Below are positions 1 to 22,856 of a stretch of DNA of 22,856 nt, one piece after another; position 1 is the first letter of the stretch, and the number at the start of each line of letters is the position of its first letter. Source of the DNA: a virus; the IMG/VR virus record IMGVR_UViG_3300031991_000033; one strand, written 5' to 3'. Below the pieces are notes generated by a model. That model saw only the letters and a list, made by a program, of their open reading frames with translations, made no database searches and had not been told where the DNA came from. The translations under genes were made by a program, and so were the position numbers.

Positions 1-742
1 CGTACTGGTGAATGATGCTGAAGGTTTCGCCATTCAAGTTCTTATACAAGCCGTCTTCGAACAAAACCTGCACCCAACCCTCTTTAACAGCCTCACCAGT
101 AAGACAAAAATTGTCTTTTCGTGGATCGGTATAAGAGTAGTCGGGACCACGTTCGAGCCAATTGTATAAGAAGTTGAGAACACCTTGATCAGTACAGGGA
201 CCGATGGATTTAAGCGTGTTCGACCATATTATGAAAAAGTGATACTTTAAGCAAGAACCCTTGCCCATAATTACGCCGCCGTTCAAGACGGGGCGATCTT
301 GGATTGGGTAACGGAACTCACGAACGTCTAATTGCGTTTGTGCTTGATCGTTAAGATTCCACAACGACTGTTTGTGCTCCATTCCCTCACAAACAAGCAT
401 CATCGGCTTCTTATTCCAGTGATCGAACGGGTTGGTCTGAAAGATCACATCCTTCGAGTCGGTGAACAGAAAGAGATGGTAGTCTTCGGCTTTCTTATTC
501 AACCAATCGGTATAGGCAAGGTGACGATCTCTAAGAATGTAACGCACTTGATCGCCGGGATAATCGACAATACTGATACGTTGTTTTCTTAGAGATACCC
601 GAACATCTTCCGGCATATCGCTTGTAAAAACGAAGAAGTCGGCATCTTTCACATTACACAACGATCCAATGTAGGACCGAAAGCCAGCAGAGCGACAGAA
701 ATTCTCGCCGCTTGCCCAAGTCACAACAGCATTCTTAGTCAT
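1..742 (-). CDS. GT-A fold glycosyltransferase-like protein (3' end runs off window)
   Basis: Not in the ORF track. Manual translation from ATG 742 is open to the window edge: MTKNAVVTWASG...FLFTDSKDVIFQTNPF...VLNGGVIMG...TDQGVLN...IIHQY. These motifs resemble PLOD-type GT domains. Overlaps the upstream stop (ATGACTAA). Confidence 0.75.
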   Translation of the reverse strand, partial: MTKNAVVTWASGENFCRSAGFRSYIGSLCNVKDADFFVFTSDMPEDVRVSLRKQRISIVDYPGDQVRYILRDRHLAYTDWLNKKAEDYHLFLFTDSKDVIFQTNPFDHWNKKPMMLVCEGMEHKQSLWNLNDQAQTQLDVREFRYPIQDRPVLNGGVIMGKGSCLKYHFFIIWSNTLKSIGPCTDQGVLNFLYNWLERGPDYSYTDPRKDNFCLTGEAVKEGWVQVLFEDGLYKNLNGETFSIIHQY

Positions 743-1829
743 TACCTGCCTCCGTGCCACGCTGAAGGATCAACTTACCGATATTCATCAGCTTGTTGTG
801 GTCGATTCCAGCCGGAAGTCCGACATTCGTGACATATTCACTTAACATCTCGTCCGACTTGTAAAGAATTGCCTTAGCATCCTCAAAGTCTTGTTTGTCT
901 TCCTTCTTCTTCTCTTTTGCCTTGAACTGCAACTCGGCGACATTCTTCTCTTTCAACTGCTTCCGAATATCGACAAGCTCTTTGCTGCTCGTGTCTTCCA
1001 AAATCACTTTGACAAAGTTTTTATCCAAATCAACCTTATCGATTTGATCTGGGGTAATCATCAAGTGCTTAGGCGAGAAGTCGTTGTCGATATACTCTTT
1101 CTTGAACGTATCCATGTCAAACACAATAATGTGTTTGTCCTGATATGCTTCACCGTAGCTGAGTTCAAGAGGGGAGCCGACGTATTCGACCGAGCCGTCT
1201 GCTGTCAGAACTTGAGGGGCGTGGTAGTGACCAAGAAAGGTTTGTTTCCAATCCGTAAAACGCTCAGGATCAATGAATTCCATAACGTCATCGTGTTCAA
1301 CGATCACGTCTGATGTTGTGGCATAAACTGTGTTGAGTGTGGCACCATGAACCGCAAGATGCCCAAGAAGAAGTTGTAGGTCTTTCGCCGACCGTCCCTC
1401 TTTCAACTTTTCCAGTTGCTTCAAGGGATTTTCAACGTGTGGCAGAAAGTCTACTCTGACACCCTGAATCTCAATCGTTTGTGGATACTCAACGATGTGG
1501 ACATTAGGGATTGCTGAGAGCGGCTTGACTGAATTCACATCCCAACGTTCCTTGTGGTACATATCATGATTACCGACAAGGAGATAAACGTTGATTTCGG
1601 GATGTTCAGCATAGAACTTAAAGAAAGCTTCGAATGCTCGGAGATAATTCAAGATGTCGATCTTGGAGCGTTCGTGGAATAAGTCGCCGAGAAAGAGAAC
1701 GTCTTTGCAACCGTTTGCGACAGCCTCGTGCAACACCCAATCCAAAACTTGTAGACAGTCTTGCAATCTGCTTACATTCTTCTTGTGACTGTGTAAGTGC
1801 AAATCGCTGAAAATGAGAGCTTTGCCCAT
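735..1829 (-). CDS. SbcD/Mre11-family metallophosphoesterase nuclease (T4 gp47-like recombination subunit)
   Basis: Motifs SDLH, LGDLF, GNHD, GHL, GHYH and YVGSP; 364 aa. Confidence 0.9.
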   Translation of the reverse strand: MGKALIFSDLHLHSHKKNVSRLQDCLQVLDWVLHEAVANGCKDVLFLGDLFHERSKIDILNYLRAFEAFFKFYAEHPEINVYLLVGNHDMYHKERWDVNSVKPLSAIPNVHIVEYPQTIEIQGVRVDFLPHVENPLKQLEKLKEGRSAKDLQLLLGHLAVHGATLNTVYATTSDVIVEHDDVMEFIDPERFTDWKQTFLGHYHAPQVLTADGSVEYVGSPLELSYGEAYQDKHIIVFDMDTFKKEYIDNDFSPKHLMITPDQIDKVDLDKNFVKVILEDTSSKELVDIRKQLKEKNVAELQFKAKEKKKEDKQDFEDAKAILYKSDEMLSEYVTNVGLPAGIDHNKLMNIGKLILQRGTEAGND

Positions 1830-1920
1830 TGTGTAAGTCCCTATGTCTTAACCTAGAAAATCGCTGAAAATGAGAGCTTTGCCCATTGTGTAAGTCCCTA
1901 TGTCTTAACCTAGAAAATCG
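1801..1920. repeat. 57-bp perfect tandem duplication (1801-1857, 1858-1914) plus a third AAATCG
   Basis: Direct sequence comparison; covers the RBS and first 9 codons of the nuclease gene. Confidence 0.97.
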
Positions 1921-1933
1921 AAAGTCGAGCCAG

Positions 1934-1962
1934 ATTATAGTTTCCGGTCCGAAATTCTGCAA
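1934..1962 (-). promoter_or_regulatory. Sigma70-like promoter TTGCAG-N17-TATAAT for the nuclease gene
   Basis: Perfect -10 and 17-nt spacer in the intergenic region. Confidence 0.6.
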
Positions 1963-1964
1963 GA

Positions 1965-2474
1965 TTAAGACATGAGACCGCCGCCCATCGGCGGACCGCC
2001 CATTGGCGAAGGAGCACCCGGCATTCCGCCGCCCGGTGGTGGTGGGGCACTCATGGGATCGCCGCCCATCATGTCACCGCCGCCCATAGGAGGCATACCA
2101 CCAGCAGCACCACCGCCCATTCCGCCATCTCCTTGATCAAATGGAGATTGTTGCGGTTGTTTCGGTAACGGCTTTTTATTGATGAGATGGTCGAGGACTT
2201 TCCAAACGTCGGCGTCTTTGATTGAGACGGGAACCTGTCCTGCTCCACCACCGGGAGGACCACCCATCGGCGGACCACCCATACCTCCACCCATCGGATC
2301 ACCACCCATCGGCGGCATCCCGCCGCCCATCCCGCCCATGCCGCCGCCCATCGGGTCGCCCATTGGACCGCCGCCCATAGGTGCAGCCCCAAGAGGACCA
2401 CCAGCACCGGGAGGACCGCCACCCATTCCCATTGGATCGTTTTCATTGAGTAAAAATTCCTTGAACGTTTTCAT
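1965..2474 (-). CDS. Gly/Pro/Met-rich low-complexity protein with capsid-targeting-like N-terminus
   Basis: Starts MKTFKEFLLNE; many GGPPMGG/GGDPMGG repeats. Confidence 0.8.
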   Translation of the reverse strand: MKTFKEFLLNENDPMGMGGGPPGAGGPLGAAPMGGGPMGDPMGGGMGGMGGGMPPMGGDPMGGGMGGPPMGGPPGGGAGQVPVSIKDADVWKVLDHLINKKPLPKQPQQSPFDQGDGGMGGGAAGGMPPMGGGDMMGGDPMSAPPPPGGGMPGAPSPMGGPPMGGGLMS

Positions 2475-3018
2475 CTTTGACTCTCACAATTGCCGGATAA
2501 GAAATGACCATACGTCTTTTGTTTCCGATCACCGGTTTGACTTCATGTATGTATTGATCTGCCGGAAAACAAATCAAATCGGTCTCTTCCAAACTATAAG
2601 GCTCTCCATCTATGTAGAGTTCACCACCACTTTCTGCCTTGGATACCAAAACATTACACCTATAATGCACCCCCAAATCGACCGAGGAATCTTTGTGCAA
2701 CTCAATGCCGCCGCCTTCTTCTAAAATGGTAACCAAAGCAGCACTTCTGGGCGTTAATAGCGTGCCATATCCAGTTTTTTCGATGATTCGCTGTCTGAGT
2801 TCAAAAAAGAAATCGGGGATATTCTGAAGAACTTTGAGACACACATTGCCATGTGGCTCCCACTTTTGATCTTCCTCGTTACCAAAGTTGTAACCGGCAA
2901 TCCAATACTTGTAATTCCAAGGACTGGTACGCTTGTTGGTGTGTTCGTTTTCGAGCCAATCACGTAGGATTTGCTGTTCTGTTACTGTGATAAATGAACG
3001 ATAAACCGTAATTTGCAT
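2443..3018 (-). CDS. 2OG-Fe(II) oxygenase
   Basis: HKD...H triad (IELHKDSS, YIHEVKPV), GGELYID strand and RRMVIS. Start moved to ATG 3018, preceded by GAGG. Confidence 0.85.
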   Translation of the reverse strand: MQITVYRSFITVTEQQILRDWLENEHTNKRTSPWNYKYWIAGYNFGNEEDQKWEPHGNVCLKVLQNIPDFFFELRQRIIEKTGYGTLLTPRSAALVTILEEGGGIELHKDSSVDLGVHYRCNVLVSKAESGGELYIDGEPYSLEETDLICFPADQYIHEVKPVIGNKRRMVISYPAIVRVKDENVQGIFTQ

Positions 3019-3027
3019 GGAGACCTC

Positions 3028-3717
3028 ATGGACGTTGAAATTGACTTCTACTATGAATTGTACAGGGACTATCCCTACGCAGAACAAGTGTCCGAGATAA
3101 AAGAGTACATCAGTCAACACTCGCCCAATGCCAAATCTTTGTTGGATATTGCTTGTGGCACTGGCGATCACTTGAAACTGCTTGAACAAGACTTTGAGTG
3201 TGTTGGGATCGACATTAGCCAAACACAAATTGACCGGTGCCGTTCAAAGTTGAAAAGCGAAGTTTTTCTACAAGATATGACGAATTTCAGTTTCGACCGC
3301 AAATTTGACGTTATTATGGTCTTGTTTGGTGGAATCGCCTTTTGTAAAACGCACGAAAAGTACGCCGAAACAATCAAAAACATTCGAAACCATCTCAATG
3401 AAGGTGGAATCGTTTTGATTGAGCCTTTCCTCTTTTCCGAACAGTTTGAATGTGGTAGCATACGGGACACGACGATTTCTCGATCAATCGAAGGCGAAGA
3501 GATCGAAATAGAAAGCACCATCACAAGAGAGGGCGATCTTTGCGTTCTCAACAAAAATTACACCGTGAAAGGTGTGAAGCATTCGGGTCGGATTGAACTA
3601 TTGCTGATGACTGTGGATCAGTACAAAAAACCGTTTGCTGAAAATGGTTTTCGGTCCAAAATCATCCCTTTTGTGCATGGACATTACCGACATCTCTATG
3701 TCTTGACACTCGATTGA
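3028..3717 (+). CDS. Class I SAM-dependent methyltransferase, TylM1/DesVI N-methyltransferase-like
   Basis: SLLDIACGTGDHL, GIDIS, QDMTNFSFDRKFD and GGIVLIEP; GGAG RBS before ATG 3028. Confidence 0.85.
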   Translation: MDVEIDFYYELYRDYPYAEQVSEIKEYISQHSPNAKSLLDIACGTGDHLKLLEQDFECVGIDISQTQIDRCRSKLKSEVFLQDMTNFSFDRKFDVIMVLFGGIAFCKTHEKYAETIKNIRNHLNEGGIVLIEPFLFSEQFECGSIRDTTISRSIEGEEIEIESTITREGDLCVLNKNYTVKGVKHSGRIELLLMTVDQYKKPFAENGFRSKIIPFVHGHYRHLYVLTLD

Positions 3718-3730
3718 TTTGAAGTAAAGT
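3703..3730 (+). promoter_or_regulatory. Possible promoter TTGACA-N16-TAAAGT for the peptide/rSAM pair
   Basis: Perfect -35, imperfect -10. Confidence 0.4.
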
Positions 3731-3756
3731 ACACCTTCCAAAACTAGGAGAAAAAC

Positions 3757-4002
3757 ATGCCAACCGGACAAGTCAATCCAAACGATGACGACTATAAAGA
3801 TGACGAAGTGCCAGACAGCACTGAAAATGAAGTCACCAAAGGTGACGAACCCACCGACCCACAAGAACCCGTCCTCGACGTAGACGCCGAAGATGACGGC
3901 ATTGAGGTTGTTGTTGAACCCAACGAAGAGGAAGAAGGAAAACAACACACTGGTTTCAAAATCGTCGATGCCGGTGGTTGCCCTCCCTTTAACGTTGCTT
4001 AA
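3757..4002 (+). CDS. Highly acidic 81-aa peptide, candidate RiPP precursor
   Basis: AGGAG RBS; D/E-rich body with C-terminal GFKIVDAGGCPPFNVA; ends 9 nt before the rSAM start. Confidence 0.7.
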   Translation: MPTGQVNPNDDDYKDDEVPDSTENEVTKGDEPTDPQEPVLDVDAEDDGIEVVVEPNEEEEGKQHTGFKIVDAGGCPPFNVA

Positions 4003-4011
4003 GGAAAACCA

Positions 4012-5472
4012 ATGCGTTTATCTAGTTACAACAACCTCGTTGAACACGAGGATGGTACGCTCCTCTGTAACCTAGTTACAGGTACGTTGATCGTTCTTCA
4101 ACCCAAAGCACTTCAAGAATATCGCCGCCTTGAAAACGGCGATTTCTCAAACACAAAGTTTGCAACCAAACTTGGTGGTATGGGATTTGTGGTTAATGAA
4201 GAAGACGAACGTGTCTCGATGCGTAAGAGATACGAAGAGATTGTTGAAGACTGCCGTACCAAACACTTCTCAATTGTTCTCACTGATCAGTGCAACCTTG
4301 GTTGCCACTACTGTTACGAAGATAAACAGCAGTGGATTAAGATGTCGCCAGAAACCACGCAAGAAGTACAAGACTTCTGCGAGAAGTTTTTGGATGCAAC
4401 TCCAACAACCTACCTTGGTGTGAGTTGGTATGGTGGTGAACCCACCATGAACCTTCCAGCCTTAACACAACTGTCGAAGTTCTTTAAGAAATACTGTGAC
4501 GAACATGGCATCCGTTTCCATCAACAGATGACAACGAATGGCACAAATTTCACAGACCAGATCGCTGATCTGGTCGCCACCGAACTCGGCATTCAAGATA
4601 TGCAGATCACGGTGGATGGTTTCAAAGAAGACCACGACAAAAGCCGTCCATTCTTGACATCCATGAGTGTTGACGAGATGTCGGATGTTCAGGTCGAACA
4701 ACGTAAGAAGCTTGACCCAACATTCTCGTTGCCTATTCTTGGTCAAGCACCACCTAAGCCCAAGCAGCGTTCGTCTTATGATGTCATCATGAAGGCGATT
4801 CCAAAACTTGTAGAGCGTGGCGTCTTTGTCAAAGTTCGCATGAACGTCAACATGGAAACCATCAAACGAGTTGATGCATTGCTTGAAGAATTCTACGAGA
4901 AAGGACTCTTCAGTCAGAATGAGAAAGGTGGTTTGGTTCACGTTTATGCCGCCCCGATTTTTGATGGTGGTTGTGGTAGCAACAACGAATGCTACTCACG
5001 CATGAGGATGCAGGACTTTGCCAAGGAAGTTTCACGTATCCGAGATTGGTATTTGGAGAAAAAGATCACACACTATGGTCATCAAAACAACCTCAAGTTT
5101 ACTGGCGAAACATGTACAGCCAATAAACGTTGGGAGTGGGTGATCAATCCAGATGGCACCTTAGCCAAATGCTGGCACCATGCCGCCGACCCAACTAAGT
5201 CTGTCGGACATGTGTCAGATATTGATCTGTTCTTTGATTATCGAACACTTGCTGGCGGCAACAAGTTTCATGCATTCAATCCGTTCACAAACGCTGAGTG
5301 TTATGATTGCCCCGTCTTGCCTATGTGCATGGGCGGCTGTAAAGCCAACAACAAGATCGAAACCGATGAGGATTTCGCTGACGGTTGTGCGACCACAAGA
5401 TTTACGTTGAAAGAAGAGATCACAATTCTCTATGAGTCTTCAAGAAGGCTGAAGAAATCTCAAGACTCTTAG
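4012..5472 (+). CDS. Radical SAM/SPASM-domain protein (peptide maturase-like)
   Basis: CNLGCHYC, WYGGEP and TTNG motifs; SPASM cysteines (TCTA...DGTLAKC...CYDCPVLPMCMGGC...C); about 80-aa N-terminal extension. Confidence 0.93.
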   Translation: MRLSSYNNLVEHEDGTLLCNLVTGTLIVLQPKALQEYRRLENGDFSNTKFATKLGGMGFVVNEEDERVSMRKRYEEIVEDCRTKHFSIVLTDQCNLGCHYCYEDKQQWIKMSPETTQEVQDFCEKFLDATPTTYLGVSWYGGEPTMNLPALTQLSKFFKKYCDEHGIRFHQQMTTNGTNFTDQIADLVATELGIQDMQITVDGFKEDHDKSRPFLTSMSVDEMSDVQVEQRKKLDPTFSLPILGQAPPKPKQRSSYDVIMKAIPKLVERGVFVKVRMNVNMETIKRVDALLEEFYEKGLFSQNEKGGLVHVYAAPIFDGGCGSNNECYSRMRMQDFAKEVSRIRDWYLEKKITHYGHQNNLKFTGETCTANKRWEWVINPDGTLAKCWHHAADPTKSVGHVSDIDLFFDYRTLAGGNKFHAFNPFTNAECYDCPVLPMCMGGCKANNKIETDEDFADGCATTRFTLKEEITILYESSRRLKKSQDS

Positions 5473-6763
5473 TGCGTCTCGTTTCTTTGTGAAAAAACTC
5501 GGAAGCTGCCGATCTTCTTATTGAAATCGGCAGCTTTCTTTTTTCGTCAGATGTAAGAATCCAACTCAAAACCCGTACAAGTTCTGTCTTCTGCTCATCT
5601 GACATTTCTTCATCCATAAGATAGATGAACTCAATGCTCTGGTCTTCGGCTTGGTGAATCCTATAACTCATCCGTTCATTTCCGAACGGATTCTTATTCA
5701 GTTCGAGTTTATTGACAAACCTTCCGCCTCGAAGGAAACAAGCTAAGAATTCAGAAATGAATCGACCGGAAACGGCTCGATTGTCAACATAAATCGCCTC
5801 GACCTGTTTGCCAAAGAACTTGGTGAAATAGTTCCCATATAAGCCGCACGAACACATACCTTTTTCAATCAAACCATTATCGTTGTTGTAATAGCGAATG
5901 AACGGCATAGCTTCATTATTTAGGTCTGTCGAGACTAGACGACCGTCAACTTCTTCCAAATAGCAAAACTCATCATAGATGTGTTTGCGACCATGACAGC
6001 ATTCAAACCAAGACATACCGCCGTCCCAACAGATCATTTTGTCAATTGCTTTTGTAAACATTTTGTTGGCGATTTCACGCACTCTCTCTGAGAGGGTTTC
6101 CTCACTCAATATAACAGGGCAGTTGAATTTCAAGTTCGGTGCGGCTTGATGCACCACTTCAAGGATGGACGGCGAACATCGTACAAATTTTGGATTCAGG
6201 GCGAGTGCTCTTTCAAGGTTCAAATCCCAGATGTATTGGCTGAATCTTTTTTCGACGTTGTAAAAGAAGTGATATGTCTCGTTGTGCCCGCCAACGGGTA
6301 GGTATTGACTCGGACCGAATATGGAGCAAAACCGGTCGTTTGTAATTGGATGATCGCCATACAAGTGGTGTACACCATTACTCACAAAAGGTTCTGATGA
6401 GTGACTAAAGTACAATACCTTGCCCGGCTCGGTCATTCCATGTGATTGTTCGATCTTCCAAATATGGTGATCTTCCATAATTGGTTGTTGCGGCAGCGAA
6501 TAGCAATACTTCCTGTCTTCTAATCGCAAGCTTGTCGTACCAGAAGTGAATAGCTCCAAGTATTGGCTTGGCTCTAAATCCCTTAACTTTGGTATGTGAT
6601 TCAACCGTTTTCCAAGCTCGGAATTGTGGATTTTCAGGATTCGAGTCAAACGCAATTCTTGATAACGGTTCAGGTCGGACTCATTGCGAAACAAGGTTAT
6701 CGACCGGTTTTTTAGCCAGTTTTCCCATGATGCAAACAAGTCTAATCCAAAATCAAAAAGCAT
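5420..6763 (-). CDS. Phenylacetate-CoA ligase/CapK-like adenylate-forming enzyme
   Basis: TSGTT P-loop, SEETL, STDLNNEAMPFIRY. Overlaps the rSAM 3' end convergently by 53 nt. Confidence 0.8.
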   Translation of the reverse strand: MLFDFGLDLFASWENWLKNRSITLFRNESDLNRYQELRLTRILKIHNSELGKRLNHIPKLRDLEPSQYLELFTSGTTSLRLEDRKYCYSLPQQPIMEDHHIWKIEQSHGMTEPGKVLYFSHSSEPFVSNGVHHLYGDHPITNDRFCSIFGPSQYLPVGGHNETYHFFYNVEKRFSQYIWDLNLERALALNPKFVRCSPSILEVVHQAAPNLKFNCPVILSEETLSERVREIANKMFTKAIDKMICWDGGMSWFECCHGRKHIYDEFCYLEEVDGRLVSTDLNNEAMPFIRYYNNDNGLIEKGMCSCGLYGNYFTKFFGKQVEAIYVDNRAVSGRFISEFLACFLRGGRFVNKLELNKNPFGNERMSYRIHQAEDQSIEFIYLMDEEMSDEQKTELVRVLSWILTSDEKRKLPISIRRSAASEFFHKETRRTKSLEISSAFLKTHREL

Positions 6764-6768
6764 ACCGT

Positions 6769-6774
6769 TATATA
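6769..6774. promoter_or_regulatory. Palindromic TATATA centred between two divergent start codons
   Basis: Exactly 5 nt from each start codon (6763 minus, 6780 plus); no room for a typical RBS. Confidence 0.45.
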
Positions 6775-6779
6775 CCTAC

Positions 6780-7388
6780 ATGCAGAACTACATTGAATAT
6801 GATCGACTGGTGAAATATCGTGAAAAAGACCTAATCGACAAACCGATTGTCATCTATGTCCACCGTATTAAAGAGGACATTGTTGCTTCTTTTCACAAAA
6901 GTATTTCCGAAGCACACACCACCGGGCAACCGGTGATCCCGATTGTTATTGACTCATTTGGGGGTTGTGCCTACGCCCTTCAGTCTTTGATCAGTGGTAT
7001 CAAGAACTCCAAACTTCCCGTTGCAACTATTGTAGAAGGCAAGGCGATGTCTTCTGGGGCGATTCTGTTTTCTTGTGGTACACCCGGTTACCGATATATG
7101 GGACCAGAGTCCACTCTGATGATACACGATGTATCCAGCACAGCGAACGGTAAAAGCGGAGAAGTAGAAGCTGATGCGATGGAGACGAAGAGAATCAACG
7201 AAACAATCCACAAAATGATGGCAAGAAGCTGTGGTCAACCAGAAGGTTACTTTCTCGACATGATCCATGAACGTGGTCACTCGGACTTATATCTGACTGC
7301 CAAAGAATGTCTGGCTCACCGTATCACAGATCATATACACATCCCAACACTAAGAACTTCGGTACAAGTAACGCATGAATTTCGTTGA
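6780..7388 (+). CDS. clpP: ClpP-like protease subunit
   Basis: IDSFGG, GKAMSSG (catalytic Ser), LMIHD (His) and DLYLTA (Asp). Confidence 0.88.
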   Translation: MQNYIEYDRLVKYREKDLIDKPIVIYVHRIKEDIVASFHKSISEAHTTGQPVIPIVIDSFGGCAYALQSLISGIKNSKLPVATIVEGKAMSSGAILFSCGTPGYRYMGPESTLMIHDVSSTANGKSGEVEADAMETKRINETIHKMMARSCGQPEGYFLDMIHERGHSDLYLTAKECLAHRITDHIHIPTLRTSVQVTHEFR

Positions 7389-7941
7389 ACGTAACAGATA
7401 TGGAAAAACCGAGTTACACAGGCATCCGGTGATTTTTGCTCACGCCAAACAGGAATTGAAGTCGCCGAAGCACATTGTTTCTTTTGGTTGTTCGACCGGC
7501 GAAGAGTGCATTACATTGGCGGAATTGTTCCCAGAAGCCTCTATCTTGGGGATTGAGATCAATGATGCACGAAGGATGTTAGCATTACCACACGAACGAG
7601 TAACCTACGCAAAGGAACTCGTTGCTGGTTCTTATGACGCAATTTTCTGTATGTCAGTGCTGTGTAGGCATCCAGAAACGGATATCCTCAATGATTGCTC
7701 GCAGTTTTACAAGTTTTCAGACTTTGAGTCCGAAACTTCGTTTTTGGCTTCTCTGCTTGTAGAAGGCGGATTGTTGGTGCTTTTCAACACGACCTTCTTT
7801 TTTGAGGACACCGAAACGTACAAACTGTTTGTTGGTATTGACATTCCGGCAGCAACAGGCGAATATGTCAGGAAGTTCGGGACGGATAATCGCCTCACAA
7901 ATCGTAGCAGTAAAAAATATCTGTTCCGAAAACGAGGTTGA
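7375..7941 (+). CDS. SAM-dependent methyltransferase-like protein
   Basis: SFGCSTGEE (CheR-like motif I), GIEI, YDAIFCMSVL and GGLLV. Confidence 0.7.
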   Translation: MNFVERNRYGKTELHRHPVIFAHAKQELKSPKHIVSFGCSTGEECITLAELFPEASILGIEINDARRMLALPHERVTYAKELVAGSYDAIFCMSVLCRHPETDILNDCSQFYKFSDFESETSFLASLLVEGGLLVLFNTTFFFEDTETYKLFVGIDIPAATGEYVRKFGTDNRLTNRSSKKYLFRKRG

Positions 7942-7965
7942 CAAAACGGACCAATTTCGTAGAAT
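7938..7965 (+). promoter_or_regulatory. Promoter TTGACA-N16-TAGAAT for cspA
   Basis: Near-consensus sigma70 elements. Confidence 0.7.
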
Positions 7966-8019
7966 GCGTGCTCACTGGTTTTTTCCCGACAGGGAATCGC
8001 AAAAGAGAAGAGAAACACA

Positions 8020-8220
8020 ATGGCTGAAGGACAGATCAAGAAACTGACAGACAAGGGGTTTGGATTTATCAAAACTGGAAACGGTGATGATCTGTTCTTC
8101 CACATGTCTAACCTGAACGATGTTCATTTCGACGACCTACAGGAAGGTGACACTGTTACCTACACGGTAGGCAAAGGTCCAAAGGGACCACGGGCTGAAA
8201 ACGTCACTCCCAAAAAATAA
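8020..8220 (+). CDS. cspA: Cold-shock protein (CspA family)
   Basis: RNP1 KGFGFI, RNP2 LFFH and GPKGPRAENV. Confidence 0.95.
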   Translation: MAEGQIKKLTDKGFGFIKTGNGDDLFFHMSNLNDVHFDDLQEGDTVTYTVGKGPKGPRAENVTPKK

Positions 8221-8232
8221 TCCCAAAAGGGA

Positions 8233-8261
8233 TTGAAAAATTGACGTGAAGATACTACTAT
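8233..8261 (+). promoter_or_regulatory. Promoter TTGAAA-N17-TACTAT for the leader transcript
   Basis: Sigma70-like elements; the -10 lies between inverted repeats gtgaagata (8246-8254) and tatcttcac (8261-8269). Confidence 0.6.
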
Positions 8262-8287
8262 ATCTTCACAAGCAAAGGATCAAAATC

Positions 8288-8365
8288 ATGCGACAAGTTT
8301 TGTTTAGTTCATCGTTCTCCTTGTATAGCCTCCTTCTAGGTGGTTGCGGGAACGTTCTGGACTAA
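8288..8365 (+). CDS. Attenuator leader peptide MRQVLFSSSFSLYSLLLGGCGNVLD (25 aa)
   Basis: AAGGA RBS 8 nt upstream; followed by an intrinsic terminator; alternative RNA pairings present. Confidence 0.8.
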   Translation: MRQVLFSSSFSLYSLLLGGCGNVLD

Positions 8366-8427
8366 ACACAGCAAGTAGGGTTGATTAAAAGCCCGGCTGT
8401 CCAGAACAGGACAGCCGGGCTTTTTTT
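8301..8427 (+). promoter_or_regulatory. Ribosome-coupled transcription attenuator (protector, antiterminator, terminator)
   Basis: 8301-8311 pairs with 8358-8368; 8313-8319 pairs with 8348-8354; 8354-8362 gttctggac pairs with 8399-8407 gtccagaac; terminator at 8391-8427. Confidence 0.75.
8387..8427 (+). terminator. Rho-independent terminator
   Basis: 12-bp perfect stem gcccggctgtcc/ggacagccgggc, 6-nt loop, T7 tail. Confidence 0.92.
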
Positions 8428-8473
8428 GGTCCTCACGCATGGTTACAACAATTGTAATCAGGACGAGGAAAAT

Positions 8474-8734
8474 ATGTCCAAAGCGACTGAAGCGTTGGAA
8501 GATTTGATGTTCGGCATCTTCGTGTCGAGCAGACGAGAGAGTGATTTTGGACCCGGACAGAGAGTGTTGAAAGCGAGACCGGAGATAAGGGAAAAGTTGG
8601 CTCAGCTAAAATCAGAAGAATTGCTGAACCTTCGACCCGACCTTTGTGTCTTTGAAAGTGAAGAGACGAGACAGAAAAGAGAGTTCAGCGAGCTTCTTCA
8701 AAAATTTGATAAAGAAATGCTGAACCTTGGTTGA
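8474..8734 (+). CDS. Hypothetical protein (86 aa), first gene after the attenuator
   Basis: GAGG RBS before ATG 8474. Confidence 0.7.
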   Translation: MSKATEALEDLMFGIFVSSRRESDFGPGQRVLKARPEIREKLAQLKSEELLNLRPDLCVFESEETRQKREFSELLQKFDKEMLNLG

Positions 8735-8758
8735 CAAAAAATGTCTAAGTCGTAAAAT
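8731..8758 (+). promoter_or_regulatory. Promoter TTGACA-N16-TAAAAT upstream of the first tRNA
   Basis: Near-consensus elements; same architecture as 7938-7965. Confidence 0.7.
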
Positions 8759-8779
8759 CGACGAGACGAAAAACAAAAT

Positions 8780-8860
8780 GGCTCTGTGGTGGAATAGCAG
8801 ACACGCTGGTCTTAGAAACCAGTGCCGTAAGGCGTGCAGGTTCGAGTCCTGTCAGAGCTA
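8780..8860 (+). tRNA. tRNA-Leu(TAG), long variable arm
   Basis: Cloverleaf; CTGGT-CT TAG AA-ACCAG; TTCGAGT T-loop. Confidence 0.92.
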
Positions 8861-8861
8861 C

Positions 8862-8962
8862 TTGGAAGTAAAAACCGGTGTACAACGGTAGGTGACATGT
8901 AGGAGATAATGCTTTCTCCGAGGGTTTCAATTCCGTGAGAGTGATTAGGCTCTTACTTCCAA
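8862..8962 (+). ncRNA. Structured RNA candidate between tRNAs
   Basis: Closing stem ttggaagtaa/ttacttccaa with several internal hairpins. Confidence 0.4.
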
Positions 8963-8967
8963 AACAT

Positions 8968-9049
8968 GGGTAGGTATGCAAGTGGTTAAAGCAGCCTGAC
9001 TGTAAATCAGGTGCCTTCGGCTTCGTGGGTTCGACTCCCACCCTGCCCA
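8968..9049 (+). tRNA. tRNA-Tyr(GTA)
   Basis: Cloverleaf; CCTGA-CT GTA AA-TCAGG; long variable arm. Confidence 0.92.
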
Positions 9050-9050
9050 C

Positions 9051-9153
9051 TGACAAGAGAAGCATCAGAGCCGTAAGGCGATGGTGGAGGTACTTGGTGC
9101 CGAGAGGCATCTTAAACAAAGATCATAGTCTGAGTCGTACTTCGATCTTGTCA
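9051..9153 (+). ncRNA. Structured RNA candidate with two GNRA hairpins
   Basis: tgacaaga/tcttgtca closing stem; gcc-GTAA-ggc; ggtgcc-GAGA-ggcatc. Confidence 0.5.
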
Positions 9154-9157
9154 TTAT

Positions 9158-9230
9158 GGAACTTTGGGATAGTTGGTACGTCCGGTGGGCTGAAAACTCG
9201 CAGGGGTCAGTTCGATTCTGACAGGTTCCA
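9158..9230 (+). tRNA. tRNA-Phe(GAA), divergent
   Basis: GGAACTT/AGGTTCC acceptor; GTGGG-CT GAA AA-CTCGC. Confidence 0.85.
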
Positions 9231-9281
9231 CTCATCATCAAACCTTAGAGAAAGCGGTTAGTCTTTACTCGAAAGGAGAGA

Positions 9282-9527
9282 ATGATGAAAGCGATTGTGT
9301 TAATGGGTTGTGATTACGACTACGAGTTTGTCGAAGCCGTGTTCCTTGTAGAGGATGATGTTCAGGAATCGGAATTGCGAAAGCAATGGCATGAAGAGTG
9401 CTCGATTCCATATAAGGGCAAAAACCAATACGGGGAGTGGACTTCGACCAAGTACGCCAAACACAGCAAGCAATTCCATGAATGGCTGGCTGAAAAGTTT
9501 GACAAAGTAGAAGTGATCTCGATCTAA
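9282..9527 (+). CDS. Hypothetical protein
   Basis: AAGGAG RBS; 81 aa; followed by a UUCG hairpin (9535-9550). Confidence 0.7.
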   Translation: MMKAIVLMGCDYDYEFVEAVFLVEDDVQESELRKQWHEECSIPYKGKNQYGEWTSTKYAKHSKQFHEWLAEKFDKVEVISI

Positions 9528-9555
9528 CGACCACGGGAGCTTCGGCTCCCAAAAT

Positions 9556-9640
9556 GGGGGCTGATCCACACGTCTGGCTGTAAACCAGATGGCATTGTTA
9601 TGTGTGGTGGTGCCGATGGGTTCGATTCCTACATCCCCCA
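9556..9640 (+). ncRNA. Aberrant D-armless tRNA-like RNA with GTA (Tyr) anticodon loop
   Basis: TCTGG-CT GTA AA-CCAGA arm; TTCGATT T-loop on a 4-bp stem; GGGGG/CCCCC acceptor; no D stem. Confidence 0.7.
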
Positions 9641-9656
9641 CTTACAAAGGATTGTT

Positions 9657-9869
9657 ATGTACCACGTTGAAAGAAATGCAAACAACAATCTCGGTTGGCA
9701 CAAGTTGATGTTCACCGAGTCACGAACCAGAGCTTATTGCGACGGTTATGTTGACGCATTCGATTCAATGTATCCAAGCGATCCAATGAGGATTGTAAAA
9801 GTTGAGAAAGATGGTACAACGAAAGTTGTACGAGAAACGAAAGGACGTGGTAAAGTCCACGTAAACTAA
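9657..9869 (+). CDS. Hypothetical protein
   Basis: AAGGA RBS before ATG 9657. Confidence 0.7.
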   Translation: MYHVERNANNNLGWHKLMFTESRTRAYCDGYVDAFDSMYPSDPMRIVKVEKDGTTKVVRETKGRGKVHVN

Positions 9870-9871
9870 AA

Positions 9872-9952
9872 CGCCTCGTGGTGGAATGGCAGACACGCCA
9901 GACTCAAAATCTGGTGCCGAAAGGCGTGTGGGTTCGAGTCCCACCGAGGCGA
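9872..9952 (+). tRNA. tRNA-Leu(CAA), long variable arm
   Basis: CCAGA-CT CAA AA-TCTGG; acceptor CGCCTCG/CGAGGCG. Confidence 0.92.
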
Positions 9953-9956
9953 CTGT

Positions 9957-10448
9957 ATGAAGTACCGACTCAAGATATTGAACATTGCATTGGTTCTAGT
10001 CTTAGTTTGTGCGTTCATATTGAAGATTGATTTCGGGCAACCGAAAAAAGTAACCGAACCTTCGGAAGATTCCGTTGTCCTTCAGTTACTCGAAGAGACA
10101 AACCAGTTCCGTAAGAAAAACCATCTTACAGAATTGACTCTCAACAAAAAGTTACTGCAAGCAGCCATGAAACACTCAGAGTGGATGGCGGCGAACGGTA
10201 AACTAGATCATACCGGCAAGAACAGAACAAGTCCTGCCGATAGGATCGATGCCGAAGGGTATAGTTGGTCAGCCTGTGCGGAGAATATCGCATGGAATTA
10301 CGAAACGCCTGAAACAGTAGTGCAAGGGTGGATTGGTTCCAGAGGGCATAGACAGAACATGCTCGGCAAATACACTGAAACCGGGTTTGGCTATGCAAAA
10401 TCGTCGTCTGGGGAATTGTATTGGACGGCGGTTTATGCAAAACCTTGA
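9957..10448 (+). CDS. CAP/SCP-domain protein with N-terminal signal or anchor
   Basis: NQFR, AAMKHSEWMA, LDH, AENIA, GWIGSRGHRQNML and YWTAVY. Confidence 0.9.
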   Translation: MKYRLKILNIALVLVLVCAFILKIDFGQPKKVTEPSEDSVVLQLLEETNQFRKKNHLTELTLNKKLLQAAMKHSEWMAANGKLDHTGKNRTSPADRIDAEGYSWSACAENIAWNYETPETVVQGWIGSRGHRQNMLGKYTETGFGYAKSSSGELYWTAVYAKP

Positions 10449-10458
10449 AGAGAACTGA

Positions 10459-10839
10459 ATGTTTGATCTTTCATATAGAAAAGTTTATAACAAAGGTCGT
10501 CGTGGTGAACGAGGACCAAAACAGAGGTACGCTGTTTTTCGTGCCGAACTGAACTTGAAGCGAGAAGAGGATTACGAATCGTGGTGCGAGAACTATTGTA
10601 ATCTAAAAGGTCTTAACCTTGAAGATTATAAGATCGAACACGATAAACTCCCGTGGACAATGACATGGGAATACATTAGAATCCGCAACAGAGTTTGGCC
10701 TTATAGTTTTCCACCTTACGTCATGCGTAGGTATAACGAAGAAGAGTTGGGAGCTTTGAGACGAAACATTGAACTCGCCGAAAGGATCAGGGATGAACGA
10801 AGCAGCCGTATTGACGAACGAATGGATCAAATCGTGTGA
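10459..10839 (+). CDS. Hypothetical protein
   Basis: Co-directional ORF that tiles with its neighbours. Confidence 0.65.
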   Translation: MFDLSYRKVYNKGRRGERGPKQRYAVFRAELNLKREEDYESWCENYCNLKGLNLEDYKIEHDKLPWTMTWEYIRIRNRVWPYSFPPYVMRRYNEEELGALRRNIELAERIRDERSSRIDERMDQIV

Positions 10840-11119
10840 GTATCAGAACGGACCAAATCCTGATGGCACTTACAGTTTATGGTTGTGGAACGGAGACAAA
10901 GACCTGAAGGTTGGTGATTGGTATGGTGGAGCAAAAGTTGTTCGTATCATTCATCAATTCCAAGCTTTAGGAGAAGTACAAGTTTTGGATCGAGGTTACA
11001 AGGGGTACGTTACCTTTAACCGAGAGCCGGGGCTTATGTTGAAAGAGAATGAGCCAGACTTTGTAGAATGGCTTGAGAAGAATGCCCATGTGGTGAAATT
11101 GGCAGACACGCCAGCTTGA
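10793..11119 (+). CDS. Hypothetical protein; 3' end overlaps tRNA-Leu(GAG)
   Basis: AAGGA before ATG 10793; the stop lies in the anticodon loop. Confidence 0.6.
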   Translation: MNEAAVLTNEWIKSCEYQNGPNPDGTYSLWLWNGDKDLKVGDWYGGAKVVRIIHQFQALGEVQVLDRGYKGYVTFNREPGLMLKENEPDFVEWLEKNAHVVKLADTPA

Positions 11120-11167
11120 GGGGCTGGTGCCAGCAATGGCGTGGAGGTTCAAGTCCTCTCGTGGGCA
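11084..11167 (+). tRNA. tRNA-Leu(GAG), long variable arm
   Basis: CCAGC-TT GAG GG-GCTGG. Confidence 0.92.
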
Positions 11168-11171
11168 CTAT

Positions 11172-11254
11172 GGAAGCGATCCGGCTGGATGAGGAACCTA
11201 CCTCGAAAGTAGGCGGGTGTAAAAGCCTTGGGGGTTCAAGTCCCTCCGCTTCCG
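11172..11254 (+). tRNA. tRNA-Ser(CGA)
   Basis: CCTAC-CT CGA AA-GTAGG; long variable arm; G73. Confidence 0.88.
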
Positions 11255-11257
11255 CTT

Positions 11258-11341
11258 GGAGGATAAGCGACTGGTAAGCAGGCTCTTTGCTAAAGAGTTG
11301 GTCTGAAACATGGCTTGCGGGTTCGAATCCCGTGTCCTCCG
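11258..11341 (+). tRNA. tRNA-Ser(GCT)
   Basis: GCTCT-TT GCT AA-AGAGT; G73. Confidence 0.88.
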
Positions 11342-11349
11342 CTTGATTT

Positions 11350-11433
11350 GGAAGGTAAGCGACTGGTAAGCAGGCTGCTTGGAAAGCAGTTGCCCTGAAA
11401 TACGGGTTGCGGGTTCGAATCCCGTGCCTTCCG
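11350..11433 (+). tRNA. tRNA-Ser(GGA)
   Basis: GCTGC-TT GGA AA-GCAGT; G73. Confidence 0.88.
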
Positions 11434-11437
11434 CTTG

Positions 11438-11758
11438 ATGAAGAAATACAATTTTGGGAACTTTTACCTAGGAACATTTGCTGATTTCAAAACTTGCACG
11501 AGACCAAGAGAACCACCAGATTTTTGGTCATATAGTGGATCAACCTATTGGGATTTAGGCGATAGGGTGATCAGGTGGAGTGATCATTGGGGATCAAACA
11601 TAAGCACTTGTGCTTGGTATCTTGATGGTTGTAAACTCAGTCTCGATTACTGTCTTGCAGGCGAATGTTTGTATGAAGAGTTTGAACTGGTCGAAAAAGA
11701 GAAAGACTGGTTATGGAAAGACTATTGGGGTTGCGACCATTCCGGTATGGGAACTTAA
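11438..11758 (+). CDS. Hypothetical Trp/Tyr-rich protein
   Basis: ORF fills the gap between RNAs; contains RWSDHWG. Confidence 0.7.
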   Translation: MKKYNFGNFYLGTFADFKTCTRPREPPDFWSYSGSTYWDLGDRVIRWSDHWGSNISTCAWYLDGCKLSLDYCLAGECLYEEFELVEKEKDWLWKDYWGCDHSGMGT

Positions 11759-11771
11759 TCGGTAATCAATC

Positions 11772-11849
11772 CGAGTCGGATGGCAGGAAAGGCACACATC
11801 ATGTCCTGAACGGAGATGTTGTGTGGGGGTTCGAGTCCCCTCGACTCCA
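11772..11849 (+). ncRNA. Aberrant tRNA-like RNA (acceptor and T arm, no D stem, extended arm with CTGAACG loop)
   Basis: GAGTCG/CGACTC; GGGGG-TTCGAGT-CCCCT; cacacatc/gatgttgtg stem. Confidence 0.65.
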
Positions 11850-11857
11850 CTAAATTT

Positions 11858-11944
11858 GGAAGGTAGGCAACTATCGGTTCGTTGCGTCTGTCCGCTAAAC
11901 AGATGACCCTTCGGGGTCTGCGGGTTCAACTCCCGTGCCTTCCG
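11858..11944 (+). tRNA. tRNA-Ser(GCT), atypical (C33, 5-bp D stem)
   Basis: TCTGT-CC GCT AA-ACAGA; GACCC-TTCG-GGGTC variable arm. Confidence 0.82.
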
Positions 11945-11987
11945 CTTCTCACGGTCTTTGGGATATCTATGTTCCAAAGGGGTGAGA

Positions 11988-12032
11988 CACCGCAAACCGG
12001 GTCAGGTCAGAAATGAAGCAGCCCTAGCGGTG
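11988..12032 (+). ncRNA. ffs: Minimal SRP (4.5S) RNA, helix 8/domain IV
   Basis: GGTCAGGTCA-GAAA-TGAAGCAGCC matches the E. coli motif GGUCAGGUCC-GGAA-GGAAGCAGCC with a compensatory pair; closed by caccgc/gcggtg. Confidence 0.8.
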
Positions 12033-12035
12033 AAT

Positions 12036-12108
12036 GGACAGTGAGCTAGTGTGGTCATAGCGTCGGACTGAAAATCCGAAGAAGTCGGTTCGATCCCGGC
12101 ACTGTCCA
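12036..12108 (+). tRNA. tRNA-Phe(GAA)
   Basis: TCGGA-CT GAA AA-TCCGA; GGACAGT/ACTGTCC acceptor. Confidence 0.9.
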
Positions 12109-12130
12109 CTACAACGTCAAGGAGAAAGAC

Positions 12131-12586
12131 ATGTTGCAAGCAATGAAGGCACAGATGGTTTTGGCAATGAAAGCCAAGAACGTCACCGAAAGAGACATTT
12201 TACGACTTGTGATTGGCGAGGTACAAAGTGCCGAAGCTAAACAAAACAAGTCGTTTACAGACGAACAAATTGAATCTGTAATTCGCAAGCAAATCAAAAG
12301 CAATGACGAAGCATTGACTTTCGTGCAAGCTGGCGATGAAAGACACACAAAGTTGCTGGATGAGAACGTGATTCTCAACAAGTTGCTTCCAGCGACTTTG
12401 AGTCAAGAAGAAATTGAAGCATTCTTCTTGAACTCAGACGGACCAGAATTCGAACAAATTCGTGATGCGAAGAATGATGGTCAAGCAACGGGTATCGCAA
12501 TGAAGGCTTTGAAAGCCGCTGACCAAAAGGTTCTCGGCGACGATGTAAAAGCAATTATTGCAAAGATTCGAAGCGAGATCGCCTAA
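12131..12586 (+). CDS. GatB/YqeY-domain protein
   Basis: AMKAK...LRLVIGEVQ...DEQIESVIRKQIK...LLPATLSQEEI. Confidence 0.85.
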   Translation: MLQAMKAQMVLAMKAKNVTERDILRLVIGEVQSAEAKQNKSFTDEQIESVIRKQIKSNDEALTFVQAGDERHTKLLDENVILNKLLPATLSQEEIEAFFLNSDGPEFEQIRDAKNDGQATGIAMKALKAADQKVLGDDVKAIIAKIRSEIA

Positions 12587-12635
12587 TGAACTTTTACGAA
12601 TTTGTCATTACACCAAGTTAAAAACCATTGAATAA

Positions 12636-12704
12636 GGTGCGGTAGCTCAGTTGGTAGAGCACTGGACTGAAAATCCGGGTGTCGGCGGTTCGAGTCCGCC
12701 CCGT
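12636..12704 (+). tRNA. tRNA-Phe(GAA), 3' end displaced by inversion
   Basis: Canonical D, anticodon and T arms. The missing ACCA is on the minus strand at 13120-13123. Confidence 0.85.
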
Positions 12705-12772
12705 CGATGGGACTCGAACCCATAGCATCAGATATTCTGAGTATCTGTGGTCTACCAATTGCCTACGACGCC
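12702..12772 (-). tRNA. Short-variable-loop tRNA-Leu(CAG), 3' end displaced by inversion
   Basis: GGCGTCGTAGGCAATTGGTAGACCA-CAGATA-CT CAG AA-TATCTG-ATGCT-T arm. The missing last acceptor bases and discriminator (CCA) are at 13127-13129. Confidence 0.8.
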
Positions 12773-13051
12773 ATTCATCTTCAGTAAGTCGTGAATGTTA
12801 CCAAAACGAGGACGATGGTTACAGTCTTTGTAAACCAAAATGTACTCGCCCGATTCCAACTCACGACGACCGCTTAGCCAATAAGCTGTGAATCTATGAT
12901 GCCCATCTTCCACTTGTACCGTTCCATCCTCGAATTCAGCGAGGGTGATTGGCGGCAATGGTTGAGACGCACCGATAGCTTCAAGCATACCGGGAATCTG
13001 CGAAGACCTTTTCAGGCTTCTTTGCGTGATGTGTATTGCTTCGATATTCAT
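12752..13051 (-). CDS. ParB/sulfiredoxin-like domain protein
   Basis: LPPITL...VEDGHHRFTAY motif; start uncertain. Confidence 0.75.
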   Translation of the reverse strand: MNIEAIHITQRSLKRSSQIPGMLEAIGASQPLPPITLAEFEDGTVQVEDGHHRFTAYWLSGRRELESGEYILVYKDCNHRPRFGNIHDLLKMNGVVGNW

Positions 13052-13131
13052 GATCCAGAACGAATTGTTCTGGCGGTGGAATACCGAATGTCACGCAAAT
13101 CATCATGTCAGTCTCCTAGTGGTACGCCACT

Positions 13132-13353
13132 ATGAGATTGAAAAAACAGAACTGGTTCTTTTGTGAACTTTGCGACACAATGTCCTACCAATTTGAATGC
13201 TGTGGAAACACAGCTTGCAACGGTGGGGGTTGTGATAAATGCAAAAAACTCTGGAAACAGGTTTGGCGTCTCATTGAAAATGGAAGGGCACCGAAGAAGA
13301 GCGAAGTTCGATTCATGCCCAAACCAGACTTTGGAAGCAATCCGGCTGGATGA
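13132..13353 (+). CDS. Small Cys-rich protein
   Basis: CELC, CCGNTAC and CDKC; overlaps the tRNA-Ser(TGA) 5' end. Confidence 0.65.
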   Translation: MRLKKQNWFFCELCDTMSYQFECCGNTACNGGGCDKCKKLWKQVWRLIENGRAPKKSEVRFMPKPDFGSNPAG

Positions 13354-13415
13354 GGACGCTACCTTGAAAGTAGTCGGGTGTAAAAGCCTTGGGGGTTCGA
13401 GTCCCTCTGCTTCCG
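13333..13415 (+). tRNA. tRNA-Ser(TGA)
   Basis: GCTAC-CT TGA AA-GTAGT; paralog of 11172-11254. Confidence 0.88.
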
Positions 13416-13429
13416 CTTAGGAATAGATC

Positions 13430-14074
13430 ATGAAAATCACAGCACTATCCGACCTGCACGGCTATCTGCCACCAATCGAAAACCCAACTGACTTGGTTTT
13501 GATTGCCGGTGATATCTGTGCTCACGGAAAACCCAGATACCAACTCAATTGGCTACGAGATCATTTCAAGCCTTGGCTTGAGAAGATTGATGCACCAGTG
13601 GTTGGTGTTGCCGGAAACCACGACTGGCCATTTTTTGGACAAGAGTATCCTTCCTTGAAGGAAGAAATCCAAAAGTTGGATTTGCTGTGGACTTACTTGG
13701 AAGACAGCGGAACCGAGATCAATGGGACCAAGATTTGGGGAACTCCTTGGCAACGAGAGTTCTACGATTGGGCTTTCAATCTCAAGGCACACGAACTTCC
13801 GGCAAAGTGGGCGTTGATCCCTGATGACACTGACATTTTGGTTTGTCATGGACCACCGTTCGGATTTGGCGACTTTGTAACTCGTGACAACGAGAACGTT
13901 GGATGTCCAGCGTTGCTCAGAAGGATCGAAGACATCAAGCCAAAACTGGTTGTTTTTGGTCACATTCATTGTGGTCACGGACACTGGAAGTATGACGGAG
14001 TTCAACTAGCAAACGTAACAGTGGTGAATGAGCAGTACCAACTGGTCTATCCGCCGTTCGAATACGAAATCTAG
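13430..14074 (+). CDS. Calcineurin-like metallophosphoesterase
   Basis: SDLHG, AGD, GNHD, HGPP and FGHIH. Confidence 0.9.
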   Translation: MKITALSDLHGYLPPIENPTDLVLIAGDICAHGKPRYQLNWLRDHFKPWLEKIDAPVVGVAGNHDWPFFGQEYPSLKEEIQKLDLLWTYLEDSGTEINGTKIWGTPWQREFYDWAFNLKAHELPAKWALIPDDTDILVCHGPPFGFGDFVTRDNENVGCPALLRRIEDIKPKLVVFGHIHCGHGHWKYDGVQLANVTVVNEQYQLVYPPFEYEI

Positions 14075-14082
14075 GAGATTCA

Positions 14083-14850
14083 ATGCGAAAAGACATGAAG
14101 AAAGTAATCATCTCCCGCCCTCGTGCGGGTGGTATTGACCGCTGTCTTCGCAAGAAGATCAACGTTCAAGACTTGGATGAAAACAACGACATTGACGACG
14201 GGTATCCCACTCGCATCAGTGTCAAGAAAGACGCTGTAGGACCGAACGGTGACCGCAAGAGCCAAACCGACTTGCTCGGACCTCTGCAACGTTACCTCCG
14301 CAAACAGGTCGGGCGTCCTTGGAATGATGTGTGGTCGGAAATCTGTGAACACAGCAAAGACTTCATGGGCGACCATCTCAAAACCCACATCGAATGGGAA
14401 GTCGAGGTCAACTGTCGCTTCGATGAAGACGAACTCGTAGGACCGAACGGCTATCCGGTTGGACGCTGGCGTCGGAATGGACAACTGTACGTTCATCCCG
14501 AAACCGGCATCCTCCTCAAAGCCGAAGCTCGTGACAAGTACCGACACAAGAAGCCTGAATACAAGATCGTCGAAATGGACGGTCAAGAATACTACCAGCA
14601 TGAAGGCATCTGGTATCGTGTGAAGACCGAACCCTACGAACCCAAGGATGCTTGGGAACGTCATTACGGATCGTTCAGCAGCGATGTCTTTAGTAACGGT
14701 GGTGGCAGCTTCAACGGTCTCGGATACTATCGTAGCAAGTCTTTGTCGGAAGCTTATGGGAAGTCCATTCGCTGTGTCTGGAAACAGCAAGCCAACAGCA
14801 AAGAATGCAAACGACTCAACGGTGTGATCGAAAGGAAGGAAGCCGCTTGA
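14083..14850 (+). CDS. Hypothetical basic protein (255 aa)
   Basis: AGGAG RBS; long ORF. Confidence 0.8.
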   Translation: MRKDMKKVIISRPRAGGIDRCLRKKINVQDLDENNDIDDGYPTRISVKKDAVGPNGDRKSQTDLLGPLQRYLRKQVGRPWNDVWSEICEHSKDFMGDHLKTHIEWEVEVNCRFDEDELVGPNGYPVGRWRRNGQLYVHPETGILLKAEARDKYRHKKPEYKIVEMDGQEYYQHEGIWYRVKTEPYEPKDAWERHYGSFSSDVFSNGGGSFNGLGYYRSKSLSEAYGKSIRCVWKQQANSKECKRLNGVIERKEAA

Positions 14851-15143
14851 TGTTTTGGCGTCGTAGGCAACTTGGTAGACCACAGAAGCTCAAACCTTCT
14901 GATGCTATGGGTTCGAATCCCATCGACGCTACTGAACAAAACGAGAGAGCGAAAGCTATTCTCCAAGAATGGATCGATCAACAAGGTCATGAACGTTGTT
15001 GGTATTATCCAGACCTTTTCAATCGTTTGATTAAGGTATATGGCATTGAAACAACCAAAGAACCAAACTTACCACCACGATGCGAGTTTGAGGAAGGTTG
15101 TAGAAGATATCAGGAAGAAGAGTATGAACGAATTGATCGCTGA
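14850..15143 (+). CDS. Hypothetical protein; start lies before or within the tRNA
   Basis: The nearest in-frame ATGs are 14850 and 14907. The C-terminal part (QGHERCWYYPD) looks protein-like. Confidence 0.55.
   Translation: MFWRRRQLGRPQKLKPSDAMGSNPIDATEQNERAKAILQEWIDQQGHERCWYYPDLFNRLIKVYGIETTKEPNLPPRCEFEEGCRRYQEEEYERIDR
14857..14931 (+). tRNA. Short-variable-loop tRNA-Leu(CAA)
   Basis: CAGAAG-CT CAA AC-CTTCTG-ATGCT; A73. Confidence 0.82.
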
Positions 15144-15360
15144 GGCACGTAAACATTTAGCCGCCCTCACTCCCGGTGACTGGACGGTAGATGAATGTGG
15201 GTCGGAAGACTGTTGGTGTCGCTGCATCGGCAGCACACACCCAGAACATGCAGAACGAGGCGTTGTTCCTTCGGGATGCATGGACAAACACGACGCCGAA
15301 GCAATCGTTTGGATCAGAAACAATTTGGGTCGGATTCTTGATGCTTTGGAAGATGCCTGA
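15124..15360 (+). CDS. Hypothetical protein (TPGDW motif)
   Basis: MNELIAEARKHLAALTPGDW...; resembles common small phage ORFs. Confidence 0.7.
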   Translation: MNELIAEARKHLAALTPGDWTVDECGSEDCWCRCIGSTHPEHAERGVVPSGCMDKHDAEAIVWIRNNLGRILDALEDA

Positions 15361-15366
15361 TAACAT

Positions 15367-15443
15367 GGCACGGTAGGCAATTATTGGTAGACCACAGACG
15401 TTGAGATCGTCTGATGCTCCGGGTTCGAGTCCCGGTCGTGCCA
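15367..15443 (+). tRNA. Short-variable-loop tRNA-Leu(GAG)
   Basis: CAGACG-TT GAG AT-CGTCTG-ATGCT; ends 16 nt before the LeuRS start. Confidence 0.82.
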
Positions 15444-15459
15444 CTTTTGGAGAAAGATC

Positions 15460-16755
15460 ATGAAGGGTTTTGACGCACCACCTTTGGACCCAAACATTGT
15501 AGTAATGTTCCCCTACCCTTCCGGTAAGGGATTGCACATGGGTCACTATTACAACTACGCCATCATCGACAGCTATTGTCGGTATTGGCGTCACCAAGGT
15601 AACAAAGTCTTCCAGCCATTTGGCTATGATGCGTTCGGCTTGCCTGCCGAGAACTACGCACGTCAAATTGGCGGTGATCCTCGTGAGATCACCTATGAAA
15701 ACATCGCCAACTTCCGTCGCCAGATGGAACAGATGAATACACAATTTGAAGAGAAGTTGGTGACTTCTGATCCGTCCTACTACAAGTGGACTCAATGGTT
15801 GTTCTTGAAGTTGAAAGAACATGATTTGGCTTACAAAGCCAATGGCTTGGTCAATTGGTGTCCATCCTGCGTCACTGTGTTGGCGAATGAGCAAGTGACA
15901 CCCGAAGAGCGTTGTGACCGTTGCGGCTCCGCTATTGACCAGCAAATGATGAATCAATGGTACTTCCGTATTACAAAATACCGAGACCGTTTGATCCAAA
16001 ATTTGGATTTCATCGACTATCCCGAAGGAACCATCAAACGTCAGCGTCAATGGTTGGAGAACTTGCATGATTGGTGTGTTAGTCGTCAACGCAAATGGGG
16101 TTGCCCAATCCCGATTGACGGCGAGGAAGACACTCTCGATACCTTCGTTGACAGCAGTTTCTACTACTTGAGGTACTTGACTGACTCAGAAGATGAGTTC
16201 TTGCCAGCCACAGCTTATCGTCCAGTGGATTTGTACGTCGGCGGTGCAGAACATGCTACGATGCATTTGATCTATGCACGATTCATTCACATGTTCTTGT
16301 ACGATATTGGCATTGTGCCACAAGAAGAACCGTTCGATAAGGTCATTCATCAAGGAATGATCACTAAAGACGGTTCCAAGATGGCGAAATCCAAAGGTAA
16401 TGTAGTCAATCCCGACGACTACAACTCAGACGAGTTGAGATTGGGTTTGATGTTCATTGGTCCTTATTTTGAAGGCGGTGATTGGAACGAACAGTCCATT
16501 CGTGGAGTTCAGAAATTCTTGCGGAAGTTCAGCAAGTGGTTGGAGTCTGCTTCGGGAACTGGCTTGGATTTGGATATGACAGAATTGAAGAATAAGATCG
16601 ACTCCAATGTTCGATCATTCAAATTCAATTTGGTTGTAAGCAACTTCATGAAGTTCTTGAATGAGAACAAAGGTAAAACCATTTCGTTCAAGACTCGATA
16701 CGAGTTGATGAACTTGTTTGGGTGTTTTGCACCCGGATATTTGGAGAAAATCTGA
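15460..16755 (+). CDS. leuS: Minimal leucyl-tRNA synthetase (431 aa)
   Basis: MFPYPSG-LHMGH, GYDAFGLPAEN, WCPSC..CDRC, DWCVSRQRKWG, DTFVDSS, YVGGAEHA and KMAKSKGN. Confidence 0.93.
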   Translation: MKGFDAPPLDPNIVVMFPYPSGKGLHMGHYYNYAIIDSYCRYWRHQGNKVFQPFGYDAFGLPAENYARQIGGDPREITYENIANFRRQMEQMNTQFEEKLVTSDPSYYKWTQWLFLKLKEHDLAYKANGLVNWCPSCVTVLANEQVTPEERCDRCGSAIDQQMMNQWYFRITKYRDRLIQNLDFIDYPEGTIKRQRQWLENLHDWCVSRQRKWGCPIPIDGEEDTLDTFVDSSFYYLRYLTDSEDEFLPATAYRPVDLYVGGAEHATMHLIYARFIHMFLYDIGIVPQEEPFDKVIHQGMITKDGSKMAKSKGNVVNPDDYNSDELRLGLMFIGPYFEGGDWNEQSIRGVQKFLRKFSKWLESASGTGLDLDMTELKNKIDSNVRSFKFNLVVSNFMKFLNENKGKTISFKTRYELMNLFGCFAPGYLEKI

Positions 16756-17153
16756 TGTCTCAGTGGATGTGTGAACTTTGTTTCCCAACCGGTGTTGAGT
16801 TAGGCGTCGTACTGCCGGGTTATTCCTTGATGCTTCTCAATGAGCAGTATCACCTTCTGGGTGGTCAGGGACACAATGGTCACATTTTGTTGACCTTCAA
16901 TCACCGTCCATTTCCAGACCCCGATCCAGAATCCGAAAGCACGGATCAGGAAGTGAACGCTTTGAGTGATCTGTGGCTGGAACACGTCTTGGAGCCAATC
17001 AGGAACTTAAAGCTTTCGCCTCAAGATGGTCACGATATCGTCGAGTCGGCAAAGGAATTCGGTTGGCATTACGAAAATTGCAACTTCGATTACTGGTTGG
17101 CTGACCGCTGTGGCGTGGTTGCTGCCGAATGGGAGAAGTCAAATGAAGGATGA
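16755..17153 (+). CDS. Hypothetical protein
   Basis: TGATG coupling to leuS. Confidence 0.7.
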   Translation: MSQWMCELCFPTGVELGVVLPGYSLMLLNEQYHLLGGQGHNGHILLTFNHRPFPDPDPESESTDQEVNALSDLWLEHVLEPIRNLKLSPQDGHDIVESAKEFGWHYENCNFDYWLADRCGVVAAEWEKSNEG

Positions 17154-17661
17154 TTTGTACTACCAAATGGTTGCCAAGTTCTACGAGGGCAAATTTGCCA
17201 AACGTAGCGGCGTGCCTTACATGAACCACATTGATGAAGGTATGGTCTTGTGCGATCATTTGGGGTATGATCTATATGTGAAACGAGCTTTTTGTCTTCA
17301 TCCATTGTTCCAAGCTGATGAAGCATTGGCTGGGATTAAACAATGGGAGCGAGTCGCAGACACGATTTTTGTTGACGAATTCGATGCTTATGTTATGATG
17401 CTCGTGATGGAGTACCGCAACAAGGCGAATGGGTATTTGTCGAACAAAGACAAAAAGGTTGAAGACATCAGTCTGAGTCCTTTGGAACAAGTCAATCAGA
17501 TGCTTGTCGTGGACAAGGTTCAGAACAGGAAGGACTTCGAGAAATATCACTTCGGCAGTCATCCTCGTTCTTTCCAGTTGAACACATATTTTCACAACTG
17601 GTTACAAAGATTGGGAATCTCCGAGGATAAATATCAAGAGTTGAAAGCTTTAATAGATTGA
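17143..17661 (+). CDS. Hypothetical protein, N-terminus resembling RelA/SpoT-type HD hydrolases
   Basis: KRSGVPYMNHI and VVDKVQNR, but HP in place of HD. Confidence 0.6.
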   Translation: MKDDLYYQMVAKFYEGKFAKRSGVPYMNHIDEGMVLCDHLGYDLYVKRAFCLHPLFQADEALAGIKQWERVADTIFVDEFDAYVMMLVMEYRNKANGYLSNKDKKVEDISLSPLEQVNQMLVVDKVQNRKDFEKYHFGSHPRSFQLNTYFHNWLQRLGISEDKYQELKALID

Positions 17662-17664
17662 CAT

Positions 17665-17738
17665 GGCACCGTAGGCAACCGGTAGACCACTTGGACTTAA
17701 AATCCGAGATGCTGAGGGTTTGATCCCCTCCGGTGCTA
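17665..17738 (+). tRNA. Short-variable-loop tRNA-Leu(TAA)
   Basis: CTTGGA-CT TAA AA-TCCGAG-ATGCT; atypical T-loop TTTGATC. Confidence 0.78.
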
Positions 17739-17817
17739 CTCACAACAATAAGCTCAGACAAAAGGCTATCTTGTTGCAGACTGAAAGCCTCTGAGAAGCA
17801 ACTGTTGTGACCCCAAC

Positions 17818-17854
17818 GAAAAAGGCGTCCTGATTTGATCAGGACGCCTTTTTC
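17818..17854. terminator. Bidirectional intrinsic terminator closing the tRNA island
   Basis: aaaaaggcgtcctgat-ttg-atcaggacgccttttt between convergent units. Confidence 0.9.
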
Positions 17855-17857
17855 TAT

Positions 17858-18037
17858 TTATGCTGTTTCTTCATCGTCGTTCACAGTCCAAATCACAAAC
17901 AAGGCGTGAAGTAGACCGGGGAAGTATCCAAATAAGGTCAATGCAATGTTCAGCCAGAAATGGAATCCGAGTCCTACTTGTAGGAAAACTCCGACTGGTG
18001 GAATGAAAAGTGATAGTACGGAACGGATTACGTCCAT
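17858..18037 (-). CDS. YqaE/Pmp3-family small membrane protein (59 aa)
   Basis: Not in the ORF track. MDVIRSVLSLFIPPVGVFLQVGLGFHFWLNIALTLFGYFPGLLHALFVI...; GGAGG RBS. Confidence 0.9.
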   Translation of the reverse strand: MDVIRSVLSLFIPPVGVFLQVGLGFHFWLNIALTLFGYFPGLLHALFVIWTVNDDEETA

Positions 18038-18094
18038 TTGACCTCCCTTATGGTTTAGACTCCCTATTACTATGATATGGTTAATGGAGGAAAA

Positions 18095-18370
18095 ATGAAC
18101 GAGAAGATCAAACTCTGGGTTAGTTTTACTGTAATTGTGCTGCTTTTTGTGGCGGGATTTTGGTACACCGGGATGGTGGAAGACTCAGTGAAACCCAAAG
18201 GTGCTAAACTGCCGCCGACTGCAACCAATGTGGTTGATCATGGCGAGAGTTGGTATAGTTTTGATCTTATGATTGGAGACAAAACAATCACGGTCATTCA
18301 TCACTTCGATAAACCAATCCAAAAAGAAGATACAGCACAACCAATTGATGATGAATTCTTGAATTCTTGA
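18095..18370 (+). CDS. Hypothetical membrane-anchored protein
   Basis: GGAGG RBS; N-terminal hydrophobic helix. Confidence 0.7.
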   Translation: MNEKIKLWVSFTVIVLLFVAGFWYTGMVEDSVKPKGAKLPPTATNVVDHGESWYSFDLMIGDKTITVIHHFDKPIQKEDTAQPIDDEFLNS

Positions 18371-18442
18371 ATGATTGGAGGAAGCCCGATCAACCTGATG
18401 TAGATCACGAAGATGATCCAACCGACGAAAGAGAACACGACA

Positions 18443-19051
18443 ATGCAAACGATCCATAAAAAATCAATCATCATGGGTGCGTCTGCCGCCGTGATCATCT
18501 TAACCTTTGCTGGTTTGATTATCGCAACGATGCCCATACACACATCCGAAACAGAACTGGTCAACCGCTTTGTACTTGATGCACCTTTCAAAGAGGTTCG
18601 AAAGACCTTGCAAAAGGCGGATTTGGCAAAGGCGGCATTAGAGATGAGTGGCGGACAAATCGTATCTGAAGAAGTAGTTTATCGAAAGGTCGGATTCGAA
18701 GGTGCTTTAAGAAATTGGAACTTTCGGCAGATAGTCCATACAACGGTGAGTGCTGAAGGTACAACTCTTTTTGTACAAAGTGATACTCAAGCGGTGCCGG
18801 AAAGTGTAGATGTTTTAGTGACTTTGAGAAAACCAAATACAAAAATTGGTTTAAGGCAACTCAGACAAAGTATTCGGATTGTTCCACTTGGCGAGTTACA
18901 AACGATTGTGACTCACGAATCATTGGTGTCTGTGACCAGAAAATGCCCCACTTTATGGCACAATTATATGGATACCAAAGTTCGTGAAGCTGTAGAGAGT
19001 GACATCCAGTCTATCGAGTATTTAATGAGACAATATGTAGAGAGGAGATAG
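18443..19051 (+). CDS. Hypothetical membrane-anchored protein
   Basis: N-terminal TM segment; start uncertain (18413 or 18443). Confidence 0.7.
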   Translation: MQTIHKKSIIMGASAAVIILTFAGLIIATMPIHTSETELVNRFVLDAPFKEVRKTLQKADLAKAALEMSGGQIVSEEVVYRKVGFEGALRNWNFRQIVHTTVSAEGTTLFVQSDTQAVPESVDVLVTLRKPNTKIGLRQLRQSIRIVPLGELQTIVTHESLVSVTRKCPTLWHNYMDTKVREAVESDIQSIEYLMRQYVERR

Positions 19052-19342
19052 ATGTCTGGATTTACAGCAGCAATAGGCGGAAGTAACACTAAGAAAAGCT
19101 TCCCGCCACATTATATTGACCTGAATTTTCTGCAAGAGAAGATTCAAGAATGTTTGGATAACGGAGTCGATGACGACGAAGATAGCATCAAACAGTTGAT
19201 TCGATATTACACAGTAGGTGTGAAGAAAATCAGCGTCAAATACATGAAATCTTGCAATTTCTATGTAATCGAGATGAAGACTGTCAATGATCAAACTGGT
19301 CAAGAATATCACTACAAGTTTTTTGTGCATTCTTACCGGTAA
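19052..19342 (+). CDS. Hypothetical protein
   Basis: GAGGAG RBS. Confidence 0.7.
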   Translation: MSGFTAAIGGSNTKKSFPPHYIDLNFLQEKIQECLDNGVDDDEDSIKQLIRYYTVGVKKISVKYMKSCNFYVIEMKTVNDQTGQEYHYKFFVHSYR

Positions 19343-19391
19343 ATACCGTAGGGAAGAAGTCCCTGCACCAAAATTTGTAGAGGATAATTAC

Positions 19392-19592
19392 ATGGTAACA
19401 GTTGAAGATATTAGAGCGAAAATCACATTTTCTGGTTGGAAGCTTTCGGAACGACCGATGCGGAATGGCGTCGAAGTTCGTGGATGGAAGCTTATTGCCG
19501 AAAAAGGCGAACGTTCATTCACGGTTGAAGGCGAAACTCTTCTGTCAGCAATTCAGAAGATGGGTAAACTTTTGGGTGTTTGGAAGCCCTAA
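19392..19592 (+). CDS. Hypothetical protein
   Basis: GAGGA RBS before ATG 19392. Confidence 0.65.
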   Translation: MVTVEDIRAKITFSGWKLSERPMRNGVEVRGWKLIAEKGERSFTVEGETLLSAIQKMGKLLGVWKP

Positions 19593-19611
19593 AATATGGT
19601 ACACTGCGGAG

Positions 19612-19887
19612 ATGAGCAAGCTTGGCAAACATACCTCGATGGACAAAGAACTCAAGCGATCAGTCGCTTGGTTGGAACGCTATGAGTGCGTTACAAAAGT
19701 TGTCCTTGGTATAACCGAGTCTTGCAGGCATACCTATAGACCCGGAACTTTGCGTTACAAAATGGATGCACCGGGCGGCATCAAGGTGAATGGCTACACA
19801 GGCAATGGTGTCATTGACATCTATGTAAAAATCGAGCCTATCGAGAAAAAAGAAAAATTGGTTGATGCCATTCGTGATAAACACTAG
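19612..19887 (+). CDS. Hypothetical protein, DUF2103-like
   Basis: GKHTS...VTKVVLG...RHTYRPGTLR; family call from memory only. Confidence 0.55.
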   Translation: MSKLGKHTSMDKELKRSVAWLERYECVTKVVLGITESCRHTYRPGTLRYKMDAPGGIKVNGYTGNGVIDIYVKIEPIEKKEKLVDAIRDKH

Positions 19888-20007
19888 ACCTATGACTGAG
19901 GGTATGCCGCCATGCTCACACAATGGTTTGAGATTGTATTCGTCGAATCTGCTAGATGTGATCCGAAACACCGGTATTGCACGTGTTAAAAAACGTCGAG
20001 AGCACAG

Positions 20008-20015
20008 CATAAATA
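20008..20015 (+). promoter_or_regulatory. T4-like late promoter CATAAATA
   Basis: 7/8 match to TATAAATA; 4 nt before ATG 20020; no RBS. Confidence 0.6.
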
Positions 20016-20019
20016 CCAA

Positions 20020-20502
20020 ATGCGAACATTCAGAGAATTCCTCGAACGAGAAACGACCCTACTGCTAGAATTTGATGGCGGTGATGGAGATGCCAGCGGC
20101 GGCAGCGATGGTGGTGGCGATGGTGCGAGTCGTCAATTTGGTTATCAGTTGATATACCCCGTTTATGCCGATGAGGGTAAATGGGCGTTAAACAATCCGG
20201 TTGATGATCGTGGTGTAAGAAGTCATGGTCGCAAACTGCACAATATCGATCTCCCCAAACTTAAAGCCGTTCGCTTCAAATCTATTATATCCAGAACAGC
20301 ACCAGAGGCGGGACCGGGATTTTGGGAACACAAACCAGACATCGGCAACCCTTCCAGCTTGGAAGTTACCGATGAAGATGAGTTGTACCCAATAGGCTTT
20401 GGAACAGATTCTAAACACCCAAGAAAATTGGTTTGGGACAAACCTAATCCGGGTGATTTTGGTTACAATTCTCGCTACAAAGACTTTCCTTCTGATCTTT
20501 GA
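20020..20502 (+). CDS. Hypothetical protein with capsid-targeting-like N-terminus
   Basis: MRTFREFLERE followed by a Gly/Asp-rich linker. Confidence 0.75.
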   Translation: MRTFREFLERETTLLLEFDGGDGDASGGSDGGGDGASRQFGYQLIYPVYADEGKWALNNPVDDRGVRSHGRKLHNIDLPKLKAVRFKSIISRTAPEAGPGFWEHKPDIGNPSSLEVTDEDELYPIGFGTDSKHPRKLVWDKPNPGDFGYNSRYKDFPSDL

Positions 20503-20526
20503 TTTTCCTGTGGAACTTCGTATAAT
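20499..20526 (+). promoter_or_regulatory. Promoter TTGATT-N16-TATAAT
   Basis: Perfect -10 preceded by TCG, as at 7938 and 8731. Confidence 0.7.
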
Positions 20527-20546
20527 GATGTCCACAGGAGAAACCA

Positions 20547-20864
20547 ATGCACGACTTTCTAAATACTACACAGCAACTTACCATGCGTGCCATCGAAGGT
20601 GGTGACACCGTGGAAGATATGCTCATGAGTACAACCGAGGAACTCGGTGAAGTTGCTGCATGTCTTTCGGCAGAGAAGGGTCGGAAGAAGAAAGACCTCA
20701 AGGAAGATAGTAAAACTGAGTGCATTGATCTTGTGATCTGTGCTTTAAGTATCTACTTCGCCAAGGGTGGTGATCCCAACGACATTGCAAAAATTGGGAT
20801 GGCTAAGCTCAGTAAATGGGCTGAAAACCTAAAGCGGAGGCAAAGTGATACAGTGGTTGACTGA
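20547..20864 (+). CDS. MazG-like nucleotide pyrophosphohydrolase
   Basis: TEELGEVA...ECID motif. Confidence 0.8.
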   Translation: MHDFLNTTQQLTMRAIEGGDTVEDMLMSTTEELGEVAACLSAEKGRKKKDLKEDSKTECIDLVICALSIYFAKGGDPNDIAKIGMAKLSKWAENLKRRQSDTVVD

Positions 20865-21087
20865 TGGTTTTGTAAAATACTATGGAGTTGACTGGTTGAT
20901 TTTTCTGTTAGTCGCACTCCATATAGAACTACTCGCCAGAAAGAGTCGTCGAGCCTTTGTTTTAGGTTTCGTCGCATCTGCGGTGAGTGTTTGTTTTGGT
21001 ATCATGATTGGCAGTGTAGCCAACGTGGTTATGAATGTATGTTTCATGTGTTTCCACATAAGAGCGTGGAATCTTTGGAGGGAGTAA
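20845..21087 (+). CDS. Small multi-TM membrane protein (PnuC-like repeat)
   Basis: Three hydrophobic segments; DW...LLARKSRRAF. Confidence 0.6.
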   Translation: MIQWLTDGFVKYYGVDWLIFLLVALHIELLARKSRRAFVLGFVASAVSVCFGIMIGSVANVVMNVCFMCFHIRAWNLWRE

Positions 21088-21611
21088 TGATGAGCCGAGA
21101 CTAAATGATGCCATCGATAAGATGGCAAAGACTGTTGACTTTTTCTTTGAACAAATTCGCAACATTCGCACCGGCAATGTTACGACAGGTGTCCTCGATA
21201 CTATTCGTATCGAATGTTACGGCAACAAAATGCCGCTCAAACACATCGCCATGACAACTGGTGGTCGTGGACAACCTATCTATCAAGCCTTATGACGTAT
21301 CGCTTACGTCTCAAATCAACAAAGATTTGAACAGGGCTGGCTTCCCCGCCTACGTCTTCTCAAAAGACACAGTATGTGTTAATGTTCCGCCCATGTCGGG
21401 TGATGAACGTGATAAAATACGTACCCATGTCAAGAAGATTGGCGAAGAAGCAAAAGTTGCAATTCGCAATATCCGCAAGCAAGCCAAGAAGTCTCTCAAA
21501 GACTTGCCGGAAAATGAGCGAATTCCAGCAGAGAGCAAGCTGCAAGAGAAGACCGATTTATCGGTTAGCATAATTGCAGAAGGAGTTACTGAAAAGGTGT
21601 CTCAATTGTAA
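21087..21611 (+). pseudogene. frr: Ribosome recycling factor, frameshifted in this sequence
   Basis: One frame gives DKMAKTVDFF..IRTG..LDTIRIECYG..PLKHIA. Another gives LSIKPYD..VPPMSGDER..EEAKVAIRNIR. Shift near 21275. Confidence 0.85.
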
Positions 21612-21695
21612 CTCTATTAAGAAGTCCTACAACCTTCTGAGAAATCCCTCTAAACGACTAGATCGTCTTAAAAGTCTTGACACCTGACTATAACT

Positions 21696-21815
21696 TGGTG
21701 AGATATGGCGGCGGAAGAGGGAGAGTAGAGAAGAATGGAGTGTAGCCCACGAGCCGACTGTTGTGGTTGGCGAGCGTGGGAATGTTAGCGTAACACCGCC
21801 GCCTATTTCTCACCA
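21696..21815 (+). ncRNA. 120-nt hairpin RNA with large central bubble
   Basis: tggtgaga..ggcggcgg pairs with ccgccgcc..tctcacca; apical cccacg..gccgac pairs with gttggc..cgtggg; strand uncertain. Confidence 0.6.
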
Positions 21816-21836
21816 CATACAAATACGAGGTATAAC

Positions 21837-22856
21837 ATGAAGGGTATTATCCTAGCAGGAGGTTTGGGGACTCGTTTGCATCCTTTGACCAAAGTAACCA
21901 ACAAGTGCTTGCTCCCAATTTACAACAAGCCAATGATCTACTATCCAATCCAATTATAATGGTAGACGCCGGAATGGATGACATCCTTCTGGTATGCGGC
22001 GGCAACTCGGTTGGAGAGTTTCTACGGGTGCTCGGAAACGGTGAAGAGTTTGGACTAAAGGGTCTAACCTATCGAGTTCAGAGCGAGCCACGAGGTATCG
22101 CCGATGCTCTCAGTTTGGCGGAAGATTGGGCTGGCGACGACAGCATTTGCGTATTGTTGTCTGACAACATCTTTGAAGACAACATTAAGCCTGCTGTAGA
22201 TCGGTTTGTTTCTGGTGCTCAGGTATTTCTATCGAAGGTCGCACATCCAGAACATTACGGTGTTGCAGAAATTGCAGCCAATGATCAAGTTGTTTCGATT
22301 GTCGAAAAGCCAAAACAACCCAAGTCGAATTGGGCTGTTACCGGCTTGTACATGTACGACAACACAGTCTGGGATTTCATTAAGACTCTTGAGCCATCGG
22401 CTCGTGGTGAACTTGAAATCACAGACGTGAACAACCATTACTTGCGTGAAGGTCAGTTACAAGCTCATAAACTCACTGGCTGGTGGGCTGACTGTGGTGA
22501 AAACTTTGACGGTTATCTTGACGCTTGCAACAAAGTACAAAGTTGGGAAACCAAAAAGAAGTGTACTGGATTTCCACAAGACGACGAGTATTCAATTCAT
22601 CAGGGATCGCCTTGTGAAGCAAATCTTGAAAGCTATTACAATGCACAGTTCGTTCAGAACGAGCGTCTTGAAGATCGATGCTTTGATGGCAAGACTGTTG
22701 GATATGACAGTGTGAGTCACACGCCATTCATAAGCGGCACGATGACTGGTACTGTGTATCAAGGAAAAGTTGCGATTCAAACGTTTGTTGTTGACACCAA
22801 GGGAGAATTTGTGTTTACTGAGATTGGTGTTCCAAATGTTAAAGCCTTGAAGGGTT
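21837..22856 (+). CDS. rmlA: Glucose-1-phosphate thymidylyltransferase-like (RmlA/SpsI) protein, frameshifted at about 21957, with C-terminal extension running off window
   Basis: [38 protein letters not shown], then from 21959 ..[41 protein letters not shown]. Confidence 0.85.

Follow-up and report, generated by a model that had tools for sequence, protein, structure and literature searches.

The stretch analysed here (the window, 22,856 nt) is the last 22.9 kb of a 157.8-kb fragment of a huge phage with 45% GC (IMG/VR record IMGVR_UViG_3300031991_000033). It contains a cold-shock-domain protein gene (csp), a short open reading frame (ORF) followed by an intrinsic terminator, an orphan gene (ORF86) and an array of tRNA genes with a half-size leucyl-tRNA synthetase (LeuRS) gene. 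The following features were identified (window positions):

7938..7965 (+), consensus sigma-70-type promoter (TTGACA-16-TAGAAT) of the csp gene
8020..8220 (+), cold-shock-domain protein gene, 66 aa (Pfam PF00313, E 4.8e-20)
8233..8261 (+), promoter-like site of the leader, TTGAAA-17-TACTAT, 9 of 12 matches
8274..8279 (+), Shine-Dalgarno (SD)-like AAAGGA, 8 nt before the ATG
8288..8365 (+), leader ORF, 25 codons plus TAA (8363-8365)
8300..8338 (+), codons 5-17 of the leader, the putative control codons, only Leu, Phe, Ser and Tyr
8297..8372 (+), predicted hairpin 1:2 (protector), enclosing most of the ORF, with the stop codon in its 3' arm
8354..8362 (+), core of region 2, which can pair with either region 1 or region 3
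8386..8427 (+), intrinsic terminator, stem 8390-8402 with 8409-8421, extended by A-U pairs, then U7
8399..8407 (+), region 3, the top of the terminator 5' arm plus its loop
8474..8734 (+), ORF86, orphan protein
8731..8758 (+), consensus promoter TTGACA-16-TAAAAT, 22 nt before the first tRNA
8780..17739 (+), tRNA array (Leu, Ser, Phe and Tyr only) with interspersed genes, including the mini-LeuRS at 15460-16755
17818..17854, next terminator-like site of comparable strength on the + strand, just after the last tRNA

The csp product is most closely related to Planctomycetota Csp (77–81% identity). There is no terminator between csp and position 8390, so transcripts from the csp promoter should also enter the leader. 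The site at 17818-17854 has 17 pairs, 8 of them G-C, against 7 pairs or fewer for the other + strand sites in the stretch scanned (7000-18500), and would close the unit that the leader opens. ORF86 has no Pfam or NCBIfam family, no usable Atlas neighbour and only a low-confidence structure model.

The Leader ORF and the tRNA Array

The leader ORF encodes MRQVLFSSSFSLYSLLLGGCGNVLD. Codons 5-17 are TTG TTT AGT TCA TCG TTC TCC TTG TAT AGC CTC CTT CTA, i.e., 12 distinct codons for only four amino acids. SD-like 4-mers precede 50% of the long ORFs of this phage but only 10% of random sites. ARAGORN detected 13 tRNAs in the whole 158-kb record, all of which lie in the window and are Leu, Ser, Phe or Tyr. 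Relaxed thresholds added Ser-CGA, Ser-TGA and two Phe-like genes, which gives the anticodon list of the preliminary description. The 431-aa protein encoded at 15460-16755 matches bacterial LeuRS best (E 1e-114) but is half-size. The preliminary description placed a promoter, a ribosome-binding site, a 25-codon ORF, a terminator and three alternative pairings at this locus, and every one of these sequence features was confirmed.

It seems unlikely that the codon run arose by chance. Leu, Ser, Phe and Tyr together make up 22.6% of the phage codons, so that 13 in a row has a chance of about 4e-9 per site. Runs of 13 or more occur three times in six frames of 158 kb; the other two are a 14-residue L/F/S run at genome position 8955 on the minus strand, which is the antisense frame of a K/E-rich gene, and a poly-Ser stretch. 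None of 200,000 composition-preserving shuffles of the 39 nt gave an all-L/F/S/Y run. The codon diversity of 12 out of 13 has p of about 0.03 given the peptide and the phage codon usage.

Alternative RNA Pairings

The minimum-energy fold places most of the ORF within one long hairpin (8297-8319 with 8348-8372, z -4.9), followed by the terminator (-32 kcal/mol, z -8.6). The proposed antiterminator consists of nine perfect Watson–Crick pairs between 8354-8362 (GUUCUGGAC) and 8399-8407 (GUCCAGAAC). Among the 18 strong terminators of the genome, this is the longest perfect complement between the upstream 100 nt and the 5' arm plus loop (the others reach 4–7 nt; shuffle p 0.003). The stop codon at 8363-8365 lies inside region 2, where a terminating ribosome would mask it.

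Transcripts ending just after region 3 were also folded with a ribosome footprint masked. A ribosome placed at codons 5-14 brought the 2:3 helix into the minimum-energy structure, whereas a ribosome at the stop codon, or none, did not. The same was found for the distant relative L059 (see below) with stalls at codons 3-15. However, the antiterminator covers only 4 nt of the terminator 5' arm plus the loop, and only the apex in L059, so that the GC-rich lower stem stays free. Once the 3' arm is present the terminator wins at equilibrium in every masked fold, and the switch must therefore be kinetic, as in trp. An extension of the antiterminator by pairing of the spacer with the lower terminator arm was no better than in shuffles.

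No Rfam family matched the + strand of 8233-8480, even at E up to 1. A T-box, which binds tRNA directly and needs no translation, is thus not supported.

Conservation in Related Phages

Two relatives keep the element. L015, a 1-kb ENA contig found through ORF86 (73% identical there), is about 85% identical in DNA over the leader. Its ORF has the same start, stop and length and reads MRQVLFSSSLFYSSLFLSGSDYVLD. Codons 5-18 are all L/F/S/Y although ten nucleotides in that stretch differ, and the chance that the set survives those changes is 0.002–0.02. L058 and L059 are two IMG/VR fragments of one distant phage, found through the 255-aa array protein (35% identical). They carry a clearly homologous leader with the shared blocks GTTTAGTTCATC and TGGACTAAAC, the promoter and the terminator. 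The ORF (24 codons) is in the same frame with the same stop and reads MTFSFSSSLLYLYSLSREHDTVMD, with codons 3-16 all L/F/S/Y. Residue identity to the window peptide is only 16 of 25 for L015 and 8 of 25 for L059. L015 keeps the promoter-like site at 8233, L059 has the equivalent TTGCAA-17-TACTAT, and AAGG of the SD-like sequence is kept in both.

The conservation of the alphabet rather than of the residues is what control codons predict and what a functional peptide does not. An alternative is that the ORF encodes a small functional peptide, such as a membrane peptide or a type I toxin-like product, with a structured mRNA and no relation to tRNA supply. It has its own promoter, SD and terminator, its SD region can pair with the 3' flank in the fold, and the peptide is moderately hydrophobic in the window (best 17-aa Kyte–Doolittle mean 1.48). 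However, hydropathy falls to 1.21 in L015 and 0.59 in L059, and the run has no Ile, Val, Ala or Met, which is unlike membrane segments, so that a conserved hydrophobic peptide of transmembrane length is not supported. This reading also explains neither the 2:3 complement and its covariation nor the identity of the alphabet with the four amino acids of the array, and we consider it unlikely. A lipoprotein signal reading (LLLGGC) was rejected because the Cys is not conserved in L015 or L059.

Compensatory changes were found in all three helices. In helix 1:2, the pair 8301:8368 changes from UA to CG in L059, and 8317:8350 (CG to AU) and 8333:8339 (CG to UA) change in L015. In helix 2:3, the pair 8357:8404 changes from CG to AU in L059, so that a base in the terminator loop changes together with its partner in region 2. 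In the terminator, four pairs are changed on both sides (L015 and L059). All 26 cells of helix 2:3 pair, against 24–42% when the partner is slid, and L059 has its own 9-bp 2:3 helix, shifted by two positions (p 0.0026). With only three distinct sequences the covariation statistics are weak (166 of 500 shuffles match the single 2:3 change), and the pattern gives qualitative support only.

It could also be that the locus is a structured non-coding element, either a small RNA or simply the 3' end and terminator of the csp transcript, with an incidental ORF and a long hairpin serving stability or processing. The position of the whole ORF inside a conserved hairpin with compensatory changes, the lack of a terminator between csp and 8390 and the absence of an Rfam match or expression data are compatible with this. 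Against it, the frame, stop codon, SD and an L/F/S/Y-only run persist in three lineages while the nucleotides between the conserved blocks are largely replaced. Moreover, L059 has other genes than csp upstream of its leader, and the leader has its own conserved promoter. This explanation therefore seems improbable.

Further searches returned no additional homologs. Searches of viral contigs with ORF86 and with the CAP-domain protein found nothing. Csp searches of viral contigs and the protein database gave only host-like planctomycete csp loci (L001, L017 and L018, of which L017 was inspected). Three DNA patterns gave no match in viral contigs or genome contigs, a metagenome pattern gave only a chance hit in a GC-rich bacterium (L016), and a last pattern in viral contigs recovered only L058/L059. 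Five LeuRS-sharing relatives (L002–L006, or G001–G005) show no DNA match to the leader, and the three that were scanned (G001, G002 and G004) have no codon-matched mini-ORFs before terminators or tRNA clusters.

Leader Alphabet and tRNA Content

In L059 the leader and terminator are followed by two small ORFs and then 11 tRNAs: Tyr, Tyr, Phe, five Leu and three Ser. These are all the tRNAs on both fragments (array at L058 916-8225 and L059 1205-8514). The restriction to four amino acids is therefore a conserved trait and not an accident of the fragment studied here. No promoter-like site lies between the terminator and the array in L059.

The preliminary description had suggested testing whether leader codons co-vary with array anticodons in related phages. 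A more distant 494-kb phage (L062) has two non-homologous mini-ORF plus terminator cassettes (6157-6325 and 8726-8905), whose peptides (Leu/Ser-rich, and Ile/Val/His/Trp-rich) match the tRNA blocks that follow them. MKNASLLSLSLLLLS plus a terminator lies directly before seven tRNA-Leu genes, and MNNKIVHQVIWHVITFRGKGC plus a terminator precedes Trp, Trp, a gene, and then Val, His, Ile, Ile, Val. The leader alphabet therefore changes with the tRNA block.

A third alternative is a real terminator/antiterminator switch that is operated by something other than stalling at L/F/S/Y codons, such as temperature or the adjacent Csp RNA chaperone melting the hairpins, or general translation speed and coupling. 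CspA-family proteins are transcription antiterminators, a csp gene sits 70 nt upstream, and the weak antiterminator suggests a kinetic switch that is sensitive to many inputs. However, csp is absent next to the L059 leader, and a factor-only switch needs neither a conserved ORF with a restricted codon set nor leaders whose alphabets change with the tRNA block, as in L062. We regard this possibility as unlikely as well.

Promoter Downstream of the Terminator

The promoter at 8731 belongs to a six-member family of near-consensus promoters, TTGACAAA-N13-TCGTA[AG]AAT, at positions 45183, 82134, 115245, 142875 and 143668 (+) and 41434 (-) of the 157.8-kb record. Two members flank the leader, at window positions 7938 (which also drives csp) and 8731. 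The site at 8731 is conserved in L015, where it is directly followed by an HNH-endonuclease-like gene (618-1040), probably a mobile insertion, at the place where the window has its first tRNA. Since this strong promoter lies downstream of the terminator, it would bypass the attenuator, and the array should not depend on read-through in this genome. ORF86 has no promoter of its own and is the only gene that lies strictly between the terminator and this promoter. Its homolog in L059 sits elsewhere in the array module.

Proposed Mechanism

We propose that the locus is a ribosome-mediated (leader-peptide) transcription attenuator at the 5' edge of the tRNA and LeuRS unit, and we consider this likely. 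In this model, transcripts from the promoter at 8233, and probably from the csp promoter at 7938, carry the 25-codon ORF. If the leader is not translated, or if the ribosome runs quickly to the stop at 8363, region 2 would be paired with region 1 or covered by the ribosome, the terminator (8390-8427) would form and transcription would stop. If the ribosome stalls in the control codons because any Leu, Phe, Ser or Tyr tRNA is scarce or uncharged, region 1 would be held open and region 2 would pair with the apex of the terminator as it emerges. Hairpin nucleation would then be delayed, and the polymerase would read through into ORF86 and on into the array. The promoter at 8731 would give the array a basal supply, to which the attenuator would add a demand-dependent supplement, and read-through is the only visible route to ORF86. 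Phage tRNAs that accumulate would speed leader translation and close the loop by negative feedback.

The anatomy of the element, its non-random nature and its conservation and covariation are shown by the sequence analysis, whereas translation of the leader, stalling, read-through and its dependence on charged tRNA, and the physiological trigger are inferred. The interpretation in the preliminary description, a leader that senses loss of any of many isoacceptors and turns on replacement tRNAs plus LeuRS, is thus only partly supported. The core reading, a translated leader with trp-type alternative pairings and control codons matched to the array, is supported by the three lineages and by L062. 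However, the array and LeuRS would not be switched on by the attenuator alone in this genome, and starvation or an anticodon nuclease as the trigger is pure inference; shut-off by the phage is a further possibility.

Comparison With Known Systems

The multivalent leaders of the enterobacterial ilvGMEDA (Leu/Val/Ile) and thr (Thr/Ile) operons, as well as trpL, hisL, leuL and pheL (for pheL, PMC3082878), have a short translated leader with a run of control codons, mutually exclusive 1:2, 2:3 and 3:4 helices, a stop codon placed so that a terminating ribosome covers region 2, and an intrinsic terminator. The element described here shares this layout and fits every sequence-level criterion of a leader-peptide attenuator, its translation being inferred. 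It differs in that the downstream genes are tRNA genes and a synthetase instead of biosynthetic enzymes, it is phage-borne, it has four amino acids and 12 distinct codons, its antiterminator sequesters the terminator apex rather than the whole 5' arm, and a second promoter bypasses it. The pheST attenuator (pheM leader) of Escherichia coli also reports tRNA charging and controls a component of the translation apparatus, an aminoacyl-tRNA synthetase, but it senses a single amino acid, is chromosomal and controls no tRNA genes. T-box leaders of Bacillota sense tRNA status and switch a terminator/antiterminator before synthetase and related genes. The inducible L-array of tRNA genes in Anabaena PCC 7120 is likewise horizontally mobile and expressed mainly when translation is impaired (PMC8421152), but it is bacterial and covers many amino acids, and the text of that paper mentions no leader, attenuator or terminator. 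Phage tRNAs that counter tRNA-cleaving defenses (PARIS, PMC11464382; retrons, PMC11555353; bacterial Schlafens, PMC13056530) provide a rationale for a phage to carry, and perhaps regulate, replacement tRNAs. Going by their titles and abstracts, these papers concern tRNA cleavage and rescue by phage tRNAs and not codon-matched sensors, and no tRNA nuclease was linked to the host of this phage.

Leader-peptide attenuation is textbook for amino-acid operons and one synthetase operon, but we found no published case in which it controls tRNA genes or phage tRNA arrays, or in which a phage uses it. If the proposed mechanism is real, giant phages monitor decoding capacity codon by codon and adjust their own tRNA supply. 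Phage tRNA arrays would then be read as regulated supply rather than as constitutive codon-usage patches or passive decoys, and the leader would provide a compact natural sensor of tRNA availability for four amino acids at once. The restriction of leader and array to Leu, Ser, Phe and Tyr in two distant lineages points to a specific, as yet unknown pressure on these tRNAs. More tentatively, it is possible that huge phages generally gate their tRNA gene blocks with codon-matched leader peptides, as a demand-sensing circuit. The Leu/Ser/Phe/Tyr module would then be a dedicated sensor-and-supply unit for tRNAs that a host defense or the phage's own host shut-off removes, acting together with a private mini-LeuRS and short-arm tRNA-Leu genes.

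Additional Features of the Region

A perfect 9-bp inverted repeat, GTGAAGATA-N6-TATCTTCAC (8247-8270), lies across the -10 element of the leader promoter. Seven of its base pairs are kept in L015 and none in L059; it could be an operator, or an RNA hairpin in csp read-through transcripts. In the minimum-energy folds of both the window and L015, the SD region of the leader (8277-8285) pairs with the sequence just after the U tract (8423-8432), using different sequences in the two. This pairing, whose meaning is unknown, can exist only in read-through transcripts. An 8-bp hairpin, GGTTACAA-CAA-TTGTAATC (8445-8463), lies just before the ORF86 ribosome-binding site, and L015 keeps it through two one-sided changes (G-U to A-U and A-U to G-U). 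Within the tRNA array, positions 11966-12058 (+) match the Rfam bacterial small SRP RNA at 41.4 bits, just above the gathering score of 40, and overlap the start of a tRNA-Phe gene.

Among public sequencing runs, no RNA run was listed as containing the locus. Four DNA runs yielded only short Logan contigs (199–232 nt) within 8000-8569, all identical to the window and thus without variants, from runs labeled cave, biofilm, wastewater and freshwater metagenomes of four studies.

Follow-up and report, generated by a model that had tools for sequence, protein, structure and literature searches.

A family of short-arm tRNA-Leu genes clustered around a reduced leucyl-tRNA synthetase gene in a phage tRNA array: linked neighbours, not a closed private pair

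The window, meaning the whole 22,856-nt stretch of DNA that was analysed, is part of the genome of a very large phage and carries a tRNA array in which only the isotypes Leu, Ser, Tyr and Phe were found; the viral record is only about 31% complete, and other tRNAs may sit elsewhere. Four of the tRNA-Leu genes lack the long variable arm, and a gene for a small leucyl-tRNA synthetase (leuS) lies among them. The features, by coordinates in the window and strand, are as follows.

8780–8861, plus strand: long-arm (type II) tRNA-Leu(TAG) (ARAGORN)
9872–9953, plus strand: long-arm tRNA-Leu(CAA), its decoding duplicated by the short-arm CAA gene (ARAGORN)
11084–11168, plus strand: long-arm tRNA-Leu(GAG), its decoding duplicated by the short-arm GAG gene (ARAGORN)
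12636–12701, plus strand: tRNA-Phe(GAA), cut short near position 68 (Rfam, 53 bits, 12640–12703, model positions 5–66)
12702–13126, no strand: 425-bp inverted segment, both breakpoints in the acceptor 3' strands of tRNAs
12702–12772, minus strand: body of short-arm tRNA-Leu(CAG), about positions 1–70, acceptor 3' end missing (ARAGORN, 12698–12772)
14857–14931, plus strand: short-arm (type I) tRNA-Leu(CAA) (ARAGORN, to 14932; Rfam tRNA model, 44.2 bits; family model R1, 90.9 bits)
15367–15443, plus strand: short-arm tRNA-Leu(GAG) with a longer D loop (ARAGORN, to 15444; R1, 85.2 bits; Rfam, 37.4 bits)
15460–16755, plus strand: leuS, 431-aa bacterial-type LeuRS core
17665–17738, plus strand: short-arm tRNA-Leu(TAA) (ARAGORN, to 17739; R1, 87.7 bits)
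17818–17854, plus strand: 17-bp hairpin with a T-rich tail, resembling a terminator, at the end of the unit running from leuS to tRNA-Leu(TAA)

A sequence-only reading of the window had proposed a family of short-arm tRNA-Leu genes, and this family was recovered with ARAGORN. Common to all four genes are T8-A9, the core GGCAA..GGTAGACCA, an anticodon stem of six consecutive pairs and a 5-nt ATGCT loop; the variable region has no extra helix and falls within the 4–5 nt of type I tRNAs. The signal lies well beyond chance: the R1 covariance model gave the four genes 82–91 bits (E 1e-22 to 1e-24), whereas ordinary tRNAs reached about 55 bits at most. The clustering around leuS described in the same reading was also observed: three of the genes are no more than 2.3 kb away from leuS, and the GAG gene stops 16 nt before the leuS ATG (15460), with a GGAG ribosome-binding site in between. 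Long-arm genes with the anticodons CAA and GAG were located by ARAGORN in the array, at 9872 and 11084, as had been stated. A73 had been assigned to all four short-arm genes; it is present, with an intact acceptor stem, in the CAA, GAG and TAA genes, and the CAG copy has G at this position. As assembled, three short-arm genes (CAA, GAG, TAA) are thus intact and one (CAG) is broken.

The defect of the CAG copy was traced to the inversion of 12702–13126, which cut the gene. Its top two acceptor pairs, 1-72 and 2-71, are G.G mismatches, and among the family members these pairs are broken in this copy only. The copy is joined 3'-to-3' to the tRNA-Phe gene, whose truncation has the same cause, and CCAC at 13127–13130 on the plus strand is the 3' remainder of tRNA-Leu(CAG). 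When the segment was reversed in silico, ARAGORN found an intact tRNA-Phe(GAA) and an intact tRNA-Leu(CAG) with A73.

The family was observed in 13 viral contigs and six bacterial genomes. A structural alignment was made of 22 members, further members being added later. The core TA-GGCAA..GG(T)AGACCA and the variable loop ATGCT are invariant, the anticodon stem has six stacked pairs, and A73 is found in at least 90% of the members. Among the 22 aligned members 98.2% of the cells were paired, with compensatory changes at 17 of 20 pairs and a covariation of 0.94 (0.12–0.15 in slid controls); the four helices of a functional cloverleaf are kept by compensatory change across homologues. Double changes were seen at 7/7 acceptor, 6/6 anticodon-stem and 4/5 T-stem pairs; the two D-stem pairs are invariant and hence uninformative on covariation. 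The anticodons are those of Leu in 22/22 aligned members and in the later ones (CAA, TAA, CAG, GAG, TAG and AAG). T8, A14, G18 and G19 are invariant, the T loop is canonical, and the D loop (..GG(T)AGAC) matches that of the phage's long-arm Leu genes. Judged by sequence, the features of bacterial tRNA-Leu identity (Leu anticodon, A73, U8-A14, G18G19 and D loop) are together in the family. The sixth anticodon-stem pair is probably 26:44; long-arm tRNA-Leu genes show G.U at this site, directly above a 5-bp stem.

Against this background it is very improbable (the weakest of the readings considered) that the tRNAs deliver some amino acid other than leucine to Leu codons, as the sequence-only reading had allowed, or serve as non-translational decoys; the non-canonical D stem, with only two Watson-Crick pairs, and the invariant core could be read in that direction, but the anticodons of the family are exactly the six of Leu, and it keeps A73, the Leu-type D loop, the canonical T loop and G18G19, and recoding of every Leu codon would hit the whole proteome.

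The enzyme encoded by leuS was classed as a bacterial-type LeuRS by its match to TIGR00396 (E 9.5e-115, against 1e-43 for valS), with a score of 384.6 bits that lies under the curated cut-off of 548.4, the full domain set not being present. The catalytic motifs HMGH and KMAKS are intact and, together with the zinc cysteines C134, C137, C152 and C155, are kept across 31 homologues. The 431-aa protein has no CP1 editing domain, no leucine-specific domain and no elbow-binding domain at the C terminus, and about 50 aa of CP2 are missing as well; residues 226–417, 437–486, 579–636 and those after about 790 of Thermus thermophilus LeuRS have no counterpart. An AF2 model of the phage enzyme (pLDDT 86.9) matched Mycoplasma mobile LeuRS with a TMq of 0.89.

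Genes for such mini-LeuRS enzymes (>120 clusters) were observed in tRNA-Leu clusters of both arm types. At 54 IMG/VR loci of enzyme relatives, about 195 unique flanking tRNAs were counted, of which 54 were tRNA-Leu and 15 belonged to the next isotype, so the linkage between mini-LeuRS and tRNA-Leu suggested from the window is real. It extends to both arm types, the flanking tRNA-Leu comprising 37 long-arm and 17 short-arm genes. Five mini-LeuRS loci have long-arm tRNA-Leu only within 10 kb; one of them, L305, has three directly upstream. The closest relative (L292, 87% identity) is followed 3 nt after its stop codon by a tRNA-Leu(TAA) of the same family, the counterpart of the TAA gene in the window.

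The tRNAs were also found apart from the enzyme. A 543-kb phage (G006; 100% complete, this and the following figures being CheckV estimates) carries at least four family members and has MetRS and IleRS as its synthetases, LeuRS being absent; LeuRS is likewise absent from the member-carrying phages G007 (89%), G015 (81%) and G008 (74% complete). Among bacteria, members were present in 5 of 151 Planctomycetota genomes and in Agromyces cerinus; a sample of 150 further Actinomycetes genomes around Agromyces had none. Five member-carrying bacterial genomes were searched with the enzyme, and each has a single, full-length LeuRS. The bacterial members sit in chromosomal tRNA arrays, which could be silent cargo, since they are accessory and one genome (G237) has a full dispersed long-arm Leu set besides its array. 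Phylogenetic co-occurrence had been put forward as a check on an exclusive, possibly orthogonal pair of mini-LeuRS and short-arm tRNAs, with independent occurrence of the tRNAs as the outcome that would speak against it; independent occurrence is what was found. The tRNA family and the mini-LeuRS are linked neighbours and not a closed private pair.

A single-codon collapse was observed in leuS and is newly described here. TTG accounts for 33 of its 34 Leu codons (genome median 29%; next ORF 58%; binomial p = 1.4e-14), the other codon families of the gene being mixed, and this is the codon decoded by the short-arm CAA tRNA. Many relatives of leuS have similarly collapsed onto a single Leu codon: for example, L303, L304, L307 and L312 use 100% TTG, L308 uses 95% CTG, L315 has CTT and CTC only, apart from two CTA, and further relatives use UUR or contain almost no Leu. 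Wherever flanking tRNA-Leu was found (L303, L312, L308 and L315), a tRNA-Leu with the matching anticodon lies beside leuS, usually a long-arm one.

We consider it reasonably probable that the four genes are Leu isoacceptors of a mobile type I lineage, charged by ordinary LeuRS and placed in a leuS module. The lineage would be mainly phage-borne and move in phage and bacterial tRNA arrays. Charging with leucine would be carried out by bacterial-type LeuRS, namely the host enzyme and probably also the phage 431-aa core. That bacterial tRNA-Leu is class II, the premise of the sequence-only reading, does not hold as a strict rule, exceptions being described (PMC6614811, PMC6582537), and in Streptomyces coelicolor one full-length LeuRS charges type I tRNA-Leu (PMC6614811). 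Charging by the host is not guaranteed, because the type I tRNA-Leu of S. coelicolor is not a substrate of E. coli LeuRS (PMC6614811). The short-arm tRNAs would form a second Leu-decoding set, duplicating long-arm CAA and GAG, and the CAA and TAA tRNAs encoded in the module itself would read the TTG-recoded leuS mRNA, so that Leu charging could be started or boosted with very little charged tRNA-Leu. A likely purpose would be to free the phage from reliance on the host's Leu-tRNA pool where this is limiting or is being attacked.

The codon collapse points further, to a self-starting module. Tentatively, the leuS-tRNA block may be such a leucine-charging module, with the armless tRNA-Leu as its nuclease-insensitive or elbow-independent substrates. 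The leuS mRNA, stripped to one Leu codon, would be read by tRNA-Leu encoded in that block itself; a minute amount of a single charged isoacceptor would suffice for the production of LeuRS, which would recharge that isoacceptor and the rest in an autocatalytic loop. Huge phages could in this way restore Leu decoding when host Leu-tRNA is depleted, cleaved or uncharged.

A preferential pair, in which the mini-LeuRS charges short-arm tRNAs far better than long-arm ones and host LeuRS can use both, appears rather unlikely. For the S. coelicolor LeuRS the tRNA elbow is dispensable with type I tRNA-Leu and important with type II (PMC6614811, Table 2), which would suit an enzyme without the elbow-binding C-terminal domain, and the mini-LeuRS also lacks the leucine-specific domain and CP1. 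Short-arm tRNA-Leu was present in 5/5 large mini-LeuRS records holding tRNA arrays, which leaves room for such a relationship, as do the proximity of three short-arm genes to leuS in the window and the TAA gene abutting leuS in L292. The loci with long-arm tRNA-Leu only, such as L305, argue against it, as do the usually long-arm neighbour that matches the leuS codon and the frequent occurrence of short-arm tRNA-Leu in arrays without the enzyme.

Loss of the long arm might instead let the Leu decoders escape a host enzyme, nuclease or modifier, with specificity for type II tRNAs, an idea we regard as unlikely. Such evasion would explain why, besides Phe, the array is limited to the three type II families (Leu, Ser and Tyr); only Leu would be armless because bacterial LeuRS needs no arm. 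The presence of both arm types for CAA and GAG fits, and tRNA arrays have been discussed as anti-defence cargo (PMC12803027). However, no nuclease or defence gene was identified, Phe does not fit, and in so incomplete a record the restricted isotype content may not hold for the whole phage. Defence evasion is compatible with the mobile-lineage account and not exclusive of it.

A closed orthogonal pair, in which the mini-LeuRS alone charges the short-arm tRNAs and charges nothing else, is very doubtful. The tight clustering in the window and in L292 and the rejection of type I tRNA-Leu by E. coli LeuRS (PMC6614811) would agree with it, but the family occurs in a complete phage and in bacterial genomes without a mini-LeuRS, and the short-arm tRNAs of the other phages with a mini-LeuRS belong to unrelated subfamilies, scoring at most 52 bits with the family model.

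Short-arm tRNA-Leu has so far been regarded as rare, a peculiarity of mitochondria and Streptomyces. The present family is conserved, appears to be mobile, and is regular in huge-phage and bacterial tRNA arrays; it bears on tRNA recognition by LeuRS and on tRNA gene annotation. The half-size LeuRS is very abundant, and the recoding of its own gene suggests that phages carry a compact unit, serving one amino acid, that primes itself. In that case it would exemplify translational autonomy in nature and possibly counter tRNA-targeting defences. Compact LeuRS-tRNA parts could also be drawn from it, although the data speak against their being orthogonal from the outset.

Six stacked anticodon-arm pairs are also known in tRNA-Pyl, tRNA-Sec and mammalian mitochondrial tRNA-Ser(UCN). 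In the present family, unlike these, the anticodons are those of Leu, the remainder is Leu-like and the extra pair is probably 26:44.

The type I tRNA-Leu(CAA) of S. coelicolor (Fan et al. 2019, PMC6614811) resembles the family in its 5-nt variable loop, its coexistence with long-arm tRNA-Leu and its charging with leucine by a bacterial-type LeuRS. Its loop reads ACAGC and not ATGCT, which places it in another sequence subfamily. The gene is chromosomal, and in the full-length LeuRS that charges its product the leucine-specific domain, which the phage enzyme lacks, matters. Animal mitochondrial tRNA-Leu is likewise type I, with A73 and a bacterial-type LeuRS (PMC6614811), but belongs to a separate compartment, is served by a full-length enzyme and is unrelated in sequence. 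In mycobacterial clusters a tRNA-Leu(TAG) with a short variable loop (PMC6582537) provides, as in the Planctomycetota arrays, an armless tRNA-Leu in an accessory mobile array beside normal chromosomal copies (array units: PMC4758250, PMC12803027); the likeness is by description, the gene being mentioned in passing without a family definition, six-pair stem or synthetase link (PMC6582537). For the enzyme, M. mobile LeuRS (PDB 3ZIU; PMC3643597) is the best match in both sequence (E 2.5e-91) and fold. Like the phage enzyme it is naturally without CP1, and a short linker of the KDG type replaces the leucine-specific domain; unlike it, the M. mobile protein (637 aa) keeps the C-terminal tRNA-binding domain, has about 40 more residues, and is the only LeuRS of its cell.

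Transfer RNA genes were called with ARAGORN. The four-gene family of short-arm (type I) tRNA-Leu genes, lacking the long variable arm, that the sequence-only reading had described was found to be real, except that its CAG gene lies on the minus strand and is split by an inversion, leaving three intact. The short-arm gene placed by that reading 16 nt upstream of leuS is the GAG gene, which ends 16 nt before the ATG at 15460 with a GGAG in between; the usual long-arm (type II) form was likewise confirmed in the array for CAA and GAG, at 9872 and 11084.

Features of the leuS region (window coordinates)
Starts 8780, 9872 and 11084, plus strand, upstream of the short-arm genes: long-arm tRNA-Leu TAG, CAA and GAG, respectively (ARAGORN)
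12698-12772, minus strand: short-arm tRNA-Leu CAG, broken copy (ARAGORN)
14857-14932, plus strand: short-arm tRNA-Leu CAA (ARAGORN)
15367-15444, plus strand: short-arm tRNA-Leu GAG (ARAGORN)
15460-16755, plus strand: leuS ORF, 431 aa, beginning with ATG
17665-17739, plus strand: short-arm tRNA-Leu TAA (ARAGORN)
17818-17854: terminator-like 17-bp hairpin, 3' of the TAA gene

The short-arm genes of the window all have an acceptor stem of 7 bp and T8-A9. Their D arm contains just two Watson-Crick pairs (GG/CC) and a Leu-like loop ending GGTAGA, the anticodon stem has six consecutive pairs, the variable loop is ATGCT (5 nt), and the T arm is canonical. A73 had also been listed as shared; it is nearly invariant among family members, but the CAG copy as assembled has G at position 73. 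This copy carries G.G at both top acceptor pairs and was aligned by Rfam over model positions 3-68 only. It meets a tRNA-Phe gene 3' end to 3' end, and Rfam covered that tRNA-Phe over positions 5-66 only. When 12702-13126 was reversed in silico, ARAGORN called both tRNA-Phe(GAA) and a plus-strand tRNA-Leu(CAG) with A73 as intact genes; both breakpoints of this 425-bp inversion fall within tRNA acceptor 3' strands. The phage sequence as assembled thus contains three short-arm genes that are intact and a fourth divided by the inversion.

A covariance model of the family (R1) was built, and tRNAs matching it are termed members. Eleven further viral contigs with members were obtained by scanning IMG/VR for the D-arm motif and then running ARAGORN. 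Members scored 78-93 bits against R1, and other tRNAs about 55 bits or less. In a 22-sequence alignment (A1) the invariant core comprised T8, A9, GGCAA, G18, G19, G22 to A26 (GACCA), four variable-loop positions (ATG and T) and the T loop, while the stems varied freely. Cells were paired in 98.2% of cases, both-sided changes were seen at 17 of 20 pairs, including all six of the anticodon stem, and the covariation score was 0.94, against 0.12-0.15 with the partners slid. Pairs 1-72 and 2-71 were broken in one sequence only, the CAG copy of the window. RNAalifold paired G18G19 with C24C25 rather than with G10G11; none of these columns varies, and sequence therefore does not fix the D-stem register.

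Anticodons of members were leucine in every case, with all six leucine anticodons represented. The synthetase for tRNA-Leu takes no cue from the anticodon, and leucine identity is the best explanation for this restriction. Exactly six stacked anticodon-stem pairs were counted in 43 of the 79 unique short-arm tRNA-Leu collected (the sixth Watson-Crick in 34), and six pairs in only 17% of the other tRNAs collected. Among unique long-arm tRNA-Leu collected, 49 of 68 had a G.U directly above a 5-bp anticodon stem. Because the extra stem pair occupies the site of that G.U, it probably corresponds to pair 26:44 of class II tRNA-Leu, here hardened to Watson-Crick. The short-arm genes of the window add new members to a conserved type I tRNA-Leu lineage carried by phages and tRNA arrays.

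The window forms the final 22.8 kb of a 157,792-bp IMG/VR record with 45% G+C and a completeness of about 31% (CheckV). The record probably represents part of a huge phage genome, because relatives of its genes sit on phage contigs of 450-735 kb. All 13 ARAGORN tRNA genes of the whole 158-kb record fall inside the window, spanning 8780-17739, and only the isotypes Leu, Ser, Tyr and Phe occur; the first three are the long-arm tRNA families. Every tRNA gene in this span has C-T, not CCA, after the discriminator. Further tRNA-like elements lie at 9555-9640, 11172-11253, 11727-11852 and 13333-13414 without an ARAGORN call. Two of them are Ser-like and 91% identical; their anticodon loops read CGA and TGA, their D arms are odd, and they scored 29-32 bits against the Rfam tRNA-Sec model; the only megablast match was that of the copy at 13333-13414 to Streptomyces phage pSt2308. 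A match to the Rfam bacterial small SRP RNA (41.4 bits, gathering score 40) was found within the array at 11966-12058, extending past the tRNA-Phe start at 12036.

The leuS product (mini-LeuRS) is a LeuRS core of bacterial type (TIGR00396, E 9.5e-115, against 1e-43 for valS). Among solved structures it is closest to the CP1-less LeuRS of Mycoplasma mobile (E 2.5e-91), to which an AF2 model with pLDDT 86.9 was matched by Foldseek at TMq 0.89. In comparison with T. thermophilus LeuRS, residues 226-417 (CP1 editing), 437-486, 579-636 (leucine-specific domain) and all beyond about 790 (C-terminal domain) are absent, with a KDGS linker in place of the leucine-specific domain. HMGH, KMAKS and four zinc cysteines are kept in 31 homologues of 401-441 aa, and the family is large, with no fewer than 120 clusters (identity 64% or more) on contigs of up to 634 kb. 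About 8 kb from the mini-LeuRS gene of one relative's contig (L294), a 300-aa product (12915-13817) matched tRNA-synt_1c, the Glu/Gln-tRNA synthetase catalytic domain, and may be another cut-down synthetase.

The strong form of the earlier proposal, that mini-LeuRS and short-arm tRNA-Leu serve each other exclusively as an orthogonal pair, is contradicted by their distribution, since members occur without a phage LeuRS and mini-LeuRS occurs at some loci with long-arm tRNA-Leu only. The viral record G006 (543 kb, CheckV 100%) has at least four members (CAA, CAG, AAG and TAG), and a search of it with mini-LeuRS matched only a MetRS and an IleRS, no LeuRS. Nor was a LeuRS found in the member-bearing records G007 (171 kb, 89%), G015 (43 kb, 81%) and G008 (97 kb, 74%). 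In all four, members sit within general tRNA arrays; in one array (L026) they are the sole tRNA-Leu genes within the 14.6-kb stretch examined. In two such phage arrays tRNA-Tyr(GTA) genes of 70-73 nt were seen without the long arm that is normal for bacterial tRNA-Tyr (L026, 11513-11585; L072, 3027-3096).

Members were also found on bacterial chromosomes, in Agromyces cerinus (inside an IMG/VR 'provirus') and in 5 of 151 sampled Planctomycetota, in arrays of 15-27 tRNA genes mixing short-arm and long-arm Leu genes. Scanning bacterial genomes for the D-arm pattern gave mostly chance matches, with only 2 of 80 examined loci being true members by the covariance model. Among 151 Actinomycetes genomes no member was found beyond the starting Agromyces, an undercount with 32 candidates scored per genome. 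Five member-bearing bacteria searched with mini-LeuRS had one LeuRS each, full-length (open frames of 807-1119 aa). The bacterial arrays are accessory. The planctomycete G237 has a complete dispersed set of long-arm tRNA-Leu besides its array, so charging of array members by the host LeuRS is likely rather than proven. The same set rules out the idea that the array tRNA, as the host's only tRNA-Leu(TAG), would have to be charged by the host enzyme. Over the 15 array tRNAs examined, gene order was identical in two Planctomycetota species (L288 of G237 and L289 of G262), including one R1-type tRNA-Leu(TAG), a 79-nt tRNA-Leu(TAA) and a long-arm CAG. A third planctomycete, G265 (L291, 1401-1743), has four tandem short-arm tRNA-Leu (TAG, CAA, TAA, AAG) of a different subfamily (TAGCCCAATTGGCAGAGGC, ACAGTG-like loop), which also flanks many mini-LeuRS genes (L302, L316, L351).

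Records with mini-LeuRS relatives (including G001, G004, LR745206 and LR756501) contained no members, the top R1 score being 52 bits. Other short-arm tRNA-Leu subfamilies were present in these four (2, 1, 3 and 2 genes, respectively), adjoined by long-arm tRNA-Leu genes. Among 54 mini-LeuRS loci in IMG/VR (10-kb flanks), tRNAs were found at 23, tRNA-Leu at 15 and short-arm Leu at 10. Mini-LeuRS is linked, by gene neighbourhood, to tRNA-Leu genes generally and not specifically to short-arm ones, because the 54 unique flanking tRNA-Leu (next isotype, 15) comprise 17 short and 37 long, and five loci have long-arm Leu alone (at L305, three within 700 nt upstream). Only 2 tRNA-Leu were found at 68 unrelated viral loci, too few for a phage-wide short-arm background rate. 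The closest mini-LeuRS relative (L292, 87% identity) lacks an upstream tRNA and has an R1-type TAA gene 3 nt past its stop codon; nothing of the kind lies near relatives of 72-73% identity. A weaker reading is that short-arm tRNA-Leu may be preferred substrates of mini-LeuRS.

Of most interest is the leuS-tRNA-Leu module, in which the synthetase gene is single-codon for leucine. The leucine content of leuS is ordinary (7.9%), yet 33 of its 34 leucine codons are TTG; across the record's 181 ORFs TTG makes up a median 29% of leucine codons, and no ORF other than leuS exceeds 58% (binomial p = 1.4e-14). Such collapse onto one codon or codon pair, or near-loss of leucine, recurs independently among many relatives in other huge phages (L298-L351), against a local background of 4-30% for the same codon, and reduced leucine content is frequent among mini-LeuRS relatives.

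Leucine codons of mini-LeuRS relatives
L303, L304, L307, L312: 100% TTG
Six other relatives: 92-96% TTG
L308 and L299: 95% and 89% CTG
L316, L324: UUR codons only
L315: CTT and CTC only, bar two CTA
L351 (541-aa homologue): one Leu codon

Horizontal transfer as the source of the TTG bias is ruled out by the mixed usage of other codon families in leuS and by relatives collapsing onto different codons. Wherever the flanking tRNAs of a collapsed leuS are known, a tRNA-Leu with matching anticodon is present, as a rule long-arm (caa/82 at L303; caa/83 at L305, 40 nt upstream; cag/86 at L308; gag/85 at L315). Three tRNA-Leu genes of the window can read TTG: the long-arm one with CAA and the short-arm ones with CAA and TAA. 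From these codon patterns we infer that selection makes LeuRS synthesis hang on one isoacceptor, a self-priming design.

In a non-exhaustive literature search no description was found of the R1 family, the mini-LeuRS clade or the leuS codon collapse. Transfer RNA arrays have been discussed as possible anti-defence cargo (PMC12803027), and a short-loop tRNA-Leu(TAG) is mentioned in passing in a mycobacterial tRNA cluster (PMC6582537). Type I tRNA-Leu is established in animal mitochondria and in S. coelicolor, where one full-length LeuRS charges both types; the E. coli LeuRS fails on this type I tRNA (PMC6614811). For the S. coelicolor LeuRS the tRNA elbow is dispensable for charging of type I, not of type II, and the variable-loop minimum is five nucleotides (PMC6614811).

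Follow-up and report, generated by a model that had tools for sequence, protein, structure and literature searches.

A half-size leucyl-tRNA synthetase in a tRNA-Leu array of a huge phage: domain losses, leucine codon restriction and probable activity

Can a leucyl-tRNA synthetase (LeuRS) of half the normal length, deprived of its editing and tRNA elbow-binding domains, still charge tRNA-Leu? The question is raised by a 431-residue open reading frame (ORF) in the 22,856-nt stretch of viral DNA analysed here (the window), the terminal part of a 158-kb huge-phage fragment (IMGVR_UViG_3300031991_000033). The ORF is real, and every motif quoted for it in the original prediction was found, including HMGH and the KMSKS-type loop (KMAKS, residues 307–311, with KMSKS as the family consensus; Table 1). 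Its best-matching family was leuS_bact (NCBIfam TIGR00396; E 9.5e-115, 384.6 bits), competing profiles scoring far lower (ValRS 149 bits, IleRS 129 bits). The score remains under the curated equivalog cut-off of leuS_bact (548.4 bits) because domains are missing; a 508-aa relative in LR756501.1 clears this cut-off (557.7 bits). Among solved structures, the best match was Mycoplasma mobile LeuRS (3ziu, E 2.5e-91), and the LeuRS block GxDAFGLPAEN is present and aligns to the Thermus thermophilus and M. mobile enzymes.

Table 1. Positions of the features described in the text, numbered from the first nucleotide of the window.
Feature	Position	Strand	Basis or remark
Long-arm tRNA-Leu(UAG)	8780..8861	+	canonical
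Long-arm tRNA-Leu(CAA)	9872..9953	+	canonical
Long-arm tRNA-Leu(GAG)	11084..11168	+	canonical
Short-arm tRNA-Leu(CAG), fourth short-arm copy	12698..12772	-	two G.G mismatches at the top of the acceptor stem
Short-variable-arm (type I) tRNA-Leu(CAA), 76 nt	14857..14932	+	A73; reads UUG
Short-variable-arm tRNA-Leu(GAG), 78 nt	15367..15444	+	directly 5' of the LeuRS gene
Shine-Dalgarno-like GGAGA (GGAG at 15449-15452)	15449..15453	+	7 nt 5' of ATG
Half-size LeuRS coding sequence (431 aa)	15460..16755	+	ATG start
HIGH signature HMGH, residues 26-29	15535..15546	+	LeuRS alignment; family consensus HLGH
ZN1 zinc knuckle CxxC...CxxC, residues 134-155	15859..15924	+	family alignment
CP1 deletion junction QRQW-LENLH-DWCVSRQRKWG	16051..16101	+	profile match, alignment to T. 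thermophilus LeuRS (Tth)
Second junction PIPIDGEEDTLDTF, ~50 residues (Tth 437-486) lost	16105..16146	+	profile match, alignment to Tth
TKDGS spacer replacing the leucine-specific domain, then KMAKS	16363..16392	+	alignment to Tth
Helical anticodon-binding bundle, residues ~344-431	16489..16752	+	predicted model, superposition; basic, pI 9.7
Short-variable-arm tRNA-Leu(UAA), 75 nt	17665..17739	+	downstream of the LeuRS gene
Terminator-like hairpin, 17-bp stem then T-rich tail	17818..17854	+	after tRNA-Leu(UAA)

The 431 residues hold the catalytic Rossmann core, the ZN1 knuckle and the greater part of the helical anticodon-binding bundle. When mapped onto T. thermophilus LeuRS (Tth), ORF residues 12–200 correspond to Tth 36–225 and 201–219 to Tth 418–436, the CP1 domain in between (~Tth 226–417, ~190 residues) being excised and replaced by ~5 residues (LENLH). 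ORF residues 215–302 correspond to Tth 487–578, with ~50 residues (~Tth 437–486) gone, and the sequence from KMAKS onward to Tth 637 onward, with KDGS in the place of Tth 579–636. In agreement with this, the NCBIfam LeuRS profile (843 positions) was matched solely at positions 33–221, 411–428, 484–569 and 604–711, leaving 222–410 unmatched. At the C-terminus ~87 residues are lost, corresponding to the tether and the tRNA-elbow domain (the C-terminal domain is Tth 817–876; PMC3561953), and the stop codon falls before the equivalent of the E. coli tether (787–798). The absence of CP1, of the insertion after the CP1 site and of the leucine-specific and C-terminal domains, as originally proposed, is borne out, with the qualification that the anticodon bundle is almost complete, losing just its last stretch. 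We also considered a split enzyme, with the missing domains supplied in trans, and rejected it, as there is no second LeuRS piece, neither C-terminal nor CP1, in the 158-kb record or in a complete 452-kb relative (G001). PF13603, the CP1 editing domain, has no match anywhere in these two sequences, and the ORFs downstream of the gene (16722–17153 and 17026–17661) match no Pfam family. PF13603 matches found in the records G002 and LR745206.1 sit within frames of 739–770 aa, of which the one in LR745206.1 looks like another class Ia synthetase.

The predicted model of the protein is confident and compact (pLDDT 87.9, pTM 0.88), with TM-scores of 0.91 to 3ziu, its best Foldseek match, and of 0.85–0.88 to full-length LeuRSs. 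Superpositions on LeuRSs gave Z 35–37 and rmsd 2.1–2.8 Å over ~420 residues. Model residues 8–431 aligned with Tth 29–791 (Z 36.7, rmsd 2.2 Å, 422 residues), the T. thermophilus and M. mobile enzymes being nearly tied by VIA-align (Z 36.7 vs 36.0), and the ends of the model fell at the equivalents of residues 32–772 in E. coli LeuRS (4aq7) and 34–552 in M. mobile LeuRS. On the E. coli structure, the comparison that had been suggested as a check, the model fits, with the CP1, leucine-specific and C-terminal domains absent. The bundle helices (residues 344–420) are predicted with pLDDT 94–97 and superpose on the LeuRS bundle, whose very end is absent. Across the phage family, the motifs of the active site and of the tRNA end show little or no variation (MFPYPSG, HxGH, QPFGYDAFGLPAEN, GG.EHA..HL.YARF, HQGM and K..KS.GN), and the bundle motif FKFN..VS.FM.F.N.NK is also kept. 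In ZN1, Cys134, Cys137 and Cys152 are invariant, and position 155 is occupied by Cys or His in the family alignment. DWCVSRQR.WG is invariant, and so are the residues that correspond to R424 and R426 of E. coli LeuRS; the A73-contacting residues R416 and R418 have no conserved counterparts (N201, and H/R/Q/E/N at position 203).

The closest known system seems to be M. mobile LeuRS (MmLeuRS, 3ZIU, 637 aa), likewise bacterial-type, with a short linker standing in for CP1 and a tetrapeptide for the leucine-specific domain, GKDG in MmLeuRS and TKDG in the phage enzyme. A short linker is able to substitute for CP1, and the M. mobile GKDG gives back 55% activity to an E. coli LeuRS without the leucine-specific domain (PMC3643597). 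However, MmLeuRS keeps ~85 more C-terminal residues, comprising the tether and the elbow-binding domain (the phage alignment stops at residue 552 of 637), as well as ~40 residues past the CP1 site and ~30 N-terminal residues that the phage enzyme lacks. MmLeuRS is also the sole cellular LeuRS of its bacterium, whereas the phage gene is auxiliary, and no single-codon bias, of the kind described below, was reported for MmLeuRS.

The same architecture was observed in more than 120 sequence clusters of 401–441 aa, 64–87% identical and carried by contigs that reach 634 kb; the nearest homologues in LR745206.1 and LR756501.1 are 61% and 35% identical, respectively. Synonymous sites are saturated (pS 0.75–0.96) with pN at 0.08–0.33, and dN/dS among homologues, another check proposed at the outset, is 0.015–0.07 where computable, indicating strong purifying selection. 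In the phylogeny, which did not include M. mobile, the phage family falls into a separate clade (support 1.0), and loss of CP1 is seen repeatedly, at several tree positions. Sister enzymes are reduced in the same kind of phage, namely a 442-aa ValRS-like protein and MetRS cores of ~456–462 aa. The proposal of a natural near-minimal class Ia synthetase is supported by this shared architecture, the purifying selection, the near-invariant catalytic motifs and the likeness of TKDG to GKDG.

The gene is located within a tRNA array that holds seven tRNA-Leu genes, four of which are devoid of a long variable arm, and its ATG lies 15 nt 3' of tRNA-Leu(GAG). One of the four, tRNA-Leu(CAG), is probably a damaged copy. 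A position in or beside tRNA-Leu-rich arrays is common to the window and five other loci (L035, L036, L040, L041 and G001), where the neighbours include phage EF-Tu, RRF, AspRS-like genes, a CCA-adding/PolyA_pol-type enzyme and RNA ligase.

We noticed that 33 of the 34 leucine codons of the LeuRS gene are TTG, against 32% in neighbouring ORFs (P = 3e-11), a background drawn from mechanically called ORFs, some of which are perhaps not genes. The anomaly is specific to leucine, and a general codon-usage difference or a recent transfer was rejected as its cause, since the other amino acids of the gene match the local background. TTG bias recurs in four homologues (L005, with 18 of 18 codons, L009, G001 and L008), and a fifth, L038, shows a CTG monopoly instead (24 of 26). 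We also looked for a low leucine content, which was not seen in this family (median 7.4% vs 7.6% in full-length LeuRS); depletion belongs to a different, independently reduced phage lineage that is nearly leucine-free. The 508-aa LeuRSs of LR756501.1 and P0284 contain no leucine at all, the remaining members of that lineage contain 0.8–3.7%, and a half-size phage ValRS-like protein contains no valine. EF-Tu, AspRS-like genes, MetRS cores and RRF from those phages are normal. In cells, amino-acid biosynthetic enzymes have a statistically low content of their cognate amino acid (PMC4209129), the likeness being that enzymes needed during scarcity hold little of the scarce amino acid. Here, in contrast, the proteins are phage synthetases, depletion goes down to zero residues, and in the family of the window it operates via codon choice and not via residue content. 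Single-codon usage for leucine together with leucine- and valine-free relatives is a signature that we have not found described for synthetases. Avoidance of the own product makes sense solely if that product is needed in translation.

Considering all these observations, we regard the protein as probably an active, editing-free LeuRS, built for synthesis when Leu-tRNA is scarce. A huge-phage LeuRS of which the catalytic core, the zinc knuckle and the larger part of the helical bundle are left would most likely activate leucine and transfer it to tRNA-Leu, phage-encoded and possibly host, in the absence of post-transfer proofreading, and would in this way add Leu-tRNA charging capacity during infection. 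With its leucines restricted to UUG, its own synthesis would require just the UUG-reading tRNA-Leu species, and two related phage enzymes, with none of their own amino acid, go a step further. The UUG-only leucines and the cognate-free relatives suggest a 'cold-start' design, in which a synthetase may be translated while its own aminoacyl-tRNA is scarce or absent, whether by starvation, host defence or a phage-induced shut-off. More tentatively, and with less confidence than in the activity itself, we propose in general terms that class Ia synthetases of huge phages include 'cold-start' enzymes that have shed their proofreading and elbow-binding domains and have been selected for a translation that needs either none of their own aminoacyl-tRNA (leucine-free LeuRS, valine-free ValRS) or a single isoacceptor of it (the family of the window), because charging of these tRNAs would collapse during infection. 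The window enzyme would then charge tRNA-Leu through a binding mode for which neither an elbow-binding nor a leucine-specific domain is required. It is now a testable hypothesis that huge phages anticipate a failure of Leu-tRNA and Val-tRNA charging during infection, through starvation, defence or their own shut-off, and carry enzymes that can be made regardless of it. The error-prone character and the benzoxaborole resistance that had been proposed are predictions drawn solely from the absence of CP1; drug resistance is of little relevance for a phage enzyme.

Activity is not a given, since the LeuRSs of E. coli and T. thermophilus no longer aminoacylate once the C-terminal domain is deleted, point mutations in this domain have the same effect in M. 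tuberculosis LeuRS (PMC3561953), and MmLeuRS, the smallest characterised enzyme, retains it. The sub-cut-off score, the non-conserved counterparts of the A73 contacts, a Sulfolobaceae paralogue that makes only Leu-AMP and the lack of a compensating tRNA-binding module or conserved neighbour in the loci and genomes examined may also be read against it. The same part is gone in the laboratory deletions (Tth 817–876; E. coli past ~787), but these lose both aminoacylation and post-transfer editing (PMC3561953), whereas strong selection maintains the natural form in phages, implying that it works in some other way.

In a rival reading, the enzyme would be active solely with a trans-acting tRNA-binding partner in place of the lost domain, a partner that might come from the phage or the host or be another copy of the enzyme itself. 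Bacterial LeuRS does need its C-terminal domain for binding the elbow (PMC3561953). A YqeY-like ORF within the same tRNA array (12131–12586) is a candidate for this role. YqeY domains aid tRNA binding when fused to some GlnRS, and Aquifex LeuRS functions as two chains, which also counts for a partner. Nevertheless, we consider this arrangement unlikely, given that no counterpart of the YqeY-like protein could be detected in G001, a complete genome, or at six other loci, that a conserved neighbour that might act as cofactor was sought across 14 loci and not found, AspRS and EF-Tu alone recurring, in three loci each, and that neither G001 nor the record of the window holds a separate C-terminal or CP1 piece.

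It also seems improbable that the protein is a non-translational paralogue, which would just activate leucine or bind tRNA-Leu for sensing, tRNA sequestering or donation of leucine to another acceptor, resembling archaeal LeuRS-I or other truncated synthetase-like proteins. The precedent is real: Sulfolobaceae LeuRS-I forms Leu-AMP and binds tRNA without aminoacylating it, and, as in haloarchaeal LeuRS2, it is an extra LeuRS copy with a disrupted editing domain or an altered C-terminus (PMC9437257). The inactivating effect of C-terminal domain loss in model bacterial LeuRSs (PMC3561953), the score under the equivalog cut-off and the tRNA-dependent non-ribosomal uses of aminoacyl-tRNA known in phages, e.g. 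Mom, point in the same direction. Yet LeuRS-I and LeuRS2 are archaeal-type, full-length, cellular, encoded outside tRNA arrays and of no known cognate-codon restriction, while the phage family conserves both the acceptor-end peptide DWCVSRQR.WG and the helices of the tRNA-binding bundle, lies in tRNA-Leu arrays with other translation genes and has no partner acceptor gene conserved nearby. The leucine codon restriction and the leucine- or valine-free relatives fit a product needed for decoding.

Even less probable, in our view, is a private (orthogonal) pair, in which the half-size LeuRS co-evolved with the flanking short-arm tRNA-Leu and charges solely those. Short-arm tRNA-Leu genes do flank the LeuRS gene here and in L035 (4 nt past the stop codon) and occur in all nine phage records with a mini-LeuRS or short LeuRS and tRNA-Leu data; moreover, the lost domain contacts the elbow and the long arm (PMC3561953), and the type I tRNA-Leu of Streptomyces coelicolor depends less on elbow stability (PMC6614811). 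However, a specific link was rejected, as three of four large phages whose whole record holds no LeuRS homologue (Microbacterium phage Zooman, LR756502.1 and LR756504.1) carry short-arm tRNA-Leu with the identical GTAGGCAA..GACCAC..GATGCT signature; these controls were scanned in the loci around the best covariance-model matches, within which none was seen in LR756500.1. Short-arm tRNA-Leu are therefore not private substrates and appear as a general trait of large phages, a useful negative result. Long-arm tRNA-Leu genes share the arrays. In S. coelicolor, the type I tRNA-Leu(CAA), with its 5-nt variable loop, occurs alongside type II tRNA-Leu, and the full-length LeuRS that charges it requires its leucine-specific domain for this substrate (PMC6614811), a domain that the phage enzyme does not have. 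A decaying gene fragment or an assembly artefact, to which the half-normal length and a homologue split by a frameshift (L011) might point, is already refuted by the more than 120 intact clusters of equal length, dN/dS of at most 0.07, the confident compact fold and C-terminal ends that are identical across the family alignment, so that the initial argument against decay stands.

The half-size LeuRS, if active, is a natural limit case: the smallest natural LeuRS known to us, with no editing, leucine-specific or elbow-binding domain, it would contradict the view of the C-terminal domain as indispensable in bacterial LeuRS and would offer a minimal natural scaffold for studies of tRNA binding by class Ia enzymes and, perhaps, for the design of compact synthetase/tRNA pairs. 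Al-Shayeb et al. (2020; PMC7162821), the source of the LR745206.1 and LR756501.1 records with the nearest homologues, describe huge-phage genomes with as many as 15 synthetases and 67 tRNAs and propose that the synthetases charge phage tRNA variants; the text searched contains no mention of truncation ('truncated' has no occurrence), of loss of editing or C-terminal domains or of avoidance of cognate amino acids or codons. Our literature search found no description of a truncated phage LeuRS or of cognate-free synthetases, which is not proof of absence. The tRNA-Leu array setting, the TTG monopoly and the cognate-free phage synthetase relatives are new here.

Regarding expression, no sigma-70-like promoter was found upstream of the LeuRS gene, sites being no more numerous than in shuffled sequence, and no leucine-rich leader-peptide attenuator was detected upstream of the tRNA array or of the gene when the window was scanned for mini-ORFs in which 5 or more of 8 codons specify Leu. 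The sole match of that scan lies inside a ClpP-like ORF region. The hairpin that follows tRNA-Leu(UAA) possibly marks the end of the transcription unit.

The window is the final 22.9 kb of a 157,792-bp IMG/VR record with a CheckV completeness of ~31%, so the record covers part of the genome of a very large phage. Pfam found class I synthetase domains in the product of ORF 15460–16755 (mini-LeuRS). Among NCBIfam families, bacterial LeuRS scores highest (384.6 bits, E 9.5e-115; curated cut-off 548.4 bits), with ValRS, IleRS and MetRS far behind. The LeuRS profile (843 positions) is covered solely at 33–221, 411–428, 484–569 and 604–711. Residue-level alignment to T. thermophilus LeuRS revealed four losses: the editing domain CP1 (~226–417, T. 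thermophilus numbering) is reduced to ~5 residues, the ~50 residues following it (437–486) are absent, KDGS stands in place of the leucine-specific domain (579–636), and the chain ends prematurely. A confident structure model, built from 32 family members (pLDDT 87.9, pTM 0.88), superposed on M. mobile LeuRS (3ziu, TM 0.91) and full-length LeuRSs (TM 0.85–0.88), and VIA-align equated model residues 8–431 with T. thermophilus 29–791 (Z 36.7, rmsd 2.2 Å, 422 residues), E. coli 32–772 (4aq7) and M. mobile 34–552. The LeuRS C-terminal domain comprises T. thermophilus residues 817–876 and the E. coli tether residues 787–798 (PMC3561953); an end at T. thermophilus 791/E. coli 772 therefore means that the bundle end, the tether and the entire elbow-binding domain are missing. 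The original prediction of a half-size LeuRS without CP1, most of CP2, the leucine-specific and the C-terminal domains is thus borne out in every point by profile, alignment and superposition.

The gene is not decaying, as had also been argued, but belongs to a large family. A word-indexed search retrieved more than 120 clusters (64–87% identity), all of 401–441 aa and on contigs reaching 634 kb in length, and the C-termini of all 32 aligned members fall within a few residues of one FAPGF motif. Invariant or near-invariant in this alignment are MFPYPSG, HxGH, QPFGYDAFGLPAEN, DWCVSRQR.WG, E.DTLDTFV.SSFY.LRY, GG.EHA..HL.YARF, HQGM, K..KS.GN, the zinc-knuckle cysteines and one bundle motif. Comparison of seven homologous genes showed saturation at synonymous sites (pS 0.75–0.96, versus pN 0.08–0.33), and dN/dS, wherever computable, is 0.015–0.07. 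Two huge-phage records contain homologues as well, LR745206.1 at 61% identity (635 kb) and LR756501.1 at 35% (735 kb, ~508 aa), as does G001, a complete 452-kb IMG/VR phage; we found no paper describing the family in the literature searched. One homologue (L011:6001–7246) lies in two frames with a break at ~residue 193, either a gene frameshift or a sequencing error.

We noticed that 33 of the 34 leucines of mini-LeuRS are encoded by TTG (the other by CTC), a codon accounting for 32% of leucines in the other ORFs of the window. When each amino acid was compared with the local background (ORFs ≥120 aa called mechanically), leucine alone deviated (P = 2.6e-11; others P > 0.006). Leucine was likewise the only anomalous amino acid in the homologues of loci L005 (TTG 18/18 versus 14% background, P = 3e-16), L009 (TTG 23/28, P = 5e-8) and L038, where CTG is the monopolised codon (24/26, P = 4e-12). 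The TTG form also occurs in G001 (23/29), L008 (19/23) and others, and the L036 and L039 genes lean to CTG. This bias must be kept by selection, because synonymous sites are otherwise saturated. Leucine content itself is normal (median 7.4%, versus 7.6% in full-length LeuRS). In a second, ~500-aa reduced phage lineage, the LR756501.1 LeuRS and P0284 have no leucine and the remaining six members only 0.8–3.7% (4–19 residues), and a ValRS-like protein of 442 aa, about half normal size (L043:2879–4207, minus strand, in LR745206.1), has no valine and 58 isoleucines. These phages' EF-Tu, AspRS-like, MetRS-core and RRF proteins show normal use of both residues. Among the published ideas we found, cognate avoidance of this kind comes closest to the low cognate bias described for enzymes of amino-acid biosynthesis (PMC4209129).

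We consider it probable that the ORF encodes a LeuRS that is active but does not edit, with a codon usage suited to a cold start, so that it could be translated while its own aminoacyl-tRNA product is scarce; such a synthetase would be needed exactly while Leu-tRNA is limiting. The strongest argument for a working synthetase is that the enzyme is made with little recourse to the very product it would supply. Further arguments are that the catalytic motifs, the motifs facing the tRNA acceptor end and the bundle that binds tRNA are all conserved, that the gene sits in a tRNA array, and that ValRS and MetRS have been trimmed in parallel. Since CP1 is missing, the enzyme is predicted to be error-prone and benzoxaborole-insensitive. 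The main obstacle is experimental: both E. coli and T. thermophilus LeuRS lose aminoacylation when the C-terminal domain is removed (PMC3561953). Counterparts of the E. coli A73-reading residues are not conserved in the family, and no leucine-leader attenuator was found in the window. The remaining weight is shared by a non-aminoacylating paralogue, a partner-dependent enzyme, although no conserved partner gene was found near mini-LeuRS, and a private pair with the short-arm (type I) tRNA-Leu.

All 13 tRNA genes predicted by ARAGORN and Infernal in the source record fall in the window, and seven are tRNA-Leu, four of them forming a closely related short-arm set (5–6-nt variable loop, A73, Leu-like D-loop). 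At 12640–12772 the 3' end of a plus-strand tRNA-Phe-like gene overlaps that of the minus-strand tRNA-Leu(CAG), which costs both their last acceptor-stem pairs; this looks like a rearrangement scar leaving two damaged genes. A private pair was suggested by short-arm genes beside the LeuRS gene in several phages: L036 carries them for all five anticodons together with nine long-arm genes, L040, L041 and L006 have comparable double sets, and in L035 a short tRNA-Leu(UAA) begins 4 nt past the mini-LeuRS stop codon. In G001, LR745206.1 and G004 they are located elsewhere in the genome. However, short tRNA-Leu genes also occur in the cultured 192-kb Microbacterium phage Zooman (OK040793.1; L042:6001–6547), where they have the signature of the window's and whose record holds no LeuRS homologue, and in two of three LeuRS-less huge phages (LR756502.1 402643–402801; LR756504.1 590132–590292), and S. 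coelicolor type I tRNA-Leu is charged by full-length LeuRS (PMC6614811). These cases mark short-arm tRNA-Leu as a general trait of large phages rather than the specific partner of mini-LeuRS.

The mini-LeuRS gene is repeatedly clustered with both tRNA-Leu kinds and translation genes (EF-Tu, RRF, AspRS-like). EF-Tu genes lie a few kb upstream in three relatives (L036:3020–4195, L041:7146–8318 and L035:11–337). Three tRNA calls in related huge phages are unusual (L005:10513–10586; G001 80119–80195; LR756504.1 281045–281120): one is a tRNA(CUA) of the amber-suppressor type, and the other two have anticodons of four bases (gtag and tcta).

An exhaustive representative search yielded a graded size series, from full-length LeuRS through CP1-less forms with the C-terminus (569–706 aa) and forms lacking both (499–530 aa) to ~420–430 aa. 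In a quick approximate-likelihood FastTree of the common core (423 columns, midpoint-rooted, without named taxa), the mini family is a single clade on a long stem (support 1.0), with two CP1-less forms retaining the C-terminal domain as sisters (0.82). Elsewhere in the tree CP1-less and full-length enzymes pair up, which means that domains were lost several times. The metagenomic P0122 (530 aa), nested in the mini clade, retains a remnant of 115 aa at precisely the CP1 insertion point, either an intermediate of editing-domain erosion or a sign of repeated loss inside the clade. The 508-aa LeuRS of the 735-kb phage falls outside, with P0256 (0.98); this ~500-aa lineage, whose nearest full-length relatives are cyanobacterial LeuRSs, was reduced independently. 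LR745206.1 encodes a ~456-aa MetRS core next to the ValRS-like protein, and G001 one of 462 aa. Neither the source record nor the complete G001 yielded a separate LeuRS editing domain or C-terminal fragment.

Features of the window and the second reduced LeuRS lineage
Feature	Location	Strand	Remarks
Calcineurin-like phosphoesterase	735–1829	-	
Radical SAM protein	4012–5472		
ClpP-like protease	6684–7388		
Canonical long-arm tRNA-Leu	8780, 9872, 11084		three genes
CAP/cysteine-rich secretory family protein	9957–10448		
YqeY-like (GatB C-terminal-like) ORF	12131–12586	+	151 aa, within tRNA array
Short-arm tRNA-Leu(CAG)	12698	-	damaged copy
Calcineurin-like phosphoesterase	13430–14074		
Short-arm tRNA-Leu(CAA)	14857		
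Short-arm tRNA-Leu(GAG)	15367		15 nt upstream of mini-LeuRS gene
Mini-LeuRS CDS	15460–16755	+	431 aa; GGAG 7 bases 5' of ATG
Short-arm tRNA-Leu(UAA)	17665		
Nucleotidyl transferase	21905–22855		
Second reduced LeuRS lineage	L006:7983–9506 (LR756501.1); P0284; P0256, P0280–P0286		473–511 aa, without CP1 and C-terminal domain

Most small ORFs of the window matched no family, and none of the other loci examined holds a homologue of the YqeY-like ORF. A plus-strand match to bacterial small SRP RNA (11966–12058; 41.4 bits, Rfam gathering score 40) has a well-matched core (GGUCAGGUCAGAAAUGAAGCAGCC), a poor distal stem and a 3' end overlapping tRNA-Phe (12036–12109), and is possibly a phage-encoded 4.5S-like RNA.
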